Shown: positions 1 through 64,000 of the stretch, one piece after another
How positions within the stretch are numbered: position 1 is the first letter of the stretch
Layout: each line of letters opens with the position of its first letter
NCBI GenBank assembly: GCA_963702025.1
Contig: OY969699.1
Coordinates: forward strand, 768,001 to 832,000
Reading direction: 5' to 3'
Source: an uncultured bacterium
GTDB taxonomy: Bacteria; Babelota; Babeliae; Babelales; Vermiphilaceae
DNA: 64,000 nt
Position numbers and translations under genes: made by a program
The notes under the pieces: model-generated
Told to the model about the DNA's origin: nothing
What the model saw: the letters and a program-made list of their open reading frames with translations, nothing else
Database searches by the model: none

Positions 1-1005
1 GCCGGCCAAGCAATGGGCAATTTAATGTATCAACCGGCATTTATACTACCGTTGGTTGCCTTATTATTCTATCTATCCCTTGCTATGATCGGTGTGTTCG
101 ATTTATATATTCCCCGCTTCTTACAACCGCGTGATCATCAAGTTACGGGTGGATCTTTTATTTCTGCCTTTGCATTTGGCGCCGTGAGCGGCATCGTGGC
201 ATCGCCATGCCTTTCTCCGGGACTTGTATGTTTGTTATGTTTAGTTACCACGTTGGGAAGCAAACTGATCGGCTTTCTTCTTCTCTTTTCGTTCGGTATA
301 GGTCTTGGCATTCCTCTCTTGATTATCGGAACATTTTCAAGTTCACTTTCATTACTCCCGCAAGCGGGAATGTGGATGGTGGAAGTAAAAAAAATATTCG
401 GCTTTTTTATGATGGGCATGTGTTTTTATTTCCTTGATCCGATTTTGCCCTCATTTGCCAAAATGATATTAATCCCGCTCTTTATAGCCGCAATCGGCAT
501 TTATTATATTTTCTATGGTATTAAAACTCATTCCCGCACACTGCGGCTCATAAGTATGGCGCTTGGTTTGCTCTTACTCATCGCCGCTGGATTTATTGCT
601 GCCAAATCATATTTAGAGGGGCAAAATACCCAAGAACAAAAAGAAACATTCTGGAAATCGAATTATCAAGATGCCCTTAAAGAAGCACAAAGTTCTGGTA
701 AAAAGATATTTCTTGATATCAGCGCACCATTTTGCTCAATATGCAAAGCAATTGAAAAAAGCATATTTGCCGATGATCGCGTAAAAAATGCATTGACCGC
801 CATTGCGATACCGATAAAGATTGATGGTTCTGCTACCCAAAATGCGTCCGTTATGAAACAATTTAATGTCCTTGGTTTCCCCACGATCTTATTAATTAAC
901 CCTGAAACGCAGACCATTATTAAACAATGGGGACCGGAACTGTATGACAAACCATTTGAACAATTTATTAACGAGCTTGAATCCGTTGCAACCAGCAAAG
1001 GTTAA
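1..1005 (+). CDS. dsbD: DsbD-family thiol:disulfide interchange protein, 5'-truncated by the window edge
   Basis: Frame is open from base 1. Multi-TM region with ASPCLSP, followed by a C-terminal thioredoxin fold (APFCSIC, GFPT cis-Pro motif). Confidence 0.8.
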   Translation, partial: AGQAMGNLMYQPAFILPLVALLFYLSLAMIGVFDLYIPRFLQPRDHQVTGGSFISAFAFGAVSGIVASPCLSPGLVCLLCLVTTLGSKLIGFLLLFSFGIGLGIPLLIIGTFSSSLSLLPQAGMWMVEVKKIFGFFMMGMCFYFLDPILPSFAKMILIPLFIAAIGIYYIFYGIKTHSRTLRLISMALGLLLLIAAGFIAAKSYLEGQNTQEQKETFWKSNYQDALKEAQSSGKKIFLDISAPFCSICKAIEKSIFADDRVKNALTAIAIPIKIDGSATQNASVMKQFNVLGFPTILLINPETQTIIKQWGPELYDKPFEQFINELESVATSKG

Positions 1006-1008
1006 ACA

Positions 1009-2382
1009 ATGGTTTTATGGCTCCTGAGTTTTGCATTATTGCTAATGGGTCATTTGAGCTTTTCAGTTGAATGGACCAATTGGGGAAACACCCAACACTG
1101 CTCACCCGAAAAAATAGTGTACCCTAAAACGCTGGAAGATGTGCAAGAAATCATTCGGGATGCTGCCAAAAACAAAATACCACTTAAAGCAATAGGATCA
1201 GGCCATTCCTGGAGTGATTTAGTATGCACATCCGGTTATTTAATCAATACTGATTCGCTTAATAAAGTTATCTGGATCGACACACAAAAATACAGAATAA
1301 AGGTTCAGGCGGGAATAAAATTAAAAGCGCTCATTAAAGAGCTGGCAAAAAACGGCCTCACTCTTGGCAATCAAGGTTTTATTACCGAACAGAGTATTGC
1401 CGGGGCTATTGCTACCGCAACACATGGAACCGGCAAAGCATATAGCCTTTCTGATTATATTATCGGCATGGAGATTATTGATAATAACGGCAATCTTTAT
1501 GAAATTTCTGACACTATTCATAGTGAGTGGCTCCCTTATACTCGTGTTGCATTAGGAGCTTTAGGGTTTGTGTACACGGTGACTATTCAGTGTGAACCGT
1601 TATACAACGTAAAGCATAGCCGTAAACTCCACGATTTAAATCAAACAGTAGAGCAGTATAGCCATTTATATGATGCCCATGACTTTTTTATGTTCATGTA
1701 TAAACCACATGGCCCGGACGCACTTGTTTTTACCTGGGATCGCACAACTGAGCCGGTAAACACCTACTACACCAACTATATACTCAACGATCTTCTATTT
1801 CACAAATTCCTTAATTATGCAGCAATCACTATGTTATCGCGCTATAAAACAGTGTCATCAGCATGCCTGGAGCTTGGATTATCGGGATTGCAGATGAGCG
1901 AACATGTGGAATACGCACACATCAGTTTATCACCCATCAAAACACCATTGGGCGTACAATGGTACATTGAAGAAGAAATCGCCATACCATTTGAGGAATT
2001 TCCTAACGCCTTTCAAAAAGTGAATGAATTATATACTCGATATGATCCCTTGGGCACAGAGCTTATTAGCATGGTAACCTGCCGATTTGGTCCATCAACA
2101 CAAAGTTCTTTCCTCAATCCATGTTTTGGTAGAAAAACAGCGTATATTACTATTAATATTATGAATTATTTTGATAATTATGAGCAATTTTTTAAAGATT
2201 TTGAAGCTCTCATGGAGCCGTATCACGGACGCCCACACTGGGGAAAGTTTCATTATTTAGATAAATCCAAAATTGAAAAACTTTATGGCATGCAAACTAT
2301 TGCAAAATTTAACCAACTAAGGTCTATACTTGATCCATATAATCTTTGGACAAATTATTTTGTACAACGATGCTTAATGTAA
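1009..2382 (+). CDS. FAD-linked aldonolactone oxidase (GULO/ALO family) with N-terminal signal-like peptide
   Basis: W-x-NW start of domain, GSGHSWS FAD site, GAIATATHG, C-terminal GRPHWGK and LDP motifs. Confidence 0.85.
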   Translation: MVLWLLSFALLLMGHLSFSVEWTNWGNTQHCSPEKIVYPKTLEDVQEIIRDAAKNKIPLKAIGSGHSWSDLVCTSGYLINTDSLNKVIWIDTQKYRIKVQAGIKLKALIKELAKNGLTLGNQGFITEQSIAGAIATATHGTGKAYSLSDYIIGMEIIDNNGNLYEISDTIHSEWLPYTRVALGALGFVYTVTIQCEPLYNVKHSRKLHDLNQTVEQYSHLYDAHDFFMFMYKPHGPDALVFTWDRTTEPVNTYYTNYILNDLLFHKFLNYAAITMLSRYKTVSSACLELGLSGLQMSEHVEYAHISLSPIKTPLGVQWYIEEEIAIPFEEFPNAFQKVNELYTRYDPLGTELISMVTCRFGPSTQSSFLNPCFGRKTAYITINIMNYFDNYEQFFKDFEALMEPYHGRPHWGKFHYLDKSKIEKLYGMQTIAKFNQLRSILDPYNLWTNYFVQRCLM

Positions 2383-2407
2383 CAATAATTTTTTGCATAG
2401 GACAGCT

Positions 2408-2905
2408 ATGAAAATAATCACAGCGATCGTCGGCAGTATTTTACTTTCTGCCACCTCTTGCCAAAATATGGAAATTACAGAAGAAAAAAAATTAACAAAA
2501 CAACAATTAGCATACTTCATCAAAACAAATCACAATGTTAATGCGGTACCCAATAAGCCAATCAGTATTCACGAAGAGATTATGAACTATCAAATTGACT
2601 GGCGTGAAAAAGCAGAACTAAGTCTTTTAGAACGGAACTCCGAGGAATTTCTCAAAGCACTCAGTCATATCAACTCCGTCAATTTGCGCACATGTCTTAT
2701 TAACGCATACAACACGCTGGCACAGCCGCCAAATAAAAAATCCCACATAATCGTGGGATACCCCTACGGTCAAAATAAAACTTCTAAAAACAAAAAGGTG
2801 CATATAATTGTCGGTGAGCATACTTACGGTGGAGATAAGGGTTCAAAAATAATCTATACGCAGCAGTTAATTAATAAAAAGAAATATAAGCCCACTACTG
2901 AATAG
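2408..2905 (+). CDS. Hypothetical exported protein
   Basis: AGGA RBS before ATG 2408, hydrophobic N-terminus, internal duplicated KKxHIIVG-x(2-3)-YG motif. Confidence 0.6.
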   Translation: MKIITAIVGSILLSATSCQNMEITEEKKLTKQQLAYFIKTNHNVNAVPNKPISIHEEIMNYQIDWREKAELSLLERNSEEFLKALSHINSVNLRTCLINAYNTLAQPPNKKSHIIVGYPYGQNKTSKNKKVHIIVGEHTYGGDKGSKIIYTQQLINKKKYKPTTE

Positions 2906-2976
2906 CACACCAGTTCTTTTTTTGTGCAGTTTGTTTAGCTAATTCTTCTTCTTTCAAAGAGCTTTTTCCCGCTTTT

Positions 2977-3321
2977 TTATCGTTGTTTTTTAAAATCTTC
3001 ATGCCTGCCGACCATTTTACGATCTTCAACACGCTTATCTTTCATTTTTCTCAGTTGTAAATACATACCGTCAATCACATCATCGAGCACCTGATAAATC
3101 TCAGTACCCTCTTTATGGACATCCAAAGCATAATTGGGTGATTTCAATACAAAATCAACTTCATGATGCGCATGGGTGTGGCCGGGCTTTATAAAAATTT
3201 CTAGATAAATCGGAGAGCGTTCGTGCTGTAAAAAATGAGTAATTTTTGCAAGCTGTTCATTAATATATTTCTCCATTACCGCAGAGGAATCACAATTCTT
3301 AAACGTAATTTGAATATTCAT
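2977..3321 (-). CDS. hpf: Ribosome hibernation factor HPF/RaiA
   Basis: MNIQITFKN start with GGAG RBS; 114 aa; typical HPF pattern (Y..LD..ID....QLRK.K.K). Confidence 0.85.
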   Translation of the reverse strand: MNIQITFKNCDSSAVMEKYINEQLAKITHFLQHERSPIYLEIFIKPGHTHAHHEVDFVLKSPNYALDVHKEGTEIYQVLDDVIDGMYLQLRKMKDKRVEDRKMVGRHEDFKKQR

Positions 3322-3389
3322 GGAATCTCCTAATATTTGTACTATCTTCCCAAATTGTACATGAATTCGGCCCACAAGGGAATTCTGTG

Positions 3390-3869
3390 CTAGCTCTTTG
3401 CAATACTCGCATTAATCGATTCAAATTTTTTCATAAGATTATGCCGGAGTACTTTATTATGCATTTTACTAAGCACCAATTGTTGTACCGGTTCATTGAC
3501 AATAAAGACTAATTCCGCACTCGTTGCGGGTACCATTTCCGTTGCCCATGCTAGCTCAGTACCAGTATCATCAATATCATCTTGTATAAAAGCAAGACGA
3601 GCTACTACCGCTTTAAAATAACGAGAATATACTTTTGAGCGTGGGTCTTGTGGATTTTTTTGATAAAATTCTTTTACCTTATCTCCCAAGCTGTCTAAAA
3701 GATCGGGTGCATGTTTTATATAAAGTAAATCAAAATTTTTAATCTCACAAACATCTTTTTCCTCAGTTATTCCGGCAATAAAAGGATTAATACTCATCGG
3801 CTCAGGATTTATAGGAGCGTGTTGATTTGCAAGGAGAAAACTGCCCAAGCAAAGCGATAAAAACTGCAT
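3390..3869 (-). CDS. Hypothetical protein
   Basis: 159-aa ORF with GAGG RBS; no family recognised. Confidence 0.6.
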   Translation of the reverse strand: MQFLSLCLGSFLLANQHAPINPEPMSINPFIAGITEEKDVCEIKNFDLLYIKHAPDLLDSLGDKVKEFYQKNPQDPRSKVYSRYFKAVVARLAFIQDDIDDTGTELAWATEMVPATSAELVFIVNEPVQQLVLSKMHNKVLRHNLMKKFESINASIAKS

Positions 3870-4028
3870 TCTAGCCTCTTTTTTTGAATTAACGGACCTT
3901 TTTAACAGGTCAAGTATAGCAAGTTTAGCTATAGATTACTCCATACTATTGCTTTTTTAATACAATATCTACTAAATTTATATTAGTAATTAATTCTATG
4001 AGTATTTTATTATTTGAGGAGCATTCTT

Positions 4029-4673
4029 ATGAATAGTAATAGAAAAATCACATATACTGCGTTACAAAATCTAGTTAGATTCTCAACTCTCATTCTTTTA
4101 TTTTCTCTAAATTCTCTCGCAATGGAAACAACTATAGAAAATGTTGAAGGGGAAAGGATAAAAACTACAAGGACAACAGTTAAGGACTTTAAGCCCAGAG
4201 AATTCCAATTTTTGTCTGCTGATACCCAAGAAGCAGGCACAATGTGGTTACGTGTTAATAATAAAACACATAGTCCATACTTCATAGAAACTTTGGGTGG
4301 CGATTCTTATGCAACAATACCGCCAAGAAGTGAAATATTCATTGAGACACCAATTCCTATTATACCGGCACGATTAACCGGTTTTCCTGATTATGTAAGA
4401 ACAACATCATTATTAGTAAAAAATAAAGACAAGACTAATCTCTTGCTATTGAAAGCTAGTAGAGATGGCCAAAATGGTACTTTTGGTGCGATACTTTCTT
4501 TTCGACAAGTATATTGGCTTTATTATTTTTCGAGTCCATATAATAAAGCTCCCCAACAAGAGATCATTCGATTCGATCCAACAAAGGGGAAAGACTCTTG
4601 GGTAATCCAACTTACTCTTAAAGGCGAAAATCTTGTTGATTCAAAAATTGAAATACTATCCATTCAAAAATAA
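4029..4673 (+). CDS. Hypothetical exported protein
   Basis: GAGGAG RBS before ATG 4029; signal-like stretch ending SLA|MET. Confidence 0.7.
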   Translation: MNSNRKITYTALQNLVRFSTLILLFSLNSLAMETTIENVEGERIKTTRTTVKDFKPREFQFLSADTQEAGTMWLRVNNKTHSPYFIETLGGDSYATIPPRSEIFIETPIPIIPARLTGFPDYVRTTSLLVKNKDKTNLLLLKASRDGQNGTFGAILSFRQVYWLYYFSSPYNKAPQQEIIRFDPTKGKDSWVIQLTLKGENLVDSKIEILSIQK

Positions 4674-4777
4674 CTCTGCCTATTACGGCAAGCGCATTAT
4701 TCGTTGTTGGTTCAGCATTTGCACCCCAAAAGATCATAAGGGATTACCCGCCAACAATATCTCCTGAAGCTACTGGT

Positions 4778-5305
4778 TTGATATCTGCTGCAAGAGCTGG
4801 CGACCTTGCAAAAGTACGATCACTTCTCGCTCAAGGGAAAGTTACGGTTCATACAACCGGGCCATTAAAAGTTACCGCACTTGCTGCAGCGATACCATCA
4901 GGAAATGTAAATTTGGTACAATTTCTTGTTAGTCAAGGTTCTGATGTAAATGTAAACATTGCCGGAACCACGCCATTATCACGTGCAATTAATGCACGTA
5001 GTGTTGAGATGGTAAAAATACTGCTCAATGCGGGAGCAAATCCGAACTTTATTGGCAAGGGCCAGCAGCCACTGTTACATTTAGCCATTATACAGGGAAA
5101 ACCCGAGATCGTTGCCTTGTTACTTGAGCATGGCGCTAGTCTCAAACAAAAAAATGATCTTGGTGAAACACTTTTAGCTTATGCACAAAGGCTTGTTGAA
5201 GAAGGCAATAAAGAAATCAAGCCCATACTTGACCTCTTAACAAAATGGCTTTTAGAAAGCCAGAAAAAATATGTAAAATCATGGCAAGAGAAAATTAACT
5301 ATTAA
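4778..5305 (+). CDS. Ankyrin-repeat protein (true start uncertain; frame open from 4652)
   Basis: About 4 ankyrin repeats (TALAAA, TPLSRA, LLHLAI, LLEHGA). Confidence 0.85.
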   Translation: MISAARAGDLAKVRSLLAQGKVTVHTTGPLKVTALAAAIPSGNVNLVQFLVSQGSDVNVNIAGTTPLSRAINARSVEMVKILLNAGANPNFIGKGQQPLLHLAIIQGKPEIVALLLEHGASLKQKNDLGETLLAYAQRLVEEGNKEIKPILDLLTKWLLESQKKYVKSWQEKINY

Positions 5306-6615
5306 GAGGGCCTTCGAGTCAAGAATTTAATGGGAACACCCTGAAGATCATATTTTGACCGCAACACATTATCAAAGAATCCCAACTGCGTTGGTCCAAA
5401 CCAGTCAGGAGTTTCGGTGATCAAAACAATCGTAATGGGATTGCTTGCAATTTGGCGCGCACGTTTGACATGAATCACCATTTGCTGATGATATAATGGC
5501 TTGTAGCGTAACGCTTCTTTGAAAAGAAAGGTTAACTCATCATCGCTCAAGGTTTGCGATGCCCGTTCATACACTTGTTTAACGAGTGGCAATACTTTAC
5601 CAACATTCTTACCCGTTTTGCAGGAAATATGTAATTGTGGAATTTTTTTTAAGAAATAATCATACACACTTAAACTAAAATCCATATCTTTTTTAATATC
5701 TTGATCGGATAAATCATCTTTATTAAAAAGAATAATGAGCGACTTAAAATGTTCAAACACATAGAATGCTAATTTTAATTCTTGATCGGCAATTGCATGG
5801 CTGGATGAATCTATTAAAAGCAATACCACATTCGCTTCATCAACGGCACGAAAAGCACTTTTAACCATCATCGATTCAAGTTTTTCATCAATGGACCGTT
5901 TACGCCGGACGCCGGGCGTATCAGTAACCAATAAATCTTGCTGATAAAAGGTAATTGGTTGAGCCACTGCTTCTCTGGTTGTTCCGGCTATAGGGCTCAC
6001 AATCGCCCGCTCTTGTTGCGCCAAAAGATTCATCAATGAGGATTTGCCAACATTCGGTTTACCCAAAATTACAATCTTGCATGATGTTTCTTTTGGTTCA
6101 ATCGGCGTTGTTTGTGGCGGCAATGCAGCAACTATCTCATCGAGCAAATCGCCTGCCGCTGATCCATGAAGCGCAGAAATAAAAAGTATCGATTTTAAAC
6201 CCAGACGTTGGAATTCAAATTCATGTTCTTGTGTTGCCTTATTATCAACTTTATTGACCACCAAAATTATTTTTTTTCCCAGCTTTCGGCAAGCCTGCAC
6301 CACTTCACGATCTTCATTGGTAACGCCCACTGTGCCATCGCAAACAATAAGCAAAAGATCGGCGCCTTCCATCATGTGCACCGCTCGTTGGCGCACTTGC
6401 TCTTGAATAACATCTTGTGATTTTTTTAAACTAATACCACCGGTATCAATAAGTTCAAAACTCAGGTCTTTCCAAGAAACAATATCACTAATAAAATCGC
6501 GAGTAACACCTTCATAATCAAAAGTCATGCTTTTAGCATTAACTGATAATCGATTAAATAAGGTTGATTTACCAACGTTCATTCTTCCAACAATAACAAC
6601 GCGAGGCAACTTCAT
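5302..6615 (-). CDS. der: Ribosome biogenesis GTPase Der/EngA
   Basis: Two GTPase domains (GRMNVGKS, GKPNVGKS; DTGG/DTPG; NKxD) plus C-terminal KH-like domain. Confidence 0.97.
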   Translation of the reverse strand: MKLPRVVIVGRMNVGKSTLFNRLSVNAKSMTFDYEGVTRDFISDIVSWKDLSFELIDTGGISLKKSQDVIQEQVRQRAVHMMEGADLLLIVCDGTVGVTNEDREVVQACRKLGKKIILVVNKVDNKATQEHEFEFQRLGLKSILFISALHGSAAGDLLDEIVAALPPQTTPIEPKETSCKIVILGKPNVGKSSLMNLLAQQERAIVSPIAGTTREAVAQPITFYQQDLLVTDTPGVRRKRSIDEKLESMMVKSAFRAVDEANVVLLLIDSSSHAIADQELKLAFYVFEHFKSLIILFNKDDLSDQDIKKDMDFSLSVYDYFLKKIPQLHISCKTGKNVGKVLPLVKQVYERASQTLSDDELTFLFKEALRYKPLYHQQMVIHVKRARQIASNPITIVLITETPDWFGPTQLGFFDNVLRSKYDLQGVPIKFLTRRPS

Positions 6616-8360
6616 AAACTTTCATCTCTTAGCTGGGTAATAGTGCCGGGAAAATATTTTAATAATAATGCCGCTTGGGGCCATGTATGTGCATTTGAAA
6701 CATCTAATCGCGGCTCATTGTTCATTGGCATTGTGTATGTCTGAGATCGATAAGAGTTTGATTTAGAAAAAACTTTTTTGGGCTCAGGTGCGATTGCAGT
6801 TTTTTGCACCGTAGTAACGGGTGCCGCCGACTTGGGCATCACCGGTGTCTGTTTTTCGCTCGGAAGAGAATCGCGCGTAAAAAGGGGTTCGATCTCAACT
6901 TTTTTTCCCCATATTTGTTCTAATAACGGTTGCCATTGCGGCTTAGTTGATTGAATGAGATCACTAAAGAAAGTTAATTGCTTAGGAAATGCAATGCGTA
7001 TAATTTCTGATTGCGGATCATACGAATCCACAACCCCCTGTTTAAAAATTGAAGTGAGCAAGGGATCATGCAATAACTCAATTTTTAATACCAAAGTAGC
7101 CCAGAGTGCCGTATTCTCATCTTCATAAACCGGCGTTTCTTGAGAATCACCATCAGATTCATCATCGCCACTTTCATCAAGCGCTTCCAACTCTTGCCCC
7201 TCGTCCGCCGGAGAAGAAGATACCATAGCCGCCGGCATGCTTGAATTGCTATTGCTTTCATTTTTTTTGCAAATGCGCAGCAAAAGAATTTCTAAAAAAG
7301 TATGTTGGGCCGCTGTTTTACGAAATACCGCCTCATTGCGATAAAAAAGTTCTAGAATACCATTAATAGTGCCCAGTGATACACTTTGCGTTAAAAACTG
7401 CAACTGTGAAGTATAGGCAGAAAAATTGCGCGGCACGATGCCATTTTTTATCCATATACATGCTCTGACTAATTCAGTCAGCTGCTTCCATATGAACTCA
7501 GCAGAAAATTTTTCAAGCTCAATTTCTTGCGATAATCGTAAAAAATCGGCGCCAGATTTATGCAAAACCGTTTCAAATAATCGCAATAATCGTTCTTCAT
7601 CCAGCTGACCCAAAACGTTATACACTGCCTCTTTTGAAACAGAGGAATCAGAAAAACGAACTTGTTCAAGAAGATTAAGCGCATCCCGCACCGATCCATT
7701 GGTCTCTTTAATAATAAGAGAAAGCGCTTGTTCATCATAGGCTATTGATTCAGCATCACAAATAGCTATCAAATGTGCTAACAACTCTTTTTGTTCAACC
7801 GGTCTAAAATAGACAGCAAAACATCGCGAGCGAACAGTTTCAATAATTTTTTGCGTATCAGTGGTTGCTAAAATAAAGATAACCGTTGCCGGTGGTTCTT
7901 CCATTAATTTTAAAAATGCATTAAATGCTGCCTTGCTCAACATATGCGCTTCATCAATTAAATAAATTTTTTTCCGCGCCATTAACGGCAACAAACCGGC
8001 AGAATCTATTATTTGACGTACGTTATCAACACCGGTGTGTGATGCAGCATCGATTTCTATAAAATCTGGATGTTTTCCCGCTGCGATTGCCCGGCATGAA
8101 ATGCATATGAGACACGGAACCGCATGTGATTTATGATCTTTTTGAAAATCAATTAAACGGTCGCAATTAATTGCTGCGGCAAAAACGCGTGCAGTACTGG
8201 TTTTACCACATCCTTTTTGCCCGGAAAAAAGATAGACCGGGAAATACTGATCAAGATATAAGCTATTTTTAAGCATCCTGATCGATAGTTCCTGACCAAC
8301 AATCTGATCAAAGTTTTTTGATCGCCATTTGCGTGCAAGATTTAGATTCTGGGTATTCAT
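6612..8360 (-). CDS. dnaX: DNA polymerase III subunit gamma/tau
   Basis: LARKWR, GQKGCGKT Walker A, EIDAAS, DEAHML, SRC motif. Confidence 0.97.
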   Translation of the reverse strand: MNTQNLNLARKWRSKNFDQIVGQELSIRMLKNSLYLDQYFPVYLFSGQKGCGKTSTARVFAAAINCDRLIDFQKDHKSHAVPCLICISCRAIAAGKHPDFIEIDAASHTGVDNVRQIIDSAGLLPLMARKKIYLIDEAHMLSKAAFNAFLKLMEEPPATVIFILATTDTQKIIETVRSRCFAVYFRPVEQKELLAHLIAICDAESIAYDEQALSLIIKETNGSVRDALNLLEQVRFSDSSVSKEAVYNVLGQLDEERLLRLFETVLHKSGADFLRLSQEIELEKFSAEFIWKQLTELVRACIWIKNGIVPRNFSAYTSQLQFLTQSVSLGTINGILELFYRNEAVFRKTAAQHTFLEILLLRICKKNESNSNSSMPAAMVSSSPADEGQELEALDESGDDESDGDSQETPVYEDENTALWATLVLKIELLHDPLLTSIFKQGVVDSYDPQSEIIRIAFPKQLTFFSDLIQSTKPQWQPLLEQIWGKKVEIEPLFTRDSLPSEKQTPVMPKSAAPVTTVQKTAIAPEPKKVFSKSNSYRSQTYTMPMNNEPRLDVSNAHTWPQAALLLKYFPGTITQLRDESL

Positions 8361-8433
8361 GATGGCACCGTGCCGGTATTGTGATGAAGTTTAATCAATT
8401 TATTATTTTAAAATCCGCTTTTTAATTTAAAAC

Positions 8434-8519
8434 TGGGAAGCAAACTACAAGATCGGTTATCCCTGCTGCTTCCTTTCGGATCTGACAGATTCTACAACCT
8501 ATCTTTATTTTGCTTCCCA
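8434..8519 (-). ncRNA. ffs: Signal recognition particle RNA (4.5S-type)
   Basis: Minus strand carries GTCAGATCCGAAAGGAAGCAGC (domain IV core), closed by a TGGGAAGCAAA/TTTGCTTCCCA terminal stem; lies upstream of dnaX. Confidence 0.92.
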
Positions 8520-8664
8520 TATTTGTTCAGTTTCTAAGAAAACTGTTCATATTGCTTTTTAATGTTACTACTTCACTAATCGAAAATCGGCAGTCTTCGC
8601 ATGTTTCTTTCAATCTTTTTTGTTCTTCCTTAGTAACTGGCCGTGCCATCCGTCTTCGCTTTCA

Positions 8665-8902
8665 TCCCTCGACATTGCTCGGGAGTAAACGCATCCTTCC
8701 GCTCATCCTGAGGAGCAACGTAAGGTGCGTCTTGAAGGACACCGGACTTTGGGCATTAAGGAATTATCCTTAACTGGCTCTACTTCGCTGCCTAAGCAGC
8801 TACGAAGGGCATACTTCGCATAGTGCTATTGATGTCAAAGGTTTAATTAAATCATTCCGTTAAAGAAACTGGCCTGCCATACGAAGCCTTGGCGAAGTAT
8901 GG
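8665..8902. repeat. Cluster of palindromic intergenic repeats (types A, B, C)
   Basis: TCCCTCGACATTGCTCGGGAGTAAACGC; CCGCTCATCCTGAG..hairpin..TTGAAGGA; CTTCGCTG..CAGCTACGAAG; CCATACGAAGCCTTGGCGAAGTATGG. Each has relatives elsewhere in the window. Confidence 0.8.
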
Positions 8903-8991
8903 TGGAGAGAGAGGGATTCGAACCCTCGATGCCTTTTTCAAGACATACACGATTTCCAATCGTGCTCTTTCGACCACTCAGACATCTCTCC
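8900..8991 (-). tRNA. tRNA-Ser(GGA)
   Basis: GGAGAGA/TCTCTCC acceptor stem, anticodon arm CACGA-TTGGAAA-TCGTG, long variable arm, GGTTCGAATCC, encoded CCA. Confidence 0.97.
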
Positions 8992-8999
8992 AATTTTAA

Positions 9000-9932
9000 T
9001 TATTCAGGCTTCTTTGTCTTATTTATTGGACGTCGAGGGCCACGATTTTTGCCCATATCATCATCGAATCTTTTACGCGGTCCACCAACACGAGGAGCTG
9101 CGGGCGCTGATGACTCACCACCACGGCGCGCACGTCGCTTGGTTGCCTCATCCTCTTCGCCGACTTCAATAAAGGTTAAATCTACCTGTTCTTTATTAGC
9201 AGCCGCTTCTTCACGTCTTTCAATCTGTTTCGTTTCCGCTACGGCAACACCTTTACGTACCGCTTCACCAAGATAATCAACCACTAATTTGATAGCGCGA
9301 GGTGCATCATCATTGCCTGGAATAACGTAATCAACTAATGATGGATCAGCATTTGTATCAACAAGTGCAACCACTGGAACTCCCATACGCGCGGCTTCTT
9401 TAAGCGCAGAACGCTCTTTGAGAATATCAACTAGAACAATGGCACCAACTGGCCATGTCAAGGAGCGAATGCCGCCAACGTTTTTCTTAAGGCGTTCAAC
9501 CGCTTTTTGAATAACGTTCAACTCTTTTTTGGTGTAAAATGGAAACTTCTCAGATCGCGCCAATACATCTTCATAGTGTAACAGCTTTGTTCGTGATTTG
9601 GTCACTTGCGAATAGTTGCTCAGCGTGCCGCCTATCCAACGATGGGTAACATAAGGCATATTAACGCCAGTTGCAACTGAATGCACTATATCTTGTGCCG
9701 CTTTTTTGGTACCAACCCACAAAATAAGCTTACCTTCAGCAGCTACCGACTCTAAAAAATGAGCTGCTTTTTCTAGCTGGTGGGCTGTTTTTGAAATATC
9801 AATCAGACTAACGTTATTCTTACTGCCCCATATATAGGGGTCCATTTTAGGGTTACGCCGTGATTTTTGGTGTCCCCAATGTATTCCTGATTTAACTAAT
9901 GCTTCGAAAAAAGATCTTTGTTGATCTGCCAT
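9000..9932 (-). CDS. rpsB: 30S ribosomal protein S2
   Basis: GIHWGH, NPKM, RWIGGTLSN, VDTNADP, IPGNDDA motifs. Confidence 0.98.
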   Translation of the reverse strand: MADQQRSFFEALVKSGIHWGHQKSRRNPKMDPYIWGSKNNVSLIDISKTAHQLEKAAHFLESVAAEGKLILWVGTKKAAQDIVHSVATGVNMPYVTHRWIGGTLSNYSQVTKSRTKLLHYEDVLARSEKFPFYTKKELNVIQKAVERLKKNVGGIRSLTWPVGAIVLVDILKERSALKEAARMGVPVVALVDTNADPSLVDYVIPGNDDAPRAIKLVVDYLGEAVRKGVAVAETKQIERREEAAANKEQVDLTFIEVGEEDEATKRRARRGGESSAPAAPRVGGPRKRFDDDMGKNRGPRRPINKTKKPE

Positions 9933-9944
9933 AATAGTATCCTT

Positions 9945-10018
9945 AGAGGGTTATAATAGAACGCTTTTGGTCTGGCATGATAAAAACCAGTAACCACCCT
10001 TCATAAAAGCGCTCTCTG
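9945..10018 (-). promoter_or_regulatory. Structured rpsB 5' leader (candidate S2 autoregulatory RNA)
   Basis: AGAGCGCTTTT/AAAAGCGTTCT outer stem with inner CTGG/CCAG hairpin, lying between the promoter and the RBS. Confidence 0.6.
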
Positions 10019-10039
10019 TTTATGTTATTATTAGGCTTA

Positions 10040-10067
10040 ATTCTATCAAATTAAAGGGGGAAAGCAA
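10040..10067 (-). promoter_or_regulatory. Sigma70-like promoter for rpsB
   Basis: TTGCTT-N16-TAGAAT. Confidence 0.55.
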
Positions 10068-10083
10068 TAAAAAATACGCTCAA

Positions 10084-11475
10084 TTATTCCTTTTGGGCCC
10101 CGATTACTTCATTACTTGCCAATGCTTTTTCAAATCGCTTACCTAAAAGGAGGGCGGCTACAAACCATATGCCGATAATACCGGCAAAAAAGAAGGAATA
10201 GGCAAGAAAGACAAGATTTGACCCTAAATACTCGGCAAAAACATTAAAACTCGAGCCCCCGGTTTTTGCAAATTTGGTGCCAAAAGCATCTATCCACGAT
10301 TTTGATTTAAACTTTATCTCTTTGACTGTTGGTATATATAAACTCTCTCGCACTGGATAACTAAATCCATAATTAATTGCTCTCATTACCATAAATACTG
10401 CAATAAGATTAGCATAACCAAGCATAAACATAAGAAGGAGCAACCCGGTGCACACAGGAATTAAGATTAGGCATGTCCGCTCACCCAGCTTGCGCAATAG
10501 GGTTTTGGTGCCTAAGAGCGATATAAGAAAACCAATCATATGGGTAAAGAATATAATTTTAAAGAAATATGCACTGAATTCCGCCATAGAAGTAGAATTC
10601 GCTTGGGCAATTCCTATACGTTGATAGCTTAAAACGGTGTTAATCATTTCATAGAAAAAAACCATGCAGAAAATACCCAAAATATAAGGGTATTTAATAA
10701 ACATAGAGAGTCCGGCAAAAAGACCAGTCTTTTCTTCACCCGCTTTGCGCCGCTCTTTTTCTATGCGATATGCGGCTTCATACCCATGTAAATAACGTCC
10801 GGAAACATTTTTTATGAGCAAACGAATAAATATGGGAACCGCCAGCACCATAATTGCTGAAAAAGAAAGCAGTAATTGGTGGCGGGCAATATCTGAATTA
10901 ACATACTGCGCAAGCGGATTGGAGTGACTCAAAATCATCCATGCAAGACCAGCGCTCACCATGCCGCCAAGTTTTGAACCCGAAACCATCAGTCCATAAT
11001 TTTTCTTTGCTTCAGTTGGATCTGTTACCGAGTTGGCAAATGCCCAGAAGACACTCACCATGAAGGGCGAATAACCCTCAACAAAAACATAAAAAAACCA
11101 ACCAAAAAGCCGATAAAGACTCGCATCAGTATTTGGTAATCCGATGGTAGGGTGATTGATTAAAACAGCAAAAACGAGTCCCATCACCCCGTAAAAAATA
11201 CTGTATACGTACAACAGTTGATAACGGCGCAGCCTATCTACTAATAAAGAATAGAATAAAATCGCTGGTACCAGTAAGGCCATAGATAAAAACTTGGCAT
11301 AGGGAACATAACCCTTACCCACCACGGCAACAAAGATCGAATCTTTTAACTCTTTAATTATGGTGTAAGAGGCGATTACAAAAAAGAACGTTACTGACAA
11401 CAGCAAAAGTTTTAAACGCTCATGTGGCTCAACGTTAAACAATGATTTAAAGAGATTAGCAACCCTTAACCCCAT
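10084..11475 (-). CDS. NTT/AAA-family nucleotide (ATP/ADP) transporter
   Basis: About 12 TM; KELKDS, SVFWAFAN, RESLYIP, KFKSKSWID motifs. Confidence 0.9.
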   Translation of the reverse strand: MGLRVANLFKSLFNVEPHERLKLLLLSVTFFFVIASYTIIKELKDSIFVAVVGKGYVPYAKFLSMALLVPAILFYSLLVDRLRRYQLLYVYSIFYGVMGLVFAVLINHPTIGLPNTDASLYRLFGWFFYVFVEGYSPFMVSVFWAFANSVTDPTEAKKNYGLMVSGSKLGGMVSAGLAWMILSHSNPLAQYVNSDIARHQLLLSFSAIMVLAVPIFIRLLIKNVSGRYLHGYEAAYRIEKERRKAGEEKTGLFAGLSMFIKYPYILGIFCMVFFYEMINTVLSYQRIGIAQANSTSMAEFSAYFFKIIFFTHMIGFLISLLGTKTLLRKLGERTCLILIPVCTGLLLLMFMLGYANLIAVFMVMRAINYGFSYPVRESLYIPTVKEIKFKSKSWIDAFGTKFAKTGGSSFNVFAEYLGSNLVFLAYSFFFAGIIGIWFVAALLLGKRFEKALASNEVIGAQKE

Positions 11476-11566
11476 GTAAATTTCCCCTTCCAGACGGCTT
11501 TAACCGCAACCAGACAGCTCTTTCATTTTTTAACCAACGCTTCTTGTCCACATCCCCTCTTTAAGC

Positions 11567-11600
11567 AAAGAGCCCTCTTCATATTGAAAAGGGCTCTTTT
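11567..11600. terminator. Intrinsic terminator-like hairpin between the two NTT genes
   Basis: AAAGAGCCCT..AGGGCTCTTT stem with T/A tails. Confidence 0.7.
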
Positions 11601-11624
11601 AATTATCTTACCATTGAGGCAGTC

Positions 11625-13001
11625 CTAACAAACCAATTTGTCTTGTTCAACTGCTTTTTCATAGGTCTTACCAAGGTAGAGAGCCACAATAAGCCACGCT
11701 GCAATCAATCCAAATGATAAATATGAGGAGAATGCAATAAAGGCGGTCATACCTTCTGCAAGTCCTAACCTCTGTGTAAAACTACCTTGAAGCATATTAA
11801 TGCCTGATCCGGTAGCTTTTGATCCGCGAGAACCGAATGTTTCAATCCAAGCCTGTGATTTATATTTCACGTCATGGCTGGTTGGCACGTATAATGTTTT
11901 TTGTGCTGGGCTATTTAAGGCATAGTTAAATGCTTTTGCAATTACCATGATCCAGAATAGAACGTGCACCACCGGATATGCTTTAAAGCTAAGAACCATC
12001 GCCAACACGATAAATGGCATCAATACGAGCGACACTTTAATACCCAAACGGCGTTGGATATTACTAATACCGAACAACAAACACAAGAATGAGACCACGT
12101 TTACCATCACTGCATAATCACCCAAATATTTGGTTGCCGCAGTTCCTGTATATTGACTCATAACTAAAAACTTAAAGTTGTAGTCGATAATAGTAACAAT
12201 AATTTCATAAATACCAATGATGGCAAAGATACCTAGCAAGTATGGTTGCTTAACCAAGAGTACCAAGCCTTCTAAAAATCCTGGCTCAACCTCTTTTGCA
12301 GCACCTTTTTCACGGCTATGATAGCCACCCATTTCACTCTTTGGCGTTGTTCTCATAAAAAGATACACCCCGAGCATCATGAGTCCAATTAAAAGACCGC
12401 AAATAAATACCGTTGGAACGTCCGTCCCAAATACTTTTTCACCCAATGGCGTCAAGAACTTAGGCCCGATAATGGCGCCAAGCTGACCCAACATAACCAC
12501 CAAAGGAAATCCTTTTTTTGCCGAATTAGGACTTACCAGATCAGCTGCAAAGGCCCAAAAAAGGGCAACAACGATGGAGCCATAGCTTTCAACAAAAACA
12601 TACCACAACCAACCAAGAATACGGCTTGAATCAACAGCAGTATTAGCGAGGCCAATTGTTGGGTTATAAAAAAGGAGACCAAAGATAACAACCCCTACAA
12701 TGTATGCGGTCCCTATTACATAAAACAGGCGCTCGCGAGAGAATTTATCAACGAGCTTGCTGTACAGTATAACCAAGGGGAACAGAATAATAAGAGAAAC
12801 TATTTTAGCGCGCGGCTGGTTAGTAACACCGACAATTGAGCTAAAAAGAGAATCTTTGAGCGGCCGCAAAGTCCAATAGACTCCTATGACTAAGGCAAAA
12901 ATGCCGCCGAGTTTTAGAAATTTTTTAAGCTCTTCTTTTTGAAAATCGCCAAACCATGCTTTTAAAAAAGAAGTAATGGGATTGGAAGCTTTCGCTTGCA
13001 T
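11625..13001 (-). CDS. NTT/AAA-family nucleotide (ATP/ADP) transporter
   Basis: LRPLKDS, LFWAFAA, KTLYVP, KYKSQAWIE motifs; start at MQAKAS after an AAGGG RBS. Confidence 0.9.
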   Translation of the reverse strand: MQAKASNPITSFLKAWFGDFQKEELKKFLKLGGIFALVIGVYWTLRPLKDSLFSSIVGVTNQPRAKIVSLIILFPLVILYSKLVDKFSRERLFYVIGTAYIVGVVIFGLLFYNPTIGLANTAVDSSRILGWLWYVFVESYGSIVVALFWAFAADLVSPNSAKKGFPLVVMLGQLGAIIGPKFLTPLGEKVFGTDVPTVFICGLLIGLMMLGVYLFMRTTPKSEMGGYHSREKGAAKEVEPGFLEGLVLLVKQPYLLGIFAIIGIYEIIVTIIDYNFKFLVMSQYTGTAATKYLGDYAVMVNVVSFLCLLFGISNIQRRLGIKVSLVLMPFIVLAMVLSFKAYPVVHVLFWIMVIAKAFNYALNSPAQKTLYVPTSHDVKYKSQAWIETFGSRGSKATGSGINMLQGSFTQRLGLAEGMTAFIAFSSYLSFGLIAAWLIVALYLGKTYEKAVEQDKLVC

Positions 13002-13247
13002 AATGGGTAACCCTTTAACACGAAGAAATAACAATAATACGACGACGAACAACATTACTAGATATAACAAAAGATTAATAATTTGTAAAAACAAATAAAT
13101 AATTCGATAATCCCTGTCATACGAAAAAGAAGCAGGGACAACTATTTCATTATCTGCTATTTTCAATTTGCAAATTTAAATTTTCGAAACTCGAATCTCG
13201 TTGCACAGAACTTTCTACCTCTGTTGAATTGTGAAATTAGATTTACA

Positions 13248-13393
13248 CATCCTGAGTAGAAATCGAAGATTTCGTATCGAAGGATATCAGAATATGGTTC
13301 GAGCCTACTCCGCCGTAGTCCTATGCATAGCATATTTTGCTTATACGAAGGAGGCTACGAAGGCCGGATACGCCCTTCAGGCTACTCACCATG
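13248..13393. repeat. Inverted pair of type A repeats, the second with a nested type B insert
   Basis: CATCCTGAGTAGAAATCGAAGATTTCGTATCGAAGGAT, then TGGTTCGA[insert]TACG..TACTCACCATG. Confidence 0.75.
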
Positions 13394-13574
13394 TGTGATA
13401 AATAACCTTTTAAAGCAGATTATGCATTTCACAATTGGACTCTACTGCCGCTCATTCTAAAGACACTCTTTTTGTTTTGTGATATACTCTGAGAAAAGTA
13501 AATTTCTTTGCTCAAAAAGCAATCTCTATTGCCTATTTTGCAAACTATTGAGCAAACTCTAAAAGGTATAAAAG

Positions 13575-15986
13575 ATGGAAAATATAGTAGAAACGGTTCG
13601 TGAAGAAAAGAGCATGCAACTTGCTCTTCTTCCGCTCAAAAATGTTGTCATTCTTCCCAAAAGTATTATTCCCATTATTGTGGGTCGCCAAAGCTCGATT
13701 GAAGCGGTTGAATTTGCATTAAAAAATAACCAATCTCTCTTTATTACTGCCCAAAAAAATTCTAAGGTAGAAGCCCCTACTGAACATGATGTCTTTGAAA
13801 AAGGTACTCGTTCAGCAATCTTACAAGTAATGAGAATGCCCAATGGTTCTTTAAAATTACTTGCTGAAGGAATTTGCCGAGCAAAAATGACTAAAACTGA
13901 CACGAGCCTCGGATTTATGACCGTGGAATGTCATGATCTACCTACTACCAGCAATGAGATGACCACTGAACTTGAGGCATTATGGCGCCAACTGAAAACG
14001 TTGTATACCGAATATGCAAAGCTCAATGATAAAATTCCTGCAGATTTGACCGCCAATGTTAAAACTGCCGATGAAATGGATCATATTACTGATACTATTG
14101 CCGTTCAAATTAAAAATGTATCTTTTGAAGATCGCCAGGCATTATTAGAAACGCCTGATTTAAAACAACGCATGTTTTCGCTCTGTTCCTTAATTAATAA
14201 AGAGATAGAGATCCTTGAAACTGAGCAACGAATTCGAGGGCGGATTCAAACACAGGTGGAAAAAAGCCAAAAAGAATACTATTTAACAGAACAGATTAAA
14301 GCGATTCAAAAAGAGCTGGGCAGAGAAGATCAGGCGGTAGAAATTGCGGCAATTCGCACCAAGGCAAAAACGCTCGGGCTCTCCGCTGAAGCCCAAGAAA
14401 AAATTGATAAAGAGCTCAAGAGGCTGGAACAAATGCCACCGCTTTCATCTGAAGCAGTGGTAAGCAGAAATTACGTTGATTGGATAATCTCATTGCCATG
14501 GCAAAAAATGAGCAAAGATACTATTAGTTTGCCACAAGCGGAGAAGATCCTTAATAAACGGCATGCCGGATTGATCAAAGCTAAAGAGCGGATCATTGAG
14601 TTTTTAGCAGCAAAGAAATTCTCTAAAAATATGAGCCGTGCTCCCATTATCTGCTTAGTGGGTCCGCCGGGAGTTGGAAAGACTTCTCTGGCTTCTTCCA
14701 TTGCCGACAGTTTAAATCGTGAATTTGTGCGCATTTCATTGGGCGGCATCAAAGATGAAGCAGAAATCCGAGGACACCGCAGAACCTATATCGGTGCATT
14801 ACCCGGCAAAATTATTCAGGCCATGAAAAAGGCAAAAACAATTAACCCGGTAATTCTTCTGGATGAGATTGATAAAATGAGCCGCGATTTGCATGGTGAT
14901 CCTGCATCCGCACTTCTTGAAGTGCTTGACCCGGAACAAAATAAAACATTTGTGGACCACTTCTTAGATATGGAATACGATCTTTCAAAAGTTATGTTTA
15001 TAACAACCGCAAACACGCTGGATGGCATCCCGTATCCGCTTTTTGACCGCATGGAAGTAATTGCATTATCCGGGTATACTGAGCCTGAAAAAATTGCCAT
15101 TGCCAGCCAATTTCTTATCCCAAAGAACCTGGAAGAATACGGCCTCAATGCACAACAGTTCCATTTAAACAATGAACTGCTGCAAATGATAATCAGCCAA
15201 TATACTAAAGAGGCCGGCGTCCGACAGCTTGAACGAACTATTGCAAAGCTCATGCGCAAAGCAATTCAGCTTCTGTTAAAAGATAAATCTGTTACTTCAA
15301 TAACAGTCACTGAGCCATTGATTAAAGAATGGCTGGGCAATCCACGATATAAAAAGACCAGTTTAACGCTGCATAAAGATAAAATTGGCCTTGTTACCGG
15401 TCTTGCCTGGACAGAAATGGGTGGCGACGTGATGGAAATTGAAACAAGTATATTACCCGGAAAAGGTGGCTTGACACTCACGGGCCAATTAGGCGATGTG
15501 ATGCAAGAATCTGCCCAAGCAGCACTGAGCTATATCCGTTCTCGCGCTCGCCAATTAGGGCTTAAAGAATCCTTTTATTCAAGCAAAGATATTCATATTC
15601 ATATACCTGAAGGAGCGACCCCCAAAGATGGACCGTCTGCAGGTATTGGCCTATGCACCTCACTCGTTTCCGCGCTTACCAAAACCCCTATTTTGCCCGA
15701 CATTGCAATGACCGGTGAAATAACCCTACAAGGACGCGTGCTTGCCGTGGGCGGATTAAAAGAAAAGCTTTTAGCCGCAAAACAGCATGACATGAAAAAG
15801 GTTATTGTACCGCAAGAAAATGCTGATGAAATTCAGGAAATATGCAAAGAGATCGATCTGAAAGATTTAAATCTGGTCTATGCGAATACCATGGATGATG
15901 TTTTGGCCGCAGCATTTGCCAAATCACCGCTATTAAAAGGCAAAGTTGAAAAACCCGTGGTAAAAAAATCTTCAAAAAAGAAATAA
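13575..15986 (+). CDS. lon: ATP-dependent protease La
   Basis: LON N-domain, GPPGVGKT, DEIDK, PKDGPSAG catalytic Ser, GGLKEK. Confidence 0.98.
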   Translation: MENIVETVREEKSMQLALLPLKNVVILPKSIIPIIVGRQSSIEAVEFALKNNQSLFITAQKNSKVEAPTEHDVFEKGTRSAILQVMRMPNGSLKLLAEGICRAKMTKTDTSLGFMTVECHDLPTTSNEMTTELEALWRQLKTLYTEYAKLNDKIPADLTANVKTADEMDHITDTIAVQIKNVSFEDRQALLETPDLKQRMFSLCSLINKEIEILETEQRIRGRIQTQVEKSQKEYYLTEQIKAIQKELGREDQAVEIAAIRTKAKTLGLSAEAQEKIDKELKRLEQMPPLSSEAVVSRNYVDWIISLPWQKMSKDTISLPQAEKILNKRHAGLIKAKERIIEFLAAKKFSKNMSRAPIICLVGPPGVGKTSLASSIADSLNREFVRISLGGIKDEAEIRGHRRTYIGALPGKIIQAMKKAKTINPVILLDEIDKMSRDLHGDPASALLEVLDPEQNKTFVDHFLDMEYDLSKVMFITTANTLDGIPYPLFDRMEVIALSGYTEPEKIAIASQFLIPKNLEEYGLNAQQFHLNNELLQMIISQYTKEAGVRQLERTIAKLMRKAIQLLLKDKSVTSITVTEPLIKEWLGNPRYKKTSLTLHKDKIGLVTGLAWTEMGGDVMEIETSILPGKGGLTLTGQLGDVMQESAQAALSYIRSRARQLGLKESFYSSKDIHIHIPEGATPKDGPSAGIGLCTSLVSALTKTPILPDIAMTGEITLQGRVLAVGGLKEKLLAAKQHDMKKVIVPQENADEIQEICKEIDLKDLNLVYANTMDDVLAAAFAKSPLLKGKVEKPVVKKSSKKK

Positions 15987-16084
15987 CAGTCTTACGACCA
16001 CCTATCTGCAAAGATATCTTTCTGCTTTTAAACTTTAATTTTGCTCGTATCCAGAAAAGCGACTTGAACCCTTATTGTTAACCC

Positions 16085-16244
16085 TCCGTTCGTGCTGAGC
16101 CTGTCGAAGCATTTTTATATTTATAAAATTTTTTCTACATAACAAGTTGGTTTCACCTCCAACATCATGCATTTAAACATGCTTCGACCCAGCCTTCGCT
16201 AAAGCTACGGCGGACAGGCTGGGCGTTTACTCCTGACGAACGGA
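16085..16244. repeat. Inverted pair of type A repeats with nested type B/C modules
   Basis: TCCGTTCGTGCTGAGCCTGTCGAAGCA ... TGCTTCGAC[CCTTCGCTAAAGCTACGGCGGACAGG..GCGTTTACTCC]..ACGAACGGA. Confidence 0.8.
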
Positions 16245-16434
16245 TTACGTAACACTTACTACCCCTTTAGCATAATTTAGGATATCCTTGGCCCTCTCCA
16301 CGATAAAAAAACCTTTACTACGCCTTTATTTCCATTTATTTAATACTATTTGAATAAACCATTGCAATCCAAAGATCAGTTATTTTACTTTGGTATTAGT
16401 AATGTTTCCAAATCTTATTATTAAAGGAGAAGGT

Positions 16435-16905
16435 ATGAAAACCTTCAGAATAGCTCAGCTGTTAGCTGTAGCTACATTATTCGTAGTTGGGTCGGCACTT
16501 GCTACGAATTGCTGCGAACCTAAACAATGTGAAAGAACCTGTTCAACATGCCCGGCAGTTAAAATCCCCGGTGAAGAAGTTGAATATCAAAAGATTGTCA
16601 AAGAAAGTTGTGGCAATCCCGGTTCGGTTAAATACTTTGTTACCAAAGAGTATGTTCCTTGCTCGATGGAAGATAAAGAGCGCGTTCAATGCCTGCGTGG
16701 CTGCCCTAAATATTTAGGTACCTTTGATGAAGATACCGGCGCCCCACTTGACGAAATTGCAGCTCGTAATTGTAATCAATCCACTAATAACCAACAAGCA
16801 GCACCACGAGCAAAAAGAACACGTACAAGAAGAGCGGCTATTGTTAATAACAACACCGCCAATGATGCAGCCGCAGTAGCTAATGACACCATGATGATAA
16901 AGTAA
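16435..16905 (+). CDS. Cys-rich exported protein, paralog 1 (low-complexity basic/Asn-rich tail)
   Basis: AAAGGAGAAGG RBS, signal peptide, 10 Cys, core shared with the two downstream paralogs. Confidence 0.9.
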   Translation: MKTFRIAQLLAVATLFVVGSALATNCCEPKQCERTCSTCPAVKIPGEEVEYQKIVKESCGNPGSVKYFVTKEYVPCSMEDKERVQCLRGCPKYLGTFDEDTGAPLDEIAARNCNQSTNNQQAAPRAKRTRTRRAAIVNNNTANDAAAVANDTMMIK

Positions 16906-16928
16906 ATTAGCATATTCGATAAATCACC

Positions 16929-16970
16929 AAGGGCCAGAGTTCGGTTCCGGATTCTGGCCCTTTCTATTTT
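16929..16970 (+). terminator. Intrinsic terminator
   Basis: AAGGGCCAGAGT..ATTCTGGCCCTT followed by a T-rich tail. Confidence 0.75.
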
Positions 16971-17245
16971 TAATGCGCTTGGAAAACCGAACGGGCTCGC
17001 TAATCACCCCAAACTCTCATGATTAATGCATTAAGCCATATTTTTCAGTCCACTTAGTAATGTAAAACTTTAAAAATCTTATCAAAATTAACCGCACAAC
17101 ATTAATTTTCGATTAAAAAAAATTTGAAAAAAGATTTTATCTACGCCTTTTTTTCTATTTGTATTTAATAATGTTGAATATTAATTAAATTATTTCATAT
17201 ATTGATATTAGTATTATTATTAACCCTTTACTTAAAGGAGAAGGC

Positions 17246-17581
17246 ATGAAGACCTTCAAAATAGCTCAGCTGTTAGCTGTAGTTGCATTATTCGTTGTTG
17301 GTTCAGCTTTCGCTAAGAATTGCTGCAAACCAGAAAGCTGTCAAAGAACCTGTTCAACTTGCCCAGTAGTTAAAATCCCTACTGAAGAAGTTGAATATCA
17401 AAAGATTATCAAGGAAAGCTGTGGTAATCCCGGTTCAGTTAAATACTTCGTGCGTAAAGAATATGTTCCTTGCTCAATGGAAGATAAAGAACATGTTCAA
17501 ACGCTCAAAGGTTGTCCTAAATACTTAGGTACCTTTGATGAAAACGGCCAATGCATCGATGGCAAGAATAATGGCATCTAA
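17246..17581 (+). CDS. Cys-rich exported protein, paralog 2
   Basis: Same RBS and signal peptide; 9 Cys; TCSTCP..SCGNPGSVKYFV..GCPKYLGTFDE core. Confidence 0.9.
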   Translation: MKTFKIAQLLAVVALFVVGSAFAKNCCKPESCQRTCSTCPVVKIPTEEVEYQKIIKESCGNPGSVKYFVRKEYVPCSMEDKEHVQTLKGCPKYLGTFDENGQCIDGKNNGI

Positions 17582-17604
17582 GCTACACATCTAATTCATA
17601 ATAA

Positions 17605-17642
17605 AGGGGCTCTCAAGGTTTCTTGAGGGCCCCTCTCTCTTT
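17605..17642 (+). terminator. Intrinsic terminator
   Basis: AGGGGCTCTCAAG..CTTGAGGGCCCCT stem with pyrimidine tail. Confidence 0.7.
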
Positions 17643-17884
17643 ATAAGGTAAGAAAAGCAGCATCACTTTAAGAATTAATGTTGTATTTAAAGGCTTTTCT
17701 GCTCAAAAATCCCCACAATTTCAAATAAAAAGCAATCATGTAGAATCAAAAAAAGCCTTTATCTAAAGCATTTTTTAGCATTTAATTCAATTAGAATACA
17801 AAAAACCTTGAAAGTCCGCCACTTTTTTAGCTATGATGTTAGTAGTAAGTATTTCTTATTAACCCTTTAACTAAAGGAGAAGGC

Positions 17885-18232
17885 ATGAAGACCTTCAAAA
17901 TAGCTCAGCTTGTTGCTGTAGTTGCATTATTCGTTGTTGTTGGTTCAGCATCTGCATTTGGTAGATGTTGCAACAAATCTCGTTGTGAGAAAACCTATGA
18001 GCAAAGTTGTGTGAGAACCTGCTCAACTTGCCCAACAGTTAAGATCCCAACCGAGGAAGTTGAATACCAACGGATTATCAAAGAAAGTTGTGGTAATCCC
18101 GGTTCCGTTAAATACTTTGTGCGCAAAGAATATATTCCTTGCACATTGGAAGAAAAGGAACATGTTCAATGTCTCAAAGGTTGCCCTAAATACTTAGGTA
18201 CCTTTGATGAAGACGGTAACCGCATCGGCTAA
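17885..18232 (+). CDS. Cys-rich exported protein, paralog 3
   Basis: Same RBS, signal peptide and core; 10 Cys. Confidence 0.9.
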   Translation: MKTFKIAQLVAVVALFVVVGSASAFGRCCNKSRCEKTYEQSCVRTCSTCPTVKIPTEEVEYQRIIKESCGNPGSVKYFVRKEYIPCTLEEKEHVQCLKGCPKYLGTFDEDGNRIG

Positions 18233-18274
18233 TTGCTTTTACGCACTAGTTGATACACGTTTACATTAAATAGC

Positions 18275-18302
18275 GAAGAGACTTAAGCGCTTAAGTCTCT
18301 TC
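18275..18302. terminator. Hairpin between convergent genes (probable bidirectional terminator)
   Basis: Perfect palindrome GAAGAGACTTAAGCGCTTAAGTCTCTTC. Confidence 0.7.
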
Positions 18303-18330
18303 ACTCTATTAAAAAATATATTTATTTTAT

Positions 18331-19248
18331 TTAAGAAGTTATAAGATTTTTCTCTGCTTTCATATACTGCACAAGATTATCCACTGCCGCATAACGCTGT
18401 TTGCAACTCGGGTGCGTCTTACTTTCAACAGCATCATCATACCGCTTCATATGCTCTTGGAACCCTTCCATCAACGCTCTGGCAGTCGCAATATCATGGA
18501 TGGATGCCATTAAATCTGCCCGATATTCCATATGTTTATTCAATGCCCTAAAGGCATCATTTGACCAAAATTCTTTTGCTGATATTCCATGTTCAGCTAA
18601 CAGCTTCTCAATAATATCACAGATCAACGGGTCATAATTGCATAAATGCATAATTTCATGTCGCAAAAGCGCTTCTTGGATGGCAGGGGTCTGATTTGGC
18701 AATTGCGCCAGATTTAATCGTAAATAGTGCTCTACCTTACCATTAAAAACACATTGACCGGCAAAGGCATAACTTGCATTATTAGGATCATTAATAACTT
18801 CAAAATTAATTACTTCAGGATTGATATTATAGGATGCCAATAATTCGCGCGACTTTTGAAGTGCAGGAACATCTTCCTTTGCACCCTGCTTAGCTGCTTT
18901 GGGCCTGTCTAAAAACAACTTATCGCTCGTTTTGAGCCTATTAAATTCCGCAAGGGCCTCATTCCAGGCCTGAGGAGTAAGAGGAAAGGCCTGCTTGAGC
19001 CTTTCAAGGATGATATCAAACTCAATATCTAGCTGTTCTTTGAGTTCTTGTGCCAAATTTGACCCCTGAGCGTTGATTTCCTGAACATAACTGGTTACAG
19101 AATCCTCAGTTTCAATGCTGTCAAAAAGAGCCAATTTTGGCTGTTTTTGACCTAAAAACAGCTGATGAGCAAAAGGATAGGATACTAATACCCCTAAACC
19201 TGCTACTACCAGTAAGATCTTCTTATCAAAAATTCCATTAATTATCAT
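18331..19248 (-). CDS. M48-like zinc metallopeptidase, membrane-anchored or exported
   Basis: HEIMH (HExxH), EYRAD and THP..R motifs; N-terminal hydrophobic helix; GGAGG RBS. Confidence 0.75.
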   Translation of the reverse strand: MIINGIFDKKILLVVAGLGVLVSYPFAHQLFLGQKQPKLALFDSIETEDSVTSYVQEINAQGSNLAQELKEQLDIEFDIILERLKQAFPLTPQAWNEALAEFNRLKTSDKLFLDRPKAAKQGAKEDVPALQKSRELLASYNINPEVINFEVINDPNNASYAFAGQCVFNGKVEHYLRLNLAQLPNQTPAIQEALLRHEIMHLCNYDPLICDIIEKLLAEHGISAKEFWSNDAFRALNKHMEYRADLMASIHDIATARALMEGFQEHMKRYDDAVESKTHPSCKQRYAAVDNLVQYMKAEKNLITS

Positions 19249-19291
19249 TTAAATTACCTCCATTTTTCATTTATATTCTATTCTATTTGTA

Positions 19292-19319
19292 ATTATAGCA
19301 AGCGGAGAAATATTGTCAA
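19292..19319 (-). promoter_or_regulatory. Consensus sigma70 promoter for the M48 gene
   Basis: TTGACA-N16-TATAAT with extended TG. Confidence 0.8.
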
Positions 19320-19452
19320 ATAAGGCTTTTTTTGGTGTTTTTAAGCCTTTAAGATAACAATGGGGGGGGTAAAATAATCATTTGTAAGTCTTTCAACCTA
19401 AAGTTATACTATTCCAGGCTTGTCAGAACCACCCAATGAAGGAACATGAAAC

Positions 19453-19911
19453 ATGCAAAATAAAAACATGAATATATTTAAGGAACATTGGCCCCTTTGC
19501 AAACGAGAGCTCCCGGCACTCATATTTCTGTGCATTGTTCAAACAGTATTGAATTTTAACTTTCCTTTGTACATGAGACTTGTTAGCCCCCTAAATATTG
19601 TTGTAGCTGCCACGGTAAGTATTGCGTGCATGTTGATGTGCTTTTATATTTTCTCATCTCCAGAAAAATATACTCCTCTATTTGAGGTAGAGTTTCTTGA
19701 AGATTTTCCCAATCCTGCTTTTTTTAAGAATATTTTTAGATCGGGGATGCTGGTGATATATCATGCAACATTTTTTTATATGTGGTACTTCGATTATCAT
19801 CATGTTTCTAATATGTGGTATGCGATCTGGTATGCGCATATGATTACTTTCTTTATTCTGTTACATAGAGCAGCTGAAAGATATAAAAATACACAATCTC
19901 ATTTTTTCTAA
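19453..19911 (+). CDS. Hypothetical membrane protein (about 4 TM)
   Basis: AAGGA RBS and hydrophobic helices. Confidence 0.6.
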   Translation: MQNKNMNIFKEHWPLCKRELPALIFLCIVQTVLNFNFPLYMRLVSPLNIVVAATVSIACMLMCFYIFSSPEKYTPLFEVEFLEDFPNPAFFKNIFRSGMLVIYHATFFYMWYFDYHHVSNMWYAIWYAHMITFFILLHRAAERYKNTQSHFF

Positions 19912-19974
19912 TTTCTTGCACAAAACACCCTTCTCCTTTTAGAATAAGTAAAAATGTTTTTACCGGAGAAATAG

Positions 19975-20259
19975 ATGATTTTTAACTATATCAAAATTGT
20001 TCTTTGCTTGAGTATTCTACCATTGCTGCCTGCCTGCTGTTGGAGCAAATGTTTAAAAAAATGTGATCCGTGTGGCACCTGCACCGATTCAACGGTATTT
20101 CATGAGCCCCAAATGAGCAGAAGCTATATAGAAGTTCCAGTCCAAACACCGGAAGTAATAAATGTTCCTGAACCTGAAGATATACAGCAAGAACTCATGG
20201 ATGAAGATGATGATTCAATAATCGTTATTGAAGAAGACGATGAATTGCCTTCATCATAA
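19975..20259 (+). CDS. Small Cys-rich putative lipoprotein with acidic tail
   Basis: GGAG RBS, lipobox-like LPAC followed by CWSKCLKKCDPCGTC, and a D/E-rich C-terminus. Confidence 0.65.
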   Translation: MIFNYIKIVLCLSILPLLPACCWSKCLKKCDPCGTCTDSTVFHEPQMSRSYIEVPVQTPEVINVPEPEDIQQELMDEDDDSIIVIEEDDELPSS

Positions 20260-20908
20260 GTGCCAGCACCTCTTCTTTACTTAACAAAGAATCGTCAATT
20301 ACTATTGCTCCTCCCGGAACACACAGAGGTGCAATGGCACGGTTGCAATCACGTTGATCCCGTGCCTCAACGGCGGCTCGCGCTTGATCAAGAGTAATAT
20401 TTTTACCCTTGGCTTCCTGATCTTTTTGCCAACGAGCAGCACGCACTTCGAGTGATGCTGTAAGAAAAAACTTTACTTGTGCGTGCGGAAACACTACCGA
20501 TCCGGTATCCCGGCCTTCCGCAACCAGATCATGGCTATTGGCAAGATAATGTTGCAAGGTGACCAATGCCTGCCGCACATCATTATTGGTTGCCAGAATT
20601 GAAGAATAATCGGTAATTTTTTTATCACGTAAGAATGGGGTGATATTTTTGGTATCAAAAAATAATTGCTCATTATGGATCGCATCGTAGCGATACATAA
20701 ACCGATCATGCGCCACCGCAGCATCAATATCCGCTTTGCGGGGATTACGCATATTTTCTTCTCGGTAATGGAATTCGTTTTCTAAAACATATGCCAATCC
20801 TCGAAACAGAAGACCGGAAGAAAGATAATAATAACCGAGCCGCTGGGCAAGTGTGCGCGCTGCCGTTGTTTTTCCACTAGCCGTTGGTCCATCAATGGTG
20901 ATAATCAT
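20225..20908 (-). CDS. cmk: Cytidylate kinase
   Basis: ITIDGPTASGKT, AEGRDTGSVVFP, RDQRD motifs. Confidence 0.95.
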   Translation of the reverse strand: MIITIDGPTASGKTTAARTLAQRLGYYYLSSGLLFRGLAYVLENEFHYREENMRNPRKADIDAAVAHDRFMYRYDAIHNEQLFFDTKNITPFLRDKKITDYSSILATNNDVRQALVTLQHYLANSHDLVAEGRDTGSVVFPHAQVKFFLTASLEVRAARWQKDQEAKGKNITLDQARAAVEARDQRDCNRAIAPLCVPGGAIVIDDSLLSKEEVLALMMKAIHRLLQ

Positions 20909-21237
20909 ATAACCTATTATTTTTTACGTATTTCGATTAACATTTTTTTAAAACAGAATCAATTGCAGAGTCATTCGAATCTTCTTTTTTGTAACCATGA
21001 TCCTCAAGTAACCGACTGCTCAACTGCAACATCCTCAACTCTATATTTCAATAATTTTCTCTCATCTGTATCACTAAGTCAAAAGAATCTTACAATGCTA
21101 TTTTTCTTTGATTACTTACTGGCAAAAAAGACAAAGAATTACTCATCCAAAAAGTGCTCTTTTTGCCGATTAATACTGGATTTTTTTACAAAAATCCCTA
21201 ATCTGTTTATATAGATTATTCATTTAATGAGGTTATC

Positions 21238-21594
21238 ATGCTTAAAAGTAATTCCAAAAAGATAATTTTTATCGTTTTCTGTATCCTTCCCGCCCAACAA
21301 TGTTTTGGTAGCGAGCTTGCCCAAGTACTTAAGCAAAATAGTGTCGCAGCTGCTAAAATTGGTCTTGGTGTTGCCGGAATCGGCTTATCAGGCCTTTGTT
21401 TACTAGCAAGCCGTTTTGGCTATTCAGAGTATTGTTCTTGTAATAGTGAAATCACCAGCAGTCCCAGCACTTTATGTGATCGCCATCAAATAGCACAAAA
21501 TTTATTAGAAGTGCTTAAGGGTTCAAAATCGCTGGTCGTTGAAAATTATAAGCAATTAAAGCGATTGAATATATCATTGCCGCTAAAAATTTAA
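21238..21594 (+). CDS. Hypothetical protein, possibly truncated
   Basis: GAGG RBS, signal-like N-terminus plus one hydrophobic helix. Confidence 0.5.
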   Translation: MLKSNSKKIIFIVFCILPAQQCFGSELAQVLKQNSVAAAKIGLGVAGIGLSGLCLLASRFGYSEYCSCNSEITSSPSTLCDRHQIAQNLLEVLKGSKSLVVENYKQLKRLNISLPLKI

Positions 21595-21637
21595 TAATTT
21601 CCAATTCTTTATACTTTATTCAAAATAGTACTCAAAG

Positions 21638-21682
21638 CTACACTTTCAGCGCAATATCGATTCCCTGTAATTCAATAGACAC
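21638..21682 (-). repeat. Displaced copy 1 of the recJ 3' end
   Basis: 21644-21682 is 35/39 nt identical to 22658-22696, all four differences synonymous; reads VSIELQGIDIALKV-stop. Confidence 0.9.
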
Positions 21683-21706
21683 AACACACCCTACTATGGA
21701 GATTTT

Positions 21707-22117
21707 ATGAATAACCAATTTAAATTAATAACCGCCGCCGCACTCGCAATGGCCGCGCTGACAGCAAATGCCATGACATCGGAGGACAAAATATCAGGAA
21801 TATCAAGACATAAAACTATAGATAAAAATGGCACTGTAACCTATGTTTATTGCATAGGATACAACAATCATGCTTTTTACCCGAACGGAAGAGCCTGGGT
21901 CCACCGCAGTTTCTCCCCAGAAGGAAATTGCTCCTACAGAGTCTTTTATGAGAAGAATAAATCTGAACGACTCAAACTAAGCATACCTGAATATTATGCT
22001 CAGCCGTGTTTCTATTCTATGGACGCAAAAGAATTTCACCAGATCGAGTCTTTCTACCTCAGAGAAAAAGAGGCTGCAAGAAAAAAACAAATAGGAAACC
22101 TCAAAGCAAAACTCTAA
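21707..22117 (+). CDS. Hypothetical exported protein
   Basis: GGAG RBS; signal peptide ending ANA|MTS. Confidence 0.7.
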   Translation: MNNQFKLITAAALAMAALTANAMTSEDKISGISRHKTIDKNGTVTYVYCIGYNNHAFYPNGRAWVHRSFSPEGNCSYRVFYEKNKSERLKLSIPEYYAQPCFYSMDAKEFHQIESFYLREKEAARKKQIGNLKAKL

Positions 22118-22128
22118 GTGATTAACTA

Positions 22129-22158
22129 AAGGGAAAGATATAAAACCTCTTTCCCTTC
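22129..22158. terminator. Terminator-like hairpin
   Basis: AAGGGAAAGA..TCTTTCCCTT stem. Confidence 0.6.
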
Positions 22159-22159
22159 C

Positions 22160-22228
22160 TTATTTCACTGCAATATCAATGTCCTTCAATTCAATCGAAA
22201 CTCGACACATTTCAGTTTTATTCACTTG
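22160..22228 (-). repeat. Displaced, degenerate copy 2 of the recJ 3' end
   Basis: Reads QVNKTEMCRVSIELKDIDIAVK-stop versus RecJ QVNENHWNGRVSIELQGIDIALK-stop. Confidence 0.8.
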
Positions 22229-22255
22229 CTCGGAAAACCAGCTCAATTTTTTATA

Positions 22256-22312
22256 TCAGTGCTGAATAGTAATGATACGCACTGTTTTTTCAGTTACTAC
22301 AATAAAATTATC
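22256..22312 (-). pseudogene. Probable C-terminal remnant of a DUF5615/PIN-like toxin
   Basis: DNFIVVTEKTVRIITIQH-stop directly after the DUF433 gene; no start codon. Confidence 0.45.
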
Positions 22313-22565
22313 CGACCAAGCTCGACTCTACAAGAGGAGCAAATGAAGTACTTTCTAAAGCTTCAGTTGCAAAAAAAAGACAGGCACGGATATCGTCTTG
22401 TGTGAGGCCTTTATACTCAGCCGTTATTTCATCTACGGTCATACCCTGCGCTAGAAGTCCTAAAATAAACTGCACGGTAAGACGTGTTCCAGTAATAGTT
22501 GGCTTTCCTAACATAACGTGAGGATTAATTACAATCCGTTTAAGTAATTGTGTTTTATCACTCAT
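22308..22565 (-). CDS. DUF433 antitoxin-like protein
   Basis: RIVINP.VMLGKP.I.GTRL.V..IL..LA.GM...EI..EY..LT..DI.ACL pattern. Confidence 0.9.
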   Translation of the reverse strand: MSDKTQLLKRIVINPHVMLGKPTITGTRLTVQFILGLLAQGMTVDEITAEYKGLTQDDIRACLFFATEALESTSFAPLVESSLVG

Positions 22566-22654
22566 GATAAAGAGCTCGCTTTGTTTGTCGGGGTTCTACC
22601 AATTTTTTATTAAGAATACTTAACTGCCCAGAAAAAACTACTCCGATATCTCTT

Positions 22655-24379
22655 TTATTTCAGCGCAATATCAATTCCCTGTAATTCTATTGATACTCTG
22701 CCGTTCCAATGATTTTCATTCACCTGTACCGCCAGATCAAAAGAATCTTGACCAAGATCATTGAGTGTCTGGAAAAGTTCCGGCCGATTAAAAAAGATAA
22801 CCGGTTTAATCACCCCATCGGCAAAGACTGAACATTTTACATGTGCATCTTTGAGCATCATCGGTTTTTGCACTATCACCGCATCTTTTACATAAAAACT
22901 TGGATGGCTGTTTTGATTGCCAAACGGTTCAATATGCGCAAGATCATCAATAAACTTTTTGGTAAGATCCGGCATTGTTACCTCTGCATCCAGCGTTATT
23001 TTAGGGCGCAATTCTTCGCGTGAAACCTGTTGCAATAAAAGTTCTTGCAAGCGCGCTTTAAGGATCGGTAAATTTTTTGCCGGCAAACTTAATCCGGCAG
23101 CCATCGGATGTCCGCCAAATTGATCAATCAGATCGGCGCAAGCGGTCAATGCTTGGAACATGTTAAATTCAGGGATCGAGCGGCATGATCCTTTTGCTTT
23201 ACCATCTTTGGTTAAATGGAAAAGCAAGGTTGGCTTGCCATAGCCGCCAACAAATCGTGAAGCAACCAACCCAATAACGCCGGGCGTCCAATCAGCGCTT
23301 GCGGCAATAATAATCTGATCTTCATCAAGATTAATTTTTTTAGTGGCGATTTCTGTTTCTATGCTCGCAACAATGGTGCGTTCAATATCTTTGCGCGCTT
23401 GGTTTAATTCAAAAAGCACTGCCGCAACTTCTTTTACGATTGCCGCATCAGCACCAATTAAAAATTTTACTCCCTGACGCGGATCCTCTAATCTTCCTAA
23501 GGCATTAATTTGCGGCGCGATAGAAAACCCAATGTCGGTCGCCGAGATAATTGGTTTGGTAACTTTGCCATTTTGCTTGAGGGCTTTGAGTGAAAGGCTT
23601 TCAATTTTATTTACATAGTTCAGCCCATGCCGCACCCAAAATCTATTCTCGCCCAACAGTGGCACCACATCGGCAATGGTCCCCAGCAACAATAGTTCAT
23701 ATGCTTTTGCCGGCAACTGCAAGCCCTTTTGTTCATACAAGAGTGAAAGCAATTTAAACCCAACGCCAACACCGGCCAATGATTTAAATGGATAGGCACA
23801 ATCAATCTGATTGGGGTTCACAATCGCATAGGAATCCGGCACATGATCATGTGGTTTATGGTGATCGGTGATAATCAAATCAATGCCCAGCTCTTTTGCT
23901 TTGAGCGCCGGTTCAAACGCGGTGATTCCGTTATCAACGGTAACAATAAGCGTATACTTATTTTGCGCGGCCCGCTCCACAACCTTTGTTGAGATGCCAT
24001 AGCCATCTCGCAACCGATGGGGCAAGAAAAAATTAACATCCGCCCCGAGCGGCAATAAACAGATCATCATTAACGCCGACGAAGTGATACCGTCGACATC
24101 ATAATCCCCAAAAATTAATATTTTTTCTTTATCGGCAATCGCTTTTAAAATGCGGTCCACCGCTTTTTGCGCATCTTTCATCTGCGCCGGATGAGCAACA
24201 TCTTTTTCAAATGAGCTAAATAAAAAAGAATCGATCTGCTCTTTGGTGGTATAGCCACGAGAAAAAAGCAGTTGCGCAATCGGATACGAAATATTATAAG
24301 ATGCAGCAATTGACCAGATTGCATGAGGGTCCCCGTGAGGCATTTTCCAAAGATATTTTGCCCCTCTTATGATGGCCAT
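22655..24379 (-). CDS. recJ: ssDNA-specific exonuclease RecJ
   Basis: GDYDVDG, TVDNG, TDHH, GTIADVVPL, GSCRS, GGH motifs. Confidence 0.97.
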   Translation of the reverse strand: MAIIRGAKYLWKMPHGDPHAIWSIAASYNISYPIAQLLFSRGYTTKEQIDSFLFSSFEKDVAHPAQMKDAQKAVDRILKAIADKEKILIFGDYDVDGITSSALMMICLLPLGADVNFFLPHRLRDGYGISTKVVERAAQNKYTLIVTVDNGITAFEPALKAKELGIDLIITDHHKPHDHVPDSYAIVNPNQIDCAYPFKSLAGVGVGFKLLSLLYEQKGLQLPAKAYELLLLGTIADVVPLLGENRFWVRHGLNYVNKIESLSLKALKQNGKVTKPIISATDIGFSIAPQINALGRLEDPRQGVKFLIGADAAIVKEVAAVLFELNQARKDIERTIVASIETEIATKKINLDEDQIIIAASADWTPGVIGLVASRFVGGYGKPTLLFHLTKDGKAKGSCRSIPEFNMFQALTACADLIDQFGGHPMAAGLSLPAKNLPILKARLQELLLQQVSREELRPKITLDAEVTMPDLTKKFIDDLAHIEPFGNQNSHPSFYVKDAVIVQKPMMLKDAHVKCSVFADGVIKPVIFFNRPELFQTLNDLGQDSFDLAVQVNENHWNGRVSIELQGIDIALK

Positions 24380-24464
24380 GCGGATCCTAGCTGAGCTATG
24401 GTAACTAATTTTTTATTATCAGAGCTAAAGATACCGTAATTATACAAAAAAAGAAGTTAATTCA

Positions 24465-24773
24465 TTATGATATCGAACAACATGATAAACATTCAAGCTC
24501 AAGACAAGCGCAATCCATACAACATTGACTATTAGCGCAACGAGTTGCGCATGAATTAGGATCCGGTTGCGTTGTGGCCTCTTCTTGAGCATTAATATCT
24601 TTTGGCGAGGCACTAGATTTATTGTTATCATCCAGAGGAATTTGTGTTAATTTATCGCTTTCTTTAAAAGCTACAATTTTATCTCTATTTTTTTCCATTA
24701 CCTCCTTGCCATTTTGCATAGCGGCACATGAGATAAAGCTCAATATGCATAGTATCGCTAAAATATACTTCAT
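24465..24773 (-). CDS. Small exported protein with Cys-rich tail and C-terminal CaaX-like motif (CSIS)
   Basis: AAGGGGA RBS, signal peptide CAA|MQN, ends CCMDCACLELECLSCCSIS-stop. Confidence 0.7.
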   Translation of the reverse strand: MKYILAILCILSFISCAAMQNGKEVMEKNRDKIVAFKESDKLTQIPLDDNNKSSASPKDINAQEEATTQPDPNSCATRCANSQCCMDCACLELECLSCCSIS

Positions 24774-24786
24774 AGAGTTCCCCTTC

Positions 24787-26697
24787 TTATGAGAGATATT
24801 GATTGAATGACGTTAATAAAGCACTGCAGGCCATACCGGCATTAAATTCGCCCAGTGCCGTCACGCATCGTGCTTGCTGCGGCGTATATGAAAAATTAAA
24901 GGTATCGCACGGACCGGAATTAATGCATGCCTCACTATCAAAATCTTTTAGAATCGAATAGAGCGCAGCATATGCCGGATCATTTTTGTATACTTCCAAT
25001 AAGGCATGATCAACGATTATCGGCACATAAATTACCGTCGGCACTTGTGGATCATCGTCACTAAAAACACTCACCGCATGTTTATCAATATCGGTATAAT
25101 CAATTACGGGGAACGGTAAATTGTTTGCACGAGCATAATTTTCAACATTGCGTAATTCAGCACCAATAGTGCCGGCAGAGGCATCAATAAAAATAATAAT
25201 ATCGGCGTGCCGATCCGGCCGCTGCCCGCTAATAGGTGGGTACGGCAAATTAAAATCGGTACCCGCATCAACAAGCCGCAACACCGGCAATGCGTCACGA
25301 GGAATGCCGGCCATTTGATAAATGCAATTTAAATATTCAGCGGTGACCAGACGATCATTACCATACTTTTGTAGAATCCTGGCAAGAATCGTATGCACTA
25401 ATGCTGATTGCGTGGCATTCATAAGATTTTCATCTTGGAATATCTGCTTAATGGTAGCACCAATTGCCAATCCAAAGGTTCCCAAGAATGTGCCCATAGA
25501 TTGTTCTGGCGCATTGCTAACCGAAAGCCCATTTTTAAATTTTCTACCAAAGGCCCACGTTGGCACATAGGCAGCAAAACGTGAGGCGCCAATTTCATAC
25601 GGCGTAAATTCATACCAAATAGTTTCGGTTTGATTTTCTTCACCGCTCACCGCGGTATAAATAGGCAACGGCAATGAGCCATCGCCAATAGCCGCAACCT
25701 GTTCAGAAAGATGCACACTATTTTTGTTCTTTGCAAAAAGACCAAACAGATTATTAGCAATACAGGCCCCATATAAATCAACAAAGCCAACCGGCTGCCC
25801 CGAACAATATTTGGTTAGTACCACCTCTTCTATGAGTGCAGCATCATCAACAGAAAGACCATCCATGTGAGAATAGATATGGTTAATGAGCCAGTCATGA
25901 AAAAGATCAATAGACATGCCGCTCGATATCCATGATGCGATTGCCCACGTTGACCCTGATAGCCCAACTAAATACGAAACAAGATCAAATGTTCCGTGTT
26001 TAATGAACGCTTTTAAAGCGCCGGTGGTATAGAGCATTGCCCTGTATCCGCCACCACTACAGGCAATAGCAACGCGTGGAATTTTTTGTGATGAAGTATT
26101 AAATCCGTATTTTGTTAATGCCTGGCAAATGTAGGCAAGACGCCGCGTACTCTGATCATATTCGGTCGGCACTAAGCCATTACCGGTGCGCACAAAGGCA
26201 AAAGAATCTTTATACGGATTATTTTTGATTGCCGGCAACCTATCAAAAAGCAGCTCTTCAGCCTTCTGTAGAGGCCCTTGATTGGTGTCCCATTCGGATG
26301 CGGTATAACCATAAACATCATCATCTTCCACCGCAATATAAAAGAGCGCACCTTGATTATTATCAACGGCCAGCCCATGATAGGCATCAACCATTGCCTT
26401 AGACACAGTTTGCGCAAGAAGTGATACATCTTCAACAAACAACAATATCAGTGAATGCCCCCACCATATTTGTGGCCGTTCAATCTCTAATTCTTGATGT
26501 GATTCGATAGAATAAATCGCCGTTACACGATTTGCTGATTGATCAATAAAGGGGATCCACATCCGCTGATCATAAAGCGCAACATGCAAATCGCGCGGCG
26601 TTTGATTATACACACTGATAGTGTCAGAATAAATTCGGATAAATAAGACGAAACTTACGAGTAACAGAAAGTTCGTTCTCTTCATTTTTTTATTCAT
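24787..26697 (-). CDS. cPLA2/phospholipase B-type lipase, paralog 2
   Basis: SGGGYRAM, GLSGSTW nucleophile elbow, PLPIYTAV, WYEFTPYE, LVDAG catalytic Asp; signal peptide. Confidence 0.88.
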   Translation of the reverse strand: MNKKMKRTNFLLLVSFVLFIRIYSDTISVYNQTPRDLHVALYDQRMWIPFIDQSANRVTAIYSIESHQELEIERPQIWWGHSLILLFVEDVSLLAQTVSKAMVDAYHGLAVDNNQGALFYIAVEDDDVYGYTASEWDTNQGPLQKAEELLFDRLPAIKNNPYKDSFAFVRTGNGLVPTEYDQSTRRLAYICQALTKYGFNTSSQKIPRVAIACSGGGYRAMLYTTGALKAFIKHGTFDLVSYLVGLSGSTWAIASWISSGMSIDLFHDWLINHIYSHMDGLSVDDAALIEEVVLTKYCSGQPVGFVDLYGACIANNLFGLFAKNKNSVHLSEQVAAIGDGSLPLPIYTAVSGEENQTETIWYEFTPYEIGASRFAAYVPTWAFGRKFKNGLSVSNAPEQSMGTFLGTFGLAIGATIKQIFQDENLMNATQSALVHTILARILQKYGNDRLVTAEYLNCIYQMAGIPRDALPVLRLVDAGTDFNLPYPPISGQRPDRHADIIIFIDASAGTIGAELRNVENYARANNLPFPVIDYTDIDKHAVSVFSDDDPQVPTVIYVPIIVDHALLEVYKNDPAYAALYSILKDFDSEACINSGPCDTFNFSYTPQQARCVTALGEFNAGMACSALLTSFNQYLS

Positions 26698-28724
26698 CCT
26701 TTTGGTATGGAGTTATCCTTTCTTTGGCCAACCCATTTTATATTTTCAATAATCGTATCGATCGCACTGTAACTATTAAGCTCGCCCATGAGCATAACAT
26801 TTTTGGCTTGATCCGATGGGTAGGTAAAGTTTTCACTGGCACACACACCTAGTCTAAAGCAGACATCTATATCAAAACTGGCAAATTGTTGTATTTTAGA
26901 TTTTAAATCAGCGCGTTTCATTTCTAGTTCTTTGAGTGCCTTTTGATCAGCAATTCGCGGCATATAAATAACCACCGGTGCCTTTACATTTTTTGCATCT
27001 TTAAAAATACTCACCGCTTTTTTCATTACCTGATCATAGGTAATTTTAGGAAATGGTAATTTATGGGAACGTGCATAATCTTCAATAATTTTAAGGCTCG
27101 AAACACGCAGACTTTTTGGATTGGTTGGATCAATGCTTAATAAATTATCTGACGCATCAACGCAAATGAGTATGTCCATATCTCTGCCCGGCCGCTGGCC
27201 ACTCACCGGCTGGTAGGGTAAATTAGAGAATGAAACACCCGCATCGGTTAAACTTAAAAATGGCGCATCTTTAACCGGACTATTTGGCATGTCACGGCTG
27301 AAATTAAGCACCTTTGCTTCAAAGGGGCGATAGGCGCCAATTTGCTCATCAATTTCCATTACAATGTTTTTTGCAAATTGGAGTGGCATTTTTTTCTCAA
27401 GATCTATTTCTTGGAGCATACGCGTAATGCTGGCTCCTAGGGCAAAACCCCAGATTCCCATTAAGTTCCCAAGACTTAATTCCGGCGTGTCGGTACGCAC
27501 CAAATTACCATTGCGGAATTTAGCGCCAAATGCGCGTGCCGGCACATACATGCCAAGCCATGAACCACCCACTTCATACGGCGTAAATTCATACCACATA
27601 TTTTCAACCGCAAGACTTTCAGCTCTCACCGCTGTATAAATTGGCATCGGCAAATGTCCGCTTTCTATAATTCTTGCTTGCTCAGAGAGATGCTGGCGCT
27701 GCTTCATTGCGCCCTGTTTGCCAAAAAAAGTGTTGGCGAGTAATGCGCCATAGAGATCCACCGGGCCAAGGGGTTGCTCAAAAAGGTATTTGGTGATGAG
27801 CATTTGTCCTATCAATGCCGCATCATCAGAAGACACATTTTTTACCCCGTTGGATAATTTGTCTACTATCCAATCACAAAACACCGGCAATGGCACTCCT
27901 GATGAGTACCAAGAGCCTATTCCCCAGGTTGAACCCGAAAGTGTTGCTACATAAATTATGGCATTTAAAACACCCGATTGTTCAAGCGCACGCAAAACGC
28001 CGAGCGTATAAAGCATTGCACGAGTGCCACCGCCGCTCATTACAAGTGCAATTTTTACCGGTTGAGTCAATGAGGTGCCGATCAATTTTTCTTGCGCTTG
28101 TTTAACGCGCGGTAATCGCCGTGCCACATAGGTTTTTTCAGCTTCGGGCAAATCATTGCCCACTCTCACCTGCGCCGGCTGGCCTCTATATGGGTTTTCA
28201 TTAATTGCCGGCAATTGCTTAAACACCAGTTCTTGGGCTTTATCAAGAAGCGCTTTATTAACGTTCCACTCAACCGTGGTATACCCCAGCAGTATTCCTT
28301 CTTTTTCACCAATATAAAAAACATCACCTTGCAGATCGCCCACATTTTTAGAATTAAATTTTTCTTTTACGTCAAAATAGGGCAATTCCGGTTTAAAAAG
28401 ATTTTTGTCTTCCAGAAACACAAGTTCGCGATCATACCCCACTTTGCGTGCCGGACGTTGTACAATGCCCGATGCTTGGCTTTCCACAAATTGTACCGGT
28501 GAGGCAAGCTTTGCCGTTTGATACTCGTTCTCCCACGGCAACTTCATGCGAAGGTAATAGATGCCAACATACAAATCACGCGGCGTTTGGTTATGAACGG
28601 TGATGCGATCGCCGACTTCCGGCGCCATTTTTTGCACCGCCGGTTCTTCTTTGAGCGTAACCGGTGCATACAAGTTCGCAAAATTTAAGAGCGCGAGCGA
28701 GAGTACTATTTTTTTTGCATCCAT
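26694..28724 (-). CDS. cPLA2/phospholipase B-type lipase, paralog 1
   Basis: SGGGTRAM, TLSGSTW, PMPIYTAV, WYEFTPYE, LTDAG; signal peptide. Confidence 0.88.
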   Translation of the reverse strand: MDAKKIVLSLALLNFANLYAPVTLKEEPAVQKMAPEVGDRITVHNQTPRDLYVGIYYLRMKLPWENEYQTAKLASPVQFVESQASGIVQRPARKVGYDRELVFLEDKNLFKPELPYFDVKEKFNSKNVGDLQGDVFYIGEKEGILLGYTTVEWNVNKALLDKAQELVFKQLPAINENPYRGQPAQVRVGNDLPEAEKTYVARRLPRVKQAQEKLIGTSLTQPVKIALVMSGGGTRAMLYTLGVLRALEQSGVLNAIIYVATLSGSTWGIGSWYSSGVPLPVFCDWIVDKLSNGVKNVSSDDAALIGQMLITKYLFEQPLGPVDLYGALLANTFFGKQGAMKQRQHLSEQARIIESGHLPMPIYTAVRAESLAVENMWYEFTPYEVGGSWLGMYVPARAFGAKFRNGNLVRTDTPELSLGNLMGIWGFALGASITRMLQEIDLEKKMPLQFAKNIVMEIDEQIGAYRPFEAKVLNFSRDMPNSPVKDAPFLSLTDAGVSFSNLPYQPVSGQRPGRDMDILICVDASDNLLSIDPTNPKSLRVSSLKIIEDYARSHKLPFPKITYDQVMKKAVSIFKDAKNVKAPVVIYMPRIADQKALKELEMKRADLKSKIQQFASFDIDVCFRLGVCASENFTYPSDQAKNVMLMGELNSYSAIDTIIENIKWVGQRKDNSIPKG

Positions 28725-28852
28725 GACCCTTTTCCTTTCTACAAAAATTTTGCTTCAAATCATACAGTAAAAAACGGGATGGGATAAAGTCAAGCTCCTT
28801 GAATTGAGAGCGAAGAGACTTTGCTTTGGCGATGATTGGAAGTGCCTTCACG

Positions 28853-28897
28853 TCCGTTCGTGGTGAGTGTTTCGCGTAGCGAAATGTATCGAACCAT
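28853..28897 (+). repeat. Type A palindromic repeat
   Basis: TCCGTTCGTGGTGAGTGTTTCGCGTAGCGAAATGTATCGAACCAT. Confidence 0.85.
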
Positions 28898-28944
28898 TTT
28901 TCGAAGCACGTCTCGAGAATTTTTATCTACTTTACTCAAGAAGA

Positions 28945-29067
28945 GAATTATCATTACAATCTGTTGCAAAGCAGATACAAGAAAAGAAGATGACTCTTGA
29001 ACAGGCTAAAAAAATCTTACCTAATGATCTGCACCAAGAACTGGAAAAGGTGTTAAAAACTCCGTAA
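28945..29067 (+). pseudogene. Orphan C-terminal gene fragment
   Basis: Coding-like LSLQSVAKQIQEKKMTLEQAKKILPNDL..KTP-stop; the only upstream start lies inside the repeat. Confidence 0.4.
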
Positions 29068-29250
29068 GCAACAAACTACCTTTTTCAGGTTAAAATGTTT
29101 GAAAATCCACCCATCTTTAAGCAAATTTTGCTTGAAAATCCAGGCAATTCAAATATCATGTTTGCTTTTTGACCAAAATGTTGTAATTTTATATCTGATT
29201 ATTGACCAAATCTTAATAAATATTGCTTGATTTTTGACCAAAAGGTTCTT

Positions 29251-30603
29251 ATGAAGCGAACTATAGGCTATTATCTTAACCAATGGAAACTTGATAAGTA
29301 TAGAAAACCGCTCTTGCTTCGCGGCGCTCGCCAAGTCGGCAAGACCCATGTGGTTCGAGAATTGGGAAAATCGTATCCCGATTTTGTTGAAATCAATTTA
29401 GAAAAAATACCAAATGCTGAACTTATTTTTGAAAAAGATCTCGAGCCTGAAAGAATTCTGTTTGATATATCTTTAATAGTCGACAAAAAAATTACACCGG
29501 GTGTCACCCTACTGTTTATTGATGAGATCCAAACAGTACCCCGCGCAATCATTGCGCTACGCTATTTTTATGAGATAATGCCAAATCTTCATGTGATAGC
29601 CGCAGGCTCACTGCTTGATTTTGCAATTGAGAAAGTCGGTATTCCCGTTGGCCGAGTTGAATCATTATATATGTATCCAATGTCATTCATAGAATTTTTA
29701 GCGGCCTCTCAAGGAGAATTACTGGTAGAAGAAACAGTTTCTCACGTACTTGAAAAAGAGATGAGTGTCATTATCCATAAAAAATTGCTTGGGCTCTTGG
29801 GAGAATATATTGCCATCGGCGGCATGCCCCAGGCCGTTCAGGTATGGCAAGAAACAAAAGATCCTCGTCAATGCTCAAGAATTCACCATGCAATACTTGA
29901 TACATATCGCCAAGATTTTGGTAAATATGCAAAAAAACTGCAAATTAAATATGTTGAATTACTTTTTGAGCAGATCCCGCTTCAACTGGGAAAAAAATTC
30001 AAATACAGTCTGATTGAAGGTGAATATCGCAAACGTGAACTTGCGCCGGCTCTGGATCTTCTTGTTACCGCCGGCATTGCACATAAAGTTTTTCATTCAG
30101 CGGGCCAAGGCATACCCATTGGTGCCCAAATGGATCTACAAGATTATAAAATTGTATTTCTTGATGTTGCATTGAGCCAAGCAGCACTCGGGCTAGATCT
30201 GGCCGGCTGGTTTTTAAATCCTTTGACTGAATTTAGCAATAAAGGTTCGCTCCTTGAATCATTGGTGGGACAAGAATTACTTGCCTGTGGCGACCCGTTT
30301 AAACAAGATCATCTCTATTACTGGCACCGCGAAGCGCGTACAAGCCAAGCAGAAGTTGATTATCTTATACAAGAAGGTGAGCTAATCATACCAATAGAAG
30401 TAAAAGCTGGCTCAGGAAAAACGCTTAAAAGTCTCCATATGTTTCTTGAAACTCACGCCAAATCGCCCTTTGGCATCAGATTCTCAACACAAAACTATTC
30501 ACTGTATGAAAACATCCGTTCATATCCGCTCTATGCTATTGCACATGCGATAGGAGGTCCGGAAATCAGGCGGGCGGTTAATTCTTTTTTTCACTCATCA
30601 TAA
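29251..30603 (+). CDS. AAA+ ATPase, AAA_14/DUF4143 family
   Basis: GARQVGKT, FIDEIQ, AGSLL, GGMP, C-terminal EVDY..PIEVKAG nuclease-like motif. Confidence 0.9.
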   Translation: MKRTIGYYLNQWKLDKYRKPLLLRGARQVGKTHVVRELGKSYPDFVEINLEKIPNAELIFEKDLEPERILFDISLIVDKKITPGVTLLFIDEIQTVPRAIIALRYFYEIMPNLHVIAAGSLLDFAIEKVGIPVGRVESLYMYPMSFIEFLAASQGELLVEETVSHVLEKEMSVIIHKKLLGLLGEYIAIGGMPQAVQVWQETKDPRQCSRIHHAILDTYRQDFGKYAKKLQIKYVELLFEQIPLQLGKKFKYSLIEGEYRKRELAPALDLLVTAGIAHKVFHSAGQGIPIGAQMDLQDYKIVFLDVALSQAALGLDLAGWFLNPLTEFSNKGSLLESLVGQELLACGDPFKQDHLYYWHREARTSQAEVDYLIQEGELIIPIEVKAGSGKTLKSLHMFLETHAKSPFGIRFSTQNYSLYENIRSYPLYAIAHAIGGPEIRRAVNSFFHSS

Positions 30604-30609
30604 AAAGAA

Positions 30610-32880
30610 TTATTCTCGTTTTTTCAACGTCGGAAATAGAATGACATCTTTAATCGAAGTAGTATTGGTCAACAGCATCGCAAGCCGATCAATACCAACC
30701 CCGACGCCCACCGTTGGCGGCAATCCATATTCAAGCGCATGAACATATTCAGCATCATAATGATGCGCTTCCGCATCACCGCCCGCCCGAGCATCAACTT
30801 GCTGCTTAAACCGTGAGGCTTGATCAAAGGGATCATTAAGCTCATTAAAGCCATTGGCAATTTCCATGCCTGCAATAAACATTTCAAACCGCGCGGCAAA
30901 ACGTGGATCTTTTGCATCCCGTTTTGCAAGTGGTGAAACTTCAATAGGAAATTCAGTAACAAATGTTGGTTGTATCAACCGATGCTCAACAATTTTTTCA
31001 AATAACGCATAGATTTTTTCACCCCATGAAGCATTTTTATTTGCCATGGTGATGTTATTTTCTTTTAAGCGTATATCAATAACTGCGGGTGCCACATCGG
31101 CATCAGCGTAATGGCCGTATTCCAATACCGCATCTTTGATAGTGGTACGTTTAAACGGTTTTTCAAAATCGATGGTAAAATCACCAAAGGGAACTTGTAA
31201 AGTGCCACATACTTTTGTGGCAACAGCGCGGAACATATCTTCCACAAATCCCATGATAAAGTGATATTCATGATATGCCATATACATTTCAAGCATAGTA
31301 AATTCTGGATTATGGCGCGTTGAAATTCCCTCATTTCTAAAATTACGGTTTATCTCATACACGCGCTCAAAGCCGCCCACAACCAATCGTTTTAAATAGA
31401 GTTCGGGTGCGATCCGCAAATAAAAATCACTACCCAAGGCATTATGGTGTGTTATAAATGGACGCGCCGCGGCACCACCGGGAATGGGATGCAGCATTGG
31501 CGTTTCCACTTCCATAAACTGATGGCCATCAAGATAACCTCGCACTAAACGAATCAGTTGCGAGCGCTTGATAAACCGTTGTCGACTTTGCGCATTCGTA
31601 ATCAAATCCAGATATCGCTGCCGATAAATAGTTTCTATATCCTGCAAACCATGAAATTTTTCAGGCAATGGGAAAAGACATTTGCTCAGTAATTGAAATT
31701 CAGTAACTTTAAGACTAATTTCACCGGTCTTTGTTTTGAATGAACTGCCTTTTGCCCAAACAATATCACCAACATCGATAAACTTTTTAAATTGTTCGTA
31801 TACAACGCCCAGCTCATCCTCTCTGAGATACAGTTGAAGTTGGCTTGTTGCATCTTGAATCACCACAAATGATGCTTTGCCAAAATGGCGAATCACCCGA
31901 ATGCGACCGGCAACCGTATATTCTTTTGACTGGGTATCCGAGAATTCAGCATGAACCTGTTGGGCGGTCCCATCCACCTCTTTTGTGGGTGGCCATGGGC
32001 TGATGCCTGCAGCTTCCATTGCTTTAAGTTTTTCTAACCGAACATGGTGCTCAGGGCTATCATCACTTTGCGTGACTTCAGGTATGGCTTCCACTTTAGC
32101 AGTTGTAATTTTATAAGGAGACTCAGCCAATTCAATTTTTTTAAAGGGATTTTGTTCTACAAAATGGTTATCTTTTTTAAGAGTAATAGTTGGATTTTGC
32201 TCATCAAGAAATGCAACGGTGACCGTGCCGCCACAATACTTTTGAATAAGTGATGCTAGCTCATTGGTGGCAGCTTCTAAAAATTTTTGATCAACGGGTG
32301 GTAATATTTCTAATACAAGAAAAGCATTACGGGTTTGTGGAGTAATTTTTGTGCGATCAGCTTCTTTCCAATTCCATCGGCGGCAAATGGCGCCATTCTC
32401 ATCTTTATAAAAGACTTCGCCCTCGTTGGGAGTTTTAGCCTCTTTTTCACCCAATAAAATCGTAGGATTTTCATTTTTGCCAGCAAAAGTAAGTTCGATA
32501 TCACCTTTTATGGTATCCAGGTCTTCGCCACCTGCAGGCAACATATATTTAAGTGAAATAATATTATAAATATCAACCAGGGAATTTATTGATCTAAACG
32601 GCGCTCTTTTAATAACCCTACTAAGGAGATTTTCAATAGAAGATAAATGTTCTTTTGGCTTGGCCCCAAATTTTTTATATGCTTCGCGCCATGTTGTGAT
32701 AGAGGGATGTTGGTTTAAGGTATCATGAGTTAAGTTGGTAACAACTTTTTGTTGCTGTTGCTGTAGTAAATCAACGATTTCTCTGGTTTCCTTAGTATTA
32801 TTAGTATCTTTTGCAATAACAATACCAATACGAGCACCAGGGTATTCCTTAAAAATTCGTGGATTTATTTTAAACTGCAT
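30610..32880 (-). CDS. lysS: Class II lysyl-tRNA synthetase with N-terminal B3/4-type domain
   Basis: LysRS motifs RQRYLDL, GGAAARPF, LRIAPEL, FRNEG, ELNDP, GIDRL. First ~230 aa contain WREAY, SSIENL, INSLVDIYN, GGEDLD, CRRWNWKE. Confidence 0.95.
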   Translation of the reverse strand: MQFKINPRIFKEYPGARIGIVIAKDTNNTKETREIVDLLQQQQQKVVTNLTHDTLNQHPSITTWREAYKKFGAKPKEHLSSIENLLSRVIKRAPFRSINSLVDIYNIISLKYMLPAGGEDLDTIKGDIELTFAGKNENPTILLGEKEAKTPNEGEVFYKDENGAICRRWNWKEADRTKITPQTRNAFLVLEILPPVDQKFLEAATNELASLIQKYCGGTVTVAFLDEQNPTITLKKDNHFVEQNPFKKIELAESPYKITTAKVEAIPEVTQSDDSPEHHVRLEKLKAMEAAGISPWPPTKEVDGTAQQVHAEFSDTQSKEYTVAGRIRVIRHFGKASFVVIQDATSQLQLYLREDELGVVYEQFKKFIDVGDIVWAKGSSFKTKTGEISLKVTEFQLLSKCLFPLPEKFHGLQDIETIYRQRYLDLITNAQSRQRFIKRSQLIRLVRGYLDGHQFMEVETPMLHPIPGGAAARPFITHHNALGSDFYLRIAPELYLKRLVVGGFERVYEINRNFRNEGISTRHNPEFTMLEMYMAYHEYHFIMGFVEDMFRAVATKVCGTLQVPFGDFTIDFEKPFKRTTIKDAVLEYGHYADADVAPAVIDIRLKENNITMANKNASWGEKIYALFEKIVEHRLIQPTFVTEFPIEVSPLAKRDAKDPRFAARFEMFIAGMEIANGFNELNDPFDQASRFKQQVDARAGGDAEAHHYDAEYVHALEYGLPPTVGVGVGIDRLAMLLTNTTSIKDVILFPTLKKRE

Positions 32881-32980
32881 AGCAAGTCCTTAAATCAGAT
32901 ATAGTGTCTCAACAATTTCTTAGTATAGAGATTTTACCCTTTTTTTCTATTGGTAGGTCTACGCTCCCGGCTATGCCTAC

Positions 32981-33008
32981 TTGACAAAAGCAATCAGCCA
33001 TCTATACT
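32981..33008 (+). promoter_or_regulatory. Sigma70 promoter
   Basis: TTGACA-N16-TATACT upstream of 33049. Confidence 0.75.
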
Positions 33009-33048
33009 AATAATTGCTATATGAAATTATTAAATATGGAGTGTTATT

Positions 33049-33897
33049 ATGTTTAGATATTTTATCTTATCAACTTTTCTATTTGTAACTTTAAACCTGC
33101 AAAGCATGGAGCATAAAGCAGGAAATCAGGAAGAAGATCTTATTGAAGAGGTTCAGGAAGAAGCTGACACCGTGGAATTAGTTCCTATGGAATCTCCTGC
33201 TGAAACGAATGCTCCTCTTGCGCCAAATGCTCCCAAAAAACGCCAATTTTTTGTTCATGTAATTTCTCCTAAAAAGTCAAAAACTGTTGCATTTGCTCCC
33301 GTGACTGAACCTCCATCGCTTAAGACCATATGTGCTCAGACGATTAATAACTTACTGCGCACCAGTAAATTGACCCTGTCAAACTGGGTAAAATATATAT
33401 CTTCAAAACCTGATGAGCTGCAACATATACTTTTTTCTGATCTTATCATTCGAAGCCAAGTGGAAAACCCTAACCTTGATAAAATTCATCGTTTAGAACT
33501 ATTAGAATTATGCGAAAAAATTTGTTCTGAGCTAAAAAAAATAAAACAAGATAATTGTTATGCCTCTTTTCTAGATGCTATGCTTGAAAACCTAACCCAA
33601 ATGAGCACCCGCTCCTTTCGCCTTCAGTGCATTGCACAGATACTTCAAGAAAACACATCTTTAGGTGAGCGAGTTCTCAAACGTCTTACTGACAAAAATG
33701 GCTATCATTTGTACCCTTATAAAATAGATGAAGCAAGATACTATCTCATAGCACATGAGCAGATAAAAGACTTTACCTATGAAAAAGTTGGAATGACCCA
33801 AGTTGTTAATGACAAAATTAGTGTCACCAGTAGCGCCATTACCCAACAACTCAATGCTAAGATTAAATCCGCTAAAAAAAATATTGAATTTGAGTAG
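33049..33897 (+). CDS. Hypothetical exported protein with SOCS/BC-box-like motif
   Basis: GGAG RBS, signal LQS|MEH, internal PPSLKTICAQTI. Confidence 0.7.
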   Translation: MFRYFILSTFLFVTLNLQSMEHKAGNQEEDLIEEVQEEADTVELVPMESPAETNAPLAPNAPKKRQFFVHVISPKKSKTVAFAPVTEPPSLKTICAQTINNLLRTSKLTLSNWVKYISSKPDELQHILFSDLIIRSQVENPNLDKIHRLELLELCEKICSELKKIKQDNCYASFLDAMLENLTQMSTRSFRLQCIAQILQENTSLGERVLKRLTDKNGYHLYPYKIDEARYYLIAHEQIKDFTYEKVGMTQVVNDKISVTSSAITQQLNAKIKSAKKNIEFE

Positions 33898-34509
33898 TTA
33901 TTTTAGTGGATTTAAATAATTCTGTTCCGCCTGATCCCAGTTAACCACATGCCACCAGGCAGTAATATAATCGGGCCGTTTATTTTGGTATTTTAAATAA
34001 TAAGCATGTTCCCAAACATCAAGACCAAGCACCGGCTTATATCCTTGTAGCATAACCGGATCTTGATTTGGTGTAGAAATTACACATAACTGACCATTTT
34101 TGTCCAGCACCAACCAGGCCCAACCGCTGCCAAACACTTTCTTTGCAGCAGCATTAAACTCTTCTTGGAATTTTTCAAATGAGCCAAATTTTTTATCGAT
34201 AGCTTTGGCAAGCTCCCCCTTGGGACTGCCACCACCATTTTTTTTCATGAGCGGCCAAAAGAATGAATGATTAAAATCCCCGCCCGCATTATTTTTTACC
34301 GTCGTTTGTATTTCTTTAGGGAGTTTATCTATTGATTGGATAATTTCCAGCAAAGACTTTTTTTGCCATTCAGGCAAATCTTTTAATGCCGCATTTAGAT
34401 TATCAATGTAGGCTTGGTGGTGCTTGGTGTAATGAATTTCCATGGTACGCGCATCGATGTATGGTTCAAGCGCATCATAGGCGTAGGGTAATGGTGGTAA
34501 AACAAACAT
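33898..34509 (-). CDS. sodA: Fe/Mn superoxide dismutase, Mn-type signature
   Basis: LPYAYDALEP, HHQAY, NH, FGSGWAW, NQD, DVWEHAYY; AGGAG RBS before ATG 34509. Confidence 0.93.
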   Translation of the reverse strand: MFVLPPLPYAYDALEPYIDARTMEIHYTKHHQAYIDNLNAALKDLPEWQKKSLLEIIQSIDKLPKEIQTTVKNNAGGDFNHSFFWPLMKKNGGGSPKGELAKAIDKKFGSFEKFQEEFNAAAKKVFGSGWAWLVLDKNGQLCVISTPNQDPVMLQGYKPVLGLDVWEHAYYLKYQNKRPDYITAWWHVVNWDQAEQNYLNPLK

Positions 34510-34525
34510 AAGAATCTCCTCAAAT

Positions 34526-34650
34526 ATGGTTCGATACGATTGCTCCGCAATCACTCACCACGAACGGATTTTTCCGCTCATCCTGCCGTGCCCGCCGAAG
34601 CTTTATGCGAAGGCTGGGAGTAGAAACCGAAGGTTTTCATATCGAAGGAT
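34526..34650. repeat. Back-to-back type A repeats, the second with a nested type B insert
   Basis: ATGGTTCGATAC..ACTCACCACGAACGGA, then TCCGCTCATCCTG[..CCGCCGAAGCTTTATGCGAAGGCTGGG]AGTAG..ATCGAAGGAT. Confidence 0.85.
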
Positions 34651-34928
34651 TAAACTAAATAAATTTCTTCATCAGCGCGGGCCATCTGCAATTGTTCCCG
34701 CGCAATTTTTTCTTTAAAAAAGGGATGACTCTTTTGTAATGCAATATGCGAACGCAATCGGTCAACCTCGCCGGTGAGAAGCACAACTTCTTTTTCAAGA
34801 GCAGTAATATCACTTTTCATGTGCAGCATGTCCATGATACCATTGGTGCCAAAAAAATAAAAACCCAGAAAAAGAATCAATTCTCCGGCAAAAAGAATGC
34901 GCACAACATACCGTTTATGAAATACCAT
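34650..34928 (-). CDS. Septum formation initiator FtsB/DivIC family
   Basis: One TM, coiled coil, EKIAREQLQM..DE.IY motif. Confidence 0.8.
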   Translation of the reverse strand: MVFHKRYVVRILFAGELILFLGFYFFGTNGIMDMLHMKSDITALEKEVVLLTGEVDRLRSHIALQKSHPFFKEKIAREQLQMARADEEIYLV

Positions 34929-35031
34929 TTTTCTATCCTCATTTCTATCTACAGATAGTTTTCTACAAAATCATAGAAAAAATCAAACAAAAAAGTTTAG
35001 TGTTGTAGAAATTAAGATACAAGGAGAGATA

Positions 35032-36738
35032 ATGGTCATTTTGCTTATATTTGCATTTTTATCAGGAATCATCACCGTTCTTTCGCCTTGCATCTTGCCC
35101 GTACTGCCTATTTTGCTTGCCGTGAGTATTGGTGAAGGAAGATATCGGCCATTGGGGATTATTTGTGGGTTAATAATCAGTTTCACTTTCTTTACTTTAT
35201 CACTCACTGCACTAGTTCACGCGACCGGTATTTCAGCAAATGCATTACGCTATTGCGCCATTGGGCTATTAATACTCTTTGGGCTCACTTTGATATTTCC
35301 GCGCTTGGAACTTTTCTTTTCTCAACTAACCGGCGGCATTGCCAACCTTGGCACACAAATAGAATCACAATCGGCACGGTTGGGCGGTGGATTTTGGAGT
35401 GGCTTTATGGTCGGCAGTGCACTTGGTTTGATTTGGGCACCATGCGCCGGACCAATTTTGGCTACGATTGTTACGTTAGTGGCAACCAGCTCCATAACGT
35501 TGGGCACCGTGCTCATCACGCTTGCCTATAGCGCGGGCACTGCCTTACCAATGTTTTTAATAATGTATGGCAGCAATAAAATTATCAGCTCAACTATGAG
35601 TCTGGGTGCTTACACTCCACTCATTAGAACTCTTTTTGGTATCATAATGATTGCCGGCGCATTGGCAATCTTATTTCATGCCGATGTTGCGTTGCAGCAA
35701 TTTACGCTCAACTATTTCCCTTCGCTTTCTATTGAAAATAATCCAACAATACGCAACGAAATTGAAAAATTTAAACAACAAGCAACCGGGATTCCTTTGT
35801 TATCCGCCGCACCGCGTCTGGGTGGCGCTGCCCCCGATTTTGTTGGCATACAAGAGTGGGTCAATTCACCACCGCTTTCACCTGCCACATTGCGCGGTAC
35901 GGCATTTTTAGTAGATTTTTGGACCTATAGCTGCATCAATTGTGTGCGCACTCTTCCTTATTTAAAAAAATGGTATGCCGATTATCATGATAAAGGTTTT
36001 ACTATCATCGGTGTTCACACGCCAGAATTCGAATTTGAAAAAGATCGGGCAAATGTTATAGCCGCAGTGAAACGCTTTGGTATCGAGTATCCCGTTGCAT
36101 TAGATAATGAATATAAAACATGGCAGAATTATCACAATAGCTATTGGCCCGCCCATTATCTTGTTGATCAAAACGGCATAGTCAAAGAGATACACTTTGG
36201 TGAAGGCAACTATACCGAAACTGAAAACGAGATACGAAAACTCTTAGGATTAGAGCCGGTTGCACAGATAAAAGAAGAAGTGGTCCGTGCACGCCAAACG
36301 CCTGAAACCTATTTAGGAGCATCACGCGGACGCAGTTATATTAATAGCCTAAAACCCAACCAAATTAGCGATTATTCTTACAGCAGCGCCCTCATGCATG
36401 ATCAAGTTGGTCTGACCGGCCAATGGTACGTGGCACCTGAATTTATACAATCAAACAGTGATTCGGCAACATTGAGTATTAATTTCACGGCAAATCGTGT
36501 TTATCTGGTTATGGCATCGCCAGAGAGCAAATCAATTATTCTCTTTTTGGATGGCAATCCATTACCCGCAGAATTTTCCGGCAAAGATGTAACAAACACC
36601 AATACACTGACAGTTAAAGAATCACGCATGTATGATCTGATTGATCTTAAAAAAAATAACGGCAACCATCTACTCACCCTTCAAGTGCCAAAAGATGTGC
36701 AATTGTTTGCATTTACCTTCGGTAGTGGTGTGCAGTAA
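35032..36738 (+). CDS. dipZ: DipZ-like CcdA-thioredoxin fusion
   Basis: SPCILP and WAPCAGP TM cysteines, FWTYSCINC thioredoxin, TPETYLG C-terminal domain. Confidence 0.88.
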   Translation: MVILLIFAFLSGIITVLSPCILPVLPILLAVSIGEGRYRPLGIICGLIISFTFFTLSLTALVHATGISANALRYCAIGLLILFGLTLIFPRLELFFSQLTGGIANLGTQIESQSARLGGGFWSGFMVGSALGLIWAPCAGPILATIVTLVATSSITLGTVLITLAYSAGTALPMFLIMYGSNKIISSTMSLGAYTPLIRTLFGIIMIAGALAILFHADVALQQFTLNYFPSLSIENNPTIRNEIEKFKQQATGIPLLSAAPRLGGAAPDFVGIQEWVNSPPLSPATLRGTAFLVDFWTYSCINCVRTLPYLKKWYADYHDKGFTIIGVHTPEFEFEKDRANVIAAVKRFGIEYPVALDNEYKTWQNYHNSYWPAHYLVDQNGIVKEIHFGEGNYTETENEIRKLLGLEPVAQIKEEVVRARQTPETYLGASRGRSYINSLKPNQISDYSYSSALMHDQVGLTGQWYVAPEFIQSNSDSATLSINFTANRVYLVMASPESKSIILFLDGNPLPAEFSGKDVTNTNTLTVKESRMYDLIDLKKNNGNHLLTLQVPKDVQLFAFTFGSGVQ

Positions 36739-36752
36739 CAAAGGAGAATCTC

Positions 36753-38303
36753 ATGAATAAAATATTACTTCTCATTATCTGCTTATGTATAAACATCTAC
36801 CCAAAAGAAAAAGAGAAAGAAAAAGTGCCGGACAATTTTGATGAAACGGTCTATTCCTGGTCTCGCACCTTTGCCGAAACAGTACAATTAACCAACCAAA
36901 AACATTATAAAATAGGCGACGGCCAACAATGTTGGATCAATGCCATCCGCACCTTTTTAAGTTCAGTTGATCCACACTCAGATCTGCTTGATCCTAAAAC
37001 TTATAAAAGTATGCTCCAAGCAACCAGTGGAGAATTTTTTGGTATCGGAATTGTGATTGATAACACGCGTAATTCAAAAGATAAACAATTAATAGTTATC
37101 GACACTATTCCTGATGGCCCGGCCGATAAAGCGGGTATGAAACCCTTTGATAAAATAGTTGAAGTTGAAGGCAAGGCGCTTGAAGGAATGCCCACCGAAG
37201 AAGCAACCGATATGCTCAAAGGAGAACGTAACACAAAAGTGCACGTAAAAGTAATGCGAGAAAATCAACCGGAAATTCTCTCATTTGACATTACGCGTGA
37301 CGTGATTAAGGAACAGAATTCACTCTGCTTTTATTTAGAGGATCAAGATATCTATTATTTATCGCTCAATATGTTCACCGAAACATCCGCAACGCAACTT
37401 GAGCAATTGCTCGCCAAAGCGCATCAAAAAAAATTTAAAGGGCTCATTCTTGATTTGCGGAATAACACCGGCGGCTTATTAACTTCAGCCGTTGATATTG
37501 CCGGATTATTTTTAGATAAAGGCAGCTTGGTGGTTACCACAAAAGATAAACATGGCGCAGTAACCGAAGAATATCGCACCACCAGAAATCCCATCGCGAG
37601 CAACATTCCTCTTTTTATTCTGATTAATAACTACACTGCCTCGGCGGCAGAGATTTTGGCAGGCGCATTAAAAATTCATGCCAGCAAAGAAGTTAAAGAA
37701 AACCCATCGGCCCGCGCAGGGCGAGCGGAGGCTCCGATTCAGGCTGAGGCCAATCGAAGCAAACAAAAGAAAAATAATAATCAGATGGTATTTTTGGTCG
37801 GCACCAGAACGTTTGGCAAGAGTTCGGTGCAGGAAGTGATACCGATCAGCAACAATTGCGCCATCAAAATTACCACCTCATTATACTTTCTTCCTAATGA
37901 TACTTCCGTGCAAGCAGAAGGAATCACGCCGGATTTTGAAATTGAACGTTGCTTGCCACCCAGCGACCAACACCAGTGGCTCACCAAATTTTATGGCCGT
38001 GAGCAAGCATTGCCTAATCACATCCAAATAAAAGAAAAAACTGAGCAGGAAAAGAAGGAAGAATCTGCCAAGGGATCAAAGGATACAATAAAAAGTTGGA
38101 CCGAACGGGCAAAACAAGTGCTCCTTGCTGATAATCAGTTCCGCGAAGCTATTACATTGATGAATCTTCTTGCCATGGGACAAAAACATTGTTCGGTTGA
38201 TTTACAAAGCAGACAAGGCGCACTCGATTTTATTAACGGTATATTTGTTTCTAATAAGAAGTTAAACTTGGTGGAAGTTAAAACGAACAAAAATGAGAAA
38301 TGA
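36753..38303 (+). CDS. ctpA: S41 C-terminal processing peptidase
   Basis: DPHS, PDZ (GIGI), LDLRNNTGG, ASAAE, FGKSSVQ, GITPD. Confidence 0.9.
   Translation: MNKILLLIICLCINIYPKEKEKEKVPDNFDETVYSWSRTFAETVQLTNQKHYKIGDGQQCWINAIRTFLSSVDPHSDLLDPKTYKSMLQATSGEFFGIGIVIDNTRNSKDKQLIVIDTIPDGPADKAGMKPFDKIVEVEGKALEGMPTEEATDMLKGERNTKVHVKVMRENQPEILSFDITRDVIKEQNSLCFYLEDQDIYYLSLNMFTETSATQLEQLLAKAHQKKFKGLILDLRNNTGGLLTSAVDIAGLFLDKGSLVVTTKDKHGAVTEEYRTTRNPIASNIPLFILINNYTASAAEILAGALKIHASKEVKENPSARAGRAEAPIQAEANRSKQKKNNNQMVFLVGTRTFGKSSVQEVIPISNNCAIKITTSLYFLPNDTSVQAEGITPDFEIERCLPPSDQHQWLTKFYGREQALPNHIQIKEKTEQEKKEESAKGSKDTIKSWTERAKQVLLADNQFREAITLMNLLAMGQKHCSVDLQSRQGALDFINGIFVSNKKLNLVEVKTNKNEK
37703..37761 (+). repeat. 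Repeat-derived in-frame insert in ctpA
   Basis: GC-rich island containing GCTGAGGCCAATCGAAGC (type A core). Confidence 0.55.
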
Positions 38304-38380
38304 TGCCAATTGCTCTTTTTGCAATAAACATTATCCTTTAACAAAAATGAAATTGAAAATATTTTTGTAAAGGAATGGTT

Positions 38381-39673
38381 ATGAATCGTTTTCTTGCCCT
38401 TTTTTGTCTCACACTTGGATTTGCTACCCATTTCTACGCCGATGAACCGTCAAAAGTAAAAACATTATTCGGAAATAACATTGAAATGAAACATAACCCC
38501 GAATGGATAGAACAACTTAATAAAGCAATCGCGCAAGAAGATCCGGCACTGAAAAAGAAACTTGAAGATAATTGCGCAGCACTGCCACTTGCCAAGCAAT
38601 TTCCGGCACTCAGAATTCCTCATATTTCATTGTGCAAGCTGCCAACACCGGTACAAAAACTAGAAAATCTCAGCAAAGAATTGGGCACCACTATTTTTAT
38701 TAAAAGAGATGATATGACCGGGGGCCAATTATATGGCGGCAACAAGCCCCGCAAATTAGAATTTGAACTTGCCCGTGCATTAAGCCATCAAGCAAAAAGT
38801 ATCGTAACATTTGGCTGCGCAGGATCCAACCATGCAGTTGCAACCAGCGAACATGCGCGCAATTTAGGCTTAAAGCCAGTCTGCATGTTGAAACCGCAAG
38901 CAAATTCTCAGGTTGTGCGAAAAAACTTACTCCTTCATCTTGCCAATGGCACCGAACTTCACTATGCCCCTAATAATGATGTGAGAAAAGTGTCTGCCAT
39001 TAGCACGTGGCTTGATCTGGTAAATAGAAAATTGCAACCGTATTATATCCCAACCGGCGGATCAACACCATTAGGCGCGGTAGGCTTTGTGAACGCTGCG
39101 TGCGAACTCAAAGAGCAAATTGATGCCGGCTTGATACCAATGCCTGATTATGTTTATGTTCCCTGCGGCAGTTGTGCAACCACCGTTGGCTTAACATTAG
39201 GATTTAAAACTCTCAATTTACCAATAAAAGTTATGGCAATTGCCGTTGAACCGGAAGAAGAGCCGCAAGAATTTAAAACTACTATCACCAAACTCTTTAA
39301 GGCAACCAATGAATTACTCAATAAAGTTACCAATGGCACATTCCCAATCCTTGAACTGAAACCGGAAGACATCGAAATAAACCTTAATTTCACCGGACCA
39401 GAATACGCTGTCTTTACCCAAGAAGGAATTGCAGCTCGTGAGCTTTTAAAGAAAACTGAAGCAATAACGATTGATGGCACGTATACCTGCAAAGCTTTCG
39501 CAGCGCTCTTGGCAGATATTAGATCAAAGAAAAGTGAAAATAAAACAGTTCTCTTCTGGAACACCTACTGCGGCGCTGAATTTCAAAATCGTGTAGCTTC
39601 GGTCAATTATAAGGATCTACCAGCATGCTTTCATGCTTATTTTGAAGAAGATGTGCAAGAATTGGATAAATAA
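38381..39673 (+). CDS. PLP enzyme of the D-cysteine desulfhydrase/ACC deaminase family with signal peptide
   Basis: PTP, IKRDD, GGNKPRKLEF, SNHA, PTGGS..GAVG, D.TYT.KA motifs. Confidence 0.85.
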   Translation: MNRFLALFCLTLGFATHFYADEPSKVKTLFGNNIEMKHNPEWIEQLNKAIAQEDPALKKKLEDNCAALPLAKQFPALRIPHISLCKLPTPVQKLENLSKELGTTIFIKRDDMTGGQLYGGNKPRKLEFELARALSHQAKSIVTFGCAGSNHAVATSEHARNLGLKPVCMLKPQANSQVVRKNLLLHLANGTELHYAPNNDVRKVSAISTWLDLVNRKLQPYYIPTGGSTPLGAVGFVNAACELKEQIDAGLIPMPDYVYVPCGSCATTVGLTLGFKTLNLPIKVMAIAVEPEEEPQEFKTTITKLFKATNELLNKVTNGTFPILELKPEDIEINLNFTGPEYAVFTQEGIAARELLKKTEAITIDGTYTCKAFAALLADIRSKKSENKTVLFWNTYCGAEFQNRVASVNYKDLPACFHAYFEEDVQELDK

Positions 39674-40960
39674 TTATGTGTCTTGAAACTCAAACGGCAA
39701 CATTCTTTTTGCAAGCTCAAATTTTTCAATAATTTCTTGTCGGTCACGGCCACCGATATTCATGAGGCCATACCGATAACTCTTGCCATCTTGCAACTGA
39801 TCGGAAAGTAGTTCACCTTCGCTGGTATATACGTATATTCGAATATCAGGTATCGCTTCTTTTACTTTTTCTATATCAGCTGAGCTGGGCACTTTTACTA
39901 CTTTTTTATTTTCAAAAAGACGCAAAACACAGCTTGCCGCCATCGCATAGTTACCCTTTGCCCGCGGCAGCACGGGTTGTTTTCCTGTTGCAACGTCGAG
40001 TGCAACACGGTAAGCGTTAAAGCCTTCAACTTTTTCATAAAGATCGGCAAATTGTGAAGAAAATCGCGGGTTAACTTCTATAATATGAATCTCATCGGTT
40101 ACCGGATTATACATCATTTCTATATTAAACAATGAATTATTAAAATTGATGCCCGTTAAAAAACGCGCAGCAATATCTGCCATTCTTTGCTGCACATTTT
40201 CAGGCAATACGGATGGATATTCAAAGCGAGAAAAGCTTATGGTTCCGGGGAACATAATTGAATCAGTAATACCAATAGTATGGCACACATTATCTTGCAC
40301 AAACCCTTCAACGTTCACTTGCTGGCCGTGCAAGAATCCCTCGGCAATAAAATAGTCCCCGCTCATATCTATGGAAGAATAATGCTGAAGAAACCAATTA
40401 AACTGATATAAAAACCGATCAGACATACTGCCCGTTTTTGTTACAAAATTCGTAAGCTCCGGTAAAGATTCAATCTTATTGGCTAAAAAAGAAAAATATG
40501 CTTTTACTGGTTTTACAAAAACAGGAAATTGCAAAGAAAATGTTTTTGGATCAAATGAATTGGGATTAATAAGTTCAAATCCGGGTGTAGCTTCAGGAAC
40601 CAATTGGGCCTGTAAACAGCGTGCATAATATTTATGCTGGCATTCTAATATTGGAGCAGATGAAGGTGCAATGAACTTTTTATTGTAGGCAATAATACTG
40701 GCATAAATGCTTCCGGGGTAATCGTCGGAAGAAAGAACACCCGTTATTGCATGCGTATCACAAAATTCTAATAATTCGTTAATAATAAGTGCGGGATTAC
40801 TTTTTTCAAATTGTCCATCATAGTTTCTGGCGAGAATGCGCTCAAATGATGTTTCATCATAATCATGAAATTCTACTACTACATCACCAATTATATGTGG
40901 TGATGATAATTCACACCTATCTCTCTTGGTAGGACAAATTACTAAAATTTTTTGCTTCAT
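39674..40960 (-). CDS. ATP-grasp domain protein
   Basis: HKYYAR, FPVFVKP, AEGFLHG, FNIE, IIEVNPR motifs. Confidence 0.85.
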   Translation of the reverse strand: MKQKILVICPTKRDRCELSSPHIIGDVVVEFHDYDETSFERILARNYDGQFEKSNPALIINELLEFCDTHAITGVLSSDDYPGSIYASIIAYNKKFIAPSSAPILECQHKYYARCLQAQLVPEATPGFELINPNSFDPKTFSLQFPVFVKPVKAYFSFLANKIESLPELTNFVTKTGSMSDRFLYQFNWFLQHYSSIDMSGDYFIAEGFLHGQQVNVEGFVQDNVCHTIGITDSIMFPGTISFSRFEYPSVLPENVQQRMADIAARFLTGINFNNSLFNIEMMYNPVTDEIHIIEVNPRFSSQFADLYEKVEGFNAYRVALDVATGKQPVLPRAKGNYAMAASCVLRLFENKKVVKVPSSADIEKVKEAIPDIRIYVYTSEGELLSDQLQDGKSYRYGLMNIGGRDRQEIIEKFELAKRMLPFEFQDT

Positions 40961-40987
40961 TAGATCTCTTTTTGAAACTTGCTCGAA

Positions 40988-41160
40988 TGGTTCGATCCGG
41001 CCTACGCCCCGGCTTCGGCGGACAGGCCGAGCGTTTACTCCCTCGCTTGCTGCGCCCGGCGTCCTTCGATACGAAAACTGCGTTTTCTACTCAGGATGAG
41101 CGGAAGAACGCGGTTACTCCCGAGCCCTGTCGAGGGACTTGGTCAAGACGGGTCGAAGGG
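40988..41160. repeat. Composite cluster of type A, B and C repeats
   Basis: ATGGTTCGAT[GCCTACGC..GCTTCGGCGGACAGGC..GCGTTTACTCCC]; TCCTTCGATAC..TACTCAGGATGAGCGGA; TTACTCCCGAGC..GTCGAGGGA. Confidence 0.85.
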
Positions 41161-41215
41161 TGCGAGTGGTAAAAACAACATAGTGTCAAAAGAAGTCTAG
41201 TATAGATTTTTTTGT

Positions 41216-43060
41216 TTATTCAACCGTAACCGATTTTGCCAGATTTCGCGGCTTATCAATGGGTCTATTTAACTCTTTTGCTATCTGATACACAAAAAAT
41301 TGCATAAGACCGGTCATTGCAAGCGGTACCAATAACGGCTTAATGCGTGGCATAACAAACACTTGATCGGCAAGCGCCATAATCTCGTGTTGCCCTTCTA
41401 AAGCAAAAACCACCAGATGCCCCTGACGGGCTTTAATTTCTTGTGCATTCGATACTAATTTTTGATAAATAAGAGGATCTTCATGAGAAAAGATGAATAC
41501 CGGCGTCTGCGAATCAATCAATGCCAAAGGCCCATGCTTTAATTCGCCTGCCGGATAACATTGGGCAAAAATATAGGAAATTTCTTTTAATTTCAGCGCT
41601 GCCTCGAGGGCAAAGGGATAACTGATATGTCTTCCCAAAAAGATCGCTTTTTTAAATTGGGCATAAAATTTTGCTAACCGTTGAATAATGTCACGCTTAT
41701 AGTTTTCAATACTGTTTTCAAGAACTTCCGCAACCACCAAGAGATCTTCTTCGGCCGTTTCCAGTTGCGCCCGGGTAATAATTCCCTTTTCTAATGCCAG
41801 ACGGTGGGCAAGCCAATATAATGCAGTGATCTGTGTTGAAAATGCCTTGGTGGAGGCGACGGCTATTTCTTGGCCCGCTTGCGTGAGTAAAAAACCATCC
41901 GCTTCGCGCACCATAGTGCTTGAAGGAACATTGGTAAGCGCAATTGTTGGCAAATGCATTCCATTGATCATGCGCAATGCTTCGAGTGTATCTGCCGTTT
42001 CACCCGACTGTGAAATAAAAATATAGGCACTATTTCTTTCAGGGAAAAAAGACATGTACCGAAATTCGGAAGCCAAATGTACTCGCGTAGGAATTAGACA
42101 GATTTGTTCAAAGAAAAATTGCGCAATTCTTGCAGCATGCCATGACGTGCCACAACCAATTAATATTATCTTTTCCAAATTCTTTGCTTGCTCCTTTGAA
42201 AGTCCCACATGATCCCAAATCATCGTACTGATTGAACGCAAAAAGATAACACTGTTGTAGATTGCATTTTTTTGATCATAAATCTCTTTGAGCATATGAT
42301 GCTCGTATCCCTTTTTTTCTGATTCTGACCAATCGATCTTTATTTCTTGCACAGGCAGCGGTAAGGGTTTGCCCCAAAAATCATACAATTCGATCATATC
42401 TTTTTTAACCAATGCAAAACTTTCATCGGGTAAAAAAAGTATTTTGTCTGTTTTTCCGGCAAAAGCGAGCGGATCGGATGCAATAAACATCTCATTATCG
42501 CCAACGCCAATGCACAAGGGTGACCGTTTGCGCACTAAAAGCATTTGATCATCATAATCCTGCAAAAGAATCGCACAGGCAAATGCACCTTCAATGCGCG
42601 CAAGAAGATCAACGATGGCACCTTTTAATGTGCTGTGAGAAGCTATGAGTATTTCTAAAAGATGCGCAATGGGTTCTGTATCTGTTTGCGAATGAAAAAT
42701 GTGACCGGCTTCTTCGAGCCTTGCGCGAATTTCATGATGATTTTCTATGATGCCATTATGAACAATGGCGATTGTTTTTTGACAATCAAATTGAGGATGG
42801 GCGTTTTCTTGTGATGATGTGCCGTGCGTTGACCACCGCGTGTGGCCCATGCCAACATGACCATCAATGGGATGTAAATCAAGTTCATGGATTAAATTTG
42901 AGAGGCGACCGGGAGACTTTTGATATAAGAATCGACTATCGACAGGATTCAAGCAGGCAAAACCGGCCGAATCATAGCCACGATATTCGAGCCTGCTCAA
43001 CCCATCCATCACAAATGTTTTGCTATAGTTTTTACCTATATAGCCAACAATTCCACACAC
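41216..43060 (-). CDS. glmS: Glutamine--fructose-6-phosphate aminotransferase
   Basis: GTG start CGIVG, LEYRGYDSAG, HTRW, SQSGETAD, PRNLAKSVTVE. Confidence 0.98.
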   Translation of the reverse strand: MCGIVGYIGKNYSKTFVMDGLSRLEYRGYDSAGFACLNPVDSRFLYQKSPGRLSNLIHELDLHPIDGHVGMGHTRWSTHGTSSQENAHPQFDCQKTIAIVHNGIIENHHEIRARLEEAGHIFHSQTDTEPIAHLLEILIASHSTLKGAIVDLLARIEGAFACAILLQDYDDQMLLVRKRSPLCIGVGDNEMFIASDPLAFAGKTDKILFLPDESFALVKKDMIELYDFWGKPLPLPVQEIKIDWSESEKKGYEHHMLKEIYDQKNAIYNSVIFLRSISTMIWDHVGLSKEQAKNLEKIILIGCGTSWHAARIAQFFFEQICLIPTRVHLASEFRYMSFFPERNSAYIFISQSGETADTLEALRMINGMHLPTIALTNVPSSTMVREADGFLLTQAGQEIAVASTKAFSTQITALYWLAHRLALEKGIITRAQLETAEEDLLVVAEVLENSIENYKRDIIQRLAKFYAQFKKAIFLGRHISYPFALEAALKLKEISYIFAQCYPAGELKHGPLALIDSQTPVFIFSHEDPLIYQKLVSNAQEIKARQGHLVVFALEGQHEIMALADQVFVMPRIKPLLVPLAMTGLMQFFVYQIAKELNRPIDKPRNLAKSVTVE

Positions 43061-43094
43061 AGGATCTCCCTTTTTTTGGAGAGGTAAGCGTGTA

Positions 43095-43541
43095 TTAACG
43101 TTTTACAAACTGGAATCTTCTACGAGCTGCTTTGCGTCCGTATTTTTTACGTTCCTTCAAACGCGAATCAACTGTCAAAAGATCATGTTGACGAAGTGCG
43201 GGTCTTAAGCGACTATCAACTGCCAACATCGCACGCGAAATGCCAAGTTTAATTGCATCAGCTTGTGAGCACACGCCACCGCCAATTACATTCACTTCAA
43301 CATCGAACAGAGCTTCAGCCGGAAGCACGCGAAATGGGGTTGATGCTCTAAGACGAGTTACTTCTGTGTCAAAATAGTCTTTAAAATCTTTACCATTAAC
43401 TACAATTGCCCCTTTTCCGGCACGAAGCCATACACGAGCAACAGAGGACTTACGACGACCCACGCCGTGAGCCAAAGGTGCTACTGAACGAACTTTAGTT
43501 TTTGGAGTTTTTGTAGCAGTAGTGGTTTTTGCTTTGATCAT
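43095..43541 (-). CDS. rpsI: 30S ribosomal protein S9
   Basis: GRRKSSVARV, GGG..SQA, ERKKYG..ARRRFQFVKR. Confidence 0.98.
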   Translation of the reverse strand: MIKAKTTTATKTPKTKVRSVAPLAHGVGRRKSSVARVWLRAGKGAIVVNGKDFKDYFDTEVTRLRASTPFRVLPAEALFDVEVNVIGGGVCSQADAIKLGISRAMLAVDSRLRPALRQHDLLTVDSRLKERKKYGRKAARRRFQFVKR

Positions 43542-43592
43542 AATGAATGAACCTAATAACCTTATTTTTTTGCTGAAATATACATCATTTCT

Positions 43593-43620
43593 AGAATATC
43601 GAGGATCGCAAAAATGTCAA
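43593..43620 (-). promoter_or_regulatory. Sigma70 promoter for rpsI-glmS
   Basis: TTGACA-N16-TATTCT. Confidence 0.65.
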
Positions 43621-43621
43621 A

Positions 43622-43819
43622 CCGTCTACGCTTGTCCGGGCCTTTCATCCTTCGCTAAAGCTTCGGATGACGCGGCCGGCTTTTGGCAAGCGGAGTTTAT
43701 CCTGAGCAAACGTAGTGAGTCGAAGGGGCGCGCAACCTTCGCTTTTTGCTATCAAGTTGTATTAATATCAATCCTTAACATGCTGGCGACAGCCAACCGT
43801 AGCTCGAAAGAGCGAAGGT

Positions 43820-43822
<3 letters not shown>
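43622..43822. repeat. Repeat cluster (types A and B) downstream of tRNA-Thr
   Basis: TCCTTCGCTAAAGCTTCGGA; ATCCTGAG..GTCGAAGG; CCAACCGTAGCTCGAAAGAGCGAAGGTTGG. Confidence 0.75.
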
Positions 43823-43894
<72 letters not shown>

Positions 43895-43904
43895 ATGAGT
43901 TTAC

Positions 43905-43945
43905 CCGTTCGTCCTGAGGAGCACCGAAGGTGCGTCTCGAAGGAT
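43905..43945 (+). repeat. Type A palindromic repeat
   Basis: CCGTTCGTCCTGAGGAGCACCGAAGGTGCGTCTCGAAGGA. Confidence 0.85.
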
Positions 43946-44106
43946 ACTTCAGGATCAGCACGAATGGTACCAATAATACCATATTTTTAGAAAAGCGGAA
44001 TAAGCGAGCATGTTATTGAAAGAATTTGACTGATGCCAAAGAAATCGATTAGCAATTATTCAAATTGCATTTTTTTAACGCACGAGTGTTATAGTGTCAT
44101 TATTGC

Positions 44107-44469
44107 CTATTCTTCAATCCCTTTACCCTCTTCAAATGCTTCTTGGCACGCCAAACAACGCGTAGCATCCGGGTATAATTTTAGGCGTTTTTCAGAGATT
44201 GGCAGTTCACAATCAACGCAAATGCCATAGGTGCCTTCATCGATCATTTTTAAGGCTTTTGCAATGCGATTCAATTCCCCGATCCAAGTGTCTTGTAATG
44301 AAGATCTAAGGCTTTCCATGGTGGAGGTCATTGCTTGGTCGCCCGGATCTTGCACTTCATCATCAGAGAACTTTTTAGAATTGGCAAGCTCTTGTTCAAG
44401 CTCTAATTTACGTGCCAGAAGATCTTTTTTAACGTGTTCGAATTTTTTTTGGTTCTTTGCTTCACTCAT
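44107..44469 (-). CDS. dksA: DksA/TraR C4 zinc-finger protein
   Basis: Coiled coil with DPGDQA (DxxDxA), YGICVDC..I...RL..P....CLAC. Confidence 0.85.
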   Translation of the reverse strand: MSEAKNQKKFEHVKKDLLARKLELEQELANSKKFSDDEVQDPGDQAMTSTMESLRSSLQDTWIGELNRIAKALKMIDEGTYGICVDCELPISEKRLKLYPDATRCLACQEAFEEGKGIEE

Positions 44470-44944
44470 TTTTTTTCCTTTTTTGTTTAAAAAATTGCTG
44501 CAAGAGCAAAATGGAATCTTTTTCAAGAACTCCGCTAATAATAGCAAGAGAATCTTTTTTGTATAGCCTTTCTGGCTGCTCTTTTTCAATTTTACTTGAA
44601 CCAAATAACGGGGAAGCGGCTCCAAAAATCACCGTGTCCAACCGAGAAAGAATTATCGCGTTCATGCACATGGCGCATGGTTCAAGCGTTACATACAACG
44701 AACATCCTTCAAGTCGCCAGTCTCCCATTTTTTTTCCCGCTTTTGCAAGAGCACGCAATTCGGCATGAGCAGTTTGGCTCTTTTGACGCACCACGGCATT
44801 ATTGGCACAAGAAATAATATCCCCTTTTGCATCAACTATGACGGCCCCCACAGGAACTTCATCATGAGCTACTGCTTTTTGGGCCTGCTCGATTGCTTTA
44901 CGCATATACTGGGTATGATCAGCGGAAGGGGTAATAGTTTTCAT
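44462..44944 (-). CDS. tadA: tRNA adenosine deaminase
   Basis: EVPVGAVIV, TAHAE, WRL, TLEPCAMC. Confidence 0.9.
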   Translation of the reverse strand: MKTITPSADHTQYMRKAIEQAQKAVAHDEVPVGAVIVDAKGDIISCANNAVVRQKSQTAHAELRALAKAGKKMGDWRLEGCSLYVTLEPCAMCMNAIILSRLDTVIFGAASPLFGSSKIEKEQPERLYKKDSLAIISGVLEKDSILLLQQFFKQKRKKNE

Positions 44945-45010
44945 CAGATAGTCTGTTGTAGTTAAAGTTAGAAAAAAATATTAATTTTTGTTACAATAAA
45001 TAGTAAATAA

Positions 45011-47535
<2,525 letters not shown>

Positions 47536-47536
<1 letters not shown>

Positions 47537-48513
47537 TGCATCATAAAAAACTAAAAGCAAACATCGCTACTTACATTGAAAAAAAGGGCCTCATTAATGA
47601 TGGGGCCCGTCTCATTATTGGTCTCTCGGGTGGCCCGGACTCCGTTTTTTTATTACACTTCTTGGCAAGCCTTCGTGAAGAAAAAAAATTAACACTCATT
47701 GCTGCGCATCTTGATCACGGCTGGCGCCCTGAATCTGCCAACGATGCACAATTTTGCAAAGAGCTCGCGAGCAACTATAACATTCCCTTCATTGGCAAAA
47801 CCATCACCGATTTACAGCTTTCGTTAAAATTTAATGGTTCACAAGAAGAAATTGGCAGAAAAGCACGCCGTGCATTTTTTGAATCTGTGGCAAAAGAACA
47901 TAATGCCACCGCAATTACTCTGGCGCATCACGCCGATGATCAGATGGAAACTTTTTTTATCAGGATGATGCGGGGCGCATCTTTATCCGGTCTTGTCGGC
48001 ATGAAGGCACAAGAAGGCTTGTACATTCGCCCATTACTGGAAACAAAAAAAGCTGTAATTCTTGCCTATCTTCATGAAAACAAGATTACTTATCTTCTCG
48101 ATGGGAGTAACCAATCCGATTCGTATCTACGCAACCGAATCCGCAACACCGCGATTCCCGGGTTGCAGCAGGTCGATGCCCGTTTTGACCACAATTTCAA
48201 CGCTACTCATGCACACTTGGCACAAACAGAAGAATTTTTGCAAGAATTGGCGCAACAAACAGTACGCACTATTTGCAATGAATCAGGCTCACTTGCCGTT
48301 GACAAATTACTTGCATTACATCCCGTTATTCGCCATCGCGTTTTAATTAATTGGCTGGTGGCACACCGGGTGCCATTTACCCCGTCACAAGGCTTGCTTG
48401 ATGAAATAATCAGATTTTTAGAAAAACCCGGAGATGGTCAACATATTTTTTATGGTAAATGGACCATTAATAAAAATAGTAATTCTGCATCAATTATTCT
48501 TATACGATCATAA
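47536..48513 (+). CDS. tilS: tRNA(Ile)-lysidine synthase (short form)
   Basis: SGGPDS, DHGWR, AHHADDQMET, RPLL, RNRIR. Confidence 0.95.
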
Positions 48514-48637
48514 GAAAGCCTTTTATCAAAAAATTTCAATTATAGGCTTACCATTTACAGCGCTGTATCAAATCATGTAGAATGAATGTGATAATAATTC
48601 GCCAATTATTTTTACCGATTTAAAACCAGGAGGTTAT

Positions 48638-49168
48638 ATGATCAAACAATTATTTTTAATTTTCACTTTCATAACTTATAATTGCATCGCTGAAGAGGAC
48701 CAAACGAAAATTACGACTATTCGAGAAACATACAAAAAATATATAGCCTATCTCATGCCCCAGGACGAAGAGCAAAAAGAAAAACCACAATACCGTTTAA
48801 TGGCCGAAATACTCAAAGAAAAACCGAATATTACCGCAGTGTCTTCGATCATAAAAGATAATGCTGTTGACCAGATTGATGATGGCCAATTCATTTCCCC
48901 CTTAATGGCAGCAACTATTTTTGGGCATAACGCTATTGTAGAATTGTTAATCAAAGCCAAAGTTGATATTAATCAAATAAATATAAGACAACAAAATGCC
49001 GTAATGATGGCAGCATTTGCCAACAATCAAGACGCTTTGAAAAAGTTAATCGAAGCGGGTGCAACGTTAGACGCCTACGATAATCTGTGTTGTGACGCGT
49101 TCGATTATGCAAAATGCAAAGAACATACGCGCGTAATGCAAATCTTATTAGAGGCTAAGCAAAGATAG
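48638..49168 (+). CDS. Exported ankyrin-repeat protein
   Basis: AGGAGG RBS, signal peptide, SPLMAA..G...IVELLI, AVMMAA..LIEAGA. Confidence 0.85.
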   Translation: MIKQLFLIFTFITYNCIAEEDQTKITTIRETYKKYIAYLMPQDEEQKEKPQYRLMAEILKEKPNITAVSSIIKDNAVDQIDDGQFISPLMAATIFGHNAIVELLIKAKVDINQINIRQQNAVMMAAFANNQDALKKLIEAGATLDAYDNLCCDAFDYAKCKEHTRVMQILLEAKQR

Positions 49169-49174
49169 AAAAAT

Positions 49175-49762
49175 CTATTTCTTAGAGACAAAGGCATTAT
49201 CTTTAATATAAAACCGTAATTTTTCATGTGATGCCTTGGAAATTCCCACGCGAGTAGTTACAACAATATCTTTTTGAGGAATCTCAGGCGCGTCAAGGAC
49301 ATATAATGGTCCCCGCTTGGTCACGTCAAGACCATTTAAATCGCCATTAATCGCCAACGCCTGGGTAAGTTTACCCGGACCGTTGGTCAGTCCGTTCACC
49401 GTATGTTTATTGCGCTTCTTCTCCATATATTCAATGCCTTCAAGTGGTTGCACCGCACGAATTAACACCCCGCCCGCAACACTATCTACTGAACGTGCAA
49501 CAAAATTTACACAATAATACATGCCATAGGTAAAATAGACGTAGGCATGCCCAACTTGCCCAAAAAGTGGCGCATTGCGATTTCGCTTGCCCCCATAAGC
49601 ATGGCTGGCCGCATCGTGAATACCGGTATATGCTTCCGTTTCAACAATAATTGCTTTTAAAATAGTAGTTTCATCAATCACGCGAACAATGATTTTGCCC
49701 AGCAATTCCTGCGCAACTAAAACCGTATCGCGGTGATAAAATGATCGTGTGAGTATCTTCAT
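49175..49762 (-). CDS. mpg: DNA-3-methyladenine glycosylase (AAG/MPG family)
   Basis: VAQELLG, IVETEAY, AYVYFTYGMY, VLIRA, NGPGKL, RVGI. Confidence 0.93.
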   Translation of the reverse strand: MKILTRSFYHRDTVLVAQELLGKIIVRVIDETTILKAIIVETEAYTGIHDAASHAYGGKRNRNAPLFGQVGHAYVYFTYGMYYCVNFVARSVDSVAGGVLIRAVQPLEGIEYMEKKRNKHTVNGLTNGPGKLTQALAINGDLNGLDVTKRGPLYVLDAPEIPQKDIVVTTRVGISKASHEKLRFYIKDNAFVSKK

Positions 49763-49866
49763 ACTTAAAAGTATGCACGGCCGGGCAGGATAAATCAAAT
49801 CTAGTAAAGCCCCGGCAAATACCCTAAACTTGTTTTGAGAGAATATTGCCAGAAAAAGGGAACCGC

Positions 49867-50841
49867 ATGGAGCAAAGCCGCCGCCGTATCCGCGCACTAA
49901 TTATTAGCGTCTCTTTACTCGTACATTTACTGGCACTCATCTTTTTTTTAATTTTGTATGAGGCCCCCGCATCACATAATTTTTTGATGTCCTTTGATAC
50001 GGCAGACATTCCCCATATACCTGAGACCATTTTTTACAACCAACCCAATGCATCTTCTGAAACCGCACCCGATGATCAGCACAATAATACTCAAGAAGAT
50101 ACCGAATGGGCTGCCCTCAAACCGCGCGCCAGCACCTTGGCAGCCTCCATGGAAATGCCGTATGAAGAAATTGGCCCTGAACAAGATGCTGCACCCCAAG
50201 ACATTTCTTTTGATGATTCAGCAGTTTTTGAAGATCAGCCGACGCAGACTGCGAATGAAGCAGATACTTCCAGAATGGTTGAAGGCATTAAGGGGGAAGA
50301 AATAATCCCGGGCCCCTCTACGATTGTGGTCACCAAAGAGGGACCGGCAGCAGCACACAAAAAAGCAGCGCAAATAAAAAAAGCAAAGGCACAAAGAGCG
50401 ATTGCCAGCATAACGCGGGGCTACTTGGAACAATTAACCAATGAGGGAACTGATTTGATAAAAACAATTGGTGGTGATCCCAATAAACGGCCGACCGCCC
50501 AGCAGTTAAAACATGAGCGCTATTTGGCCAAAATACAATGGTGCTTGCAAAACTCCCATAATATCAATAAAGAGAAATGTCTCACTGCTGAGCCAATTCA
50601 TGCAACGATGAAGGTCTACTTTGCTCTCAAAAAAAATGGGGCAATGGAATCATTACAGATCCTGCAATCTTCGGGGAATCCATTTGTGGATAATTACATA
50701 AAAACATTATTTGAACATGCCAGCAGCTCCTTTCCACCCGTACCATCATATATCACCGAAGAACCGTATAAGCTACTCTATCATGTATTGGTTAACTGGA
50801 ATGTGAGCCAACCGTACAATATGGGTTTTTACCGTGAATAA
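49867..50841 (+). CDS. TonB/TolA C-terminal domain protein
   Basis: TM with S..VH motif, acidic linker, C-terminal G......I.QSSG...D..........FPP.P. Confidence 0.65.
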   Translation: MEQSRRRIRALIISVSLLVHLLALIFFLILYEAPASHNFLMSFDTADIPHIPETIFYNQPNASSETAPDDQHNNTQEDTEWAALKPRASTLAASMEMPYEEIGPEQDAAPQDISFDDSAVFEDQPTQTANEADTSRMVEGIKGEEIIPGPSTIVVTKEGPAAAHKKAAQIKKAKAQRAIASITRGYLEQLTNEGTDLIKTIGGDPNKRPTAQQLKHERYLAKIQWCLQNSHNINKEKCLTAEPIHATMKVYFALKKNGAMESLQILQSSGNPFVDNYIKTLFEHASSSFPPVPSYITEEPYKLLYHVLVNWNVSQPYNMGFYRE

Positions 50842-50939
50842 ATTCAATTGAAGAAGTTATTTATCATACTCTTGCATCTAAAAAAAAATAATCTTAAGCT
50901 GAATCAAAATCGTTATAATTCTCAAGGTAAGGAGATGTT

Positions 50940-51098
50940 ATGAAAATAGTTAAACTTTTATTAGCAGTTGCTCTTGTAGCAGGTTGCAGCTTGCAGGCAG
51001 ATGAACGCTGTGGTTGTAATAAACCAAACAACAACCCGGCTAACCAAAATAAACCCCGCCCAGGAATGCCAGTTAAAAGGGTGCAACCAAAAAAATAA
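50940..51098 (+). CDS. 52-aa exported protein or lipoprotein (absent from the ORF track)
   Basis: AAGGAG RBS; MKIVKLLLAVALVAGCSLQADERCGCNKP..VQPKK-stop; followed by a terminator. Confidence 0.8.
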   Translation: MKIVKLLLAVALVAGCSLQADERCGCNKPNNNPANQNKPRPGMPVKRVQPKK

Positions 51099-51115
51099 AA
51101 TCCGTTTTAGATTGC

Positions 51116-51146
51116 AAGAGGAGGGCACTTATGCCCTCCTCTTTTA
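51116..51146 (+). terminator. Intrinsic terminator
   Basis: AAGAGGAGGGCA-CTTA-TGCCCTCCTCTT followed by TT. Confidence 0.8.
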
Positions 51147-51607
51147 TTGAACATCCTTCCTTTGAAAGCGATTAATCAAAGAATAAAAATACAATTTGAA
51201 TTTTTAAAATTTATCATATTGACATTTTTTTTAAATTAGAGATCCCAATAGATAGTTATTCGTTAAAAAAATTCATTTAATGAAGACATTACATCCCTGT
51301 TGTATGATGGGTGACACTGAAGATAAAAAAAATTACGAAGCGGTGGTGCATTCCTTCTATAAACACTTGGTTTACCATACAATAGTAAAAAAGCTACCCT
51401 CGGCCAAGAATCATTTGCATTAACCGCACCATCAAAACAAGAATTACAGGCGTTGTATGAATTACCAACCTGTAAATTTTGCAAATGAGTAAAACTCCTT
51501 CAAAGGTAAACTGAACGCGCGAAATTCATACTTTTGCTTATTTTTTTATGCTATACTTGTGATAATCCAAACACATCAACAATATTTTCTATTAAGAAGT
51601 CAAAAAT

Positions 51608-52741
51608 ATGAGCAAAAAAGATTTTTATGACGTGCTGGGCATTCCCCGCACCGCCACTACCGACGAAATAAAAGCTGCCTACCGCAAATTGGCCCTGAAA
51701 TATCATCCTGATAGAAACCCAGACAATAAAGAAGCTGAAGAAAAGTTTAAAGAAGCGGCTGAAGCCTATGAAGTTCTTTCGGATGAAAAAAAGAGAAAAA
51801 CCTATGATCAATTTGGCCATGCAGGCATGGGTATGGGCGCCGGAGGAGGGCATGGTCCTCAAGGCATGAATATGGACGATATTTTTGCCAATTTCGGAGA
51901 TATCTTTGGGGACATTTTTGGCGAACAGCATCGCCCCAGCCGCAAAAAAGCAACAGGTCCTGAGCCTCGACGGGGCCATGATCTGCATAAAGATATCACC
52001 ATTAGCTTTAAAGAATCCTATACGGGCTCAAAACAAGAAGTGGGTTACTACCATTTTGAAGTATGCGATACCTGCAAAGGAAAAGGAACAAAGCCCGGCA
52101 CCAAACCGCAAGCATGCGCCACCTGTAAAGGAAGCGGGCAGATTCACTTTAGCCAGGGATTTTTTATGTATTCCCAGACCTGTTCAACCTGTGGCGGTCA
52201 AGGGTTTACCATTCCATCTCCCTGCCCAACGTGTAATGGCCAATCGCGCAAGCAAGTTTATGATAAATTCAGCGTTACAATTCCTGCCGGCATTTTTGAC
52301 GGCGCCGAATTACGCATTGCCGGCAAAGGTGATGCTGGTGTGTATGGTGGCTCATCCGGCGATCTCTTTTTGCGTGTCCATGTTACACCCGATGTCCATT
52401 TTAAACGAGCTGATGATGATTTAACCTGCACCGTTTTGCTTACCTATCCGCAGCTTGTTTTTGGCAGCCAGGTTGAGATTACCAATATTGATGGCACAAA
52501 AGAAACAATAAAAATCAGCAAGGGCTGTCCGGTTGGTGAACGCATTATGGTTGCCGGCAAAGGATTCCCTAAGCTCCGCGGATCCGGAAGGGGTAACTTA
52601 GTTATTATCACCAATTGTGATATTCCTAAAAAATTATCAGAAAAGGCAAAAGATTCTCTCACTGACTATTCAAAAGAGATTGGCACCGACACCCAAGGAA
52701 ACTCAGGAATTGCCGGCTTTTTTAAGAAATTTTTGGGCTAA
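51608..52741 (+). CDS. dnaJ: Chaperone DnaJ
   Basis: HPD J-domain, G/F region, four CxxCxGx(G) repeats. Confidence 0.98.
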
Positions 52742-52764
52742 GCCTTATTGATAAAAAAGGAGAA

Positions 52765-53526
52765 ATGATGATAGTATTTGCCTTTCTATTTCCACTGTTA
52801 AGCAGCTTTAATTGTTCTTTAATCGCAATGGACCTTAATACGCAAAAACAAACAATAGAGCGCCTTGTTTTTTTCACTGAACACGGCCTAAAAAAGAAAG
52901 CTCAAGAATCTAAAGAAACTGATGAAATACATTATTTTTTTTCAAACACTGAGCAGCACCTCTCTAATTGTGTAACACATACTAATTTTTTATCTGACGA
53001 TAATACTGAATCAGTTATTACTGATTTGTGCAAAAAAAAGAAACCAATGGTCTGGTGGGTGACACCTTTGAGCAAACCAGAAAACCTTGAAAGGTTACTT
53101 CAAAAGCATGGATTCGATCCGTATCCTTTAACTGCAATGGAATGTTGCTTGCAAAATGTTACGGAAGAAACCTTAGACAAAATAATGAATGTTCAATCGC
53201 CAAATACCATATCAATTAGTAAGAACAAGATTGATGATGCGGATCAATACCAACTGCTGTGTGATAATACATTAGCTAGTTGTTGTTCATACATTATACT
53301 TGATACCTGGGCAGCTCTTTATAGCTTATCTACACAAGGGGATATGCGTAATCAGGGCTTTGCAACAAAACTTATTGCTACCATATTAAAGGATCTCAAA
53401 AAACAAAAATGTACCGCTGCTTATATGATAGCCATGCCGATTACTGTCAGAATTGGCAACAAATTAGGATTTAAAGAAATGGGTATCATTAATTATTATC
53501 ACAAATTAAAATTTGAAGCTTCTTGA
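52765..53526 (+). CDS. GNAT-family acetyltransferase with signal peptide
   Basis: RNQGFA acetyl-CoA motif, KLGF; AAGGAG RBS; LIA|MDL. Confidence 0.7.
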   Translation: MMIVFAFLFPLLSSFNCSLIAMDLNTQKQTIERLVFFTEHGLKKKAQESKETDEIHYFFSNTEQHLSNCVTHTNFLSDDNTESVITDLCKKKKPMVWWVTPLSKPENLERLLQKHGFDPYPLTAMECCLQNVTEETLDKIMNVQSPNTISISKNKIDDADQYQLLCDNTLASCCSYIILDTWAALYSLSTQGDMRNQGFATKLIATILKDLKKQKCTAAYMIAMPITVRIGNKLGFKEMGIINYYHKLKFEAS

Positions 53527-53582
53527 GAAAACCTTTATGGATTTAATACCGGTCAAATAGTTTAAAAAGGAGGATATGGCTT

Positions 53583-54713
53583 TCAAACGCTCATTCCCCT
53601 TTTTTTCATGCTTTTTTGAGAAAAAGAGAGGTGTCTTTTGCGCTCAAGACCCAATTTGGTAATCAAATGGTAAAAGAATTCCCTGTCTGGCCCTTTGACC
53701 ACTGCCTGCTCATGCGCTTCAGCCAGTGCCACCGGATAGCCGCGCCCTTTAATTGCTTGATCCAAAATGATCTGCGCCACCATATTCAGGTGAATCTCAT
53801 CCTTAGCGATCCAGGCAGGAATTTCTATACGGGCAATTTCAGTCCCCACATCCATGTAAAAAAAATGGGGAACCAAATGCGGCGGATAACAGGCACCAAT
53901 TTGCGCATTACTTTTAAAGACAATTGAGCGGGTCCCTGATTGCAAAAAAAATCCGGCCACATTGGTATCAACCAAATGTTGCACCGCCTCTAATTCTTTG
54001 CAGCCTTCGATTTTGAATTTGCACAGCTCAACCCGAATGAGATTAACCAATTCTTTGCTCTTGGGCATACTAATATATCCGGCACAGAGTATCTTAGATT
54101 GCGACAATGCATTAAGCAAGCTTAAGTATTTGTTTAAGAAAATCTCTTTTAAACGTAATTCTTTTGATTCCAAGTGCCAAAAAATGAGTGACCCATCAAA
54201 CAAAAATGCAAAGGGAATTTCCGGATTTTGACTGGTAACTTCGCTGCTTTTTTCCAGCCCCGTTTTAAATTCGTATTCTTGCCGTGAACAATTTACCATA
54301 TCCTGACCGTTGGCAAGATCATCCTCTTGTTCACCGGTAAACGTATACGGACGTGAATCAAAAACAACTGCCTTGCTCGTAGACCCTTGTCCATACCGTA
54401 GCAGCACCGAACCGATATTTATTAAAAAACAAGGGGTTCCTTGATGCCGATCCGGATAAATCTGGGAACCATCAACACCCAGCACCGTATAAGGCCCGGA
54501 AATTGGAAAAACTTTTATCACCCTCTTAAGATCCTCATACCAATCAGGAACCAACCACGGCGTTGAAATTTGACGTATTTTATAAAGAAATGTTGGATCA
54601 TCAATGATCCGCTGCCACGATTCTTGCGCAATGCGAAATTCAGGCGAAATATCCAGAAACAAGCCTTCAGAAATGGATTGCAATTGCTCCATTAATGCTA
54701 CTCTATTGAGCAT
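53583..54713 (-). CDS. nurA: NurA-domain nuclease
   Basis: GVDGSQ, FDGSL, RIEIPAW, GYPVALAEAHEQAVV. Confidence 0.88.
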   Translation of the reverse strand: MLNRVALMEQLQSISEGLFLDISPEFRIAQESWQRIIDDPTFLYKIRQISTPWLVPDWYEDLKRVIKVFPISGPYTVLGVDGSQIYPDRHQGTPCFLINIGSVLLRYGQGSTSKAVVFDSRPYTFTGEQEDDLANGQDMVNCSRQEYEFKTGLEKSSEVTSQNPEIPFAFLFDGSLIFWHLESKELRLKEIFLNKYLSLLNALSQSKILCAGYISMPKSKELVNLIRVELCKFKIEGCKELEAVQHLVDTNVAGFFLQSGTRSIVFKSNAQIGACYPPHLVPHFFYMDVGTEIARIEIPAWIAKDEIHLNMVAQIILDQAIKGRGYPVALAEAHEQAVVKGPDREFFYHLITKLGLERKRHLSFSQKSMKKRGMSV

Positions 54714-54714
54714 A

Positions 54715-55092
54715 TTATTCTACCGGTTTATAGTCGTATAACCCTTGTTGGACCGCATGCAAAAAAAGAAGGGCACATTTTAACCGATTGAGGCCCAATT
54801 GAATGCCAATTAAGCGGCGCACATCATCGGCAGTAAGTGCCATAATAAAAGAAATGGGCTTATCTTTAATGAGTTCGCACATCATAGAAGCAGTGGCTTG
54901 GCTTATAATGCAGCCAGCCCCATCAAATGCTATTTGGTTAATGCAATTTTGAGTAATGATAGCCTGGAAGGAGACCTGATCACCACAGGAAGGATTGTGC
55001 ATTGCTGATATCACAGTAGGGTGGCTCAATGCCCCCTTATAGCGGGGGAAGCGATAATGATCCAATAATTCTTCTTTGTACAAGATTTCCAT
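54715..55092 (-). CDS. sufU: SufU/NifU-type Fe-S assembly protein
   Basis: LDHY..PR..G, NPSCGD, GCIISQA.ASMM, RLKCALL. Confidence 0.9.
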   Translation of the reverse strand: MEILYKEELLDHYRFPRYKGALSHPTVISAMHNPSCGDQVSFQAIITQNCINQIAFDGAGCIISQATASMMCELIKDKPISFIMALTADDVRRLIGIQLGLNRLKCALLFLHAVQQGLYDYKPVE

Positions 55093-55224
55093 GAGTTTTC
55101 CGTTATAAGAGGCTCTTTTTTAGCGTAATAGATTGGCCATTATCGTCAAGACTTTTATTTAACATGAATTCAACCTAAGAATTTAAAAAAAGGCACTCTC
55201 TGGCAAAAGAAACTATGGGTAAGG

Positions 55225-55346
55225 CCGCTCGTGGTGAGTAGAAATCGTAAGATTTCGTATCGAACCATGCGGCCTTTAAAGATGAATATTTATAAGACCC
55301 GCATGGATTCGATACACTCGCTATGCTCGTTACTCACCACGAGCGG
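55225..55346. repeat. Inverted pair of type A repeats (REPIN-like)
   Basis: CCGCTCGTGGTGAGTA..GTATCGAACCATGCGG and its near reverse complement at 55299-55346. Confidence 0.9.
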
Positions 55347-55391
55347 GGTTTATGATTAACTTTTACAATTCTTAGCTCGAATTTGCATTAT

Positions 55392-55805
55392 TCAAGAATC
55401 TAAAACCTGCCCGATAGCGTCCCACTGCTCTTGAGTAATTGTTTTAGGGTCTCTGCTCTGTACAAAGGTGGTAACTAACCCAGGTGACCATGATAGAATC
55501 GTTCTTGGGCTGATATTACCCAAAAAGTCTGCTTTTTCAGTATCAATTTGTGCTCGAATATATTTCCGATGCCATCCAATTGCTTCCAATTCATTACAGC
55601 TAAAACGGGTCCATCGTGATTGTTTAATATAACTCTCAAGCTGTTCTTTACTCATGGATAAAATATAAGAATGCTTTATCCTTTGATACTTTTTCTTATC
55701 AAGCGTTTCTTTAATCTGCTCTTTTGGTGTCATAGAAAAGAGGGGCATATTCAATGCGTATGCACAGAATATGCCCCTAAAATATAGTTTTCGCAACGAT
55801 ATCAT
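55392..55805 (-). CDS. Hypothetical exported protein
   Basis: 137-aa ORF, signal-like N-terminus ending LFS|MTP. Confidence 0.55.
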   Translation of the reverse strand: MISLRKLYFRGIFCAYALNMPLFSMTPKEQIKETLDKKKYQRIKHSYILSMSKEQLESYIKQSRWTRFSCNELEAIGWHRKYIRAQIDTEKADFLGNISPRTILSWSPGLVTTFVQSRDPKTITQEQWDAIGQVLDS

Positions 55806-55813
55806 GCAATCGT

Positions 55814-56488
55814 TTATTTGCTTCGAGCCAATAGGCTTGATGCAGCGTTGCCAATTGCATAGGCAAGTTTTACTTGATACATATTGTTAGCAAACAGCGC
55901 TGCCCGACTCTTAAGAGTTGCATCTTTTTTCCAAAAACTATTGTCGCGGTAAGTTTTCCAACCGGCTTGAGTTAAATCCACTGCTTCCAAGGCAATAATC
56001 AAAGACTTGCGCGGGTTCGTCTGTATCCAGGCATGAAGATCATGCCCTTTTGCTTTCGCATAATCCCATGATTTGCAGAGCAGTGATCGATGGTGGTGAT
56101 GCTTACGCTTCTTATGTTCTCCAGAACTACCAGCAGAGTTATTTAATATTTGAGAAATACTGGTTCCGGAATTATTATTACTTTCTGATGTAGGAGTTTG
56201 ACTTACTTGCTCTTTACGAGTTGAAGAAGAGCCAAGCAAGTTTTCTATATCTTCTTTGGCTTGATCGACCTTATTTTCAAACTTGTTTTCAAGATTCTGC
56301 AGATCAGTCCCGGCAGCTTTCACTTTTGTTTTAACTTCGCTTTCAACATTCTGCGCTGCATTCTGAAGTGCAATCACTTCTTTTTCGACACCTTCTCGAA
56401 TTTCTTCAAGCGTTTCCATCGCATGAAGACCAACAGTCAATGCACCAAGAAGGAGCCCTAGAAGTGTATTTTTTACGAATAAATTCAT
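55814..56488 (-). CDS. Hypothetical exported coiled-coil protein
   Basis: AAGGA RBS, LHA|MET, helical repeats, Ser/Asn linker, HKKRKHHHHR. Confidence 0.75.
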   Translation of the reverse strand: MNLFVKNTLLGLLLGALTVGLHAMETLEEIREGVEKEVIALQNAAQNVESEVKTKVKAAGTDLQNLENKFENKVDQAKEDIENLLGSSSTRKEQVSQTPTSESNNNSGTSISQILNNSAGSSGEHKKRKHHHHRSLLCKSWDYAKAKGHDLHAWIQTNPRKSLIIALEAVDLTQAGWKTYRDNSFWKKDATLKSRAALFANNMYQVKLAYAIGNAASSLLARSK

Positions 56489-56500
56489 TTACTTTTCCTT

Positions 56501-57022
56501 TTAGTTATTACGATTATATCGAACGCTCTTTTTTTGTTCTTTTTTAGCAGTTACTGCTTTATATATTTTATACGTAACATACGTAGCCAATGCAAGAGTT
56601 GCTGCCGCGGCCAGAACACCAACGGTTTTTTCTGTGGTTGTTAATTTGGACCAGCCACCATTTTTTTTGTCTTTAAGATACTTAACAACTGATAAATCAG
56701 CCACCGCACCGGAAAGATTATTATATTTTGTTGCAATAGAAGTTTTAATAGATTTAAAATAGCCATCTTTTTGGATTGGCAAAACGTCTTTTGGGCAATG
56801 ATTTGGGCAACCATCGTGGTTTGGCACCGCCGATTGGTTTGAAGGCGCTACCGGTGTAGATTGTATCACCACTACAGATCCTTTTGGCGCTGGCGGCACT
56901 ACCGGCGGATTGGATGGCGTAACTACCGGCGGAGTATTTGCTTCCATAGCCATGGTGTTACCATTGCTTGAAAGTAAAGCGATTGACAAAACAGCTGAGG
57001 ATAACAAGAAAGATTTATTCAT
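56501..57022 (-). CDS. Hypothetical exported protein with C-terminal TM anchor
   Basis: TMA|MEA, Pro-rich repeats, hydrophobic helix followed by a basic tail. Confidence 0.75.
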   Translation of the reverse strand: MNKSFLLSSAVLSIALLSSNGNTMAMEANTPPVVTPSNPPVVPPAPKGSVVVIQSTPVAPSNQSAVPNHDGCPNHCPKDVLPIQKDGYFKSIKTSIATKYNNLSGAVADLSVVKYLKDKKNGGWSKLTTTEKTVGVLAAAATLALATYVTYKIYKAVTAKKEQKKSVRYNRNN

Positions 57023-57120
57023 AATAAACCCTGAAGTAAAAAGGTGTTGTGATAATTATTTTCTAACTCGCATTACTATCAGTTTTTTTTGTAACTTTTT
57101 CTGAACAAAAAGTATAACGT

Positions 57121-57148
57121 ATTATAAAAGACCTATTATTTATGTCAA
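57121..57148 (-). promoter_or_regulatory. Consensus sigma70 promoter
   Basis: TTGACA-N16-TATAAT upstream of 57022. Confidence 0.8.
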
Positions 57149-57329
57149 ATCTCACAAGCAACAAACAATAACTCTCTTTATATTCAAATTGAAATGATAA
57201 ATCAGCATAAAGCTTCGCTTATTATTATATTTTGCATAAAAATTAATTCATATGTTGCGATTTTTTACAAAAAATGTTTACACTAGGGTAAAAGAAACTC
57301 TTAATTGAAATGGAGTATAAAAACAAATT

Positions 57330-58199
57330 ATGAATACTGTGTTTAGTAAACCAATCTCTTTGCTTCTGGTGCTTTGCACCCTCGCAACCCCGCAACAAAG
57401 CCCTGCGGTTAACATTATTTGTGATTTAGGGGATGTACTGGTTGAAACACGAATGGCGCGCAGTTTTTGGAATATCGGCCCTTTTGCTATGGCCTATTAT
57501 GCAGCAACCCTTAAAAATCCGCTTAATTGCCATAAAAAACTTTTTGATCTTCTTGATGCAATAAAACCCCGCAACCCCCAAGAGCCGATGGTAAAAGATG
57601 GCCACAATCATGTTTTACCACAACTCATGAATGACTGGCTCAAAGGATCTATTTCCGGCAAAGAAATTCTTGAACTGGTTGACACAACGCCGGGGCAGTT
57701 TGATAACTGGGCCGAAGAGTCATTGGTTCGTGCCTTGGCACATATGATTTTTTCTAAAGAAATATTTGTAAGCACACGCTATTTAGTGCCTGATGGTGTA
57801 GCCTTTATACGCCATTGCAAGCAAGCGGGCCATAAACTCTACATTCTTTCAAATTGGGATCCGGCATCATTCACCATTATGCAAGAACGTTATGCAGATT
57901 TCTTTAATTTGTTTGATGGTATTATAATCTCGGGCGATGTGGGCATGTTAAAACCAGATCCGGCAATCTTTGCATATTTGCTGCAACGCTACAATTTAGA
58001 CCCCGTCAGAACGTTTTATATTGATGACCGCCCAGAAAATATTACAGCGGCACAGGAGTTTGGCATTCATGGATGCTTGTATGAAAAAAAATCCGGTCTG
58101 CTCTTCAAAACCTATGGTTTTCAAGAAGTCTGCAAAAAACTCAACAAATGGCTGCGATCAGACTATTTTCCAATATCTGCTCAGGATAACCGGGGTTAA
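57330..58199 (+). CDS. HAD-family phosphatase with signal peptide
   Basis: DLGDVL, LSN, KPDP.IF, IDD..ENI..A...G motifs. Confidence 0.88.
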   Translation: MNTVFSKPISLLLVLCTLATPQQSPAVNIICDLGDVLVETRMARSFWNIGPFAMAYYAATLKNPLNCHKKLFDLLDAIKPRNPQEPMVKDGHNHVLPQLMNDWLKGSISGKEILELVDTTPGQFDNWAEESLVRALAHMIFSKEIFVSTRYLVPDGVAFIRHCKQAGHKLYILSNWDPASFTIMQERYADFFNLFDGIIISGDVGMLKPDPAIFAYLLQRYNLDPVRTFYIDDRPENITAAQEFGIHGCLYEKKSGLLFKTYGFQEVCKKLNKWLRSDYFPISAQDNRG

Positions 58200-58847
58200 A
58201 ATCAGGGCTAAAAGTCCAGTAAATGCAAGTACCATTGAGAATGAAAAAATGTCGCTAGGCCCAGTAATGTTCATAAACTGTGTGCCGATATAGGCAAAAA
58301 CAATTGCTGATGGCAGTACGCCCAAAGCCGTTGTCCATATAAACGTCGAAAGTTTAATGGTGGTCATTGCGGCCAAGATGTTAACCAAGAAAAATGGAAC
58401 AAGCGGAATACACCGCAATAGTAGCAAATAAATCCATCCATTTTTATCGATCTTTTGATTAAAGTGATGTAACTTTTGCGCATATTTCTTTTGTATTAGG
58501 TCACCTATTACATACCGAATCATTAGAAAAAAAATAGTTGCACCAATGGTAGCCGCCACCACAATACACACGATACCCAAAAATAAGCCGAACAAAAAAC
58601 CACCCATAATATTTACCAGAGAAACGCCCGGCAAACTGCAGACAACAAGCCCAATATATCCCCCGATATAGCAGAGGATAGTTTTGCCTGTATTCAATTG
58701 TGCCTGCTCTTTGAGCCAGGCAGAATTACGTTTTATAGCATCAAACGAAAGCAACTTATAGGCGCCGCTCATCCAAAAAAGGATGATAAAAATAAATAAC
58801 AATACTACTATAACTATGCGCTTTTTAAAAAGTTTACTACTGTACAC
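58158..58847 (-). CDS. TVP38/TMEM64 (DedA/VTT) membrane protein
   Basis: LPG......GGFLFG, ATIGA, LRCIPLVPFFLVN. Confidence 0.88.
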   Translation of the reverse strand: MYSSKLFKKRIVIVVLLFIFIILFWMSGAYKLLSFDAIKRNSAWLKEQAQLNTGKTILCYIGGYIGLVVCSLPGVSLVNIMGGFLFGLFLGIVCIVVAATIGATIFFLMIRYVIGDLIQKKYAQKLHHFNQKIDKNGWIYLLLLRCIPLVPFFLVNILAAMTTIKLSTFIWTTALGVLPSAIVFAYIGTQFMNITGPSDIFSFSMVLAFTGLLALILTPVILSRYWKIV

Positions 58848-59529
58848 GAAATAGTCCTTTTATTTTCTCAATAAAAAATGGGGCTAGTGAAATGAGTGCA
58901 AGAATGGCCAATAACGTAATAATGGTCGGCGAAAAAATATCCTTATATGACCGCATTAAACTTAATTGCCGTCCGGCCAACGCACATAAAAAGTTCAATG
59001 GAAAAGTACCTACAATGGTAACCCACAACACCGTCTTGAAGGGAATATTTGCCATCGCCGCAACCAAATTAATTAAAAATAATGGTATCACCGAAAGAAA
59101 ATGGAGCACCAATAAATAGCCGGGCCCATATTTTTGTATCCGAGCCAGAAACTTGTCAACCTGGGCGCTATGCCAGTCTTTAACAAAACTTCCAAAAACA
59201 TATCTGAGTGCCAGAAATGAAATAATTGAACCGAGCAAACAGCTTATACCCGCATAGATTACACCAAAAAATATGCCGTATAAAAAACCACCCAGCAATG
59301 CAAAGGGCATAACCACCGGCAAAGCACAGGCGAGTGCCATGGTAAACAATGATATGTAGACCAACACCGAAAAAAAATAATGCCGTTGCACAAAACTGCT
59401 CAAAATTTTATTGTGTTCTTGCAACTGTTTTAACTCGAAATACTCATTAAGGCGAAAATAGTAAAAGAGCGAAATAAAGGCTATCACCAGTGCGCAGAGA
59501 ATAACAATTTTTTTTAAAGAGATCTTCAT
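58837..59529 (-). CDS. TVP38/TMEM64 (DedA/VTT) membrane protein, divergent paralog
   Basis: LP.......GGFLYG, RYVF, IPLFLINL. Confidence 0.82.
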   Translation of the reverse strand: MKISLKKIVILCALVIAFISLFYYFRLNEYFELKQLQEHNKILSSFVQRHYFFSVLVYISLFTMALACALPVVMPFALLGGFLYGIFFGVIYAGISCLLGSIISFLALRYVFGSFVKDWHSAQVDKFLARIQKYGPGYLLVLHFLSVIPLFLINLVAAMANIPFKTVLWVTIVGTFPLNFLCALAGRQLSLMRSYKDIFSPTIITLLAILALISLAPFFIEKIKGLFRVQ

Positions 59530-59622
59530 TCTATTCCTGTCTTTGAAAATGCTACTTTGGGATCATCACCTGATTTCTAGGTATTTTTAGCATAATAGGT
59601 GAACAGCAAGAAAAACAAGGAG

Positions 59623-60171
59623 TTATTGCTCACAAAACTCTTCCTGCCCCTCCTCACTGCAGTAGATATTTACTAGATAATCTAAAAGACAACCAATGCA
59701 TCGTTTGATAAATTGATTTTTGGCAACACTAAATGCAAATCCAGCTGACATTCCACCATCATTAATAATTGGCGGATACCACTCAGGCAATAACCGAATC
59801 ACTTGATGCGCAATGCAATCAAGAACCGCATACCGGACTAATTGCGCGGGAATTGCATCAACACCATAATAGGCGCCGGCCCAGACCGCTTGCGTGCCAT
59901 ATTCTATGCCATAATGCCGCGCATAAGCATCAACAAAAGTATTACCTGAGAGGGGCACCGCATAATCGACTCCATAGCCGAGCAACAATTTTGCCGCATC
60001 GTCCCAAGGGAAAAAGAGGGTTATAAGCAACTGCGCCATCGTTAGTTGCTGCACTATGGGAATGCATGAGATAAATCGTTTAACAGATTTTTGTTTGATC
60101 GGTACAGAAAAAGAAAGAACAGATTGTGAAAATCCAGTAACAGTAATAAGAAAAATGATGGTAGGCTTCAT
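59623..60171 (-). CDS. Hypothetical protein
   Basis: 182-aa ORF in a co-oriented run; signal-like N-terminus. Confidence 0.6.
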   Translation of the reverse strand: MKPTIIFLITVTGFSQSVLSFSVPIKQKSVKRFISCIPIVQQLTMAQLLITLFFPWDDAAKLLLGYGVDYAVPLSGNTFVDAYARHYGIEYGTQAVWAGAYYGVDAIPAQLVRYAVLDCIAHQVIRLLPEWYPPIINDGGMSAGFAFSVAKNQFIKRCIGCLLDYLVNIYCSEEGQEEFCEQ

Positions 60172-60181
60172 TACCTGCTAA

Positions 60182-60739
60182 CTAACTGAACTTGGCTGAA
60201 ATTACACTGCACGCATAATCTATTACGCCGTAGCCCACAAAGGCAGTAAATTGCCTATCTATTAATAATTGGCGATATGATTTATCTTTCAAAGCCAAAA
60301 TTTCAGGTTTTAATGCCGCAGTACCTAGTAGTAACACTTGATTACTAAGCACTTCTCCAGCTGTTTTTATAACGCAACGCTGTGCGAGAAATTGCATGGG
60401 CAATCGTGGCTCAATATATTTATTAATACCTATATACGTAGCTAAATTAAGTGACACAGTAGCCGCAAGCTTCTCATAATTTTTAGCATCAGCAGCAACG
60501 CCAGATTTTTCAAATAAATATTTAACAAGTCGCTTATTTACGTGTTCATATATCCCTAACTGAACATATAATGCAGCGACATACTTTATTAGGTCGATCT
60601 CTTTATTATCTTCGCTTTTTTGTTCTTTTTTTTGGTCACTCAGCGCCGCAATGCGACGCTGAGTAGATTCAGGAATTTCATTATTGCACAAGAGACTATT
60701 TGATATGATTAAGATGGTGAGTAACGCACGATGTTTCAT
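60182..60739 (-). CDS. Hypothetical exported protein
   Basis: 185-aa ORF with signal-like N-terminus. Confidence 0.65.
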   Translation of the reverse strand: MKHRALLTILIISNSLLCNNEIPESTQRRIAALSDQKKEQKSEDNKEIDLIKYVAALYVQLGIYEHVNKRLVKYLFEKSGVAADAKNYEKLAATVSLNLATYIGINKYIEPRLPMQFLAQRCVIKTAGEVLSNQVLLLGTAALKPEILALKDKSYRQLLIDRQFTAFVGYGVIDYACSVISAKFS

Positions 60740-60767
60740 ATGTTTTAATTATCCCTGCTGATTTCAT

Positions 60768-61385
60768 TTATTTTTTAACGAGCTTCAATGCAGTATCAAA
60801 AGTCCAATCATATCCCTTTACTAGTGCATAGGTTACGCTTCTATCAGCAACATAAGAAACCAAAGCAAAATACTTATGATGTTTTACTGCATGAGGAATC
60901 TGCACTGCATGCACAACTTTATGCAAAACGGGATCAATTATTTTTGTGCGCGCTGCTGCTACAACTTGTGCTCGCGCAAACTCATACAACTGGTCTTTTG
61001 CAACACCTGTTATTTGGTCCGTTGTGATTTTTCCATTACTATTTTTATTTTTTGCTTCTTGTAATGCAAGCGCAATTACGGCAGATTTTGCAATTACATC
61101 ATTGCTGGTAATTTCATAGCCACCAGGCAAAGAAATTAATTTCTTATTGGGAACAATATCATCAACAGCTTTCTCAATTTTCTCTTCATTTGAAAGGATT
61201 AAAATGGCAGTTGCAGCTTTATTAATTGCATGATCACCTTTCACTACTTCAATTTTTACTGAGGGCTCAAATTGACCCTTATGGTTAAACAGATGCGCAT
61301 TAAGGTGCGGATTAAACTCACCAAACATTGTGGGAGCAATAAATAATGTTCCTATTCCTATCACAATATAGTTATTATTCTTCAC
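60768..61385 (-). CDS. Hypothetical exported protein
   Basis: GTG start with AAGGA RBS; 205 aa. Confidence 0.65.
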   Translation of the reverse strand: MKNNNYIVIGIGTLFIAPTMFGEFNPHLNAHLFNHKGQFEPSVKIEVVKGDHAINKAATAILILSNEEKIEKAVDDIVPNKKLISLPGGYEITSNDVIAKSAVIALALQEAKNKNSNGKITTDQITGVAKDQLYEFARAQVVAAARTKIIDPVLHKVVHAVQIPHAVKHHKYFALVSYVADRSVTYALVKGYDWTFDTALKLVKK

Positions 61386-61416
61386 AAAAGTTTCCTTTCT
61401 ACAATAGGTTTTTCAA

Positions 61417-62628
61417 TTAATTAACTCTTAGCAGTGTAATGGCTTCTAAAAATTTCTCAACTTCTTCTTGAGTATTATAGACATGAAAGCTCGCGCGTAC
61501 CCAGGAAGATACTCGCATTTTTTTGGCCAATGGTTGTGCACAGTGGTTGCCCGCACGCACGGCAATGCCATAATTGCTTAAGTGGACAGCAACATCATGC
61601 GCATGCATTCCGTCAACAGTAAAACTTACCAAGTGCCCGCTTTTTTTAAGCTGCTCAACCGGTCCATAAATGCGAATCTTTGTATGTTCTGCCAGACCTT
61701 CAATTAATTGCGCGCACAATAGCGCTTCATGACGAGCAAGTTCATCAAACGGCACATTTTTTTGCATATAATCTATTGCTGTCCCTAACCCAATCGCTTG
61801 CGCAATGGGCGGCGTTCCGGCTTCAAATTTCTGCGGCGACTTTTGCCAGGATGCTTTAAAATAGTCCGCTTCATACACCATGCCACCGCCAAACTGATAG
61901 GGCGGCACCTGGTCATGCAACTCTTTTTTTATATATAAAATACCAATACCGGTCGGCCCAAGAACTTTATGGCCCGAAAAAGCCAAAAAATCGCAATCCA
62001 TTTTTTTTACATCTATTTTTTGATGCGGCGCTGATTGAGCCGCGTCAATAAGCACACGCGCGCCAACAGCCCGTGCCGCAGCAATAATGGTGGCAACATC
62101 ATTATGAGTGCCCAATGCATTTGATACGTGAACCGCGCCAACCAGTTTTGTTCTATCGGTAATAATGTTTGATAAGGTATTCAGATCCAAAATTCCATCA
62201 GCCATTACCGGAATATACCGCAGCTCAGCATTATTTTTTTGTGCCAATTGTTGCCAGGGAATCATATTTGAGTGATGTTCCAACTGCGTTATTACGATAT
62301 TGTCACCCTTTTGTATTGTGTTGGCTCCCCATGAACCGGCAACAAAATTTATCCCATGCGTGGTGCCTTGGGTAAAAATGATCTCTTCCGGTTCAGCATT
62401 AAGGAAGGCCGCAACCTTTTTTCTGGCATTTTCATAGGCAGCAGTTGCCTGCTCGCCAAAATCATACATTGATCTATGAGTGGTGGCACAGTAATCATGA
62501 TAATAAGCAGAGACTGCATCAATAACCGCTTGAGGTTTTTGGCTCGTGGCCGCATTGTCAAAATAGATTAAGAGTTTGCCATTAACTTTTTGACGCAGCA
62601 TGGGAAAATCATTGCGATGATTATTCAT
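61417..62628 (-). CDS. sufS: Cysteine desulfurase SufS
   Basis: YFDNAATSQKP, EHHSN, DAAQ, SGHK, EAGTP, RAGNHCA. Confidence 0.96.
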   Translation of the reverse strand: MNNHRNDFPMLRQKVNGKLLIYFDNAATSQKPQAVIDAVSAYYHDYCATTHRSMYDFGEQATAAYENARKKVAAFLNAEPEEIIFTQGTTHGINFVAGSWGANTIQKGDNIVITQLEHHSNMIPWQQLAQKNNAELRYIPVMADGILDLNTLSNIITDRTKLVGAVHVSNALGTHNDVATIIAAARAVGARVLIDAAQSAPHQKIDVKKMDCDFLAFSGHKVLGPTGIGILYIKKELHDQVPPYQFGGGMVYEADYFKASWQKSPQKFEAGTPPIAQAIGLGTAIDYMQKNVPFDELARHEALLCAQLIEGLAEHTKIRIYGPVEQLKKSGHLVSFTVDGMHAHDVAVHLSNYGIAVRAGNHCAQPLAKKMRVSSWVRASFHVYNTQEEVEKFLEAITLLRVN

Positions 62629-63329
62629 TGGTTCTCCTTGGATTCAGATTTGGCAACAAGTCTTTTAACCATATTATTGACACAATCTGCATCAAGATAG
62701 TCTTGGAACGTTTGATAAAAAAATCCTGCCAAGAATAGTTTTTTTGCCTGACTTTCAGGAATGCCCCGTGTTTGGGCATAATAAATATGTTCTTTGTTCA
62801 ACGGACCGACAGCGCTGCCATGAGCACACTGCACCCGATTAGTATCGATCTCTAATGCCGGAATGGATATTGCATGAGCACGATCACTGCAGATTATTGT
62901 TTTATTTTCCTGGCTGGCATTGGTATCATGCGCCACTTTCTTTACTTCAATGATACCTTGATACGTAACAGTTGCCGCATCGTTGGCCGTCCCATTAATC
63001 ACTAATGAACTGCGGCCATTTTTTCCTCGATGTTCTTGGCGCGTATTGATAGTATACCGCTGCTCATTTTCCAAGGCATATGCCCCCCGAATTATCGCGG
63101 TGGCATTATCCTCGAGAATGATGGTAATTGATACGGTGACGGCACTGCCACCGGTTATGATCGGAAAAAAATATAGTGTGCTATTCTCTAAGAGTCTAAA
63201 ATAAAAATCTGCGTGGTAATTCTGATTATCGGCGCACTCTATCTGGCATATAAATGCGCGCGATGAGTTAGCCTCCAGAATCCATTCATTTTTTTGCGTA
63301 AGTGGCGACGCGATATGTTCAATAATCAT
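62625..63329 (-). CDS. sufD: SufD (short form)
   Basis: P.LEI....[14 protein letters not shown] motifs; lies between sufB and sufS. Confidence 0.85.
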
Positions 63330-64000
63330 CCGATGGATCCTTCCATTTCATGGGCTATGAGCCGATTTATTTCGACCGCATACTCCATCGGTAATTCTTT
63401 AACAAACGCATCAATAAATCCGTTCACAATCAATGCGCGGGCCATCACCTCATTTAAGCCCCTGCTCATTAAATAAAATATCTGCTCTTCACTGATTTTG
63501 CTCACCGTTGCCTCGTGCCCCATGTCGGCAGTCTGATTATCAACCACAACCGTGGGATAGGTATCAGAGCGAGAATGCTCGTCTAAAATAAGCGCATCGC
63601 ACTGCACCCGCGATTGGGCATTGTGTGCATTTTTGCCAATTTTTAACAGCCCCCGATAACTGGAGCGGCCGCCATTTTTACAGATCGATTTTGAAATAAT
63701 ATGGGACCGAGTATCAGCGCCCAGATGAATTACTTTTCCCCCCGCATCTTGATGTTGCCCCTTACCGGCTACGGCAATGGAAATAATTTGTGCTTTTGAG
63801 CGGGCCCCTTTTAAAATAACGCAGGGATATTTCATGGTCACTTTACTACCAAAATTACCATCGATCCATTCAATGGTGGCACCCTCGTGCGCCATGCCCC
63901 GTTTGGTTACCAAATTGTAGACATTATTCGACCAGTTCTGAATGGTGGTATATCGAATATGCGCATTATCGTGGGCAATCAACTCAACAACGGCGCTATG
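63326..64000 (-). CDS. sufB: SufB, 5'-truncated by the window edge
   Basis: [41 protein letters not shown]; frame open to 64000. Confidence 0.97.

Follow-up and report, generated by a model that had tools for sequence, protein, structure and literature searches.

The lysS gene in the window (the whole 64,000-nucleotide stretch that was analysed) encodes a single protein in which a CtdA-type B3/4 domain is joined through a linker to a full class II lysyl-tRNA synthetase (LysRS) (Table 1). The fusion is confirmed as a real, conserved architecture joining two known families, and the N-terminal domain is, as judged from alignments and predicted fold, specifically CtdA-1-like with an intact pocket and distinct from the editing domain of PheRS-beta. 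We regard it as an evenly balanced proposition that the protein is a tethered deacylase, likely clearing a non-cognate basic residue (arginine or an arginine-like analogue) from tRNA-Lys.

Table 1. Features of the lysS fusion gene, with positions in the window.
Feature	Position	Strand	Description or basis
lysS fusion gene	30610..32880	-	CtdA-type B3/4 domain + linker + class II LysRS; sole LysRS found in genome
N-terminal CtdA-1-type aminoacyl-tRNA deacylase domain (predicted), residues 1-230	32191..32880	-	Pfam B3_4, PDB sequence matches, AlphaFold, Foldseek
Linker, residues 231-275	32056..32190	-	Model confidence, length, identity, dN/dS
OB-fold anticodon-binding domain of LysRS, residues 321-398	31687..31920	-	Pfam
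Class II catalytic domain, residues 415-752	30625..31638	-	Pfam; Foldseek best matches = LysS/LysU
Y105-N106 (= CtdA Y104/N105)	32563..32568	-	Alignment to CtdA
G117-G118-E119 (= CtdA G116/G117/E118)	32524..32532	-	Alignment to CtdA
C166-RRWNWK-E173 (= CtdA C166 specificity residue; Q173)	32362..32385	-	Alignment to CtdA
V189-L-E191 (= CtdA I189/E191; E191 = second acidic pocket residue)	32308..32316	-	Alignment to CtdA

The gene is a single ORF of 756 aa with an ATG start and no internal stops. Pfam placed B3_4 at residues 64-217 (101.7 bits, cut-off 29.3), the OB anticodon domain at 321-398 and tRNA-synt_2 at 415-752, and the NCBIfam model lysS_bact scored 622 bits over residues 277-754 (cut-off 427.6). 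An earlier note, made from the DNA letters, had read the ORF as ~230 aa of B3/4-like sequence, a ~45-aa linker and a class II LysRS; both this layout and the identity of the N-terminal domain as B3/4 were borne out. The note had also named an assembly artefact as a possible refutation and suggested a survey of the architecture's distribution. Among the listed contig pieces from four sequencing runs, none covered the fusion linker. The survey recovered the same domain order in 66 of 99 homologue matches to residues 1-300 (protein clusters other than this one) and, within the phylum, in 22 of 261 genomes, this one among them; the fusion thus recurs in independent assemblies and an artefact is ruled out.

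When compared with PDB sequences, residues 1-230 matched CtdA with E-values of 1.4e-29 (9MKL) and 9.4e-28 (9F7E), and PheRS-beta with an E-value of 0.0097. Modelled with AlphaFold (pLDDT 90.9, pTM 0.89), the domain gave CtdA at ranks 1-3 in Foldseek, on which the fold similarity rests, with TM scores of 0.85-0.86, rmsd of 2.8-3.1 Å and 27-30% identity. The kinship to CtdA that the earlier note had pointed to is therefore upheld. PheRS-beta B3/B4 belongs to the same fold family (PF03483) but is a far weaker match (TM at most 0.63), and has H265 and G318 where the domain has G117 and E173 (CtdA G116 and the Q/E173 type). Helices predicted in the AlphaFold model at residues 33-49, 52-56, 59-69 and 81-90 lie where CtdA has its specific helical insert (residues 28-92; PMC12449066). 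CtdA, a canavanyl-tRNA(Arg) deacylase, is described as a stand-alone protein (PMC10018355, PMC12268091, PMC12449066), whereas here it is covalently joined to LysRS; we therefore speak of a CtdA-type domain, a type assigned by sequence and predicted fold.

The pocket of the domain was examined against the residues for which published mutagenesis is available. In CtdA, Y104, N105, E118 and E191 matter according to one study (PMC12268091) and N105, G116, C166, Q173 and I189 according to another (PMC12449066); Y104 and N105 are needed for catalysis, and E118 supplies one of the two acidic side chains at the bottom of the pocket (PMC12268091; PMC12449066). These positions align with Y105, N106, G117, E119, C166, E173, V189 and E191 of the domain, where V189 is a conservative change and E173 is the Glu state of the active C. 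perfringens CtdA. With respect to CtdA-1 (P. canavaninivorans 9F7E; S. enterica 9MKL), the domain keeps Y104, N105, S108, G116, G117, E118, C166 and E191, while W158 and W187 are replaced by Y and F and I189 by Val. Loss or replacement of C166 marks the CtdA-2 clade (PMC12449066); the cysteine is present here, which sets the domain apart from that clade. In a 64-row alignment of fusions, Y105, N106, G117, C166, E173 and E191 were almost invariant.

The remainder of the protein shares the full OB and catalytic core with LysS/LysU (TIGR00499), the 275-aa N-terminal module being extra, and the structural match to E. coli LysS/LysU has 52% identity. We take the lysine pocket to consist of E493, E531, Y533, N676, F678 and E680, with roles carried over from E. 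coli LysU. Lysine-binding and motif 2/3 positions are conserved, and the putative pocket residues match those of unfused relatives. Across 77 fused and 25 unfused rows the active-site positions were the same; there is therefore no sign of a sloppier synthetase, and the idea that a degenerate LysRS pocket had come to need editing was not borne out. The alignment columns with the clearest difference between fused and unfused cores (418, 581 and 370, uncorrected for kinship) fall outside the positions checked. LysX, the mycobacterial MprF-LysRS fusion, likewise has a domain joined to the N-terminus of a class II LysRS, although the addition there is MprF and here a deacylase-type B3/4; the LysX model (PRK02983) scored 510, below its cut-off of 742, and covered the LysRS half only, which places the protein outside LysX.

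The linker is 45 aa long here and 32-56 aa (median 41) among 64 aligned fusions, in which mean pairwise identity fell from 62% in the core and 52% in the domain to 20% in the linker. Estimates of dN/dS from four pairs ranged from 0.09 to 0.13 for the domain and from 0.05 to 0.13 for the core, while the linker gave 0.29-0.59 in three pairs and was not computable in the fourth. In the full-length model the separate parts were confident, but the overall pTM was 0.46; the linker was confident to about residue 250 and of low confidence at residues 259-274, which, as modelled, would fit a tethered module without fixed docking.

The domain was present in 28 of the 261 phylum genomes, with agreement between single-sequence and profile searches. 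These comprised 22 LysRS fusions (including the one described here), one likely fusion split between contigs, four stand-alone copies and one broken copy; a fused and a free copy occurred together in none of the 28. The domain is thus an accessory one that the majority of relatives have lost or never had, an absence that the earlier note missed, together with the class I LysRS and ArgRS fusions described below. Within the same genus, lysS is unfused in four of eight genomes, with a core 73-82% identical to that of the present protein, and in three of those four it lies at the same site, as judged from shared neighbours (sod upstream and/or an AAA or phospholipase gene downstream).

Fused and unfused cores were interleaved throughout the LysRS core tree. 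Among 64 fusions, 13 of the 17 domain splits with support of at least 0.95 were shared with the core tree and one was in conflict. The corresponding Mantel test showed a weak correlation (rho 0.15, equalled or exceeded in 32 of 999 permutations), so that vertical co-inheritance is argued from the shared splits only. An old fusion followed by repeated loss fits these data best, with regain of the domain by recombination as the alternative. Interleaved cores, old co-inheritance with repeated loss and the disappearance of pocket residues from some copies might also be expected of a decaying passenger of an old fusion, lost lineage by lineage. We consider this very improbable, however, since dN/dS of the domain equalled that of the core at ~0.1, both within its own genus and in another pair, and none of the 22 fused domain matches contained an internal stop or frameshift (one of the 22 fused genes has a frameshift downstream, in the core). 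The domain is shown by these ratios to be under purifying selection.

Pocket conservation differed between fused and free-standing forms. Among domains 50-60% identical to this one, the full pocket was found in 43 of 57 fused versus 120 of 120 free-standing sequences, the latter being top-scoring matches, which favours conservation. About a quarter of the fused Babeliales-type domains deviate at some pocket position (52 of 76 are complete). One sequence first counted as unfused (L189) was left out of the comparison as a likely fusion split over two contigs of genome G219, a call based on its core matching P0062 and on domain L023 matching P0062 too. OB or N-terminal extensions on other synthetases provide a model for a role in tRNA binding. 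The deviating pockets, the remodelled pockets of the B3/4-type domains attached to four or more other synthetases, and the PheRS-beta B2 (OB) domains on CPR TyrRS and LysRS (PMC5370408) would all suit a mainly non-catalytic module that binds the tRNA acceptor end, raising tRNA affinity or protecting Lys-tRNA-Lys. Yet the catalytic and pocket residues are kept in this protein and its genus, which RNA binding alone would not need, and we judge such a role to be improbable.

Fusion partners beyond the phylum were surveyed with a domain profile (A1) limited to proteins of 642-2000 aa, which gave 157 matches. Among the 120 listed, the partners were LysRS-II (60 N-terminal, 17 C-terminal), LysRS-I (11 N-terminal, 17 C-terminal) and ArgRS (15), with no others; this count is biased by the make-up of the profile, which included the window domain, two fusion-derived ArgRS/LysRS-I-type rows and part of a third, and the length range also favours LysRS and ArgRS partners. 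Gracilibacteria, Patescibacteria, Diapherotrites and Micrarchaeota were among the sources of the listed fusions. A less biased sample, 401 genomes from the phylum that includes a Daviesbacteria record, yielded 24 matches in 22 genomes: six ArgRS, four LysRS-II and four LysRS-I fusions, six short or cut frames, and one each on TyrRS, ProRS, MetRS and a TrpRS-like protein with a YbaK-type domain. The 251 genomes sampled from the phylum to which a Micrarchaeota record belongs gave 17 matches: 16 stand-alone proteins and one MetRS fusion. The five fusions to synthetases other than LysRS and ArgRS (TyrRS, ProRS, MetRS twice and TrpRS-like) involve distant B3/4 domains, none with the full CtdA pocket. 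Three of the LysRS-I fusions have an AlaX-like part as well; together with the B3/4 domains on Tyr, Pro, Met and TrpRS-like proteins, this suggests that small-genome lineages append editors rather freely. Two genomes each carry two different B3/4 domains on two synthetases (TyrRS and LysRS-II in G310; ArgRS and MetRS in G609).

A 99-row domain tree, built from hand-picked rows and with a poorly supported order of deep clades, contained three clades (SH-aLRT 97, 99 and 98) that each hold both LysRS-I and LysRS-II fusions. A larger tree covered 183 of 406 domains after removal of duplicates, fragments <150 aa and random free-standing and N-fused rows. Since LysRS-I and LysRS-II share no homology, the module must have been fused several times, and the mixed clades imply that it passed between unrelated enzymes with nothing in common but their amino acid and tRNA. 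Partner choice therefore tracks the amino acid rather than the synthetase fold, and this is the main functional evidence. Neither lysS nor argS was found within up to 4 kb of any of 73 free-standing loci (L037-L110, excluding L042, a fusion; L047, L098, L107 and L108, long frames without a second Pfam domain, were counted as stand-alone), which disfavours an origin from operon neighbours of lysS. One free-standing copy from CPR (L126) adjoins argS.

Two pocket variants bear on the same question. The combination D118+Y189 occurred in 20 of 130 LysRS fusions, 0 of 26 ArgRS fusions and 0 of 224 free-standing domains, and R168D+Q173D in eight LysRS fusions of both classes and in one match cut at a contig end. 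Both are essentially confined to LysRS, although the rows are kin and represent a few events, not 28. The pocket of the present domain equals that of free-standing relatives at the tabulated positions and matches the canavanyl-tRNA-Arg deacylases, with no lysine-specific change.

An unaltered pocket is what would be expected of an ordinary CtdA that clears canavanine or another arginine analogue from tRNA-Arg in trans and sits on lysS through small-genome packing. The full CtdA-1 pocket, including the E118, C166 and E191 equivalents, is consistent with such a role, as are the nearest relatives outside the phylum, which are free-standing proteins with 50-58% identity, the mutual exclusion of fused and free copies, as if the two forms were interchangeable, the addition of AlaX-like and YbaK-type editors to unrelated synthetases, and the lack of fixed docking in the full-length model. 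It leaves unexplained, however, why domains with the CtdA pocket are found repeatedly on both LysRS classes and otherwise on ArgRS, and why the pocket variants are restricted to LysRS. Furthermore, no Rfam family, guanidine riboswitches included, was found at E<=1 in positions 28000-36000, and the neighbouring genes at the locus do not form a canavanine operon by Pfam. On balance we think this explanation, the strongest of the rivals, unlikely, while according it an appreciable minority share.

The genome itself, probably that of a protist-parasitic member of the Babeliales, is a single contig of 1.6 Mb that is 95%-complete. A tblastn search found one LysRS-II match, two tRNA-Lys genes are present, and a search for class I LysRS (PF01921) gave three partial matches of 60-70 positions only. 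A separate PheT-type B3/4 match lies elsewhere in the genome within a 779-aa frame, and in published work CtdA gave no rescue of PheRS editing (PMC12449066); the possibility that the domain replaces a lost PheRS editing domain was rejected on both counts. Family searches for DHDPS, argininosuccinate synthase and Orn/DAP/Arg decarboxylase found none in this 95%-complete genome, so lysine and arginine are likely imported. Import of peptides and amino acids from the protist that hosts it is described for a cultured member of the Dependentiae (PMC6561590).

We therefore return to the tethered editor of tRNA-Lys, in which the housekeeping class II LysRS would carry its N-terminal CtdA-type domain for post-transfer editing. 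Arginine, or an analogue resembling it that is imported from the host, would be stripped from tRNA-Lys as the tRNA leaves the synthetase; with amino acids drawn from the host, analogues would arrive with the food supply. Both the hydrolytic activity and tRNA-Lys as its substrate are predicted here. The relevant error is known from E. coli, whose LysRS mischarges tRNA-Lys with arginine and leaves the resulting Arg-tRNA-Lys undeacylated (PMC5370406). CtdA hydrolyses Arg-tRNA-Arg at >1 µM enzyme, ArgRS and EF-Tu protect Arg-tRNA-Arg, and in docking CtdA binds arginine and canavanine alike (PMC12449066). A flexible tether may raise the local concentration enough to make this weak activity useful before EF-Tu binding, and the deep two-glutamate pocket would presumably spare the shorter lysine side chain.

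The earlier note had offered two interpretations, editing of the synthetase's own product or tethered trans-editing for another tRNA, and both stand; its choice of ornithine as the first substrate is weaker. Ornithine is edited pre-transfer by E. coli LysRS without mischarging of tRNA-Lys (PMC5370406), as against the finding that LysRS2 can form Orn-tRNA-Lys at mM ornithine (PMC8001834). Arg-tRNA-Lys, a documented error, would suit an Arg/canavanine-type pocket better.

Editing of tRNA-Lys is supported by the Lys/Arg partner pattern, the LysRS-only pocket variants, the dN/dS values and the chemistry of arginine mischarging, as well as by the likely import of both amino acids, the free-standing loci without lysS or argS beside them, and the two genomes with two B3/4-bearing synthetases each. 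It is weakened by a pocket unchanged from CtdA, by LysRS active-site positions like those of unfused relatives, by the rarity of the fusion in the phylum and the unfused lysS in half of the genus sample, by the loss of a pocket residue from 14 of 57 fused domains, and by distant B3/4 domains on Tyr, Trp, Pro and MetRS. A broader reading, which we put forward tentatively and hold to be somewhat doubtful, is that CtdA-type domains are true post-transfer editors of LysRS, recruited repeatedly in host-dependent importers, where they clear arginine or modified residues, and that the variant pockets are adapted to lysine. Such recruitment would extend to both LysRS classes and to ArgRS, in amino-acid-importing bacteria and archaea; methylated lysine or arginine from scavenged host protein, as the edited residue, is speculation within this reading.

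The architecture is apparently unpublished, albeit built from two known families. LysRS fusions are unmentioned in the main text of the CtdA papers (PMC12449066, PMC12268091, PMC10018355), and no description of the fusion was found in the accessible literature, including the available parts of PMC7373986, PMC11580382, PMC9437257, PMC5370408 and PMC11415595; subscription journals lie mostly outside this coverage and 'B3/4' is unsearchable as a term. The 2025 NAR phylogeny of CtdA kept sequences of 180-260 aa only (PMC12449066), a range that would drop fusions. Its supplementary table has one entry named 'Lysyl-tRNA synthetase, class 2', from Alteribacillus persepolensis; a stand-alone protein of 234 aa carries the same automatic name, and the entry therefore need not be a fusion. 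In public databases the fusion proteins are annotated simply as lysine--tRNA ligase.

The LysRS editing described so far takes place before transfer, at the synthetic site (PMC5370406; PMC7373986), and the reviews consulted treat it as the only kind; the CtdA literature, for its part, knows a stand-alone editor of tRNA-Arg only. A CtdA-type module on both LysRS classes points to an unrecognised charging error of tRNA-Lys. The fusion also bears on a question left unanswered in the CtdA papers, namely what role CtdA plays in organisms that perhaps never meet canavanine. The Babeliales offer a clean natural experiment: within one genus, LysRS cores that are almost identical share a locus but differ in whether they carry the domain, and the published CtdA methods are applicable to the fusion protein.

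The gene encoding the fused lysyl-tRNA synthetase (LysRS), lysS, lies in surroundings that differ between close relatives on both sides. Its stop in the window is separated by 6 bp from an AAA_14/DUF4143 gene, and downstream lies a PF01735 gene pair, homologues of which also follow lysS in several relatives. A Pfam scan of the 282-aa upstream ORF returned no match. Elsewhere in the window, the 428-aa ORF was judged by eye alone to resemble ATP-grasp proteins. The fused lysS of one relative (G185:C2), an essential gene, carries a frameshift within the catalytic core (L031:5667-5713), which is probably an assembly error.

Features of the window and of loci carrying divergent B3/4 fusions
Feature	Location	Strand	Remarks
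Two tandem genes, 636 and 676 aa	window 24787-28724	-	lysophospholipase/PLA2_B domains, PF01735
AAA_14/DUF4143 gene	window 29227-30603	+	convergent with lysS
282-aa ORF	window 33049-33897	+	upstream of lysS
PLP-dependent PALP-family gene	window 38375-39673	+	Pfam
428-aa ORF	window 39674-40960	-	convergent, directly abutting PALP-family gene
Divergent B3/4 fusion	L141:406-2664	-	
Divergent B3/4 fusion	L129:1435-3441	+	
Divergent B3/4 fusion	L139:1468-3606	+	
Divergent B3/4 fusion	L144:1498-3594	-	
Divergent B3/4 fusion	L155:994-3516	-	MetRS

The five divergent B3/4 domains have pockets of non-CtdA type and are joined to a TrpRS-like protein (preceded by a YbaK-type domain), TyrRS, ProRS and MetRS; in L155, B3/4 sits between the anticodon domain and the tRNA-binding OB domain of MetRS. 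Among the ArgRS fusions (protein records P0083-P0093 and P0227; loci L123-L125), W171 (CtdA numbering) was replaced by Tyr in 14/26, versus 10/148 LysRS rows, and C166 by Val in four of the 26. One report describes CtdA C166A as losing Arg-tRNA hydrolysis while retaining canavanyl-tRNA activity (PMC12449066).

Three archaeal-type class I LysRS (P0234, P0235, P0245) combine a CtdA-type domain with an AlaX-like part (PF01411 end plus PF07973 in Pfam), appended N-terminally in one and C-terminally in two; each is a single synthetase bearing two added, predicted editors. Within the phylum of this bacterium, L024-L029 form a separate clade of CtdA-like proteins with E118 changed to Gly, all stand-alone except L026, whose junction to LysRS is apparently a second, independent fusion event. 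A CPR subfamily (L130-L136, L138, L143) is the strongest candidate for an editor adapted to lysine; it has an altered pocket (E118 to F/Y, R168D, Q173D) and spans C-terminal fusions to LysRS of both classes, I and II.
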